The notes beneath the pieces were generated by a model. It saw only the letters and a program-made list of their open reading frames with translations, made no database searches and was not told the DNA's origin. From contig OX597819.1 in NCBI GenBank assembly GCA_951406725.2, positions 106,578,001-106,642,000 on the forward strand: a stretch of DNA of 64,000 nucleotides. The letters are read 5' to 3'. Position numbers and translations under genes: made by a program. Source of the stretch: Octopus vulgaris (taxonomy: Eukaryota). This document shows, one piece after another, positions 1-64,000 of this stretch; the first letter of the stretch is position 1; each line of letters opens with the position of its first letter.

Positions 1-190
1 ACACTTGAACAAACGTTTTTGCAAAGATTTTAGTGCAGATAAAACCAAGACACGATGTATGTGCTATAAATGACATTGAATGTTGAAATATCAGTAGCCC
101 TGAAATTTTCCTCATACTTTGTATTGTAAGTTTGGGCATATCTGAGTGTGTGTTGTGCGTGTGTGTGTATGTGTATATCTTTCTGATCTG

Positions 191-411
191 TACAAGTGCG
201 TGTTGAAAAGTTCCTGGCTCTGTGTAAAAGAAAATACACGAGGATCAGTTAAATATGGTTTTATTCAACATATTCCCGTCTCAGATTCACACGCTTACTG
301 TAGTGGTCCTTCAGATTTTCTACGCACTGTAAAAAAAATCTGAAATTTGGGTCTCAAACCAGGCTTTTTATGATACTCTTAAAGCCAGAAACTTTTCACT
401 ACCTCCTAGTA
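191..411. mobile_element. Mariner-type MITE (~220 bp)
   Basis: Imperfect TIRs TACAAGTGCGTGTTGAAAAGTTCCTGGCT / AGCCAGAAACTTTTCACTACCTCCTAGTA with TA ends and no ORF. A second copy lies in opposite orientation at 37296-37516. Confidence 0.75.
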
Positions 412-960
412 AGTGTCTATACTACGACAATTTTGAATATCTTAATGTTTATTTGTATCATATTCGGATGAAGAGTAAAGGTGCATCACCTTTTATAAGA
501 CGTCCAGGAAGACAAGAAGCCATGGCCCAATGTTTACTGGAATAGATAGTGTTGAAGTAGACATGTACTGGGAAACCGGACTGAATTAAAAGGCAGCTGA
601 ACTATTTTTCAACACTTAGATGATTTTATTCTACTCAAAACAAGCCTTCTTCGCATATCACTTCCCTACTCCAATTTTTACTCAAATATTTTAAAGTATT
701 TCGTAAATTCTTCGACTTCAATTTTAAGAAAAGGCGATGTTTGTTGCTTAATAACAAGTTCTAATCAAAAACATTTCAGCTACATGTATCTCCTCGTTTT
801 TCCTTTATTTTTATTTGTAAAGATACAATATATCAAAGACATATCACATAAACACAGCCTGATCAACTTTTATCAGTTGTCCTTCGTCTTTTTAAATCAG
901 CAGAGTAGAATTTGGGAGAAATTTGTATGCTATTTCCTAAAAGATCTTTCTTTGAGAAAG

Positions 961-1075
961 AATTTACATGCAATTTCTTGAATTGAGCAAGATATATTTA
1001 CTATTTAATGTAGGATGCAATTTCAGTATATTTGTAACCTACGTAGACTAGGTGCAGCGAGCTTTCTCGTGGATT

Positions 1076-1134
<59 letters not shown>

Positions 1135-1257
1135 ATAAATGAGAGAGCTAGCTGCTAAATGCTCGCTTCACCTACGCTATGTAGATTACAAATATACTGA
1201 AATTGCATCCTACATTAAATGGCAAATCTTGCTCAATTCAAGAAATTATACGTAAAT
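961..1257. repeat. ~100-bp inverted repeat arms flanking a (TA)n tract
   Basis: 961-1063 is the reverse complement of 1161-1257 with a few mismatches and one indel (e.g. ATTTCTTGAATTGAGCAAGAT / ATCTTGCTCAATTCAAGAAAT). Confidence 0.85.
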
Positions 1258-1458
1258 CTGTGTGTGTGTGTGTGTTAAATAGCTTTCGCATCATATGAAA
1301 AGCGTTACATGAAGAATAGGGAAACCTGTAAAACATACACCAACAGCAGCAGCAAGCATGTTGTATCGGTATGATGTGCTTTCTTCTATTTAGTGTAGTT
1401 TAAACCAACAGAGCAACTGAAAATTCCTCTCTACAAAATAAAAAAAAAATTAAAAATT

Positions 1459-1618
1459 GGCTGTGTGGTAAGAAGTTTGCTTCCCAACAACATAGGTTCC
1501 GAGTTTAGTCTCACTGGGTGGCACATTGAGCAAGTATCTTCTACTATAACTCCGGGCCTTAATAAAGCCTTATGAGTGGATTTGATAGACGGAAACTGAA
1601 GGAAGCCTGTCGTATATA

Positions 1619-1666
<48 letters not shown>

Positions 1667-1843
1667 TGTATTTGTGTGTCTGTATTTGTCTCCCATCCAT
1701 CGCTTGACAACCGTGTGATTACGTCCCTGTAACTTAATGGTTCGGCAAAAGGGTTCGATAGAATAAGTGCTAGGCTTACAATAATAAGTCCTGGGGTTGA
1801 TTTGTTCGACCGAAGACAATCGACTGAAACAAGTAAAAGAATA
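1459..1843 (+). mobile_element. tRNA-derived SINE, family A (5'-clipped, internal TA microsatellite)
   Basis: A/B-box-like head (GGCTGTGTGGTAAG...GGTTCCGAGTTTAGTCTC). Body is shared with the copies at 35937 and 59250. Tail GACTGAAACAAGTAAAAGA. Confidence 0.8.
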
Positions 1844-2547
1844 ATAATTCTAGAAGTTTTCTTTAATATGCAATTTGCTAAACGCCTTTGGTTTTATTTT
1901 TTCTTTTGATTGTGTATTTGTGTTTCTGAATATTTGTTTGAGACGTTGTTTCTCGCCAGTTTGCGAAAATAAAAGGAAAAAGATTAATTGTTCATATTAA
2001 ATATCTTTCAATATTTTCTGTCCGTATTTCCTAACTTGAAATAACTTTGTGTTTTATGTCTGTCAGTAGAGACAACCTAAAGATAGCATTATTCAACGTT
2101 ATTGAAATCTGAAATCTTCTGAAATAAATTTCATTTTGATATTTTATTGGATTTTAAATCGTATTTTAAATCTAATAAATTCTTTAAATATTTGACTGTT
2201 TATCTTGTTACCATCACCGACTTTACAAACAAGCCTAAAAAACACATATGTGTCCACATATATAATGTGATAAATTACTACATTAAAAATTATGTATGTG
2301 CATATATACAGACACATCACTCCCATAAATCGTGTGTACTTCACCCATCTTCTCTAGATAAAAACAAATTTTTTATCTTCTCTTTCTTAGAAAATGTTTT
2401 TACAAGTTAGGTATGTATGAACTTTTTTATTATATCTTATTGTAACCTATCTTTTGTTTTACATTTTCACTACATTTTCGATTACAAGAATGACAAAGAC
2501 GTCGTTAATCAAAAGACAGGGAATATGAAGCACATGATGTATTACTT

Positions 2548-2609
<62 letters not shown>

Positions 2610-2625
2610 TATATATATATATAAA

Positions 2626-3694
2626 CAGGGTGCGCAAAGTATTTGAGGACATGCCTTTTTTGGGTATAATCTTTGTATAATCTTTGTTTCAGAAAATAAT
2701 AACAGCAAACCTTCAGCTTACTCAAGAAATGAAGAGGCATGTTATTATTATGGTTATAAAGGTTGAGCATAGCAATTTAGAAATATGTCGATTTTTAAAA
2801 TTAGCCAGATCTTTTGTCTACAAAGTTTGTAAGGAGCTAGAGATTGAAGATGGAAATGAATCATCAGTATCAAAGCATAAACAGCATTCTAAACGCTCTG
2901 AAATCATCGTAACACCTGAATTTGTCAGAAAAATCAAAAGAAAATCACAACATCAGCTCTAAAAAGGCTCTTAAACAAATTGAAAAATCCAGCAGTAGAA
3001 GATTTAATTCGATTTTTCAGAAACGAGAAAATATTCGACCAAGATCAAACATTTAACAGAAGAAATGACAGATGGTTATGTGCAGACCCATCTGCAGTTA
3101 CAACTGTCATAGTTTTAAGGGTTGTCAGCAATGAAGGACATGTGATGCCTCCTTACTTCTTTCAAAAAGGCCCTAGAGTTAACTCTGTCGCCTACATTGA
3201 GGTCTTGGAAATAATTGTTAAGCCCTGGATAGACGGTGCATGTAATGGAAGACCATATGTGTTTCAGAAAGACTCTGTACTCTCACACATGGCTCTAGCA
3301 ACACAGGACGGGATGGCTGAAAATTTTCATGATCACATAACCCTTAACGTTTGGCCTCCTAATTCTCCAGATCTCAACCCATTGGACTATTACATGTGGA
3401 GCGTTGTTGAGAAAGGGGTCAATAAACACTCCCATCACACCAAAGGTTTCTTTGAAAGCTGCCATAGTCAGAGTAATGTCCAAAATGAACCAGGACCACT
3501 TGATTCAAGCATTTAGATGATTTAGATCTCATATAGAAGCAGTTGTTGAAGCTGAAGGTCGCTTTATTGAATAACATTATAGAAAATATGGTTTATTTTT
3601 ATCCACATAGCGCTTTTTGATAAATAAAGTTATCATCTGTTATTATGTTTTTTTTATTAATGTAAATCTGTTCTCAAATATCTTACGCACCCTG
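2626..3694 (+). mobile_element. Tc1/mariner DNA transposon, DD37D (maT-type), internally deleted and frameshifted
   Basis: TIRs CAGGGTGCGCAAAGTATTTGAG / CTCAAATATCTTACGCACCCTG in TA context. ORFs 2684-2962 (HTH-like) and 2980-3516 contain FQKDS...WPPNSPDLNPLDY, with 37 residues between the last two catalytic Asp. Confidence 0.85.
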
Positions 3695-4154
3695 TATATT
3701 TATATACATACATACGTACATACATATATATATATATATACATATATATGCATTTACAGATATATATATATATATATATATATACATACACACATACACA
3801 TACGCATGCGTATGTGTAGTGTGTGTGCTTTTGTGTGTGTGTGTGTGTTTGTGTGTTTGTGTGTCTGTAATTATCATTTAGTTCTTAACTCAGAATGAAA
3901 CAAGCACAATATGTGAAATAGAGTGTTTATATTTTCATATCGTTGAGTATTATCTTAGTGGTTATCTTATATGACTTGTTCGAATGTAAACATGGATTTC
4001 ACGCCGACAATTGCCTTTGGCAATATTGACAACTTTTCATATATATTCGACAGAGGACTTTTCCAGCCAGGATCTTTAACATTGCCAAGAGTAACAGGCA
4101 AACAGAGGGTAACGTCCTGACCAGTTATATCTCATAAACACCAATATAGTGCTC

Positions 4155-4185
<31 letters not shown>

Positions 4186-4707
4186 GATGAGAGGCTTCTG
4201 AGTAATAAATGTTTCCCTACAAAAGTGTGGTTAAATCCACTCAGTCATGGAACACTCTTGCCAATATATCCGTTCAATAGTTTCGAAGCTGGATCCATAT
4301 GGCTAAGCTACAAACATGCCATCAGCATGATCATAACCATAATTACAGTTCATGTAATTTCAACACTCCTCTATCCTTCGTTCTTTTAACACCCCCTCAT
4401 TTGCTATGTTATTTAAGAGTCATTAAGATAGCCACACTTCACCTAGTCACTCTAATCACACGATTCCTATCAACATCCGTATGATGGGATTTTGCTTATC
4501 ATATTACACTTCCGCTTTTTGTTAAACATCGGTCATGTATTATTGCATATTATAGTCTGGGTGCTGTTTGGAATAGTAAAATAAAAATAATAAAAACTAT
4601 CGCAGAGCAGAAGGACGTTCATGGTTCTATATGGCAAATGAAAGTGTCCAGATTCCTGAATTTTTACCAAATAAATTTTTACGAGGGAAATAATCATGCT
4701 TGCTTAC

Positions 4708-4770
<63 letters not shown>

Positions 4771-5544
4771 TATACATACATATATATACATATATATATA
4801 TACGTATTTCCGGTTCCGACAGGGAGAGTCGTGTATCGCCTTTGCTCTGTTTAAAAAAGGTAGAAAGTGTGCATAAATCGGTGAAATAATCTACTGAAAG
4901 TCACAAATTCAACTCATAAAGCCCACTACAACACTTCGGCTACAAATATATTAATCAAAAACGTAATATATTTTGCCTGAAGCCAAATACAGTAATAATT
5001 TTTTCTTTTCACCGAAAACGCACATGGTGGAAAAAATCCACTGAAGTAACTTAAGTAACTTATCTCCTGGAAGAAGGAAAAAGAAACATCTCCTGGAAAA
5101 TAACCCCCGTAAACCACGAAAAAATCCAGACCACATCGTTGGATTAAGTATCACTTTCATCTTCTATTTCATATTCTGTTTATTATCCTATTTTATCCCA
5201 TTTAACCTAAGCCCACATCTCCGTTAAAGTTTACGATCGCCATCATGTTTTGTTTTGTTTACATTTAAATAACTGTCTCGAAGGCAGAAATTGGCTTCAG
5301 AATTAAATAACCCTTTCTTCACACTTTAAAATATATATATATTTTAATATATTTTCACTCATTTTCTTTCTTTTTTCCACCTTCCTTCTCTCCCCGTCTG
5401 TGTATATGTGTATGTGTGTGCCCGTATATGTATGTGTGAGTGCGTGTATGTATATATGTATGCGTATATATGCATGGACGTGAACTTTCACGAACTTTAT
5501 AGATAAATAATCTTTCCCCTCTTTCTTACCCTCCCATCTCTCCT

Positions 5545-6225
5545 CTTTCAGATACTCCATCTTCTAATTAGCCTTAAGACTAAATAACGTATAATACTGT
5601 TTAATATTGTTTAACATTGTTAATAATTTTTCAGATACTCTATCTTCTAATTAGCCTTAAGAATAAACAACGTTTTTACCCACACTTTAACATCCTTTTT
5701 TTTACCCACACTCTAATATCTTTCTAATTAGCCTTTTTACCCACATTTTAAAATATTTGTTAGTATATTTTCGGATGCTCTATCCTCTAGTTAGCCTTGG
5801 GATTAAATAACGTTTTTACCCACACTTTAACTTTTTTCACCCACACTTTAATATATTTTTGAATACTCTATCTTCTGGTTGGCCTTAAGATTAAATAACG
5901 ATTTTTACCCACACTTTAATATAATTGTAATATTGTTAACGTGTTTTCAGATACTCTATCTCCTAATTAGCCTAAGATTAACTAACGTTTTTACCCACAA
6001 ACTTTAATACTGTTAATATTAATAATATTCTATCCTCTAATTAGCCTTAAGATTAAATAACGTTTTCACCCACACTCTAATATAATATTAATATTGCTAA
6101 TATATTTTCAGATACTCTATCTCCTAATTAGCCTTAAGATTAAATAACGTTTTTACCCACAAACTTTAATATTGTTAATATTTTTTTTTCCAAATACTCT
6201 ATCTTCTAATTAGCCTTAATATCTT
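5545..6225 (+). repeat. Tandem ~70-90 bp monomer array (about 9 imperfect copies), probable LINE 5' UTR
   Basis: Recurring TTTCAGATACTCTATCTTCTAATTAGCCTTAAGATTAAATAACGTTTTTACCCACACTTTAA, ending ~55 bp before the ORF1 ATG. Confidence 0.8.
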
Positions 6226-6280
6226 CTTGTCTTCTCTCGAACCTAGTTAGATAGATAAACAAATAGACAGATCATCCAGC

Positions 6281-7162
6281 ATGTCCAGAGCATGGAGACC
6301 CGACGAACTAGATTTATTCGTACGAGCATGGACGTGCGCCGACGGAGATAGCCCTAGCGAGGTGATTGCGGCTGCGCTGAAGAGCAAAGGCTACAAGAGG
6401 ACAGCGGCTCAGATGGAGCGAAAGAGACGGGAATTCGTGCGCTCATATGCGCTTATACGGTCGCACATTGGCGCACTTGATGCCATCTTTGAGAACGAGC
6501 GGGGCAAAGATGGCAAGAATGGAGACGATGAAAGAAGTCACCCCCACCTGGTGGACGCCCGGGAGGAGGTTTTGAATGAGAAACCTGCCCGGGAAGTGAA
6601 CCCAGGTGCAAGTTCTCCAACCGGCAGCAAAGGCCATGGAGACGGAGAACCCGGTGAAGAGGTAGAGGGAGGAGGAAGAACTAAAAGAAGGGCTGGTAGA
6701 GCTAAAGGAAAAGCTCAAGCAGGACCAAAGGGTGAAAAAACCAGGAATAGAAGTGGAACCGCAAAATATGGAAACAAACAGCGCACACGGGTGTGTAGGT
6801 TCTACCTGAGAGGTTCCTGCTGGCATGGAAAGGAAGGTGCAGGCTGCCGCTTTGCACATCGGGGACCCTGCCACAGAGACACGAGGCAGATGGACAAACC
6901 ATCAACACAAGGAAAAGGGATGGACCACGCACCACTTGCCCCAAAGCGGAGGTACGCAGATGTTGTGCGTGCCACAAACCACCAACATGATGTTGTCGAA
7001 AGGGCAGCTGCTGAGCAACAATCTTTTTTGTGCATGGCACAAAAGATTGTACAGCAGCTGACCTGGCTTCATCAAACCCAAGCCCGCAGGTGGGACTACC
7101 CACTATATACCAGACCACCACAGCAAACAGACCCAGGATGGACACCACCGGCAACAACGTAG
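6281..7162 (+). CDS. LINE ORF1: N-terminal Myb/SANT (trihelix)-like segment and CCCH zinc finger
   Basis: Intact 293-aa ORF. WRPDELDLFVRAW...IAAALKSKGYKRTAAQMERKRREFVRSY is trihelix-like. CRFYLRGSCWHGKEGAGCRFAH is a CCCH motif. Confidence 0.75.
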   Translation: MSRAWRPDELDLFVRAWTCADGDSPSEVIAAALKSKGYKRTAAQMERKRREFVRSYALIRSHIGALDAIFENERGKDGKNGDDERSHPHLVDAREEVLNEKPAREVNPGASSPTGSKGHGDGEPGEEVEGGGRTKRRAGRAKGKAQAGPKGEKTRNRSGTAKYGNKQRTRVCRFYLRGSCWHGKEGAGCRFAHRGPCHRDTRQMDKPSTQGKGMDHAPLAPKRRYADVVRATNHQHDVVERAAAEQQSFLCMAQKIVQQLTWLHQTQARRWDYPLYTRPPQQTDPGWTPPATT

Positions 7163-7821
7163 ACCTCACCTCGATGCTCCTAACGGAAACGCACCTAAAA
7201 CCGGATATAGCAGATGCGGAGTTACACATACCACAGTGTGCTGTACTACGGACCGACAGGAAAGAAAGGAGTCATGGAGGTGTTGCTATGTACATCGGTG
7301 AGGACCTCACACCCCAGGTCCTCTTGTCATACTCAAACTCGGTGTGTGACACACTAATAGTACATATTAGGCAACTTGATGTAGTTGTGTGTGCTACATA
7401 TCGTCCTCCAGATGCCCCAAGCCATGTGGGCAAGTTTGAAGACTGCCTTATAAAAATAGAAGAAGTATTAACCACATTAGAACAACACATAAGTGTACTT
7501 CTTATGGGAGACTTCAATCTGCCCAATGTCAGATGGCCCGAGGGCCTTTCTCTCCCAGGAATGACAAGATGTGAACGAGGACAGGCGAGGTCCCTCCTGA
7601 ACCTCATCAACACCCTGTACATGGAGCAGGTAATACTCCAACCAACCAGGGCAGGTAATACACTGGATCTCTGCTTCACAAATGACATGGATCTCATCCA
7701 TAATGTGAAAGTGACACCGACACTACTCTCGGATCACAACATGATAGAGCTGACCATGTATGGGCCAAAAGAGAGCACGGACATGCAGCCTACAAGAACC
7801 CCCAGAATCTTTCCAGCTTGA
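7138..7821 (+). pseudogene. LINE ORF2 AP-endonuclease domain (N-terminal motif apparently deleted; frameshift before RT)
   Basis: Motifs LTETHL, RTDR..RSHGGVAMY, YRPP, MGDFNLP, PTRAGNTLDL, SDHN. The first APE motif that should precede TETHL is missing. Confidence 0.85.
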
Positions 7822-10043
7822 ACTACCATAAGGCAAACTGGAAACAAATTGAGAAAGAGATCCTCAAACAAAACTGGCCTAAATGTCTCTCCTCGCCAGA
7901 CATCGACGTGAAACTTCAACAATTCATGTCTGTAATGCAAGCCATATGCTACAAATGTGTCCCAGAGAGAAAGGCCACTGTACACAAGAACAAAATCCCC
8001 AGAGAGAGGAAAATTTTAATGAGACGGCGTACAAAATTTTCAAATCGCCTAAACAAACAGATTGAAAGCAGTGAAAAGTCCCGCCTAAAAATAAAAATAA
8101 AACTGTTGGAAATCGAAAAATGTCTGCAACTCTCCCATGAAAAGGAAAGAGCAGACAAAGAAGCCTGGGCTATAGACAACATAAAATCTAACCCCAGAGC
8201 TTTCTACAGGTATGCCAAAGAAACAGCTACGGTGCACTGTAGAATAGGGTCACTCCTCGAAAAGGATGGCACACTTACAGGAAAACCAATGAGGGTAAGT
8301 GAAATACTGAATGAGCAATTCAAGAGTGTTTTCACTCCACCCCTTGGGCATCTCCAAATCACCAATCCAACTGACTTTTTTACCACTGCAGATATAAAAT
8401 CAGAGGCGGCGACGATAGATTACATCGATATAAAGGAAGACGATGTAATCAAGGCTATAGATGAAATGAAAACAGACTCAGCTACTGACCCCGATGGATT
8501 CCCGGCAATCCTCCTAAAAGCATGTAAGAGAGTCCTAGCAAGACCACTGCAGTTCCTCTTTCAGAGCTTCCTTGCAGCTGGCAAACTTCCAAGAAAACTG
8601 GAGGAAGGTAAAATATGCCCCATTCATAAAGGAGGTAGCAGAGCGGAAGCCAAGACCTATAGACCTATCTCTCTGACCTCACACATCAGCAAGGTCATGG
8701 AACGAATAGTCAGAAGGAAGCTGATCACCTTCCTTGAAGAGAATGACTTGTTGCCCGACACCCAACATGGTTTCCGACCAGGGAGAAGCTGTTTAACTCA
8801 GCTCCTACAACACTATGACTGGGTGCTGAAACGGCTGCTCAACCACTCAAATGTGGAAGTGATATATCTCGACTTTGCAAAGGCCTTTGATAAAGTCGAT
8901 CATGGAATGATATGTCACAAACTGCGTGATCTCAACATAGTTGGAAAACTGGGAGAATGGCTTCATGACTTTCTGAAAGATAGAAGTCAGGTGGTAGTGG
9001 CCAATGGGGCCACTTCCATTAACACGCAAATAGTGAGCGGTGTTCCGCAGGGCACTGTTCTCGGACCACTACTGTTCATAATGGCCCTCTCAGACATGCC
9101 CTCAGCCATGCAGAGAGCCACGATCACAAGTTATGCAGATGATACAAAAGTTTCACAGGCAATACAGAACCCTGAGGACACTAAACACCTGCAATGTGAG
9201 CTAGACAAAATATACAAGTGGGCCGAAAAGAATAGCATGCAGTTCAATGCTGAAAAGTTTCAAGCTCTATACTATCAGCATGCAAAACTAAATGCAATAC
9301 CCAATGAATACACTGGACCCGGAGGAATAGCAATCCCAGAGGCACAATCAGTGCGTGACCTAGGTATTTACATGAGTGATGACGCGACCTTTCGTGTACA
9401 TGTTGCTAAATTGGCAATGAAATGTAGACGACTGGCCGGATGGATCCTCAGAACCTTTAGAACAAGAGAACAAGAAACCATGATGGTCCTCTGGAGGACA
9501 CTTGTCCTAAGCCACTTTGACTACTGCTCTCAGTTATGGTCACCATCCAGTGTCAAGTTGATCACAGAGCTCGAGGCGATCCAACGTAGCTACACGAAGA
9601 AGATAGCCTCTATGCAGAATGTAAGCTACTGGGAAAGACTCAAGAGATTAAAACTATATTCCCTGGAGCGTAGGCGGGAAAGATATGCCATAATATACAT
9701 CTGGAAGATCCTGGAGGGAAGTGTCCTGAACTTTGGCATCGAGAGTTACGCAAATGCCAGAATTGGGCGCCACTGCGTGGTGCCTAGGACTCCAAACTTG
9801 CCATCAAGATGTAGGACAAGATTCTGTGATAGCCTGGGCTTCCGAGGCCCACAGCTCTTCAATATCCTCCCGAAGAACCTGAGAGACCTGCATGGGGTGG
9901 ATACAGATGTCTTTAAAATGAAGCTGGATCTCTTCCTGTCAGGTGTCCCAGATGAACCAACTTCACGGCAGGAGGGGCAGATGAGGGCAGCTGCATCGAA
10001 CTCTCTCATGCACCAGATAGCAGTTGCTAGAAAGCCTTCATGA
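7818..10043 (+). pseudogene. LINE ORF2 reverse transcriptase (741 open codons after a frameshift)
   Basis: Motifs YRPISLTS, QHGFRPGRSC, YLDFAKAFDKVDH, GVPQGTVLGP, YADD, RDLG, SLERRR. Confidence 0.92.
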
Positions 10044-11597
10044 AGTGAAACCAAGTAGCAACACCAAATGGCGGTGCCCCAGCATGGCCACAGCTCATAA
10101 GCTGAAACTAGAATCAATCAATCAATCAATCATACATATATATATATTTATATGTACATACATGCACATATATACGTATACATATATACACATACATTAT
10201 ACATATACATATATATATATGTATATATAATATGTATATATATGTATATGTATACATATATATATATATGTACATATACACATGCGCGCACAGGCAGAGA
10301 CATACACTCACACAATCATGCAGATACGCACCCATATGCATATGTACATACTCAAATACAAATATTCACATATACACTTGTAGCTGATGTTCTCATACGT
10401 ACAGCCTCTCATACAGTCATGCCAAATATGTACGCACACATGCATGCAGCAGATAGTAACTCCCACATGTATGCGTGCATGCGCACCAGCAAAAACTTGC
10501 ATATATACTTATATACATACATACGCACAGCAGATAACAATGTGCACATACACATGTACGCATCCACACCCACATGCACTCATGTACCACATACATATAG
10601 GAATGTACATATGCACCATCAAGCAGGCTCAGGCACGCATACATGCACAGCATACACACACAGAGCAAGCAAGCACGCACCGTATGCAATCATGCAGCAG
10701 GGATAGCCACACTCACGCACACCGGCATGTTGTGTTGCTAACCGATCTCTCGATTTCCTAGACAGAGAAGTACCCACCAAAATCGGGCCCAGCGATGTGA
10801 TCTTAAAAATACAGATTGAGATTTTTAATTCCATTTGATGTCGCTTCTATATGAATCTCAACACCACCATGTAATTTACCTTTTCGCTATGTAACTAGCA
10901 ATCCAGTATCCAGTATCCAGTATCTATTTTGAACTTGCTCCATTCGGTTACCTAGACTGGCAGGGCTAGGTTTGTTTTACGAGCCCACGAAATTTTTATT
11001 TGCATGGAACCGAAACACAATATCAGACAATACATACATACATACATACATACATACATACATACATACATACATACATACATACATACATGTATATATA
11101 TGTATATATTAATAAAAGGAATTCCAACCTTGTCTGATTTTCACGTTTTATTTACAATCTTATAATGATATAATATAAGATAATATAATATAATAAAATA
11201 AAATAAAATAAAATAATGTTAAATGTACATTCTGATTGAACTAGTACTTTCATGCATTAAATTATGCAATCTTCAGGTTCATGTAGTAGTGGTGACAGTC
11301 ATGCTTCACAATTTTTGACTGTAGCGAGATGGTTAAATCTGTGCCTTAAATACACCTGTGTAGGCTCCAGATTGCTAGGTTTTGCAAACTGTATTCTGAC
11401 CAATCAGTGTGTAGCATCACCCAATTACTTAAGCCGATTGGTTTAGGTGTCACGCTTTGTTGAACATGTCAAGAGTCCTGTATCTTAACCCTGGCCGAGG
11501 AAGCAATTGTTGGGCTATGTTTAGAAATGTTGTAAATAGCCTTTGTCAGGGATTTTTATATTTCAATTGTCATCATCATCATTGTCAGCACCTTAAT

Positions 11598-11632
<35 letters not shown>

Positions 11633-11784
11633 TGAATTGAAGAAATGGAGCTGAACGCAGATTGAACAGAAATCGTTTTATTTCATTCTACACGTGTTTC
11701 GATTTTTGCTGTGATTTTTGCTACTAAGGTATCGGTTAAACTTTTGATTAATCTACTACAAGATTATTCATCTTTCTATTTCAC

Positions 11785-12500
<716 letters not shown>

Positions 12501-12622
12501 CACTTATACATATACACATATGTATATATATACACACACACACACATATACATACACACATACATACACACACACATACATATATATATACACATATACA
12601 TATACATAATATATCTACATAC

Positions 12623-12675
<53 letters not shown>

Positions 12676-12790
12676 TATATGCATATACACACAAAAATAT
12701 ATACATACACACACATACACATACACACATACACACACATATATCCACATACACACATGCACACACAAGTCCCTATATACACATATATAC

Positions 12791-12849
<59 letters not shown>

Positions 12850-13257
12850 TACACACATACATATGTGCACCTATACATACCTACACATACACACATATAC
12901 ATACATATACAAACCCATTCCCTAATTTTAATTTTATCTTCATTTATTACTTTTGTTATCTTTGACCGCGGGTCACAAGCATCTTGGCTACGACAGCAAG
13001 TCCATTTATCTTTCTACTTGAACACAAGCACTCACTCACGCACGCACACTCATTAGCACGCACACTCACTCATTCGTACACTCATACACATACACGTACG
13101 CACGCGTTATATTCATACATACATACATCTACATACATTCACATATATACACATACGTACGCGTACCTACAGATTCACGTCTACACGCTTAGAAGACTAG
13201 TCCATACATATACACCACTAAATACATATACACACATACATATACACCTACATACAA

Positions 13258-13299
<42 letters not shown>

Positions 13300-13427
13300 G
13301 TATATATACATACATACATACACCCATACATACATACATATATACACATACACACACCCACACGTGTACATATACATACATATACGCGCATACATACACA
13401 TACATATACATACATATACACATACAC

Positions 13428-13476
<49 letters not shown>

Positions 13477-13842
13477 CATACATGTACATACATACATATA
13501 CATATATACACACACACATACATACACATATACACATACACACACATACACATATACATGCGTACCCATACACACACACACACACGCGCATCCATATATA
13601 CACATAAGTACACACATGCGTAAAAGTATACATATATCTATACATATGCTTACACATACACTCACACACACGCGCCTCCTTATGTTCATATACTTACATG
13701 CATACTCAAAAAATAAATAATAAAATATATATACGTGCAGTTATTCATATACATACATGCATACTCAAAAAATAAATATTAAATATTAAGTGTATATACG
13801 TTCAGTTACCTATTATACAGACGGATACATACATATAAACTT

Positions 13843-13876
<34 letters not shown>

Positions 13877-14228
13877 CTATCTATATATATATATATATAT
13901 ATATATACATACTTACACATATGTACATATACATACACACATACATAACTCTACGTACCTACATATACATAAACACACGAGCGTACACGTATATGTACAT
14001 ATACACATACACATACACACACATATACATACATACATATACATACACACATATATATACATATATATACATACATATACATACACACACATACACATAC
14101 ACACATATATATATATATATATATATAATATACATATACATACATATACATATACACACACACATATATAAATACACACACACATACATATACATACACA
14201 CATATATACATATATATATATATATATA

Positions 14229-14992
14229 TTGGGAGTAATTGTGGACAACAACGTAAGCTGGGCCACTCATATAAACACCAAAGTTGACATGGCCCGCAGA
14301 ATGTGTTCCTGGATTCTCAGAACTTTCCAGTCGAGAGATATCCACACCATTATCCTTCTCTTCTCCACTTTTGCCCGACCCCACCTTGAATACTGTTGTC
14401 CACTGTGGTCTCCCCACACAATACAAGGTATCAAAAAAGTCGAAGCACCTCAAAGGGCAATCACAAAAAAGATAGATGGCATGACAGGCCTCGACTATTG
14501 GGGTCGACTAGAAAAGCTAAAACTCTATTCTCTCCAACGTCGTCGTGAGCGCTACATCATCTGCATGATGTGGAAAATATTCCATCAGCATTGCCCAAAT
14601 GATGTTGGCATCACCTTTAAGGTACATCCAAGGCTTGGGCCCCGTGCCATCCGCCCAAAACAAAAATCGCACTCTCATCTCATAACAACAATACGGCACA
14701 ATTATTTCACCTCAATTGGCCCCGCTCTCTTTAACATTACACCAAAACACATTAAAACAGAAACTGACCCTATAGGGTTCAAGAAGTCTTTGGACAGATT
14801 CCTTCAAGAAATCCCGGATAAACCCCCTACACCCGGATATGTCTATGTAAACAATAACTCTCTACTTGAGTGGGCCATAGTGCCCAAATTCTGACTTGAA
14901 AGACTTCACCAGGTGGTGCTATTAAGTTAGACATGGCCTGGGCCAATAATGGCCGAAACCTATCAAAGTATCAAAGTATCAAAGTATCAAAG

Positions 14993-14993
<1 letters not shown>
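14229..14993 (+). mobile_element. 5'-truncated CR1/L2-group LINE (second family): RT C-terminus, 3' UTR and (TATCAAAG)n tail, inside (TA)n
   Basis: ORF LGVIVD...RPHLEYCCPLWSP...LYSLQRRRERY is homologous to the 3' end of the 7818-10043 RT. The octamer tail is at 14961-14993. Confidence 0.9.
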
Positions 14994-15023
<30 letters not shown>

Positions 15024-15138
15024 GTGTGCATACATACATACATACTCATACACACACACACACTTACACATACATATATACACACACTTACACACATATA
15101 TATATATATATATGTGTGTACATATACACACACATATT

Positions 15139-15188
<50 letters not shown>

Positions 15189-15361
15189 CACACATACACA
15201 TACACACATACACACATATATACATACATATACACACATACTCACACACACACATATATATACATACATACACATACACATACATATATATATATATACA
15301 TATATATACACATGCACATACGTATAACTCTACATACCTACATATACATACATATATATAT

Positions 15362-15422
<61 letters not shown>

Positions 15423-16414
15423 TATATATACCCATCTACAATCTGTATATACACACACATACATACATATAAATATATAAACATATATATATATATATAT
15501 ATATAAATATATAAACATATATATATATATTTATATATATATATATGCGCATAGACACATATAGGTGCACACACATGTACATATTCACACAAACACTCAC
15601 ACACATAAAATGGGTTACTTAGTTCAATGATGAGGATTCAGTTGTTTGATCAACTGAATTACACGCTCCTGAGTTGAACTGGATTAAACGTCTGAACATC
15701 GCAGGTACATGTACCCTTAACACAATTGTTAAGCAGGCTAACGATGACGTACTTCTAGAATTGCATGTACAATGCATACGAAGGATTTCTACGTTTCCCA
15801 CAATACTTTTACACAAAATATGTGTTGATCTGTGGCTGTAGAAAATGGATTCGCCCAAAACCCAACTCAGTATCACCGAACACAGAACCTTGTTGTTCTG
15901 TTGGCGACACCGTGCCTTTATACTCACGCAAGTATAAACGCTTACTCAATCATGGACTTATTTACACTTGGAGTCGCTCATGACAAGACTCTTAACTGAT
16001 AATCACCTCTGATTTCCCAATTTCGTTTAAGTAATATATGTGTGTGTATTTGTGCATATGTAAACCAATATATGTGCATTTTTGCATATATATGCACGTA
16101 TGTGTTTGTGTGATAGAGAATATTTGTTCCCGCAGCGAAAAGAAAACATAGTCCAGAATTTGTCTGTCTGTCTGTCTCTCTCTCTCTTTATATATATATG
16201 TGGCTTCGACATCCACGCGGATAGGAAAGCCTTGTCATTTTTCTTTCGAGGGCTTATATGCTTCTTTATTAGACTATTTTCCTTAGTCATTGCACGGTGA
16301 TCGCCATAAGGTTTAAGCTGACATAAAAATACTAGTATTATTATATACAAGATTGTAAAAACGGTGCCATATAAAAGACCATTTACACCGAAAGCACACA
16401 CACACACACACACA

Positions 16415-16501
<87 letters not shown>

Positions 16502-18294
16502 TCTTGCCCACGCTTGACGCTCATCTCTGATTCCAGCTTTTATGATTTCTATTCTTCATCCTACCGGAGAATTCTAATTATATATCAGCTAATCCGACGA
16601 TCCATGTGCGGCCAACACTGTCTCCACAAAATTTTATGTGACTAATGATGCACCGACAATGTCTACAGCTGTTGGAATCAAAGAATATTCCTGAGCAGAC
16701 AGCGAATGTGATGGCTGTTTATAACGCACGTTTTACAGCACCTTGTTTGTTTGATGGATCAACAACTCTCGTTAACTGAACAGTATGTTCGATTGCCTGG
16801 AAAAGAATATATGTCCAGACCATCACAGCCTACAGTGGGTTTTCTATTAATATTTTCAATGTGTATAGAAGATTCTTGATAGGTAGGTGCGACGATGTTC
16901 TCGAGCAGAATCTAAGCATCTATAAAATCAGTCGCAGAATTTTCGTATAACAGCCTGTAATTCCTGTTCTTGCTGTTCAATCAAGGGTATTGCTAGTTCC
17001 CGACAAAATCTAGAAGCAAGTTATGCCATATCTAGTTGAGGTATGTTAAGAATAACTGAATGTTTGCTGCACCTACTCGTACTCTGACTGAGCATCATTG
17101 ATTTGCGTAGTGCGTAAAATAGCAGTTTGGAGTGAAAGACTTACCGCTGCTATGATCAAAAGGGAATTTTCTGTTTGTTGGCAATGGGAAAGCGATTATA
17201 TGGTACAACATAGAAAAGAACGAGAAGAGATAAATACTCTTTTGGATAAACTCTCACGGAATTTAAAGATTTTTTTAGACGTAAGTTGAAATATATGTAC
17301 AAACAATGACTAGATTTGCTAAAAGTAGGTGATAGAGTCGGGTATGAACCCATTGTGATTATATAGCGAGGAAACTGTATGAATAGACCACATGTCATTG
17401 ATTGTCAATGTAATCCGGTGATCTGTAGTCTCTCTGACTGACTCTGCCTTACTGACATCCTACGAAGAAGTTTAATTTAATTTTTTATATGGTTTTCTTT
17501 TTTTACATGCATACTGTTTTTATAATGAATCCTGCGAAAATTCCTACTGTTTCAGTAATTTGTTTACTTAATGTCACTTCATTCGTCGTCTTGTGATAAT
17601 AAAGAATTTATTATCATCATCATCATCATCATCATCCTTCTTCCTCTTCTTCCTCTTCTTCTCCTCCTCCTCCTCCTCCTCCTCCTCCTCCTTCTTATTT
17701 TGACTTGAAGGATATAACTATAGTTGCTTGTCAGAAAGTATTAGATCATCTTTATTAATGTACATGGAAGCTTACCGAATTATCGAATGGTGTGGCAATC
17801 TTCAAAGAATATGTACAAATTCTTTTCTTACTGTTTTCTGGACCATGTACTTATTTCTCTTTAGATGCAATGCTTAATGCTTTTATAAATGGGATTCTGT
17901 AGAATTCCGGTTGTATCGTGAATGCGCGTAGCATAGCTTTTAAACTGCTGAATTCAGAACAGTAGGGCTGTGAATTCAATTCACAATAGAGTGACACATT
18001 GTGTTCTTGGTCAAAACACTTCAGTTCAAGTTGTTCCAGTGAACTTAGCTTAAAATATGTATCTGCAGCCGTTGGGAGTTGCTCCAACCAGCGGTGGATT
18101 GGGAGTAGGTATGTCTAGGGACGATATTGTACTCTCTATCGCTGGTACGACAAAGTAACTGGGATAAACTCCGGAAAAGTGCATACTGACCCGTAACAGA
18201 CTTTCCTGTGACAAGATAAAGGACAAATTTATTTATAATAATATCATTAATTCAATAGTTACAAATTTATAAATTCTGTAATTGTTATTTGCTT

Positions 18295-18520
18295 ATTTTT
18301 TACTGCCCACAAGGGGCTACCATAGAGGGGGCAAACAAGGACAGACAAACGGATTAAGTCGATTATATTGATCCCAGTGCGTAACTGGTACTTATTTAAT
18401 CGAACCCGAAAGGATGATAGGCAAAGTCAACCTCGGCGAAATTTGAACTCAGACCGTAGAGGCAGACGAAATACTGCTAAGCATTTCGCCCGGCGTACTA
18501 ACGTTTCTGCCAGTCGCCGC
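18295..18520 (-). mobile_element. tRNA-derived SINE, family B
   Basis: Reverse complement of the copy at 48445-48675 (GGCAGAAACGTTAG...GAGTTCAAATT...CTTTGCCT..CATCCTTTCGGG). Confidence 0.85.
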
Positions 18521-19909
18521 TATTTATTTATTTATTTATTTATTTATTGTTATTTTCTGGAAAGTAACTGTACCAATTCTAAAGTATCAGTATTTGCACA
18601 AGCTTGATATCATTCATTCTAACTGAAAATCGGATGGCGGATACATTTGAAAATTTTAAAGACGTGTTTAAACTTTTCGTTACTATATTTTGTTGAAATA
18701 TTACTTTGTTTCAATTAATTTTGAAATTTATGAAAAAATTAAGTAAACTTACTTTATCATGAAGAAATGGTGTTTGAAATATTAATATGAAATTTCGGTG
18801 GAAGATTTTAATTTAGATTACTGTAGAACAGGATATTTGTGGGGGCTCAGACAGGTAGTATCATAATTACTATTTCAATAGAGGCTATAATTACTTTACA
18901 TTTCGGCTTATATCAACATTTTATAATAATTTAAGGTGATTTATAAAGATTGCCAGTTCTTACAAGGAAAATTCTAATAGGAACTTCTGTGTGTGCTTGC
19001 GTGTTCAGGCGATACCTGGTGGTGCGTCTCTATGGTGAAGTTCCACAATACTTTAACATTTTATTTCTAATATTCTGATTTTGTACATATTTTAAAGACA
19101 AAAGATAACAATTTTATATTTGCTTCTCGTGGAGGAAGGTATGCCCATCTGTTTTAGGCTGTGAGATTGATGTAAAGTTGTTTTTTTATAATCTTTCGTT
19201 TCAAGATCAACAGAAAGACATAAACAGGAATAATAATCTAGAGGACTGATATTTGGAAGAGACGGACTAAGTACAGTTGTCAGTAAGGAGGGACGGTACA
19301 GGGTTTCGAAGTAACAAAGGTGACAGGAATTGGAAATATTGAGAATGCCTGCATGGTGGAGGGACGATTTGAAGGAATTTGAATCTTATTTCTAGCAGGT
19401 CGAGCGATCGCACCGATTCTTTTTCATTTATCCATTCCGGTTATACTAGTGGGATCTGATTATACAGTCGAAAGGCAGTTTAATATTGCTGTTACCGTTG
19501 ACCATCACGTTTAGATATAGCATATTTTTAGGGATGAAGACGAGATTAAGTTATCTGATATGCTATTTTGTATTTAAGGCGGCAAGCGGCAATTGGAATA
19601 ATTGATGATAGCAGAACAAATTACCAGGTTGAGGTTCCCCTATTGGCTTCAGTTAGCTGCTACTTCTATTTGTTAATCCGTTAGTGCCCAACTTATGATA
19701 AATCAGACGGAAAAGCTTGCCAAAGAAAAATAATTTTAAAATTCTAACCGCTCTACCTTTCATTTCAAAACCTATACCAATATAGACTTTAAAAATTTCT
19801 CTAGCGATATTTGTCAACTTGGGGCTCATAAATTTATTTCACATTTTGCTGCGAATTTTTCGTTCAGTAGTCATTTTGATCTGGTGAGTGAGCTTTATAG
19901 ACGGTAGGT

Positions 19910-20811
19910 TTGTGCTCTCTTGATAAGGCAATTGAGCTTTACTCTGGGTACCATGGAATGAAGCAGTTTATACGAGGAAAGCCTATCCATCCTGGATTTA
20001 AGTTTTGGGGACTTTGATTAGATTTCAACTGTATACTGGTGCAGGAGACAAAGTGGCAGGAAAACATGTTGGATCTTCAGTAACAGAATGACTTTGTTTA
20101 GACTTTCTGCCTCAGGGTGCTTGCATCTTTATGGAGAATTATTTCATTTCTTTACCCTTGATGCAGTCATTATCAAATGAGTGTCTCTTTTGTGTTGGAA
20201 CTACCAGGAAAGACCGAAATGAGCAGGCACCATTAGAGGACCTAAGTAATTCTTAGCGAGGTACATATTGCGCAATTGAAGATCAAGTAAATGGAATTAT
20301 TCTTGTTAGGTGGAACGATAATAAGCAAATGAATAAGCATTGTTTGAAGTCTGTAGTTGTAAGCGATAGAAGAAAACTGAAACAAAGCAGCTTTCTGTAC
20401 CACAGCTCAATATTGTTAAGTTTTACAACAAGCGAACGGATGGAGTCGATCTTTTTGGTAAAAGGAATGGATTTTACAGAATTTGAATTTGATAAAAAAA
20501 GTGGTATTGGCCTTGGTTTCGCTTTTGTTTCAGCGGTAGCATGGAGAAACTATGGATCTTGTACTATTAAACTGAAAAGAACAATTCTCTCTAGGAATTC
20601 GTCTGACAAATTGTTAGAACCAAGTCGAGGAGTCCGTCCTGAAATAATGAAACAAGTTCTTGAGACAGTTACATTTGATCGTAAAAACCACTTGGTCAAG
20701 AAAAATGATACGCAGAGGTGTGCAGTATGTGGAAAATATGTAAAGTTTGTATGCATTAAATTTAATGTTGGGTTTCTTTCTGATGCAGGTTTTGTTGCTT
20801 ACCATCGGTAA
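19910..20811 (+). pseudogene. Degraded piggyBac transposase
   Basis: Fragments YHGMKQFIRGKPIHPGFKFW, IRFQLYTG, IFMENYF, VGTTRKDR..APL, LVRWNDNK and a C-terminal Cys-rich RCAVCGKYVKFVCIKFNVG...FVAYH. Contains stops and frameshifts. Confidence 0.8.
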
Positions 20812-21711
20812 AGGTATACACTAAACTATTTCTCGTCATAATGACCGTTAATATTAATGGCTTTTAGCGTAATTTCTTTCAATAAAGATATGTAAAAGGA
20901 TATTTTCTTTATCCCTAAACCCTCATAAAACAGAAAACTGCTATGCCCTGCGTATGATATGTCATACGTTAAGAATAAATGTGGAAACTGCGAATTGTTT
21001 TGTAAAAATCAATGATTTACGAAGTTGGTTGCAGCTTTTTACTTACTGAGTACATATTCCAACAAGGTCACATTAATATGTTATCAATTTGTCAATTACT
21101 GAATCGATGTAATCGGTTAACCTCTTTCCTTACAATTACTACCCTTGGGCCTAAATTAGTAATAGTTATTTATGGGTGACAATCACTGGACGAAATAATT
21201 GATGCAATGTAAAATATGCTTTTGAATCCTCCTCGCAGAATTCAGTATAGCGTGCTGTGGCTGAGCTCTTGCCATCTCCTCTCATGCATTTCCTATCTCA
21301 TAAATTTCCTCTCTTTCTGTACCCTTCTGACCTATACTAACCTCCTTAAAATTTTTTTCCCTTTACACACTTATATTTTACCTAACATACGAGAAAAGAT
21401 TTAATCCTGTTTTTGTTTAGTCTGTGATTTCTGTGTGTTTATTTTACCATTTCGTTGAACTCATAGTATAGCTCCTTTCAAAAAATTATCTATTCTTATG
21501 GAAATTATGGATAGAATAAATGAAATTTAGTATTTTTTAAAAATGCCTCTTTGTTACTCTTGGGCTTTTGTTTTGGTATTCTTTCTTAACTTTACAATTA
21601 CAATTGTTTTTTCTTCAACTGAATGATGTTGTACAACAGTTCTTTGTTTGGATATTTCACGCTGTTTCTCCATCAGTCTTTCACTAATTTCTCACCGCTC
21701 CTCTGGTGTAT

Positions 21712-21762
<51 letters not shown>

Positions 21763-22502
21763 TTTGTCTCACTTCCTCTTTCCCTGGATACCCCGCCATT
21801 AGTCTAACCGTCTGTATACATGTCTGTCTCTCTCTGATCTCACTTTCTCCCTCAATTCTCTCTCTGTGGTCTTTTAGTTTGCTTGTTTCTCTCGTAGTAT
21901 GCCTGTCTATTTGTCTGTCTCACATATTTATCTTTTTTTCTCTCTCTCATTCATCTCTTTCTTTCGTGTTCTTTCATCCTCTCATATCTCTGTCTCCTTT
22001 TTATAGTTAACAATATCAGTGACCACTTCTCTAAGCTATGTTATTTAAGTAGGTCAGTAAGTCTACGGTACAAACGATGCACTAGAGGTGACACCTGGTG
22101 AATTCGAATGCGAAGCTCTGCGATTGTAAAGTAAATTACTTAATCACTTGCAAACTGGCAAACTAGTGTTACTAATATTTCTGAAAATAAGTTTCCAGAT
22201 GCCTTTCCTAATGTTAATGTGAGCTGAAAACTGGTTAAAGACGACTATATTTCAAGAATACACATATATTTTAAATCGATATCACTTCAGACGTTTTCAA
22301 GTCAATATGGTACCAAAATACTTTCATAACTTGGAGCCAATTCATGAGAATTCAATTTGTCACTAGAGTCTAGAAATAGCAGCCATATAGCGAGTCAATC
22401 ACAAGCTGCCATCTTAGATAAAGGAATCCACCCGACAACCTAGGTTTGATAATGAAATATAAAACAAAATGGAAACTATACACAGACACATAGACAAATG
22501 TG

Positions 22503-22542
<40 letters not shown>

Positions 22543-22719
22543 CAAAGAGAGAGTGGGAGCGAAAGATAGAACAATAAAATAATTAGTCTTTCCTTTAGCC
22601 GGTTCAATGTTCCAAAGACGCGGGTAACCATATTTTAATTTTCAAAACGTATCAGCCCGAGAAGCAGAGCCTTCGAATTATAATTGCAGCCCACCTGAGT
22701 AACATCTATACTGTTCTCG

Positions 22720-22965
22720 AATTAAGTTGAAATCATCATTATATTCACCAAGCTATTGAAGCCACTTATTGAAGTATTATTCCAGAATCCTAGTAATAAT
22801 CCTAGTATTATTCTAGTCTTTAATGCCTTGGAACCAAAAACTGGCGTTCTTCCTGATCTTATTATGTTATGTCCTAGAGCACTCTCCTTTAATATTTTCA
22901 AAAGGGATGGGTATGCCACAAGAAATTCATCCCCAGTAATCTAGTGTCCCAAATTGTTACTTCAC
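22720..22965 (-). pseudogene. Possible decayed GIY-YIG (Penelope-like) fragment
   Basis: [20 protein letters not shown] resembles the 'SALxxHxxxxGH' segment of PLE endonucleases. The match is weak. Confidence 0.3.
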
Positions 22966-22979
22966 TAGCTTTATACGTA

Positions 22980-25841
<2,862 letters not shown>

Positions 25842-25931
25842 CCACACATATATAGATCGCCATGTTGATTCGTTAGTTACTGCACGCATTTTTTTCTCTC
25901 CTTCTTTCTGTGTTTTTTTTCTCTCTGTGTA

Positions 25932-25970
25932 TCCTTCTGTTGAAGAGCGTAGGCTCGAAACGTTAAAGAC
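25932..25970 (+). ncRNA. Degenerate minimal Penelope-type hammerhead motif
   Basis: CTT-CTGTTGA-A-GAGC gtag GCTC-GAAACGTT-A-AAG. Stem II is a perfect 4 bp and stem III is the palindrome AACGTT, but the core has A6>U. Confidence 0.45.
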
Positions 25971-26092
25971 TTGTTTTATTTATATTTCCTGAGCGCCATA
26001 TTAATACAATTGTTTGTTTGTTTTCCACCTGCCTTCGTCTTTTGTCTATTTTCATAAAGCTTCCCGTTATATATATATATATATATATATAT

Positions 26093-26246
26093 AAAGTAGT
26101 AAATATATGGCACAACGAAGTACCGATATTTACTGGAAATAGTGAACGTAATAATACGACGCTAATGTATACATTAGCGTCGTATTGTTACGTTCGCTAT
26201 TTCCAGTAAATATCGGTACTTCGTTGTGCCATATATTTACTACTTT
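26093..26246. repeat. 154-bp spacer-less palindrome between (TA)n tracts
   Basis: Centre TGTA|TACA at 26169/26170. Only 2 mismatches seen between the arms. Confidence 0.92.
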
Positions 26247-26308
26247 GTGTATTTTTCCCTCACGGGTTATTCTTTACTGGAAAGCAATACTCTAGTATTG
26301 CATTACTA

Positions 26309-26368
<60 letters not shown>

Positions 26369-28259
26369 CTTACTTGGAAAGGATGCGTGGCGTTCGATTA
26401 TATAATAATATAAATTATATATATGCATATATACATACATATATCTACATACCTACATATGTATGTATATATACATGCATATATGGGTACAGGACATAAA
26501 AAAAACGTTGAACACAATGAGAAACGAAAGCAAAAATAAAAACATAGAAACGAACGTTTTTCCGTCAACAAAAAAAAAACAAAACAACGAGACATACAAC
26601 ATATAGAATATTCCCCTTCTTCATTTGACCCTGTTTCATCTACTCTGCGTTCGAACGTAAAGACAAGACGCGACTCCGTTGAAACAGTCCTTACCGCAAA
26701 GTAAATTCAATAAAATTCGGGATTTTTTGCGGGGGGGGGGTGGGGTGAAAGTAGGAACAAGAACAGGGTAGTGAGAACAAAACAATGAAAACAATATAAA
26801 AGTAAGAACCGTAAACGACAGAACAAGGAGAACAAAACAGTAAAAACAAACGATGTGGGCTGTTAAGTCAAGACGATGGAAAAAGTATTCTGAACTTTTA
26901 AGTCTTTGGGAAGGTAGTAGTCGGAATGATGGCTGTCCTCTCATCACGTGTCAGCGACGAGAGATATATGCATGACAGTCACGACATAGTTTCTGTCCTG
27001 CCCAATTTAAGGCTAAGATTGAGATTGAATTTTACATTAGGAGGTTGTAAACTGAACTTTTAAACCATGTACTCACATCTGCTTTTCTTTCTCTCCCTCT
27101 CCCATCTCTCTCTTTTGTTCTCGGTATATATATCTTCAATGTAACTTTCAAAAATATATGTCTATTTTGAACTTCCGGTAACGCAAGCAATTATATACAG
27201 TAAACTCACTGGCCTCGGACGGAGTGAAATGTTCAGGAGAGGACTACAGTCCCTGCACATGTGTGAACAGAAATAACCTGTCATTTGATCACTACTTGGC
27301 AAAAAGTTTGTTTGAATATCTCTGCAACTTGTATTCCACTTTATGTTCCATTGTTTTTTTTTTTCAGTCAATATTCTTGATTTATTCGTCAATATCTTTT
27401 TTGAATTTTCATTGTCCTGTTCAATTAACAACTGCTTTGCAAAATGTCATCTTACAATAGTCTGCTTTAAAATTTGCATTATCAACTGTTGCATGCTTTG
27501 CCGGTGTTCTAGTTAGAATTAATATTTCATGTGTACCCAACCTCGTGAATTTGTTTCGACATCGCTTCTAGAAATAATGGATACTTCTTAATGAAATTGT
27601 GTATAAATACGCTTCAAATGGTGTAAATTTCGATTATTTCAGAAATTATTGCAAAAATATATATTTTATCCACGGGCGGAGAGAGGAATTTTGAAAACAA
27701 TATAAGAAAAGAAATAATTTCACATGATTCGGTTTCGTTTCCTTTTAACTTGCAGAAAAAAGGGATTTTTTTTTGGATGAAATTTTCTGTAAATACCTTT
27801 CAAAGTGTATACACTATGATTATATTGGATTTAGCATGAAAGAAGATTGTGGCCTGGCATATACATACTGACACACATCACATATATCTACATAAGTAAA
27901 CTTGAAATTTTGAAAAAGAACAAGGGATTTGTATGAGTATTTTCGCCAAAATTGCTCACAATTTTTCTTTTCTCATCGAAATTCAATATAATCGTTATCT
28001 ACATACACTGAAAAGTATTTGCAGAAAATTATCTATCTCGCCGAAATATATGACGAAACATTTTCGACTCGTGTGAATTTGTTGAAATGAATCTTCCTAC
28101 CGCCTAGAAAACATTTTTTCACAACAAATTTCGATAAAATCGAAATTTACAATGCCTCAAAAGTATTGGTAGGAAATTGTAGAACCACCCCTTGTTCGTG
28201 AAGGCATCAAGAAAAATGTGGGAAGCTCCCAATGTTGTAGGCATGCCCATTATTTTACC

Positions 28260-28645
28260 AACGGCAAATATAATTTTGGTATTTATCTTTACACTATAAG
28301 TAATACTAAGATTAAAATGCTACTAAATATTTTCATATCGGTTTGCTTCGCTTCACTTTTATTTTGTGTCTAACAACATTTTGTGTCTAACAACATTTTG
28401 TGTCTAACAACATTTTGTGTCTAATAACTGCATGTTATACACAAACAAACCATACACTTCTTTCGATTGCATGAAAAGGGTAATGTGAATGAGATGACCT
28501 CAATTTTTTACTGCATATAAACGGCAAATATAATTTTGGTATTTATCTTTACACCATAAGTAATACTAAGATTAAATTGCTACTAAATATTTTCATTTTT
28601 ATTATTATTGTACCTACCCGAGCCATGAGCTTGTCCACTAGTAGC
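28260..28645 (+). repeat. 77-bp direct repeat (28260, 28519) around an 18-bp tandem, ending in CTAGT; possible non-autonomous Helitron 3' end
   Basis: AACGGCAAATATAATTTTGGTATTTATCTTTACAC occurs twice and ATTTTGTGTCTAACAAC about 4 times. The region ends CCCGAGCCATGAGCTTGTCCACTAGT. Confidence 0.4.
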
Positions 28646-28794
28646 ACTAGCTCATCTCTCTCTCCAACGAACCATCGTAAGAACTGGCTAGTGATGTGCG
28701 TGGAATTGCTATTCTCTTTATATTTAAACGAGTTTAAATGTGCATAATTTCATACATTATTCTATACATTACAACTGCACAGTGTATTTTCTTT

Positions 28795-29066
28795 TTAGAT
28801 TGGCACTCTATCAGTTATGATGACGCGGGTTCTAATTGATCCGATCAACATAACAGCCAACTCCTGACAAACACGCGTACCATTAACGTAATTCTCGGGG
28901 AAATTCAGCGGGACACAGAATGTGTTAATGCTGACTCTATGAAATACAGGTACAACTTGTATTTGCCAGCCGAGTTCACTGGAGCTACGTAAAATAAAGT
29001 GTCTTGCTCAAGTACAAATGTGCCACTGGGGATCGAACCTTATGATCGTGATCCGAATACCTTCAC
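28795..29066 (-). mobile_element. Decayed tRNA-derived SINE, family C
   Basis: Minus-strand B-box-like GGTTCGATCCCC followed by TTGAGCAAGACACTTTATTTTACG. A related decayed segment lies near 17930-18050. Confidence 0.55.
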
Positions 29067-31732
29067 TTACAGTATTTATGTCAGAAAACATAGGCAACCA
29101 AAGCTTTTGTTAACAACATCACGTTGTGAGATCGGCCCCGCAATCTAAATTGTTGGCAATTGCGCATCTAAACCACACGTCCATCTAAGTATATAAGTGT
29201 TATTAGCCTCATGGAACCGAACGGTCGTTTATTTATGATGGAATATTAAGTAGCCTTTCACCTTTAGATGCATTGATACTATAGACATTTCTTAGATTAT
29301 ATTTTAATTTATTGCGATTATTGTTTTAATTGACGGAATCGTCTTTCTCGAACGTCATTAAGTGATTCAGATTTAAAGTTAATTAGAAGACACTATGATT
29401 ATCATACAGCTTTCTTTGTGATAATGACGTATGCGCCGTGCGTCATTTGTCATCTGTAACGAATACCTGTAACTATTGTTAAATGATATTATTAAGATGC
29501 AACACAATATGATAAATACGATATGACGCCATAAATAATAATTTTGACTAGTTTGAATGTCCTCATTAATTTTTTTATTATCACGTTGTTACATTTGTTT
29601 CTGACATATTTGTTATTATTGGAAATTATTTTAAACTGATGTAGCAGATATTTTTGTCATTTAAACAAAGGGGAAAAATGAAACAAACTTATTTCTTTAA
29701 AATGCAACTGATAGCAATTTTTTCACTATTTTGTAATTGTATGCATGTCTGCCAACAGCCTATTAGATTCATGCTCATCTACTCAAACATACTATGTAAT
29801 GATTCATGAGGCAGGGAGAGCTTTTACATGGTTATTCCACGTGCAAAAATAAAGAGTCTGTTTCGTTCAAATTACATCATTTGTGTTACAATTGGCACTA
29901 ATTGATATAACAAACAGATCACCAGGTCTTCAAAGCAGAATTATAGACGATATACAATATACAAGTGGGCGTGATCAGAGATTACTACATAACATATGGA
30001 AAGGTCGGAGTCTATACAACTATAAAACAACATACTTAGCATAACGAAGAAACTAAACGCAGTGAGTGAAAAAGGAAGTAAATGCAACATGTTCGGACTA
30101 TCATATTGCAACATATACTGCCCACAAGAATGAACTGTATGGTAGTAAGCTAAGCAGAGATATGATTGAAGTGCAAATATAGAATAGCAGTTACAATTGT
30201 TCAACTGACTACCTGTACTTATCAGGTCTACTGAATTAGAGGTGGCTGGTTTTTCATAACTACAACAATGGTCTTAATAAGATTCTGCACATTTTAATAA
30301 GCTCTTATTATTTATTGTAATTCCGCCTGAGTATCAAAGCTTACTACAAGCAGTTTCTTCTAAAATCTAAACGCCTCTCATTGATGTCAGAAAGATAAAA
30401 TAAAACCCATCTGATTTGAGTAATAAAACTTAATATATTCACATGTGTCTTTTGAGCAAGCGATGGCCACTATGCGAAAACAAGCCACAACAATCAAATT
30501 CCTAGCGAATACTATTTCAGGCACACACACACACACACACATACACACTCTCTCTCTCTCTCTCTTTCTCTCTCTCACACACACACACACACACGCATAC
30601 ACACAAAAATACGGATTCAATATGATCCTACTTAGAATGATTGGGAGTAACGGTGGGCCATTAAGGCTGGAAAGTTTGGTTACAAGTTCAAAGTGAAGTC
30701 AGGGTTGAAATTCGACAACAACAAAATCAAAAAACGAAGCATTCTAATGAAATAGGCATAACATGGACAGCCACGGTTTAACAACATGAAAGCAGGTAAC
30801 GAGCAACTTCATCGTGATCATCGGAGATGCAAAAAGTAGATAAATAAAGTTCCCTAAAACCATTTTTATCTCTTAACAATATTAAAATCCCATTTGATTG
30901 ACTATTTTTGGATAGACTAATTTTGAGTAGGAGATCAGATTTTAGGTTTCCTACATTGTCAGATGTGATGTGGGAATTAAACAACAACAAGCTTTAGGGA
31001 CTTTTTTTTTCAGAATTGTAAATAGCGAATTTTATAAATTTCCGTGTAGTCTTCAAGTAAATGTTGACAGTTAGATGTTTGTTTTGACAGGCATTCTTCA
31101 TGGTATAACAGAATGATTAGCCACCGGAGAAAAAATACAAATTACAACTTCAATTATGAAACAAATCAGGGTAGAATTAATAACATAATGCAAAGGAATA
31201 ACAAACAACTTCCCAAATAAACCGTTTCATTTACACGTTTAGTCCCTTGCGTTGGAACATTCCAATTATATGAGATTAATTTGTGCATCATATATTTAGT
31301 ATAAGGTGTATATCGTTCGAGTCTTGTAGGGTGACTAGTTTATATTTTATTTACAGTGTATGCTTATATTCTATGTACAGTGTACGTATAAACTAGTTCA
31401 AATTTGTATAAATCATTTCTTATGTAAAAACAAATGTTTGCCAGCGTGTTAAGGTCGTACGATGAACATCATATACAAACCAATCTCATAACTTTTGATT
31501 GAAGTAGTACAGATGACTAAAAGTATGAACATACATGCATACATACATGCCTGCATCCGTCCGTCCATCCATATGTGTATACGTTCAGTCCCAACAAACC
31601 ACCAGTGCCTGAAATGAGGCAGACCGATCCGTGTACACATCGGACTGATTAGTCTTAACCGAACACACCGCGCCCGTCTTCCACGTCCATGTCATGTCCT
31701 TGGACATTGTCGACAACAACAGATGGACTAGT

Positions 31733-31776
<44 letters not shown>

Positions 31777-31793
31777 TGTGTGTGTGTGTACTA

Positions 31794-32047
31794 TATTATT
31801 AAAGCTCCAAAATGTTCACAAAAATATCACAAAAACCGTGCTAGTCAGATTTTCACGTTCCCGTTTCTTGGTTAGGAATGGAACATAAATATACAATTTA
31901 CATTCACAGATGCACATTTAAAATTGGTTTTGTTTCATTGATCCTTTCAATTAACGATCTTTTTAAGAACGGGTGATATACATGAGAACACTAAGTAGCA
32001 GTTTTGTTTTATGATATTTTTGCGATGATTTTGCACCTTTAATAATA
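31794..32047. repeat. Diverged inverted repeat (~80-bp arms), probable inverted Penelope-type termini
   Basis: TATTATTAAAGCTCCAAAATGTTCACAAAAATATCAC pairs with TGATATTTTTGCGATGATTTTGCACCTTTAATAATA. Confidence 0.6.
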
Positions 32048-32618
32048 AAGCATATTACTCTAACTCCGGTATTCGAGTACTATTTTCCCCACCTTTCACA
32101 TTTATGTGCTTACTTTGGTATACACACACATATATATGATTTGTAATTGATTTAGAGTGATGAAAAGTTCCGAGATGGTTGCTGGAAACAAAACCTTGTG
32201 AAAATATCATGTCAGCTATTCACACCATGACTTTACACTGTTTATTTTATGTATTCAATAGTGTTGTCTTCTGTAATGTGATGTATACTAAAATATGTCA
32301 ATATGTTTTGCTGTGATCTGTCGAACAATGTTCGTAGTTCCACTGCAATGCAGATGAAGCGAGGTCATCGTATATATGCATATATGCACACATACATATA
32401 CAAGTACACATACGTATCTGTGTTTCCCTATTTGTGAATGTGTTTGTAACAACTCAACAACATAATTTCTTTGTTAAACTAATACATATGAACACGTTAT
32501 TTGCTTTATCTGTTTAACTTGTATTTGAAGTTGTCTTTTGATTATGGTGTTGTTGAGCACCCAGTAAAATGTGTACATATTCACACAAATGTTTGCATGT
32601 ATGCTTGTGGACATATAT

Positions 32619-33605
32619 ATTAGGTTGTTTCGAAATAATGGCTGCTATAAGCGTTGTGTTTTGAAACGCAATTTTATCGTAGTATTTTAATTATTTTTTA
32701 GTTGAATTTCCACATACTTAATAATTGACGTATGCTCTTTAATAATTTTCTACTAATTTCAGACAGAAAACATTTTTGAAGCATAGACACCCTTAATTAT
32801 GAACATGTCAAAAATGGACTTCGCTTACGTTTCTGGCATAAATTCAAGCTTGTGCATAATGCCTCGCAAACTGCTGCCAATATGAACAGAGCATGGGAAG
32901 AAGGGTCCACAAGTGATCGCACTGTACGAAGGTGGTTTCAGAACTTCCATAGTGGTGATGGGAACCTTGAAGATGAAGAAGGTAGAGGACGGTCATGCAG
33001 TTGTGACAATGAACAATTGAAAGCGATTGTTAAACAAAACCCATGTCAAACTGTCAGAGAAATGTTTGAGAACAGTCTTACGCAATCTGCAGAAGATTGG
33101 TATGGTGAGAAAGCTCAAAAAATAGATACCGCATGAGCTCAATGAAAATCAAAACGTTCAGTGTATTGAAGTGTGCTCGATGGTCTTTCTGCGAAACACC
33201 AATGATTCTTTTCTTGACCGAAAAGTCACTTGCGCCGAAAAGTGGATCTTTTATGATTACCGTAAACAATCAGTCCAACGGAGTGATCATGGTGAATCCC
33301 CAAACAGTTCCTAAAGCCAAAATTGCATCAGCAAAAGATTATGTTGACTGTCTGGTGGTCCATTGGTGCTGTCCATTACAGTTTTCTGGAAGCCAATCAG
33401 AGCATTACAGCAGTAGTTTACTGCAATCAATTCGCTGTAATGCATGCTCACTTGCAAAAAATGAGACCTGCATTGGTGAATTGCCGTGGTCCAATTGTGC
33501 TCCACGATAATGCAAAGCTATATGATGCAATAGTGACGCTGCAAAAATTTACAGACTTGGAATATGAGACTTTACCACATCCTCCATGTTCTGATTTTTC
33601 ACCCA
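32619..33605 (+). mobile_element. Degraded mariner transposon, 3'-truncated
   Basis: TIR-like TATTAGGTTGTTTCGAAATAATG. Fragments RTVRRWFQNFHSGDGNLEDEEGRGR, KIMLTVWW, LHDNAK, LPHPP. Confidence 0.85.
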
Positions 33606-33774
33606 TTTTTTCAACACACACACACACACTCTCTCTCTCTCCCCTCTCTCTCCCCTCTCTCTCTCCCCTCTCTCTCTCCCTCTTTCTTTCTCTCTCTCTC
33701 TCTCTCTGGGTACTGGGGTCGATTAAATCGACTGGCACACCTCCCTAAAAATTTCGGGCCTTGTGCCTGGTGTA

Positions 33775-33960
33775 GAAAAGAATCGTTACCATGCCGGGCA
33801 AAATGCTTAGAGGCGTTTCGTCCGTCTTTACGCTCAAATTTCGCTGAGGCCAACTTTCATCTTTTCGGGGTCAATAAAATAAGCACCAGTTGAGTGATGA
33901 AGTCCATGTAATCAATTTGTTCCCTCCCTCAAAATTGCTGGCTTTTTGCCAAAATGTTAA
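33775..33960 (+). mobile_element. Decayed SINE, family B-related
   Basis: GAATCGTTACCATGCCGGGCAAAATGCTTAG...TTTCATCTTTTCGGGGTCAATAAAATAAGCACCAG is similar to the 48445 copy. Confidence 0.55.
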
Positions 33961-33982
33961 ACAATTATTATTATCATTATTA

Positions 33983-34022
<40 letters not shown>

Positions 34023-34066
34023 TATTATTATTATTGTTATTATTATTATTATCATCATCATCATTA

Positions 34067-34125
<59 letters not shown>

Positions 34126-34658
34126 GAGTGAGAGAGCAGTGCATGCCAAGCGAAGCCCAGTATACCCATCATGACTGCCCGTCTGATAAGGGTACACGAG
34201 GCACATGCATCACAAACATAAGTACGTGAAATGGTGGTTTCATATCAAGATAAACAGCACATTACCTTTCAGGTGGGGCCCAGTTAGAAATTTCTTCTGG
34301 TCGAGTAACACATCCCGCTCAAAAGGTCCCTGAATAAGGGTTGTTTTAGGATGTTGAACGAAGTACCCATGTTTCCAAAGGTGAATTATTCAAACTGCAA
34401 AGAATTGCTCTCAACACATGGCTATGATGTTCCCCCACTACTTCTGCTCGTGATCAGAGATGCAAATATTGTCAGCCACTAAGAGACATGCTCAACTGTT
34501 TAAGGTCAAACAACTGACAAGCAAATATGTAGTATTGATCAGAATATTTGCTGTAGCCCATCTTGTATACCAAAACAAAACACTGTACATGTTAACACTT
34601 CCAATCAGTTCAGATCAGAAACCAAGAGAGCCACTGCCTGGTACTGCATCAGGGCATT
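34126..34658. mobile_element. ~530-bp non-coding insertion flanked on both sides by (TAA)n
   Basis: Sharp boundaries with TAA/ATT runs at both ends, higher GC than the flanks, and no recognisable ORF. Confidence 0.5.
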
Positions 34659-34668
34659 ATCATTATTA

Positions 34669-34705
<37 letters not shown>

Positions 34706-34739
34706 CATCATTGTCATTTACTTTTAATCTGCATGTTTG

Positions 34740-35370
34740 ATGCAATCACCTGCCGGGGCACACCCAGCGCCCTAGGGCAAGTGAAGGTTAAGAGTTGTTG
34801 AAATACAGCTGAAAGCTTGGGGAGGGGAAGTAGAGATATATCTCCATGTAATGCAAACACAGACATTTACATTGATAGGGTTTTTCTAAGGATGTGGGCA
34901 GTACTTGTTAGCACAATCTTTTGGATTTCCTTGAGACATGGTTTTCCAGGGATATTGTCTAGGTGTTTCTGACATCCCTTTTTTATCATACCTAGGGCAC
35001 CTACAATAACAGGAACAGTTTTTGTTTTAAGATTCCACATCCTCTGTATTTCGATTATTATATGTTTAACTTTAGATTAACATTTGTACAAGTCGGCTCC
35101 AAGTCTTACCCAGAGACCTCAGGAGATAAAAACTTGGATGTTGATGTTGGCGTTATGTCTAAGGTGCCATATATTTGGTTTTCTACTTAGTGTTGTACTT
35201 GTGAATGTTTAAGAAACCAAAATGTCCCTTTTTCTTTCATTCCTAGGGCACCTATGACAACAGGTACTGTTTTAATCTTCAGGCTCCACATTTTGCTAAT
35301 TTCTATTTCCAGATCTTTATACTTGCTCAGTTTTTGGTAGGTCTTGACCGATATGTTTATATCGATTATC
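34740..35370 (-). mobile_element. Two short 3'-terminal fragments of R4/Dong-type RLE retrotransposons
   Basis: Minus-strand peptides IEIQRMWNLKTKTVPVIVGALGM and KLSKYKDLEIEISKMWSLKIKTVPVVIGALGM, homologous to the C-terminus of the 44-46 kb element. Confidence 0.8.
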
Positions 35371-35484
35371 ATTCTTCTTCTTCTTCTTCTTCTTCTTCTT
35401 CTTCTTCTTCTTCTTCTTCTTCTTCTTCTTCTTCTTCTTCTTCTTCTTCTTCTACCTCTTCTTCTTCTTCTTCTTCTTCTTCTT

Positions 35485-35528
<44 letters not shown>

Positions 35529-35936
35529 TTCGCGATTTCCACCGTTTTAATTTTTACGACGGGAATTTCACATGAGATTGCATATCGAATATGTATTTAG
35601 TGTTGCTCAACCCTACTTAATCTCTGGCTGTGACCCTATCTTTCAAGACAAGACGATATTGTGTAATTGTCTATGGACATTCTAATTTTTTCTTCTACAT
35701 CAAGATCCATGAAATCCAAATATCAAATACTCTATAGGCTTTCAAGATTTTCGGATGACTAAACAGAATCATTCTGCAATCTTCTGGCCGAAGCCTCTTC
35801 ATATGCAACTATTTGATAATGTGGTGCTATATACACTATACAAGAAAAAGAAAACTACGTATTCACAAAGTTTACACGTCCACATATAGTCATTTTGAAG
35901 GCTAAAGAAGAAGATTTACAAGTTTTTCGATAAACT

Positions 35937-36337
35937 TGTGGTAAGTAGCTTGCCTACCAACCACATGGTTCTGGGTTCAGTCCCACTGCGTGGCATCTTG
36001 GTCAAGTGTCTTCTGCTATAGCCCCGGGCCGACCAATGCCTTGTGAGTGAAATTGGTAGACGGAAACTGAAAGAAGCCTGTCGTATATATGTATATATAT
36101 ATGCGTGTGTGTGTTTGTGTGAGTGTGTTTGTACCCCTAGCATTACTTGACAACCGATGCTGGTGTGTTTATGTCCCCGTCACCTAGCGGTTCGGCAAAA
36201 GAGACCGATAGAATAAGTACTGGGCTTACAAAGAATAAGTCCCGGGGTCGATTTGCTCGACTAAAAGCGGTGCTCCAGCATGGCCGCAGTCAAAAGACTG
36301 AAACAAGTAAAAGAGTAAAAAGAGTAAAAAGAGTAAA
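35937..36337 (+). mobile_element. tRNA-derived SINE, family A
   Basis: TGTGGTAAGTAGCTTG...GGTTCAGTCCC head. The 3' end is GCGGTGCTCCAGCATGGCCGCAGTC...GACTGAAACAAGT followed by short AAAAGAGT repeats. Confidence 0.85.
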
Positions 36338-36695
36338 CTCTGAAAAGAGAAATTAGCTTAGAGATTGCGGAATTTTACTCTTTTTCTTGTATCTTTTAGG
36401 TGTTCGGACATCCTATTTCTCAGGAATCTTTTAAAAGCTTGGTACTTAATCCAGTCCCTTTTACCGAGGTACGGGAACGTATACTACCCAACAGCAGTTA
36501 TCAAGTGGTGAGGAAGCATGCACAAAGTCAAAATAATACACACGCATATGTATATAAATACTAGACCGCCTGTGACCCTTTGGGCGACCGGGCGGGAAAC
36601 TCTGAGTTTCCCCAAAACGGAGTTTTGTTTCGTGGGCTTTTTTTCTTTTCCAAGTTGATGAATTAAGTTTACCCTGAAATATATATATATGTATG

Positions 36696-36729
<34 letters not shown>

Positions 36730-36835
36730 TGTATGTATGTATGTATGTATGTATGTATGCATGCATGCATGCATGTATGTATGTATGTATGTATGTATGT
36801 ATGTATGTATGTATGTATGTATGTATGTATGTATG

Positions 36836-36874
<39 letters not shown>

Positions 36875-36922
36875 CAATAATAAATCTCTGAACGAGATGT
36901 AAACAGTAACCGCTCGACAATG

Positions 36923-37177
36923 TAAAGTATACTAGCCATCTCAATATGGCTAACCACTGTAGCTTTTAGCCCCAGGCAATCATCGTCTCCAGCTGGCTTT
37001 TAGGCACACTTTCTGTGCCCTTATTGTATTTGCAAAGGCATGACCTCCTTTGCAAATACCATAAGGGCACAGAAAATGTGCCTAAAGCCAGCTGGAGACG
37101 ATGATCGCCTGGGGCTAAAAGCTACAGTAACACCCACCCTTAGTGGTTAGCCAGATTGAGGTGGCTAGTATACCTTA
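36923..37177. repeat. Near-perfect inverted repeat (~115-bp arms, short spacer)
   Basis: CTGTAGCTTTTAGCCCCAGGCAATCATCGTCTCCAGCTGGCTTT pairs with AAAGCCAGCTGGAGACGATGATCGCCTGGGGCTAAAAGCTACAG. Confidence 0.9.
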
Positions 37178-37215
37178 GGTATATATATATATAACTGCAG
37201 CTATCGAACAACAAT

Positions 37216-37263
<48 letters not shown>

Positions 37264-37295
37264 CACAAATACATATATATATTTATTTATATATA

Positions 37296-37516
37296 TAGGA
37301 AGGGTGTTGAACAATTCCTGACATTAAGGGTGTCGCTAAAGGTCTGGGTGGAGGCCCAACCTTGCGAGTTCTTTTACAGGGTTTAGAAACACTGAAGAAT
37401 TGCTGCAATATGTGTGCGACTCTGAGAGGGGAATATGGTGAATAAAATCATAATTAACTGATTTTCTTGTATTTTCTTTTACCCAAAGCAAGGGACTTTC
37501 AGCATTCCCTCATTTA
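37296..37516. mobile_element. Mariner-type MITE, inverted copy of 191-411
   Basis: The interior GAGAGGGGAATATGGTGAATAAAATCATAATTAACTGA matches the reverse complement of 245-283. TIRs are present. Confidence 0.7.
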
Positions 37517-38099
37517 TATAAATACATGCAAACACACACATCATATAAGGCACACACGCACACACACACAGCACACACTCACACACACACATATATACAC
37601 ACGAACATTCATGCAAATATGTACGTGCGTACATCTGTGTATTTATAGAAAGTATAAATATCTATATATATGGGTGTGCGTGTGTATTCATCTGAATTCA
37701 CACGCACACCCATATTCTCTATAACAACAAGCGTAAACCTTAATATCCATTGATCAATCATTCCTAACATTAATTCTAACATTACGGCATAGCATGAAAA
37801 TAAGCCTAATTAGAAATCAGATATGAATGCTTTTACACATTCGAATAATAGCTGTAATCCGCAAGTAATTCGGAATGCTGATTCTCATTCCACAACTAAT
37901 TACTTTATATATAACAGTAGACGTGTAGACCTTGCCCTACATCTACAAGAAAGTAGTAATATTGACAAACAAACCTCATTCTAATTAAGTAATAGGTGCG
38001 TAAGCCATTTACAGAATATGCGTAACAAATTGCTTATGTTACTTACATTATTGCCAAAATTATCATACTTAATGACAAGCGTCTTCCTGCAGCCCGTCA

Positions 38100-38790
38100 T
38101 CCTATTAGCATTAATAATATGAGCAAACATAATTGCAATAATAAGGAAAATTCTAAAGAGTCTTCCAAGACACAACAAAATTTGATTCAGCATATGAATT
38201 CAGATAACGAATCTTGCAAATCAAATACAAAATCGAAACCGAATTCGAATTTTCTATTAACGTTTAGCCCATTAATAATGAGAGAGATGTCCTAAATACT
38301 TCGGGGAAAATTTGACCGAATGGCATTGCCAATGATAATGTTCCGCATAATTTTTGTAAAATAATTCACCTATTTATAGCTGTGGATTTGCTATGAAATG
38401 TCACCTCAGAAATTGCTCAATGATATCTATAATCTATATATTTGTAAAGTAACAACAAATAGAAACAGAAAATGTTACATTTGTTCAACATCAAATATTT
38501 TGAAAATAGGATTCTCGGCACACATATCTACATTTCAAAGTATAAAAGCTGATATATCATTAGCAGAACATATATGGAATTTAAACATTAAGAGAGATTC
38601 CTTTCCAACTAGGATGGAGTATTATAAACAGTTTTCCAATATATAAAACTAACAGGCGTGGGTTTGGGCTTTATACATACGAATTTATCCACAATATACA
38701 CGCAGAATTAACCTACTAAATTGCAAAGACGAAGTCATTTTAAGTCGTGCTTATAAAAACTTTTAATAGTTCAAAATTAACAACTACGAC
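38100..38790 (+). pseudogene. Penelope-like element GIY-YIG endonuclease remnant
   Basis: ORF 38398-38646 LYICKVTT...CYICSTSNILK.GFSAHISTF...SLAEHIWNL, followed by LLNCKDEVILSRAYKNF. This fits the PLE pattern YIGxT..K.R...H..SF...LS.HIW.L...LLNKRxE. Confidence 0.65.
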
Positions 38791-39017
38791 TAATTTAAAA
38801 CGAATTATACTATGCATCCCACAATATAATTTCTTATTCATAAGCTTCAAATTATACAAGTGTATCATGATTACTGCCCATCTTAAAAAGTCTTTGCAAT
38901 GGTGTTGGACTTATTTTGAAAGTTTAGCTTTTATAGCTCTACGTATAAAGGGTATAAGGATTGGGTTTTCAGTAACATGCATACATTGAAGAATGAATAT
39001 AAACATGCTTATGTGTA

Positions 39018-39305
39018 TACGAAGGGGTACCCAAACGAAACCGGCATTTTGCAACATTATTGCATTCACTTAGTTTTACATGTTTACACTTTTGTCGTCT
39101 TCAAATTATTCTCCATTTAAGACAACGCAAAGAACCAGACGCGTTTTCTACTATTCAAAGCAATGCTGGACCCTCGCAGAGTGATGCTTTTTAACATCTT
39201 TATCGCTTCTTTCTTCACCTCTTCCACATCCGCAAATTCTGTAGCACCAGCTTTTGTCACCAGTGATGACCTTCGAAAACACGTCCGGATCAACTTCTAG
39301 CCCTT
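39018..39305 (-). mobile_element. Internally deleted mariner fragment
   Basis: TIR-like TACGAAGGGGTACCCAAA and a minus-strand VITGDKSWCY catalytic motif. Confidence 0.6.
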
Positions 39306-39308
39306 CTT

Positions 39309-40088
39309 CTAAGTATTTCATTTATTTTCCTTTTGTGTTCCTCGCTGATGAAGGAAGAATCCTTTTTGGATTAAACCAGGAATCGGAACCGATTCGGGGA
39401 TAACTATGTTTTTATAAAATTCTGTTAGCTTGCTTTCTGCGTTTCGTCACGTGGTGTAATAATATAAGTGAGAATATGTTAAGTAATTAGTTGATTCAGC
39501 GCCTATTTTTCAGCTTATTGACAAAGAAAAAGTCTTTTTTTTTTACTTTATTTGTAATTGTATTTATAATTTTCACCTTAAAAGGTATTTTTCATTTGCT
39601 GGCCACTGATAAGCTTTCTAAATAAAATTTTATCCTTATATTAGAAGAAAATTAATTTCCATTCACTTCGAGGCTGGTTAACCACTTGTGTACGTTTCCT
39701 GACCGACTACACTGGTGTCGAGGCTTGCTACAAAATTTCTATTTGGATATATTTGCGGTACTTAAATGTATACATGTCTTTGCATCTGCTTTTCCGTGGG
39801 TATGTCTAAGTATTTCATTTATGTTCATTTTCTGTTCCTCGTGGATGAAAGAAGAATCCTTTTGGGATTACTTCAGAATTCGGAACCGATTCGGGGATAA
39901 CTAAATTTTAATGAATTTCTGTTAGTTTGATGTTCCTTGTTTAGGATCGTGGTGTAATAATATAACTGAAATATTTTATGTGGTTAGACGATTTAGCGTA
40001 AAGTTTTCAGCATATTGACAAATAATTTTTTTTCTTTTTGACCATGTTTATAATCGTATTTATAGTTTTCATATTTACAGGTATTTTC
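39309..40088 (+). repeat. Diverged ~497-bp tandem repeat (about 1.6 units), each unit with a degenerate hammerhead motif
   Basis: CTAAGTATTTCATTTAT at 39309 and 39806, and GGAACCGATTCGGGGATAAC in both units. Confidence 0.8.
39338..39401 (+). ncRNA. Degenerate type I hammerhead ribozyme
   Basis: TCCTCG-CTGATGA-...AATCC tttt GGATT...-GGAA(for GAAA)-CCGATT-CGGGGA. Stem I pairs; the core is mutated. Confidence 0.5.
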
Positions 40089-43000
40089 TAGGCTAGTGGC
40101 GTACATTGGCTGGTAATATGCCATACGGTTTCACCGTTTTTTCCACAGGTTCTGCACTTATCACTTTCTACTGTGTTGTCTATTCTGTATTTTATGTAGT
40201 TTGTTCTTTGTGCTTGCCTTTGGGCAGCACAGATTAGAACCTCCGTTTCCGGTTTTAAATCACTTCTAGACATCCACAGCCATCATTTTTCTCTGTCTGT
40301 ATTATCTTCAACATCCCTATGAAATTAATTGACCATGCATTCTTTTCTTTACCCACGTATTTTCAGTTTCATTCGTTTTCAATTTGTTGTATAGTGTTTT
40401 ATCTTTGCAATCTTTCATCCTACACATGCCTGACCTTCCTACTTCTAATAATAGCGGTTCTGTAGTATTGATTACATACCATGCTATGTTGTTTTCTTCT
40501 GCTCGCATCAAATATGTCCTCTTCCCCCTCTTTTATTGGTACATACAGTCTGTCTGTGTCAATTTTTGGGTGGAGTGACCCATATCTAGTTAGCAACTTC
40601 CTTGTCTTTCTGTCTGAGCAGTTTAGTTCGTCTGCTGCCCATGCGATTACCCCTGCTCCATATCTAAGGTGTAAAAACACCCAGCTATTGATAGCTTCGC
40701 TCTTATTCCGTCCGTTTAATTTCGACTTAAGGATCAGTCTCAAACTGCTGAATTATTTCACCTAAATTTTTTCTGTCATTTCTTTCTCCATTAATTTATC
40801 CATTTCCAAAATCTCCAAGTACATGTAGCCCGTCTCTTATATCTGTTTCATAACCTCCCCCGACGGTATCGTTAGCCCGTTCATGCATTTGAGTTTGCCT
40901 CTCTTCAAGACTAATATACCACACTTTTCCAATCTGAACTCCATTCTGATATCACCACTGAAGGTATACAACGTATCAACGAGGAAACTGACTTGGGTTT
41001 CATCTGTACCATAAAGTTTGAGGTCATCCATGAATAACAAATGGTTACTTTTGTTGGTGGACTTTGAATACATACCCAGCTTTTGCCTTTCTCAGAATCA
41101 GTGTTAGTGGTATCAAGCACAGTACAAAGATCAGCGGGGACAGGCAGTCCCCTTGGAAGATGCCCCTCCTAATTTCTACTGTCCCTAAACTTCTTCGGTA
41201 TGCTGTCAGGTCCGTCCGCCAATTCGCCATACTTTTTCCAAGCAATCGCTCAAGATTCGATGCAATACCAAGTAGGTTCATACACTTCATAATCCAGGAA
41301 TGTGGGACCATATCGTACGCCTTATAATAGTCGATCCATGACATGGCTAAGTTACATTTACTCCTCTTGCAGTCTCTAAGTCCAGTTTTATCTATCAGAT
41401 ATTGATCCCTGGCACCTCTGCACTTACGCTTGCAACCCTTCTGCTCATGTGGCAGTGCTCCATATTTTCCAGGTGTTTGTACATTGACTCTGCAAGTATT
41501 CCTGTCAATAACTTCCACATAAGTGGCAAAGAGGATAAGGGCCTGTAATTGTCTACCGTATTGGCTTTTTCGATGTTTTTCAGGCACAGCACTGTCCTAT
41601 CCAATGTCAACCACTCTGGTGTTACTTGGTCGGCATTTAACAAGGTGCTGAGTTGCGCAGCTATACGTGCATGACATACACTAAATCTTTTGATCCAGTA
41701 GCCTTCAACTCCATCTGGGCACGGGGCCTACCAGTTCCTCATGTTTTTGCTGAGTTCCTTCACTTCCCTAACTGAAGTGAGTAGTTCTGCCTGTTTTGGC
41801 AAGACTACTGTTTATTTCAGTTCTTACAACCATTCAGCATCCTTCTTCTGCTCCTTGTCTTTGCTCAAGATGTCACTCCAAAACATTTGACTTTCAATGT
41901 TATCTAGTATCAACTTTTCATCTGTACATCCCCCATTTATTTCTATATAGAATATCTTCTAATCTACTCTGAATAACCTATTCAGGTGGTAACCCTTCAT
42001 TCTTTAGTCGTATCTTACCATCTTTGCTTTCTTTGCAACGAGGCTGTGTTTCAGTTCCTCCACTACTACTTTCAGGCCGTTTCTTTCATTATTATTCTTC
42101 CTTTTCAGCTCCCTGTATTTTTGTTCACTTTTAAGCCCCACTTTCTCTTTTCGGTCTAACACAGAGATTTCCTTCGAGAGCATGTTTAACCTTTCCTGGA
42201 TTCTTCTTTTTCACCGTGGATCTTTTCTCTCATCACTCTCATTATGTTTCTTTTTCTTGACATCAACTCCCACATGTTCTGCTACAAAAACACTTGCTGC
42301 CTTGATCAAATTATTGGTTTCTGTGATGTTTGTTTTGATGAATTTCAGAATTTCGTTGACATTTTTCATTTCTTGTTTCAATTTCCATCGATCAACATTT
42401 TTAAGGTTGCCAATAATGTCGCTATCGTTCTCCTGTAGTCTTGCCTTTATTCTGTCGTAGATTGCCTTTTGTTCAACTGTCATGTCGCAATTAGTTTTAT
42501 TGTCTTCTTTTAGATCATCTATATGTCTCTTATCAAATAAACTACCACGGTTCTTTTCCGGCGCTATGAGATTGTTCTTAAAATTAAGAACTGTAATTTC
42601 ATTCTTATCTATGGTGTTATTTTCCATGACCCGTCTTTTGATAGCTTCGAATTCTACTCCTTTGAAGCAACATTTTTTTCTTATTGCTCTATCTGTATCG
42701 TATAGTCTCTGTTCCGTGAGTTGAGACAATCCCTTTTCTCCCCAATGATCATACATACGTTGTCGGTAACCCCTAATTTGAGCACCATTTTCATCTACCG
42801 AGTTGCTCAGGTGGTAACACTCCATGATCACAGCATTAATTTGCATCAACGCCGTGTGTGGTGATCCGTTTCTGGATATCGACAGGCTAGAGCCAGACAA
42901 GAACCTCTGAGCCTACTGGGTGTAACACAGTCACCTTCATTGGCTTCAGTTTCATTACCACCGTTATTCACAATATTTTGTTTTTTCATTGTGACTCATA

Positions 43001-43101
43001 TGAGGTAGCGATATCAGGTTGCGCAATTACCAGTGTTTTTATTGTGACACGATCACTAGGTGTATCATTAATCAGCCCATGAGGAGGCTCCACCCGTTTC
43101 C
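40089..43101 (-). mobile_element. Degraded R4/Dong-type RLE non-LTR retrotransposon (5' part to CCHC), 5' end at (TAA)n
   Basis: N-terminal IMECY...GYRQRM...TEQRL. RT motifs [27 protein letters not shown] and HLLFMDDLKLY. CRTCG..ETVWHITSQC zinc knuckle. Many frameshifts. Confidence 0.9.
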
Positions 43102-43131
43102 TTTTATTATTATTATTACTACTACTACTAC

Positions 43132-43182
<51 letters not shown>

Positions 43183-43769
43183 CAACATCATCATCATCAT
43201 CATCACTGATATTATTGCTTTTATGTGTATTAGCAAAAGTGGTTGCAGCAACTCCAACAGTAGCAGTGGTGAGGGTAGTGGTAAGAGTGGTAGTTGGGCC
43301 TCAGATTCCTGTGCTATCAAAATAGTAGTAGCTGTAGTATTATTGTAGCATTAGTAGTATTTAGTATCAGCAGCTGCAGCATATTTTTGTTTTTATTTTT
43401 ATCATTATCACCATCACCACCACTATCATTGTTATTATCGTTATTACTAAATGTTTTTTACTTTCAACTTTTGTATTGTACTTGAGATCATACATATGTA
43501 GTTGTTGTAGGAAATAATTGGGCATCAGATTGGTGAATAGATCATAATCTACAGGTCTATAAATAGATTCGGCAGATGCTGGGGAGGTCAGCCTTAGAGA
43601 CCAAAAAATATTCGCACCCTTTGGGTTAGCAGAGGTCAGATGTTTTTACTATTGCCAGTGGCCACTGAGAGAGAGCTCTGCCTTGAAAAGAAGCAATTCA
43701 ACATGTTCTATTTGTAATTACTGGCAGAAACAAAACAACAATAACAATACACACAAACACACACATATA

Positions 43770-43833
<64 letters not shown>

Positions 43834-43985
43834 GACGCACACATATATACTGACATTCAAGTCGTTGAATTTTTGAATTTCTGAATTCAATTGTGTTGTT
43901 GCAATAAAAGGTGTGTTTGGGTAATATATTAAAGTTTTAAAATTTTCTCGAGATGTTCGTTTGTCTGTCCACTTGGATGTTTTTA

Positions 43986-44047
<62 letters not shown>

Positions 44048-44050
<3 letters not shown>

Positions 44051-46297
44051 TAGTTTTATTTTTATAGCGTGCTTTCACTTCACTACCGAGCACAGTTCTG
44101 TGTGCCTTGGGTATGTGCTGTGATTTGTTGTGATGCTCTGATGGTTATTGTATGGAAAGTGTTCTGCGTAGGATGTGTGCAGTGCCTAGTAGTGCAATTT
44201 TCTGTATGTTATACGTGTTTGTAAGTCCTGGTGTTTTTGTTATGTATTTGTCTGAATATTTTTTTATCATGCCTAATGCACCTACTATGATAGGAATTGT
44301 TTCTGTTTTCAGATTCCACATTCAAGTTATCTCTATTTCTAGGTCTTTGTATTTTGAGAGTTTCTCCATTTCTTTTAGAGACACGTTGTCATCAGCCGGT
44401 ATTGATACATCAATTAGAAAGCATTTTTTTCTTCATGATCTCTGACAACTATATCTGGTCTGTTGGCCTTAATTTCTCTATCTGTGTGTATCGGCATATC
44501 CCAGAGTATGGTTGCTTTCTCGTTTTCTGTGACCTTTTCTGGTGTGTGCCTATACCATCTTTTTTCTGTTGTTATTCCATAATGTTGGCATAGCTTCCAA
44601 TGTATGTAGGTTCCAACTCTGTCATGTCTGTGAATATATTCCTTCTTAGCCAGGACTGGGCAGCTAGAGATAATATGATTTATTGTTTCTTGTCCATCTC
44701 CACATATTCTGCAGTTACTTGTAATATTTCTTTTCATTACATGTTTTTGGTAATTTCTGGTGGGGAGGCTTTGGTCTTGTGCTGCAATTAAAAATCCCTC
44801 TGTTTCTGCTTTGAGTCCTGAGCTTCTCAACCATTGCTGGGATTTTTCTTTGTCTATTTCTTTTGCGTTTAGTTTAGTCCAGTATTTACCATGAAGGGGC
44901 TTTTCTTGCCATCGTTTTATCATGGTTCGTTGCTGTTCTATTTTTAGTTTGGATTTCATTTGTTTTATAGCTTTTGTTGTTTCTTCATCTTCTGCTTCTT
45001 CTTCATGTTTATTAGGTGGTATGATTTCTTGTTTGTATTTGTCAGCTTCCTTAAATACTGAGAACAGTTTTTTGTTTTGCTCGTGTTTTGCAGCTATCTG
45101 GATCAGTTTTCCTTCCTTCTGAAGTAGATATTTTTGCAGTCCTATGGTGGTTATTTTATAGTAGTTTTCCAGCTGTATAAGGCCTCTACCACCTTCTATA
45201 CGTTGTATATATAGTCTTTCTATGTCAGATTTTGGGTGATGCATCCTAGATCCTGTCATTATTTTTCTTGTTTTCCTATCTATTTTGGTCAGTTCATTTC
45301 GTGTCCAGTTAAGGATATTGTAGCTGTAACTTATAACTGGGACAGCTAAAGTGTTGATACCTATTATCTTGTTTTTAACATTGAGCTCTGTGTTTAGTAT
45401 TGATCTAACTCGTCTATAATATTCTTTTTTTTATTTTCTCTTTCATTTGTGTGTGTTGTGTCTTATCTAGTTCATGGATTCCTAAGTATTTGTAAGTTTG
45501 GCTTTGGTCTAATTCTTTTATTTCATTGGTTTTATCTAGTGTGATGTTGTTACTCTTAACTAGTTTTCCTCTTTCATGGTTACTTTGGCGCATTTTTCTA
45601 ATCCAAATTTCATATCTATTTCTTTGGTAAATCCATGAACTGTCTTTAATAGTGTTTCCAGCTGTTTGTCATTTGCAGCGTATAGTTTTAGGTCATCCAT
45701 ATATAAAAGGTGGCTGATCGTTTTGCCGTAACTTTTATATCCGCATCCAGTTCTATTTAGCATATCAGATGGAGGTGACAGTGCCAAGCAGAAAAGGAGT
45801 GGAGAGAGCGTGTCTCCCTGGAATATTCCTCTTCTAATGGGGATGTCTTTGGTTTTCATGAGTCCCTCTTTTGTTTGGAGGTGTAGGACTGTTTGCCATT
45901 TATTCATAGAGTGCTCTATGAATTTTATGATTGCTACTTTGTTAATGGCTAGTGTTTCGAGGATCCATGTGTGGGGGATGCTATCAAACGCCTTTTTGTA
46001 GTCAATCCAGGCCATACTGAGGCCTTTCTTCTTTCTGTGGCTGTCTTCAGTTATGGCTTTATTAATCATTAGTTGATCTTTACAGCCATATGAGCCTTTG
46101 CGGCATCCTTTCTGCTCTTCTGGGAACAGTTTGTTTTCGTCCAGGTGCTTGTTCAGCCTTTGTGATATCACTGCAGTAAATGCCTTGAACATAGTAGGGA
46201 GGCAGGTTATTGGTCTGTAGTTTTCTGGTTTTTCTGTTTCATTTGATTTGGGAATTAAGATGGTTTTCCCCTTCGTTAGCCATTCAGGCATTGTCTC
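44048..46297 (-). mobile_element. 5'-truncated R4/Dong-type RLE retrotransposon flanked by (TAA)n
   Basis: RT motifs YRPITCL, GIFQGDTLSP and HLLYMDDLK. Also CRICG..ETINHIISSC, RHD and RPDIV (RLE). TAA runs lie on both sides. Confidence 0.93.
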
Positions 46298-46352
<55 letters not shown>

Positions 46353-46368
46353 TATCATTATCATCATT

Positions 46369-46452
<84 letters not shown>

Positions 46453-46454
<2 letters not shown>

Positions 46455-46910
46455 ATCAATCAATATAAGGGTAACAAAAAATTTCAAGAAAAAATTTCTT
46501 GAAATTTTTTTTTACCCTTATATTGATTGATTAATGAATTTTTGACTAATTCTGAAATTTGTATCAGCAGCTTATATTTGCTGCGGAGTAGATGGCGCGA
46601 TTACGGTGAATTCGAAAATTTACGATATATAGACCCGAGGCTTAGATGGTGTAGCCTCGTGTATATATATCTGCCTCCTATTTTGGTGACTTTGCTGACG
46701 AGAAAAGCCAAGCGTAAACTGATTTAATTTAATTAAATTAAATTTGATTGCGTGAAGATGTTGAAACCTTGCAGGGTACAAAGTTTGAAGGGGATAAATG
46801 TTTTTTATTTTCCTCTAGTTTCAGAATTACTACTATTTTTTGCGGTGTTGAGTTTTAGCTGCTCTTTTCAAGTGAGTCGAACGACCTTCTCCTTAATATT
46901 TTGTTGAATG

Positions 46911-46912
<2 letters not shown>
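46453..46912 (+). mobile_element. Diverged HHR-bearing non-coding element (homologue of the 493-bp unit) with inverted 5' arm, in (TA)n
   Basis: Colinear similarity to the 493-bp unit (ACCCT.ATATTGATT..TTATGAATTTT, GATTTAATTTAAT, AAATGTTTTTTA, TTTGCGGT). Palindrome at 46453-46533. Confidence 0.8.
46689..46784 (+). ncRNA. Type I hammerhead ribozyme with long stem II insertion
   Basis: ACTTTG-CTGACGA-[~60 nt]-GAAA-CCTTGCAGGG-TA^-CAAAGT. Perfect 6-bp stem I and near-palindromic stem III; the base of stem II is weak. Confidence 0.75.
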
Positions 46913-46966
<54 letters not shown>

Positions 46967-48252
46967 TGTATGTATTTGTGCATTTCTCTATGTCCCTCTT
47001 TCAGTCTCTCTTCCCCTCTCGCTCACACTTTCTTCATATAAATATTCTAATATACACATGTGATATATAGGACAGCATATGTAGGTCAAGTTCTATTGAA
47101 AGAAACTTTATGCTTTGTTTTATATATTTATTAGGCGTTCTGCATATTTTCCTATTAATACTTTTCCATTTGTTTGGAAGAATGATGTTCTCAAATTAGA
47201 CATTCTCATCTCTCTACTTTACGATTCTATCTATCTTCAGGGCATGAATTATTTTTGTTCTGCGTAATAACATCTTTTATTGTTGGCATTTGTGATATGT
47301 ATTGGCATTGTACGGGCTTTTTCTTTTAATCTGTTAAATCTATTTGTCTATTGTTTCTAAATCGCTTTTGTCAATTGCATCTGCTCTTTGTGCGTATATT
47401 TTGTCATCTTGCTATCCTCTGTGTGAAGTTTCTATGATTGATATTCTGTTTTTAGTGAAGTATCTTTTATTTAGAGTATGAATCCGTTATCAGCTTTAAT
47501 CTATTTACCTAAGCTTTCGTTTCGTGTAGCTGTGTGTCATGCATTGCGATTGATCCGTGGTGATTCCAGAAGACTGTGACGAAAACGTATGCCCAATGTA
47601 ACAATTGGGATTATAAAGTTTATTACGTTAACATTTGCAAAGGAAACGATAAATTACACAGGTTATTTTTATGCTTGTTTTAGTTATTCATATTTGCAGT
47701 ACATTATGCTACGCTTCAGTAAAAAGAACAAAAACGTAAAAGAAACACCGAAAGAGTCCATTAACGGTAACATATCCTTCCATTCTGCCAAGAACAGAAT
47801 AAATATTTGAAAGCTAAACGCCAAGCTTCAAATTCTGCATGTTAGTTCAATATGAATCCTATTGGCCGTCAATATACGCGTGGTTGTTACATATGCCGTG
47901 AAAATGTTACTTTCTGAAGATGCCTAGAATTCTTCATGATGAACATCGGAAATGTGTTGTTTCAAACGTACAGCAAAAGACATACGAAACTGGGGAAAAC
48001 AACTTAAGAAAGGAATCAGAACTAGAAAGAAAACTTTCATGTTTTCACACACACGAACAACACACGCACCCACCACACACCTTTTATCTTTTACTGGTTT
48101 CATTCATTAGACTGGGGTCTTGAATAATTTTATTTTTAAGCCTGGCATTTATATCATCGGTATCTTTTGCCGAGAAGTTAAGTTACGTGTACGTAACCAA
48201 ACCAACACCAGCTGTGTTAAATCGAACTAAAATTATCTATATATATATCAAC

Positions 48253-48283
<31 letters not shown>

Positions 48284-48329
48284 TAGACTGTTACCTATTT
48301 ACTCTCTCAATAAACACTCACATATATAA

Positions 48330-48368
<39 letters not shown>

Positions 48369-48444
48369 CGTGTGTGTGTATACGCATAATATATATACAC
48401 ATATACGCATACATAGACGAGTACATATACACATATACACATAG

Positions 48445-48675
48445 GGTGGCGAGCTGGCAGAAACGTTAGCACGCTGGGCGAAATGCGTAGCCGTATTTCG
48501 TCTGCTGTTACGTTCTGAGTTCAAATTCCGCCGAGGTCGACTTTGCCTTTCATCCTTTCGGGGTCGATAAATTAAGTACCAGTTACGCACTGGGGTCGAT
48601 GTAATCGACTTAATCCGTGTGTCTGTCCTTGTTTGTCCCCTCTATGTTTAGCCCCTTGTGGGCAATAAAGAAATA
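48445..48675 (+). mobile_element. tRNA-derived SINE, family B (full length)
   Basis: A-box-like GAGCTGGCAGAAACGTTAG and B-box GAGTTCAAATTCC. A near-identical inverted copy lies at 18295-18520. Confidence 0.88.
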
Positions 48676-50727
48676 TATACACATATACACATACAAACAC
48701 ACTAACACACACACATGTATCATTTATCCGAAAAAGCTCACTTTATGACCGGACATGGCTTTAACTACTGATATACATAGATACATAGATACACACACAA
48801 ACACACACGTACACACACACACATATAGATAGATATAATTAAACACACGTAGCATAAATGTCAGTGTGTTAAATGAATTCAAGCGTTGGAATAAAGAAAA
48901 CTTTGGCCGCTGACCCGTAAACGATATTAATGAACCAATAAAATAAATTAAAATAGAGTATTTTTTAGGTGAGCTCCAGTGGGATGTAGCTCTTTGAGGG
49001 AAATAATTGCACCTAATTATTAAAGTACAAAACATCATGGTAAATATTATAAGTAATTTGAATAATAAAATGATAATTTCGTAAGAGGAAAATTGAATAG
49101 GATTGAATAAATAAATTATTGAATGACCCTTTTGAATAAACTTTATTGAATAATTTTAATAATGTAGGGTCGTAACATAATTAATAAACAGATTCAATAC
49201 GCACAATAACAACAAATTTCTGTCTGGATATGCATCTAAAATATTATTTAAAGAAAATTGGTAATTAAAATTGAAAACAATTGAAAAAAATGTAAACAAA
49301 ATATAAACTAAATGAAAAACTAACGGATAAAATTTATGGATAAAATTTAGTATAGTTGTACGGAAAAACGGGGGTATGCGTTCGAAACTATCGCAAATTA
49401 AAAGAGCTTACGAAAAGTCGAAGGTTTTTTGTTTTATTTTAATTTTTTACTGTGTATGTTTGAATAGAGGAGATTTACTACGTAAAAGTGGGCAATGCCG
49501 GAATCAAAGTTCTGATATCCATAGATGATAGTTTGGCATTTCACAAAGTATTTATTAGCGTGCCTACAATGGCTCAAGAGCTCTGCCTTCTGGTTTAGAG
49601 CATGTTTCGGAAGGAACACACACACACACATGTAGGTGTTTTGAGACTGGTACAATTAACTAAACGAAATCTAGCAAAGACTGATATCCACCCATTGAAA
49701 GCAAGGGCGTATTAGGTCCAAAGATAACTGACACCACGGACATTTTAGATTCATCGCACATTTAACAGTTAGAATTTATTCTTTGTATTATTTTATATTA
49801 GTACTAGAATTCCATTAAATGAATTACATCAATTATATGTAAGACATTACATCAATTACATACGTTTCGATCGAAACAGATAGACGTAATTATTTATCTT
49901 ATTATTTCTACTTTAGTTGATATCTCTCAATTCGATTTTGCAGATATACAATGGTGACATTTTATGCTTTCCCCATGGATAGTAACATCATAATTGAAGT
50001 GAAATATCTACAAAAATATATGAGAAACGAAATATGAACTGAATTGCCTTCTATTTCAGCGTTTAAAGCAAGCCAATTTTCAATCCATTGTCATCATCAT
50101 TAATAATATGATTAATATGACTGAAGTCATCATCATTAATAATACCTACAACCATATTCCTCATCAATCTTTATCATTGCTTCCGTTGGGGTCTTAGACG
50201 TTGGCGCCATCATTACCATCGTCATCATCTTCACCACCATCACTACCATCATAGTCACAATTAACATTAACAATATCATCATTATCACCATCATCTATTT
50301 CATCAACATCATCATCATCATCATCATCATTATATCCATCATCACCATCGCCAATGCCATAATCATCAACGTCGTCGCTGTCACCATGTTTCTTATACAC
50401 AACATCAGTATCAGATCTGTTTTATCGTGGTTATATTCCCTAGTATCGTTAATCGCTACATCATTATTTCAGCACAGGAGATCGATATCAGGACGAATAT
50501 ATTCTCTCCTTTGTCCGAATTATGATTTCTATTCAGACATGAAATGTTCGATGATAGTTCGTAATTTGATTATTTTATTTGTTTGATACGTAGGAGTATT
50601 TGTGTGAGAATGGGAGGGGGAGACAGAAAGAAAGAAAGAAAGATGGAGAGTGAGAGAGAGAGAGAGAAGAGAGAATATGAAAACCTGTGCGTGTGTGTGT
50701 ATATATATGTATAAATGTGTGAGTGTG

Positions 50728-51510
50728 CTCATCCCACAAATAATGCGGTTTTTATACTTCTTTTATTTTTCAAAATTAAGACAAAGTTCTTCAGTCTAAG
50801 ATATATTCCCTTCATTTACTACAATGTTCTTCCTTCTATCTGGTAGTCTTGCAAGGCCCCTCTTCCAAAATTCACTTGTCCATAACGAAAACTACTCTTC
50901 TACTATTGTTCTGAACTCGTCTACGGAATTCATATTGTTCCCGTCCAAATGATTTTGAAGGCAGTGAAATAAATGATAATGAGATGAGGGAATGTCCGGC
51001 GAATATGGTGGCGGGGCATCGTTTCCCATTCTAACTGCTCCAGTCTTTGGAATGTCGCTGTATGTGGCCGAGACTTATCCTGATGAAAGAACACCTTGCG
51101 TTTTGAAACGAAAGATGGTCGTATTTCTTTTAGCGCTGATGACAATGAATGATTGAATGACCAAATCCAAGATTCTCAGCTAGATCTTCAATAGTTAGGA
51201 TGGGATTTTGTTCCACCAGTATTTGTAGGACATCCTCACGGAGCTTTACAGAGCATCCAGGACGAGGCTAGTTTTCTAAACTGTAGTTTACGGCTCGGAA
51301 TTTCTGGAGCCACCGCTGACACTGGTTTACTCTTCTTTTCCGGTCCCCGTATACTGCATTAATTTTACCTTCATTGAACTCATAAAGCAAAATATGCTCT
51401 TTTATCACTTCCGTTATAGCTTTGAAAATAAAATTGTCAAAATCGAACTGCACTCTTTAAAACTTGCACTAAGAATAAAGTCAAAGTAAAATTACTACCC
51501 GCTTTTATAG
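50728..51510 (-). mobile_element. Degraded, internally deleted mariner
   Basis: Minus-strand HILLYEFN...CQRWLQKFRAVNYSLEN and VFFHQDKSRPHTA...LEWETMP. TIR-like CCCACAAATAATGCGGTTTTT. Confidence 0.75.
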
Positions 51511-51583
51511 CAAGTTGATGCTAGGGATTTTTCACATCCCCTTGGACACAGACACACGCACACATACACACACACACACACAC

Positions 51584-51628
<45 letters not shown>

Positions 51629-52959
51629 AACGCACAATTAAACACAAGCCAACACATACATAGAAACACATACACTCGCACACACAGACGCACACACACA
51701 AGTATATGTGTGTGCACGGACGTGTGCGTGTGTATTGTGTATGTGTGTATATATTTGAGACACTCCGCTCAGTTTTCAAAGAGGAAATTTCTAAACTAAA
51801 ACCGGACCACCGATGAAGCTAGTGAGCGCTCATGTAAGCCCCTGATGTCGAGTGGTAGAGACAAACTGGGAGAATCTTATGATACAGAGCTTCTGTATCA
51901 TAGACCCATATTTATGTGACATACGTTATTGTACAGAACCTATACTTTTTGATTTACAGAAATTTCTAACTTTAAATTTCCTAATCTTGATGTTTAAATT
52001 ACACCGTAATTTATTTAAACTGAAAGTAGGAGCTTTACATCACTGATGATGTGTGTTCGAATCTCATCCACGTCAATGTCATTTATTAATAATGTAAAAT
52101 ATAGATATGGGCTTGTCACAGATTCTATTTTTGAGCACTCGACCGGACGGAAATAACAAACAAATTTTACTCAAATCTATAGCTGTAGTAATTAGGTCAG
52201 ACATTGAACACGCTTGATATACAAGATGCATCCACAAAGACTGCCTTTTAAACAAATGTATTATATATTTTAGGTTCCATTTGATTTCGATCCCAATGCC
52301 TGGAAAGTACTCTAACTTATTTCTGCTTCGAATATGGAGAGGTTAGTCATTTAATAAAAATCTCAAGTGACGGATTAAATGCAATGTAGATTTTGCATTT
52401 CTGATATCGAATGCGATCGATGTGGAAATTGCATTTAATTTTCCCTTGTATACAAAAAAAAACTAATAAAATAAGTATCAGTAATGTACTGGAACTTTGA
52501 CCATACAATATTTTCTCTATTCTATACTTCTAACAGAGAAAAATGCTTTTGTTGTACTCTAAATAAATCGATACTGTCATATATATTCAGCTCACACAAA
52601 CATCCATTCCAGAATGAGAATAGACAGTAGGAAGAAGAAAAAAAAGTAATAATCCATTTTCAATTGGAATAACAGAACAAAAATTTACAACTTCGCGCCG
52701 CAACCACCACCACCACTACCAACAACAACTACAACAACATCAACAACAATAAGAAAAAATACATAAAATAGTAGAAAGCAAAAATAACGAATTTTATAAT
52801 AAATCTAACATTAAAGTGTTTCTGATATTACAGTGTATATGTATATTAATAAAGCAGCCAGCAGGAAATGTAAATAAATTATAGTTGTTGTACACACACA
52901 TACACATATATATGTATGCATGCATCTATACATGTGTATGTGTGTGTGTGTGTACAGAT

Positions 52960-53223
52960 AAATATACATTTATACATATACACATAAAATTTATATAACG
53001 TATATATATAATATATATCCAAAGTATATTAAAAATAACAATAATAAAAATAATATTAATAATCGTACTAGTAATTATATATATATGTGTGTACATGTAT
53101 GTGTGTGTGTGTGTGTTTTTAGAGATAAGTATACATTTAAACATATATGCTTAAAATTTATATAAAATATAATATATATCCATAGTATATCAAAAATAAC
53201 GATCATAAAAATAATACTGATAA
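52960..53223 (+). repeat. AT-rich ~155-bp tandem repeat unit, second copy interrupted by a transposon
   Basis: AGATAA.TATACATTTA...AAAAATAAC.AT.ATAAAAATAATA.T.ATAA occurs twice. The unit resumes at 55691, and another copy lies at 57455-57570. Confidence 0.7.
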
Positions 53224-55690
53224 CACTGGTCGAAAACAAACACGATTTTTGGTGCTAAGAAACAAAACACATTTTTTTAGCTTATTTGATGGAGCTGATT
53301 CCGAAAAGGAACTTAGTTTTTCATGATTAGCTACCGTTTTTGCTGCACTGAAATTGCTCATTTTTGGAAAAAAGATCAATTTACAATCTTGGCTGATTGC
53401 AAAATTCAGTTAGAAACCCATGAATTTTCAGGTAGGTCGAGCAATTTATGTCAGCCACCTGAAATAAAATATTTCTATAAGCAAAAGGTGTTTTTGAGTC
53501 AAATCTTTTAAAATACACGTACCGAAGTTTTCCAATTTCTTGCCAAAATTCAAATTAACTGATAAACTTTCTCAGTAATATACTCTAGTAAACCTGATAA
53601 GTAAGGTGACATAAAAAAAAAGATGAAACCCTAAAATCTTCTGTTTGATAGTCATAAATTTATCCTATCACTTTTATCCTTTCAATACGGAAGGAAACCA
53701 AGCACATTAATAGCTTCTGTTTTCACAGTTAGAAAAAGGTCCGACTAAAGACATACCAATTGAATGCACTTATTCCATTGTACATGATGAACATCATGAA
53801 AATGGTTTCACCAAAACATCTGCCCTCCACCCGGTATTACGAAGATAGGAAGTAGAATCAGTGTAACGACTCTTTCCGTCTTTTGTTATTGACAGTTTTA
53901 CAAGTTTTTCTGTAGGACATTAGGAAAGATCAAATTTCCTAAATGTGAAGACACAAAGTGTAATGTAAATGCTTAACCAACTCATGTTCTCTTTTAATCA
54001 TAGAGATAGAAATCAAATGGCATGGATTCAAAGAGAGGGCGCAAAAATGATCCCAATTCGACCAGTGCCGCATTCAGATGATTTGCCAATTCCAGGTTTT
54101 TACAAAAATGTGTTTAAACTTGTTTAAAGTGACGCGTCTGATACTCGAGTAAATGAGAGACAGCGAAAACGATCCTGACTATGTTCCCGAAGCCGTACCA
54201 GAGCCGTTTAACCAAAATGAGCTGAATGATTTGATTCGGGACTTAAATCTAAGCAAAGAATCAGTAGAACTTTTGGCCTCTATGCTCAACGAAGAACACC
54301 TGTTAGCAAAAGGCACACATGTAACATGCTATCAAAATAGGGATGCCGAATTTGTACCATTATTTAATGAGAACACATATCTTGTTCATTGCAATGATGT
54401 TGAGAGCGTTCTTCTTCGACAAGGCGTCCACAAATACGATCCTGATGAATGGAGATTGTTCATTGATAGTTCAAAACGTAATTTGAAATTCGTTTTGCTC
54501 CATAATATCAACATGTGTGCACCAATACCTATAGGTCATTCAACAAAACTGAAAGAAAAACATGATTTTATCAAACAGGATATGGAACAGATTGACTGCA
54601 CCAAATACACATTGGTGTTAACTGGTAAATTTCCTGCTTGATCAACAAAGTGGCTACACGAAATTCCCATGTTTATTTTTGTGTGTTTGTGGGACAGCAG
54701 AGCAAAAAAAGAGCACTGGAAAAGGAAAGAGAGAAAAGAACGTTATTACTGCAGCGCTAATTTCGAAAGAAAAAAATTATCTTCCCTCCCTTGCATATCA
54801 AATTGGGATTAATGAAACAGTATGTAAGATCACTCGTGAAAGAAAGTAAATGTTTTGAGTATATATGTAAATCGTTTCCAGAACGTAGCACCGAAAAACT
54901 CAAAGCAGGAGTTTTTGATGGTCCTGATACCTGGAGACTCATTAAGGACGATGAATGTGTTAATTCAATGAATGACTTGGAATTACGCGCTTGGACATTG
55001 GTGGGAAAGCTGTTGAAAAGTCTACAGGACATAGGCGCTGATATGAGTATTAAGGTTCTTTTTTTATATAGCCATCTAGATAAATATCCGGATAATTACG
55101 GCGATGTGAGTGATGAACTAGGAGAACGATTTCATCAGGATATCAAAACAATGGAAGAGCGCTACCATGGACGGTGGAACAAAGGAATGATGTCTGACCA
55201 CTGCTGGAATATCAAAAGGGACTTAAATAATATTGAACATGGCAGACAATCAAGAAAGAGAAAAACAATTACCATGGTTCTTATGTTCACGAAAGCTTTA
55301 ATTCGGCTGTTAATTTATTTAACAATTTTATGAAAATACTTGTTTGACTTGGTATATCCAATCGTGTTATTTTTAAAGACTTAGGATCTGATTGTTATTG
55401 CAAAAATAGTATTTCTCAATAAGCAGACCAATATTTGTAGGTTTAAATACGAATTGAGAGGTTTCTACAATTATACTTTGAGAAATATTACCACCGATCA
55501 ATATCAAATTTAAAGAAAGCAAATGAAGAAAATGCCATTTTTTCCAAAAATGAGGCATTTCTGTACAGAGAAAACGGTAGCTAACCAAGAAAAGGTAAGG
55601 TCATTCTCAGATTCAACACCCTCAAATTAGCTAAAAAAAGACGTTTGGTGTCTCGACACCATTTCAATTATTGTTTATTGTTAACCAGTG
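53224..55690 (+). mobile_element. Chapaev3-like (CMC) DNA transposon with TAA target-site duplication
   Basis: taa|CACTGG...CCAGTG|taa with ~150-bp imperfect TIRs and a disrupted transposase. Confidence 0.8.
54153..55333 (+). pseudogene. Chapaev3-like transposase (frameshifted, internal deletions)
   Basis: FNQNELNDLIRDLNLSKE, WRLFIDSSK..LK.VLLHN, LHIKLGLMKQ, KLKAGVFDGP, SDELGERFHQDI..MEERY.GRW...M.DHCW. Confidence 0.8.
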
Positions 55691-55731
55691 TAATCATACT
55701 AATAATTATATATAAGTTTGCGTGTATATAT

Positions 55732-55793
<62 letters not shown>

Positions 55794-56296
55794 ACAATAA
55801 AGGAACGGCCATAATAGGCCATTCACCCACTAGAAATAACAGCCAAAGCTTCAACCGCAAATAAAAGTTAATTCAGTAAACCAGGAGAAAATTTAAAAAA
55901 CATTTACCCTGTAATTTCTTATGTTTTTTAAATTTTCTCCTGGTTTACTGAATTAACTTTTATTTGCGGTTGAAGCTTTGGCTGTTATTTCTAGTGGGTG
56001 AATGGCCTATTATGGCCGTTCCTTTATTGTTGATGTTGAACTTAAAAATGGTCTATGACTATTTTAATTTTTTCCTACTAGGCCGCTGGTGGCAGAAGAA
56101 TTCTACAAAATTTTTTTTGCCACCCTATATTGATTAATTATGAATTTTCTGGTTAATTCCGTAATGGAATCGACGGCTTATATTTATTTGCTGCCGATAA
56201 ATTTGGCGCGAGTGCGACGATTTGAAAATTTTAGGTCAGATATAAACTTGGCAACGTCGGAAATGCCTCGTGAAAATATCTGTTCCGTCTTGGGCT

Positions 56297-56403
56297 ATTT
56301 CTTACTGAAGAATCTGAGGGCCTGTGGAAGATTGGCTTGATTTAATTTAATCAGGTTAGTTTACCATTAATCAGCAGATGAAACGGTATATCGTATAAGA
56401 AAT
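56297..56403 (+). ncRNA. Type I hammerhead ribozyme, copy 1 (predicted cleavage after GUA, 56395)
   Basis: ATTTCTTA-CTGAAGA-ATCTG[58 nt]CAGAT-GAAA-CGGTATATCG-TA^-TAAGAAAT. 8-bp stem I, 5-bp stem II base, near-palindromic stem III and an intact core. Confidence 0.88.
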
Positions 56404-56789
56404 TACAGGGTAAATGTTTTTTAAATTTTCTCCTGGTTTACTGAATTAACTTTTATTTGCGGTTGAAGCTTTGGCTGTTATTTCTAGTGGGTGAATGGCC
56501 TATTATGGCCGTTCCTTTATTGTTGATGTTGAACTTAAAAATGGTCTATGACTATTTTAAATTTTTCCTACTAGGCCGCTGGTGGCAGAAGAATTCTACA
56601 AAATTTTTTTTGCCACCCTATATTGATTAATTATGAATTTTCTGGTTAATTCCGTAATGGAATCGACGGCTTATATTTATTTGCTGCCGATAAATTTGGC
56701 GCGAGTGCGACGATTTGAAAATTTTAGGTCAGATATAAACTTGGCAACGTCGGAAATGCCTCGTGAAAATATCTGTTCCGTCTTGGGCT

Positions 56790-56896
56790 ATTTCTTACTG
56801 AAGAATCTGAGGGCCTGTGGAAGATTGGCTTGATTTAATTTAATCAGGTTAGTTTACCATTAATCAGCAGATGAAACGGTATATCGTATAAGAAAT
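56790..56896 (+). ncRNA. Type I hammerhead ribozyme, copy 2 (predicted cleavage after 56888)
   Basis: Identical to 56297-56403 at +493. Confidence 0.88.
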
Positions 56897-57118
56897 TACA
56901 GGGTAAATGTTTTTTAAATTTTCTCCTGGTTTACTGAATTAACTTTTATTTGCGGTTGAAGCTTTGGCTGTTATTTCTAGTGGGTGAATGGCCTATTATG
57001 GCCGTTCCTTTATTGTTGATGTTGAACTTAAAAATGGTCTATGACTATTTTAATTTTTTCCTACTAGGCCGCTGGTGGCAGAAGAATTCTACAAAATTTT
57101 TTTTGCCACCCTATATTG

Positions 57119-57147
<29 letters not shown>

Positions 57148-57149
<2 letters not shown>

Positions 57150-57259
57150 AGGTCCCGGGTTGATTCGGGGTTAACCACAGTAAATACTTCAGAGCTTCCT
57201 GAAGATTTCTCTTGAAGGAAACAGTTCTAGTCCTGTAGAAGCTCCTTCTATATAATAAA

Positions 57260-57263
<4 letters not shown>
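57148..57263. mobile_element. Short inverted-junction copy of the 12159 Penelope-like terminus, in (TA)n
   Basis: 57148-57186 matches 12159-12197 in the same orientation. The remainder matches the reverse complement of ~12226-12295. Confidence 0.8.
57192..57244 (+). ncRNA. Type I hammerhead ribozyme (compact family), cleavage after GUA at 57237
   Basis: GAGCTTC-CTGAAGA-TTTC tctt GAAG-GAAA-CAG ttctagtc CTG-TA^-GAAGCTC. All three stems pair. Confidence 0.85.
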
Positions 57264-57303
<40 letters not shown>

Positions 57304-57306
<3 letters not shown>

Positions 57307-57401
57307 ATAAATCTTATGTTGATATGTATAAATATGTACTTATCTGTAAACACACACACACACACATATATATACTTATATATACACACACACACACACA
57401 C

Positions 57402-57442
<41 letters not shown>

Positions 57443-57498
57443 TGTGTGTGTGTTTACAGATAAGTACATATTTATACATATCCACATACGATTTATAT
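57304..57498. repeat. ~50-bp inverted arms around a CA/TA/TG microsatellite
   Basis: ATATGTATAAATATGTACTTATCTGTAAACAC pairs with GTGTTTACAGATAAGTACATATTTATACATAT. Confidence 0.8.
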
Positions 57499-59249
57499 AA
57501 CATGTAATATACATTCATTAGTATATTAAAAATAACAATAATAGAAAGAATATTAATAATCCTAATAATTATATATATATATATATATATAACTACACAT
57601 TTGCGGACAGACGGATTGGATGCTGTAGCTCATTGACAGTTAAAAGCTATAAACACAAGGTGTGTTTTCAATTACATATGCTTGTTTATATATGGATTTG
57701 TGTATGTGCGGATATGTCTGCGTACATGTGTGTGCATGTGTAATATTTGCGTGAATAAGCTTGCAAAAATAAATAAAAGAAAGGTGAATACGCTATATAG
57801 ATGTATCAGATGATGCACCTTGGAAAACTGCCACTATTTTCTGACCACCACTCAGCTGGCGATTACGAAACATGGAAGTAAAAATTCGGAGGGCCGTAAT
57901 CATACAGCTAATATATATCACTATCATAATGATCACGCTAGTAGTAAGAGAGTAATAGAGCAATATAATCTAGATTTAAACAATAAGAAATGTTTTGGTT
58001 GATATATATTAGAGTTCATTTAAGTGTATACTAATAGAAGGGGAATAAGATGAGTGTGAGTGTGTTAATATTTTTCTTACGCATAGTGATACTAATAAAC
58101 TAGTGTTAGAACTCAACGTACATATGCTTTTGAAAAGAAACGTCTAGTCGAGTAAAGAGCGGAAGGAAAACTTAAATAAATGACAAATGAATAGCAATTT
58201 ATGTGTTGATGTGTTTGTAAAATATTTTCTGCAAAGACACAACCAGTCCTACACATGCATACTTATACATACAGTCAAACAGAGAGCGAGAGATCCAGAC
58301 AGAGAAAAATACATACACAACACACTCACATACACACACATACCTCTGTATACATATATGTGTGTGTGTGCGCGTGTTGTCGTGCGTGTGTGTGCGCGTG
58401 TGTGTGCGCGTGTGTGTGTGCATGTATGTATTTACATATGCTTGTCAGAATTATCTTCAAATAGGGACACTTCAATTGTTTTCGTTACTGTAATGAGTTT
58501 CTTATAAATAATAGCTTTATCATTGATTTGTAATTCCCCATATGTAAACAGTTTCTTCGTGTATAAACATAGGTCAAGAAATGACTTGAATGATCCAGCT
58601 GTAAAATTAAGCACGTCAGAACATATGTCCTGATCTATTTCAGCTTCTTAAATCATAGATAGCACAAGATCCATAATAGAATATCGATTGCGGTAACAAA
58701 ATTTTAAAACATTTTGGAAATTCTGCTAGTCATTTCAACTCCAGAAATATTACCATTAATAATACATTTTACAATAGCATAAAGCCTGAAATTCTGTGGG
58801 AGGCTGCAAGTCAAGTGCTTTCAAGACAGAACTTGATTGGTACTTATTTTATGGATCCCGACAATGAATGGTAAAGTCAACTTTGAGACTCAGAAAATAA
58901 AGCATGAAGAAACGCCACTGAGCATTTTGTGTGGCGTACTAACTAGTATAACAGGTCGCTGCACTATTACCATTAATAAAAATAGTATCTTCACCGACTT
59001 GTCTCATCACATGCATAATTGCTCCTTAACATTAATTGTCTGACGGAATTTATACTATACTAGCGGGATCCGCGAATATTTAACGGAATTAATGGTAAAT
59101 TTATTGGTTTATTTCTGAAAACTGTATCCAAAAATTCTGAAAATATAGCCTGTGTTATATCTGTATCAGAAAATAGTCGCTCATCTGCTAATTATTGAAA
59201 AGTGAAGGGAATTGGAATACGATGATTACTTAATATATATATATATATT

Positions 59250-59660
59250 GGCGCAGGAGTGGCTGTATGGTAAGTAGCTTGCTAACCAACCACATGGTTC
59301 CGGGTTTAGTCCTACTGCGTGGTACCTTGGACGAGTGTCTTCTGCTAAAGCTTCGGGCCGACCAAAGCCTTGTGAGTGGATTTAACAGATGGAAACTGAA
59401 AGAGGCCGGTCGTATATATATATATATATATATGTTTGTGTGTGTGTGGGGGGTGTTTGTCTCCCCACCATCACTTGATAACCGATGCTGGTGTGTTTAT
59501 GTCCCCGTAACTTAGCGGGTCGGCAAAAAAGACCGATATAACAAGTACTAGGCTTCCAAAAATAAGTCTAGGGGTCGATTTGCTCGGCTAAAGGCGGTGC
59601 TCTAGCATGGTCACAGTCACATGACGCAAACAAGTAAAAGAAGAAAAGAAGAAGAAAGAA
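59250..59660 (+). mobile_element. tRNA-derived SINE, family A (full length)
   Basis: GGCGCAGGAGTGGCTGTATGGTAAG head, internal TA tract, and AAGGCGGTGCTCTAGCATGG...AAACAAGTAAAAGAAG tail. Confidence 0.87.
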
Positions 59661-61421
59661 AAGATTATATACCCAATATACCTTATGCTCTCTTTTATAG
59701 ACTTAATAAACAACACTCTCCCTCTTACTCTCACAACCTTCGCCTTACCCTCTTTTTCTCTCTCCTTTTTCTTTCGCTCTTTGCCTTTCTTTTCAATTAC
59801 GCGAAAGCGTAACAGACGGGCTAAGTAACGGAGGAAAAACTTAGTACAAAATAACATTATCCATTTCACTCATCAACACCTCTCCCTCCCCTCTCCCTAG
59901 TTAGGTTGCTGTTTCAGTGGTTGATTTCTTATTTTAATTAGATTTTTCTAAAGCGAAATATCCGCTTAATAGTACGATAATTAAATTTTTAAAATCAACG
60001 TAACTTTTCATGTCCAAATAAATGTTGGAATATTTCATAAGTACAAAACCAGTGAGTATTAGAACTGCAATTAACTGTGTTTCTAGGATGACAAGGAATG
60101 ATGTGATGTGTATAAAATATAAATTAACTGGATGTTTACAGGAGAAATCCTTGAAATACATAAAAGCCATTACATGCAACACTATATACATACATACGTA
60201 CACAAACATACAGGCGCGCGCGCACCCACATACTGATTTTTTTTCTATATATTGCTTGAAAAACGGCTGTTGATTGAAAATAGAACTCAAGACAATCAGT
60301 ATAGACTACAGTTCACAGGTTTATGGACAACAATTTCGAAGTTTCAACTTGCCGTTGTTTATTCAGACGGTTTCTGTAAACCGGTCACAATCCAACGAAA
60401 CTAAGAAGTCACTCGCAATAAAATTGTACTATGATTGTGTGTGTTTGCTTGGCTGTATGTGTCTGTGTATGCAGTTTTCATGTAGTGTTTGTTTATTTTA
60501 ATATTCGGAATAAAATGATAGGACGATTGGCAACCGATTGCAGAAAAAAGACAAAAAGAAAATCAATATGATAAAAGGTATCCAATACAATCAACTGCAA
60601 TCGAATGTCGGCTAAATGCCCGAAGCTGACCGCCATCAATAAACCAAGCAAATATTGTTGTAGACAGAACAATCAGACAACTGCAACATACATATAAGAT
60701 AAGCGATAAAGATAACATCAAAATAACCTTACTAATGGACAGCAGATAAATTACAATCCCACCTGCTTCATATGAAGAAGCAATTGAAGCCGGCTACCTA
60801 TTGGAGGTGGAGTAAGCTTACATATGGAAACGGAATATGCAGCATGAAGATGCTATGCACTCGATAAATTTAGCATATATTTCGTTTCACCGTTTGTATA
60901 GAGGTGGCTTATTAAAATGAAAAATAAATAAATGCGACAAGACTTTGTGCAATTCTCTGAGTAGAACCACCAAAATATCGCCATCTGTCTGTTAGAAATA
61001 ACAAAGAAATCTGCCTGCAGTTACACTAGTAGTCATACAAAAGGAGTAACCGAATGATGCGGTCTTGTGGGCACTGTGTCTATGAAAACAAAGCGGGAGG
61101 TCTATAAATAATAGACCTGATGGCTCACGGCTTAGCGTCTGCGACAGGTTCGATCGTAGGTCTGCCCAATCAGAATTTTTGTCATCAACAACAAAAATTT
61201 TCTTTCCTTAACAATTGTTTCAACGCTAACGGCTACTCGTGTTTTTGCTTTTAAAGGTGTTTTAAGGTATCACGTAAACTTTTTGTCTACTTATTTATTG
61301 TAGTTGTTTATGTTATTTTTTTATTTTTATGTAATGGTGATCAATTTGGTGGATATTAAGTGCGTTCTCACGTGCGTGTTTGAGTGTGTGTGTGTGTGAG
61401 AGTGAGAAAGAGAAAGAGAGT

Positions 61422-61468
<47 letters not shown>

Positions 61469-62999
61469 TTATGGCTAGATATAACATTAAAATAGATTGG
61501 TTGGTAGACAGATAGATAGACAGATATAAAGTTGAGATAGATGGAAAACTTTTATATCCCATTCCTGAGTGAATCGCAAGTCTATTATGATATAAATTTC
61601 GCTGTCAAATTGCTTTTAATGTTAACATATGTAAGGATCACTTAAGTAGACATAAACAAGAACTCAATGTTGCATATCATAATAACACCACATGATGTTC
61701 GAAATATTTTAAATGGGAAAAAAGCATTGCAATGTTTAAGATGTTCTTCCAACCACAATGTTACGGGCTCAATCCACGGTTTAGAATCTTGCGTGGGTGA
61801 TTTGTACTCTGCTATAATTTCGGGTTGATTAATGCTTTTTGAGTGGAGACTGGTACGTGGTAGCCGCGTGGAAAATAGACTATTTTCATTATTACTTTGC
61901 ATTTATTTTTCTTTTCATACTGACATAGTTAGGATGTGATTTAAGAGCAGCTATCCACTTATCGCACGTTCTTAACATCTAACACACAATAACCCTGATT
62001 GTTGTGAATGCTCTTTATTCCTAATTTCTTTGACATGAGTTTTACAGCTGCATGTCCTTCGTGCACAATGGGCTTGATCACTTCTGTTGTTTCTGGTATA
62101 TGTGCGTGTGTTTGTATTCTATGCAAATGATCAGAAGTCAAGAAATCAGTCCTTAAAATAAAAAAGAGCTACGTATTACGTCCATGTTAGGCATATATAT
62201 TCTTCACAGGCTTACCGTCACAAATCTAGTGAGTCCATAACTGGCCCATTTGAAATCTGTAACAAAATTCACTTATATATAAATAGATGGAAGTATAATT
62301 TGATATCAATTTATTTTAGGATATTTTCTTTATATTGTTATATTCGTTCCTTTAAACATCAAGATACAGATGGATATATTGCCAACTGAGAAATAATTTT
62401 AGAATGGGGAGTAAACTTGTAATGAATCCACGCTCATTAGATATGTTGTCAATGTCAATATAACATAAGACTATTTCTCAACTAGGATACTGGATGGTTC
62501 ACAGTTTCAAAAATAAAATGCCTAGGTGCTAATATCGGTGAACTTTGGTTCATTGTTTTACCTACATTTCCATTTCCTTTTCATTCATCTATGATCGATA
62601 AAATAGCACCAATGAATAGAATATATCTTGGGCTCAAATTCACAACGGTGCCTGTTTTCTCTAAAAATCTGCTGCCACATTTCCTTCAGATAACACCTAA
62701 ATCTATCAGATATTGAACAACATAGTGTATAATGCAGTCGTAGATGCAAAATGTGGATTGACTACTTCTAGATCGCCTCTCGTAAAGCTGCTCTATCCAT
62801 TTTGAGGATAAGCTATATCCTACATCCTAGCTATATCCTAGATCGACTGTGAACAGTATCACTCCAAACCGTTTCAGTCGCCAACAAACACCTGTTACTT
62901 GGCTTCTAGGTTTGCTCAATTATTGCCAAATAAATATTTCTTCCTGCTATAGGCACAAGGCGGAGAAGCAAATAGAATACATCGAAACCAGTGTCCTCA

Positions 63000-63125
63000 T
63001 GTTACTTATTTTATCAAACACGAAAGGTTGAAAGGCAAAATGTGTCGCGTCAGAATTTCAAGCCGAATAAACGTCTGGCAGCTTTTCATCCTTCACATTA
63101 GCGATTATGCCAGCTCGCTGCCAAT
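63000..63125 (-). mobile_element. Decayed SINE family B fragment
   Basis: TACTTATTTTATC...CGAAAGGTTGAAAGGCAAA...CCAGCTCGCTGCC resembles the reverse complement of the 48445 copy. Confidence 0.5.
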
Positions 63126-64000
63126 TTTCAGTGCACGTAATGTAACACAGACACAAACGTATATATATATTAGATCGTTTATATTTACCAGCGACTGAAA
63201 TAAAAAAAAAAACTATCGAAATCAACAAAGATTGCACAATCATAAAACTTTTACATGTAAACTGCATGCTAATTGGTTAAAATAAAGGCGGGATCTATGC
63301 CTGTAATATCGGTGCACTTGGCAAACCGTGACGTTTAATTTGCACGCTGATTGGTCAAAACCGTATTCGAAAAATTCAGTTTGTCGGATCCTTCTAAAAG
63401 ATATAAAAAGGAAGAAGTCAGTCATATTACTACAGTTGTCAAGACCTCAACTCGCAGTTAAATACATTTTGAAATCTGATGATTACTACAAACGTATGAA
63501 AGCGATAATTGAAGATTATGAACATTACAAAATATATTTTTAAATATTACAAAATATCATTCTAATGTTTAACACACTTCGACATTGCAAACATTGTTTG
63601 AAAACAAAAAAAAATGTGAAATCCAGACCATGTTGTAACTTTATTCAACTGATATATATGTGTTTGTGTAAGCTTGTATGTGTGTGTATGTACGTGTGTG
63701 GATGCGTTCTTGTTTGCTTGTTTGTTATTATATACATTTTCTCGTATTCTACAGACATTAATTAAAATATGGACTGTCCCTGTGATACTTTTTACAATAT
63801 ATCTGTATCAGAATATTTTTGTTAAATATCTGTAACCTTCTCATGAGTATATTGGTAGTGAAATGTCTTTTGCAAAAGTTCCCTCATGTTTGCCCGTTGC
63901 TAAGCATTGCTAAACATTTTTATATGCGTGTATGTATTCATGTACGTGTGTATGCATATGGCTATATATATATATTAGTGTGAGCGTGCGTGAGCGTGTA

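Follow-up and report, generated by a model that had tools for sequence, protein, structure and literature searches.

Inner breakpoints near the predicted hammerhead cut in a family of two-armed repeat insertions of Octopus vulgaris

Animal non-LTR retrozymes have been proposed to be moved by Penelope-like elements (PMC7229834; bioRxiv 10.64898/2026.07.22.740005). The repeat analyzed here resembles these retrozymes in its tandem non-coding units with a type I hammerhead, its low GC and its hundreds of dispersed copies, and differs from them in its unit of 493 bp, compared with the reported range of about 170-400 nt. Head-to-head arms, fixed priming sites, (TA)n targeting and breakpoint maps are not described in the available text of either source, where the word "inverted" occurs 0 times (PMC7229834) and once, in a reference title (bioRxiv 10.64898/2026.07.22.740005). 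Endonuclease-bearing Penelope-like elements (PMC8557442, PMC3846280, PMC11167929) are similar to the locus in having an inverted 5'-truncated copy beside a direct copy, a one-sided extension, two internal start sites for reverse transcriptase (RT), AT-rich or microsatellite targets and a hammerhead near the ends. Unlike these elements, the unit described here has no ORF, and its tail is about 107 bp instead of 30-40.

Starting from two internal RNA sites, which define the tail, a purified Penelope-like protein extends both target strands, and hammerhead mutants were without effect on insertion in vitro (PMC11167929). For the anole element, the available text of the same study reports no RNA-seq reads that began or ended at its cut (PMC11167929), whereas the genomic ends described here track the predicted cut. 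The nearest precedent is R2 with its HDV-like ribozyme, in which genomic 5' junctions reflect the ribozyme cut and vary through chance microhomology where the element's 5' end lies at the cut (PMC3774820). However, R2 has another ribozyme and another enzyme, one cDNA and a fixed rDNA target, and its cleavage was demonstrated in vitro, whereas the hammerhead cut here is predicted (PMC3774820). No published map of retrozyme or Penelope breakpoints onto a hammerhead cut, and no published repeat addition at such joints, was found in the literature searched, which held few subscription journals and main texts without supplements. The element is of a known kind and the mechanistic record is likely new.

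Anatomy of the insertion and its family

The window is the whole stretch of 64,000 nucleotides that was analyzed. At this locus a 493-bp hammerhead repeat has inserted into (TA)n as two head-to-head arms (features in Table 1). Unit positions are counted on window positions 56396-56888, where +1 is the first base 3' of the GTA at 56393-56395. Window positions 55790-55921 are the exact reverse complement of unit +1..+132 and form a 132-bp inverted arm, which can be extended by 1 base beyond the cut; the forward arm, which starts at 55922 (+20), can be extended by 1 base back. The arms overlap by 2 nt (AT, 55921-55922), and the inverted arm therefore ends between -1 and +2. An earlier sequence-only reading had placed this end at the predicted GUA cut, followed by a switch to the forward strand about 18 nt downstream through 1-2 nt of microhomology. 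The end was confirmed within 1 nt, and so was the switch, which lies at +19/+20 and uses both bases of the overlap.

The forward arm holds 2.4 units, from +20 to +234 (57122), and the three forward units of the locus show one base difference among them. Both outer ends of the insertion lie inside (TA)n, which would mask any target-site duplication, and no ORF of at least 130 aa occurs over 55790-57122. By our own arithmetic, the chance that a single two-armed insertion has an end no more than 1 nt from the cut is about 1% (2 arms x 3/493).

Table 1. Features of the two-armed insertion, in window positions.
Feature	Window positions	Strand	Basis
Left-flank (TA)n target	55726..55791	.	Sequence; other copies of the family likewise in (TA)n
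Inverted arm, unit +132 to +1, whose outer end is the fixed short one of the family	55790..55921	-	186 genome matches of the end joined to TATA
Head-to-head junction, 2-nt AT microhomology; predicted cut (inverted side), +19/+20 (forward side)	55921..55922	.	Copy L094
Forward arm, first partial unit (+20 to +493)	55922..56395	+	
Type I hammerhead 1, predicted cut 56395/56396 after GUA	56297..56403	+	Motifs, folding, covariation
Complete 493-bp unit between two cut sites, the predicted RNA monomer	56396..56888	+	
+1..+30, zone of piled-up family inner breakpoints	56396..56425	+	
+22..+34 (T6 A3 T4), reiterated in junction inserts of other copies	56417..56429	+	
Type I hammerhead 2, predicted cut 56888/56889	56790..56896	+	
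Last partial unit (+1 to +234), with the long end of the family on its outer side	56889..57122	+	
Tail, on forward arm only	57021-57122	+	
Right-flank (TA)n target	57121..57148	.	Sequence

The ORFs of the window are LINE-type or without assignment. A LINE-type element, interrupted by a frameshift and containing endonuclease and RT domains (PF14529, PF00078), lies at 7015-10043, a zf-RVT fragment at 44414-45430, and two open frames without a Pfam match, which resemble a decayed transposon, at 54153-55333, just upstream of the insertion. A distant relative at 46453-46909 (about 60% identity over the aligned part, as judged by eye) has the same layout in (TA)n, with an 81-bp near-palindrome at its long end followed by a forward unit. 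This unit has its own type I hammerhead, with an ACTTTG/CAAAGT stem I, CTGACGA at 46695 and a GTA cut.

The 2.8-Gb genome was searched with three patterns of the +132 end joined to TATA, which gave 186, 246 and 441 matches and thus at least 873 insertions. A GUC subfamily is represented by 645 matches in which A is not the base before +1 (almost always C in the matches listed), and a further subfamily carries C at +1. By sequence criteria the element is a 493-bp non-LTR retrozyme, since it consists of tandem non-coding units, each with a type I hammerhead, and forms a dispersed multi-copy family (186 + 246 + 441 end matches). It appears to behave as a non-autonomous Penelope-like element, given its inverted truncated arm, one-sided tail and microsatellite target.

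The main sample was the first 100 of the 186 matches, which were picked by their outer end, so that the sample is blind to the inner joint; one copy (L102) was dropped for an N gap, leaving 99. A second, opposed arm was present in 77 of the 99 copies, and in 76 of these 77 its outer end lay at +229..+243, the other arm ending at +132. Thus, the outer ends are fixed, at +132 and about +239, while the inner ends are variable. Divergence between the arms of one copy was 0.0027 per site, a figure that includes alignment noise at three loci, versus 0.0060 between copies (67 loci), and mid-frequency variants were common to both arms 29 times versus 2 discordant cases. Because of these shared variants and the lower divergence within copies, both arms come from one RNA or one source.

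None of the public sequencing runs with matches to the family is recorded as RNA; contigs came from four runs whose RNA status was guessed. A 523-nt contig wraps the unit and is compatible with both a circle and a tandem array. In L211/L212 a private variant occurs in alternate units, possibly because the template was a dimeric circle.

A GIY-YIG scan identified in the same genome an intact family with a 781-aa RT/GIY-YIG ORF, which has the same two-ended layout and copies in (TA)n. No similarity above shuffles was detected between this family and the 493-bp unit in 20 full copies and 20 further loci. This young autonomous Penelope-like family (L344-L363; for example, L355 2439-4781) has many intact copies, an upstream ORF in addition to the 781-aa frame with its cysteine-motif linker, and two 3' ends separated by about 40 bp, the short one being that of the inverted arm. 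A pattern search found no canonical hammerhead in it, although a variant core is possible about 75 nt ahead of the short end. Penelope-like fragments near L057, L112, L142 and L236 were rejected as partners; they look like neighbours in the same microsatellites.

Predicted type I hammerhead

A type I hammerhead is present at each unit boundary: the CUGANGA, GAAA and NUH core segments are joined by three helices, with helix I open. In hammerhead 1, the 8-bp stem I (56297-56304/56396-56403) is followed by CUGAAGA (56305-56311) and a long stem II, and then by GAAA (56380-56383), a short stem III with a palindromic UAUA loop, and GUA. Rfam hammerhead models gave 0 matches at the gathering score, and stem II is unusually long. 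In unconstrained folding (z -3.8), part of the core is paired into an extended stem II. Since this extended stem is favoured over the core and stem III is weak, the predicted ribozyme may need a dimer form to act.

Among 14 frequent genomic variants the core is kept, while N7 and H17 (A or C) vary as allowed. Four pairs are altered on both sides in these 14 variants, including an A-U to G-C pair adjoining the cut, compared with 0 in slid controls. The rows are related sequences that were hand-picked as frequent variants, so the covariation supports a hammerhead structure conserved across variants, not activity. We infer that the predicted hammerhead probably cuts germ-line RNA, and the in vivo cleavage put forward by the sequence-only reading is likewise a putative step.

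Inner breakpoints around the predicted cut

The inner ends of the family were mapped onto the unit (n = 173, 98 + 75); the window's copy was excluded, as was L116's second arm, whose end lies elsewhere. Expected counts were weighted by the frequency of arms passing each base. P-values treat copies as independent, and identical junctions occur in the pairs L064/L068, L195/L199 and L286/L288. Positions +1..+30 hold 52 of the 173 ends versus 12.0 expected (p 6e-20; 98 other copies), with 24 ends at +1..+10 (3.7 expected) and 28 at +11..+30 (8.3 expected). The neighbouring stretches are close to expectation, with 12 ends at -30..-4 (9.2 expected) and 10 at +31..+60 (13.3 expected). The main peaks are at +5, +8 and +22, and in this unbiased sample there is no excess within 3 nt of the cut (3/173 versus 2.1 expected). 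Breakpoints lying exactly on the cut were therefore rejected as a rule for the family.

A second set drew on another end type, using the first 40 of its 441 copies and excluding three second arms with other outer ends. In this set, which includes GUC copies, +1..+30 holds 11 of 71 ends versus 4.8 expected (p 0.008), a weaker enrichment than in the main set (Fisher p 0.024), and the replication rests on these 40 loci. In the main set, a second hot zone at +205..+227 (window 56600-56622) holds 20 of the 173 ends versus 8.6 expected (p 4e-4); it adjoins a hairpin and an oligo-U tract and is distant from the ribozyme, immediately inside the long priming site.

Ends at the cut itself were counted in a genome-wide census, whose patterns require a break at a given base, for all bases from -6 to +5; matches were sorted into junctions and substitutions. 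The census requires an exact match at +5..+21, omits the subfamily with C at +1 and includes the window's copy, and two loci (L284, L210) were re-sorted by eye as not breaking at the site. From -6 to -1 the junction ends number 4, 0, 4, 2, 11 and 4, and from +1 to +4 they number 11, 8, 4 and 1; at +5 there are 25 among the first 30 of 62 matches. Thus 38 ends (36 loci) fall at -2..+3 versus 10 at -6..-3 (p 6e-4), about 3 times the upstream rate. Microhomology with A/T-rich partners moves apparent ends upstream, which accounts for the ends at -2. These loci are a minority of the family, 36 against at least 873 insertions, or about 4%, although this exceeds the roughly 1% chance for a single two-armed insertion. 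Two copies (L172/173 and L200/201) form perfect palindromes whose arms join at the cut. In addition, L167 has a deletion from -21 to -1 that ends at the cut through a TA microhomology, and L208 a 6-bp duplication at the cut; these may be template jumps or imprecise re-ligation.

A random spread of breakpoints, which the sequence-only reading had named as the outcome that would speak against it, was not what the family showed, either in the +1..+30 zone or at the cut. Its further claim that RT ran off the 5' end of a cleaved RNA fits the enrichment just 3' of the cut but does not carry over as an exact coincidence. Cleaved RNA as template likewise agrees with the hot zone at +1..+30, but not as the sole template, since 108 of the 173 arms cross at least one intact cut site. 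The interpretation is thus partly supported at the family level, in a softened form.

Origin of the inner ends and of the joints

The best reading of the data is that two target-primed cDNAs run off self-cleaved RNA and are then trimmed and joined by microhomology. The piled-up ends likely record RT copying self-cleaved RNA to its end in the germ line, to which we assign a probability of roughly 0.65. The array would be transcribed, and the hammerhead would cut after GUA or GUC to give linear RNAs starting at +1, beside circles and partly cut multimers. A GIY-YIG/RT Penelope-like protein would nick (TA)n on both strands and start reverse transcription at two internal sites. On cut RNA, both cDNAs would stop at or near +1, and on circles or multimers they would continue through several units. 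The two cDNA 3' ends would be joined by short microhomology, usually after losing 4-28 nt, and joining would sometimes add reiterated T/A inserts. The window's copy would be one of the few with one end left untrimmed. Trimming has to be assumed, because most of the enriched ends lie 4-28 nt inside the cut and not at it. In addition, circles or partly cut multimers would be the commoner template, given the number of arms that cross a cut site; retrozyme RNA is reported as mixtures of linear and circular forms (PMC7229834), which fits a mixed template pool.

A possible but rather unlikely alternative is that two primed cDNAs form on uncut or circular RNA, that RT stalls at structure (stem I, a hairpin spanning about +11..+40, or the U6 tract, +22..+27) and that AT-rich microhomologies determine the joint. 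On this view the correspondence with the cut would be indirect, and the exact match of the window's copy would be partly luck. The peak at +8/+9 lies at the edge of stem I, where RT would first meet this stem, and the peak at +22 at the edge of the U tract. Positions +5..+33 are also rich in short self-complementary words that favour joining, and these features count against the cut-end reading. The second hot zone, at its oligo-U tract and hairpin, lies far from the ribozyme, so sequence or structure alone can make hot zones. Stalling would also suit the ten ends just upstream of the cut, within stem III, the excess that persists beyond the first lap (15/108 versus 4.6 expected) and the dispensability of hammerhead activity in vitro (PMC11167929). 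However, the excess is one-sided, at +1..+30 only with none upstream of the cut, and in the main sample it is absent from the core plus stem III and from the far stronger stem II (22 ends versus 21.9 expected; -24.8 kcal/mol, compared with only -4.5 for stem I). The two arms of a copy also tend to stop in the hot zone together, which counts against stalling: among 75 copies, both arms stop there in 15, one only in 10 and 6, and neither in 44 (odds ratio 11, p 3e-5). Hot-zone stops are also in excess in single arms (6/23 versus 1.7 expected) and in arms whose partner ends elsewhere (16/104 versus 7.1 expected). Stopping is more frequent on the first lap (39/150) than on later laps (13/114; p 0.003), and this, together with the local peak at -2..+3 and the blunt or 2-nt palindromic joints exactly at the cut, argues against stalling.

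At the joints there is microhomology of 0-6 nt or an insert copied from sequence close by. In L1 twin priming, cDNA is primed at both target nicks, and an inversion results when microhomology joins the two 3' ends. Here, unlike in L1, the priming sites are fixed and internal, and the arms overlap by at least 100 bp and can be multimeric. The sequence-only reading had also allowed that a single cDNA folded back. Of 14 copies in which both arms are first-lap with hot-zone ends, 11 have a short arm that extends further towards the cut than the long arm (2 opposite, 1 equal), so that the short arm holds bases absent from the long cDNA, which fold-back of the long cDNA cannot give; in turn, +133..+239 cannot come from the short cDNA. 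The two outer ends have fixed positions next to (TA)n, as expected of primed ends. Fold-back of one cDNA was therefore rejected as a general mechanism, two separately primed cDNAs fitting better, and we regard it as very unlikely that the inverted arm is made in this way or by self-priming of antisense RNA, which has been proposed for Penelope palindromes (PMC3846280). This is so even though near-symmetric joints are frequent outside the hot zone (10/44 versus 1.9 expected), a few joints have short fold-back additions (for example, ATG(T) after GTAA in L105 and L108), and the long arm of the window's copy contains later units able to template +1..+132. A later DNA rearrangement of the tandem array, or an assembly artefact, with its position set by chance, is extremely unlikely. 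A single junction leaves room for chance, but the fixed two-ended layout of the 77 two-armed copies, with 76 ending at +229..+243 versus +132, largely refutes this explanation. The intact Penelope-like family in the genome shows the same layout, and a contig from the public runs holds a head-to-head joint at +12/+128.

At least three tandem T4-8/A2-7 units are present at the joints of 6 of 100 copies, with up to 16 units (153 bp), and a strict insert pattern found 6 loci genome-wide, two of them shared with the six. Copies with tandem T-rich/AAA junction inserts include L056, L042, L107, L108, L112 and L364-L369. The insert unit corresponds to +22..+30, with +31..+34 as a possible realignment site of the kind found in telomerase templates. 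Inserts of this sort are also made by host polymerase-theta joining, and those seen here may reflect either telomerase-like reiteration or polymerase-theta-type synthesis. A fuller proposal, which we offer tentatively and consider doubtful as a whole, is that hundreds of young insertions record the cycle of a Penelope-like enzyme, with two fixed priming sites, a cut-linear or circular template, and telomerase-like realignment on the 1.5-repeat U6-A3-U4 that adds up to 16 repeats.

The class of element is already known, and the single junction in the window is one point in a distribution. The role of the hammerhead in Penelope-like elements has been described as unclear (PMC8557442) and the hammerhead was dispensable in the one in vitro study (PMC11167929), and the formation of head-to-head inverted copies is unsettled (PMC3846280). 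This young, short, high-copy family provides a base-level map that bears on both the role of the hammerhead and the formation of inverted copies. It also links animal retrozymes to Penelope-like enzymes by an insertion signature, beyond sequence likeness. If the fuller proposal is true, the family would offer genomic evidence for a hammerhead-cut germ-line template and for repeat addition by a telomerase-sister RT on a mobile RNA.
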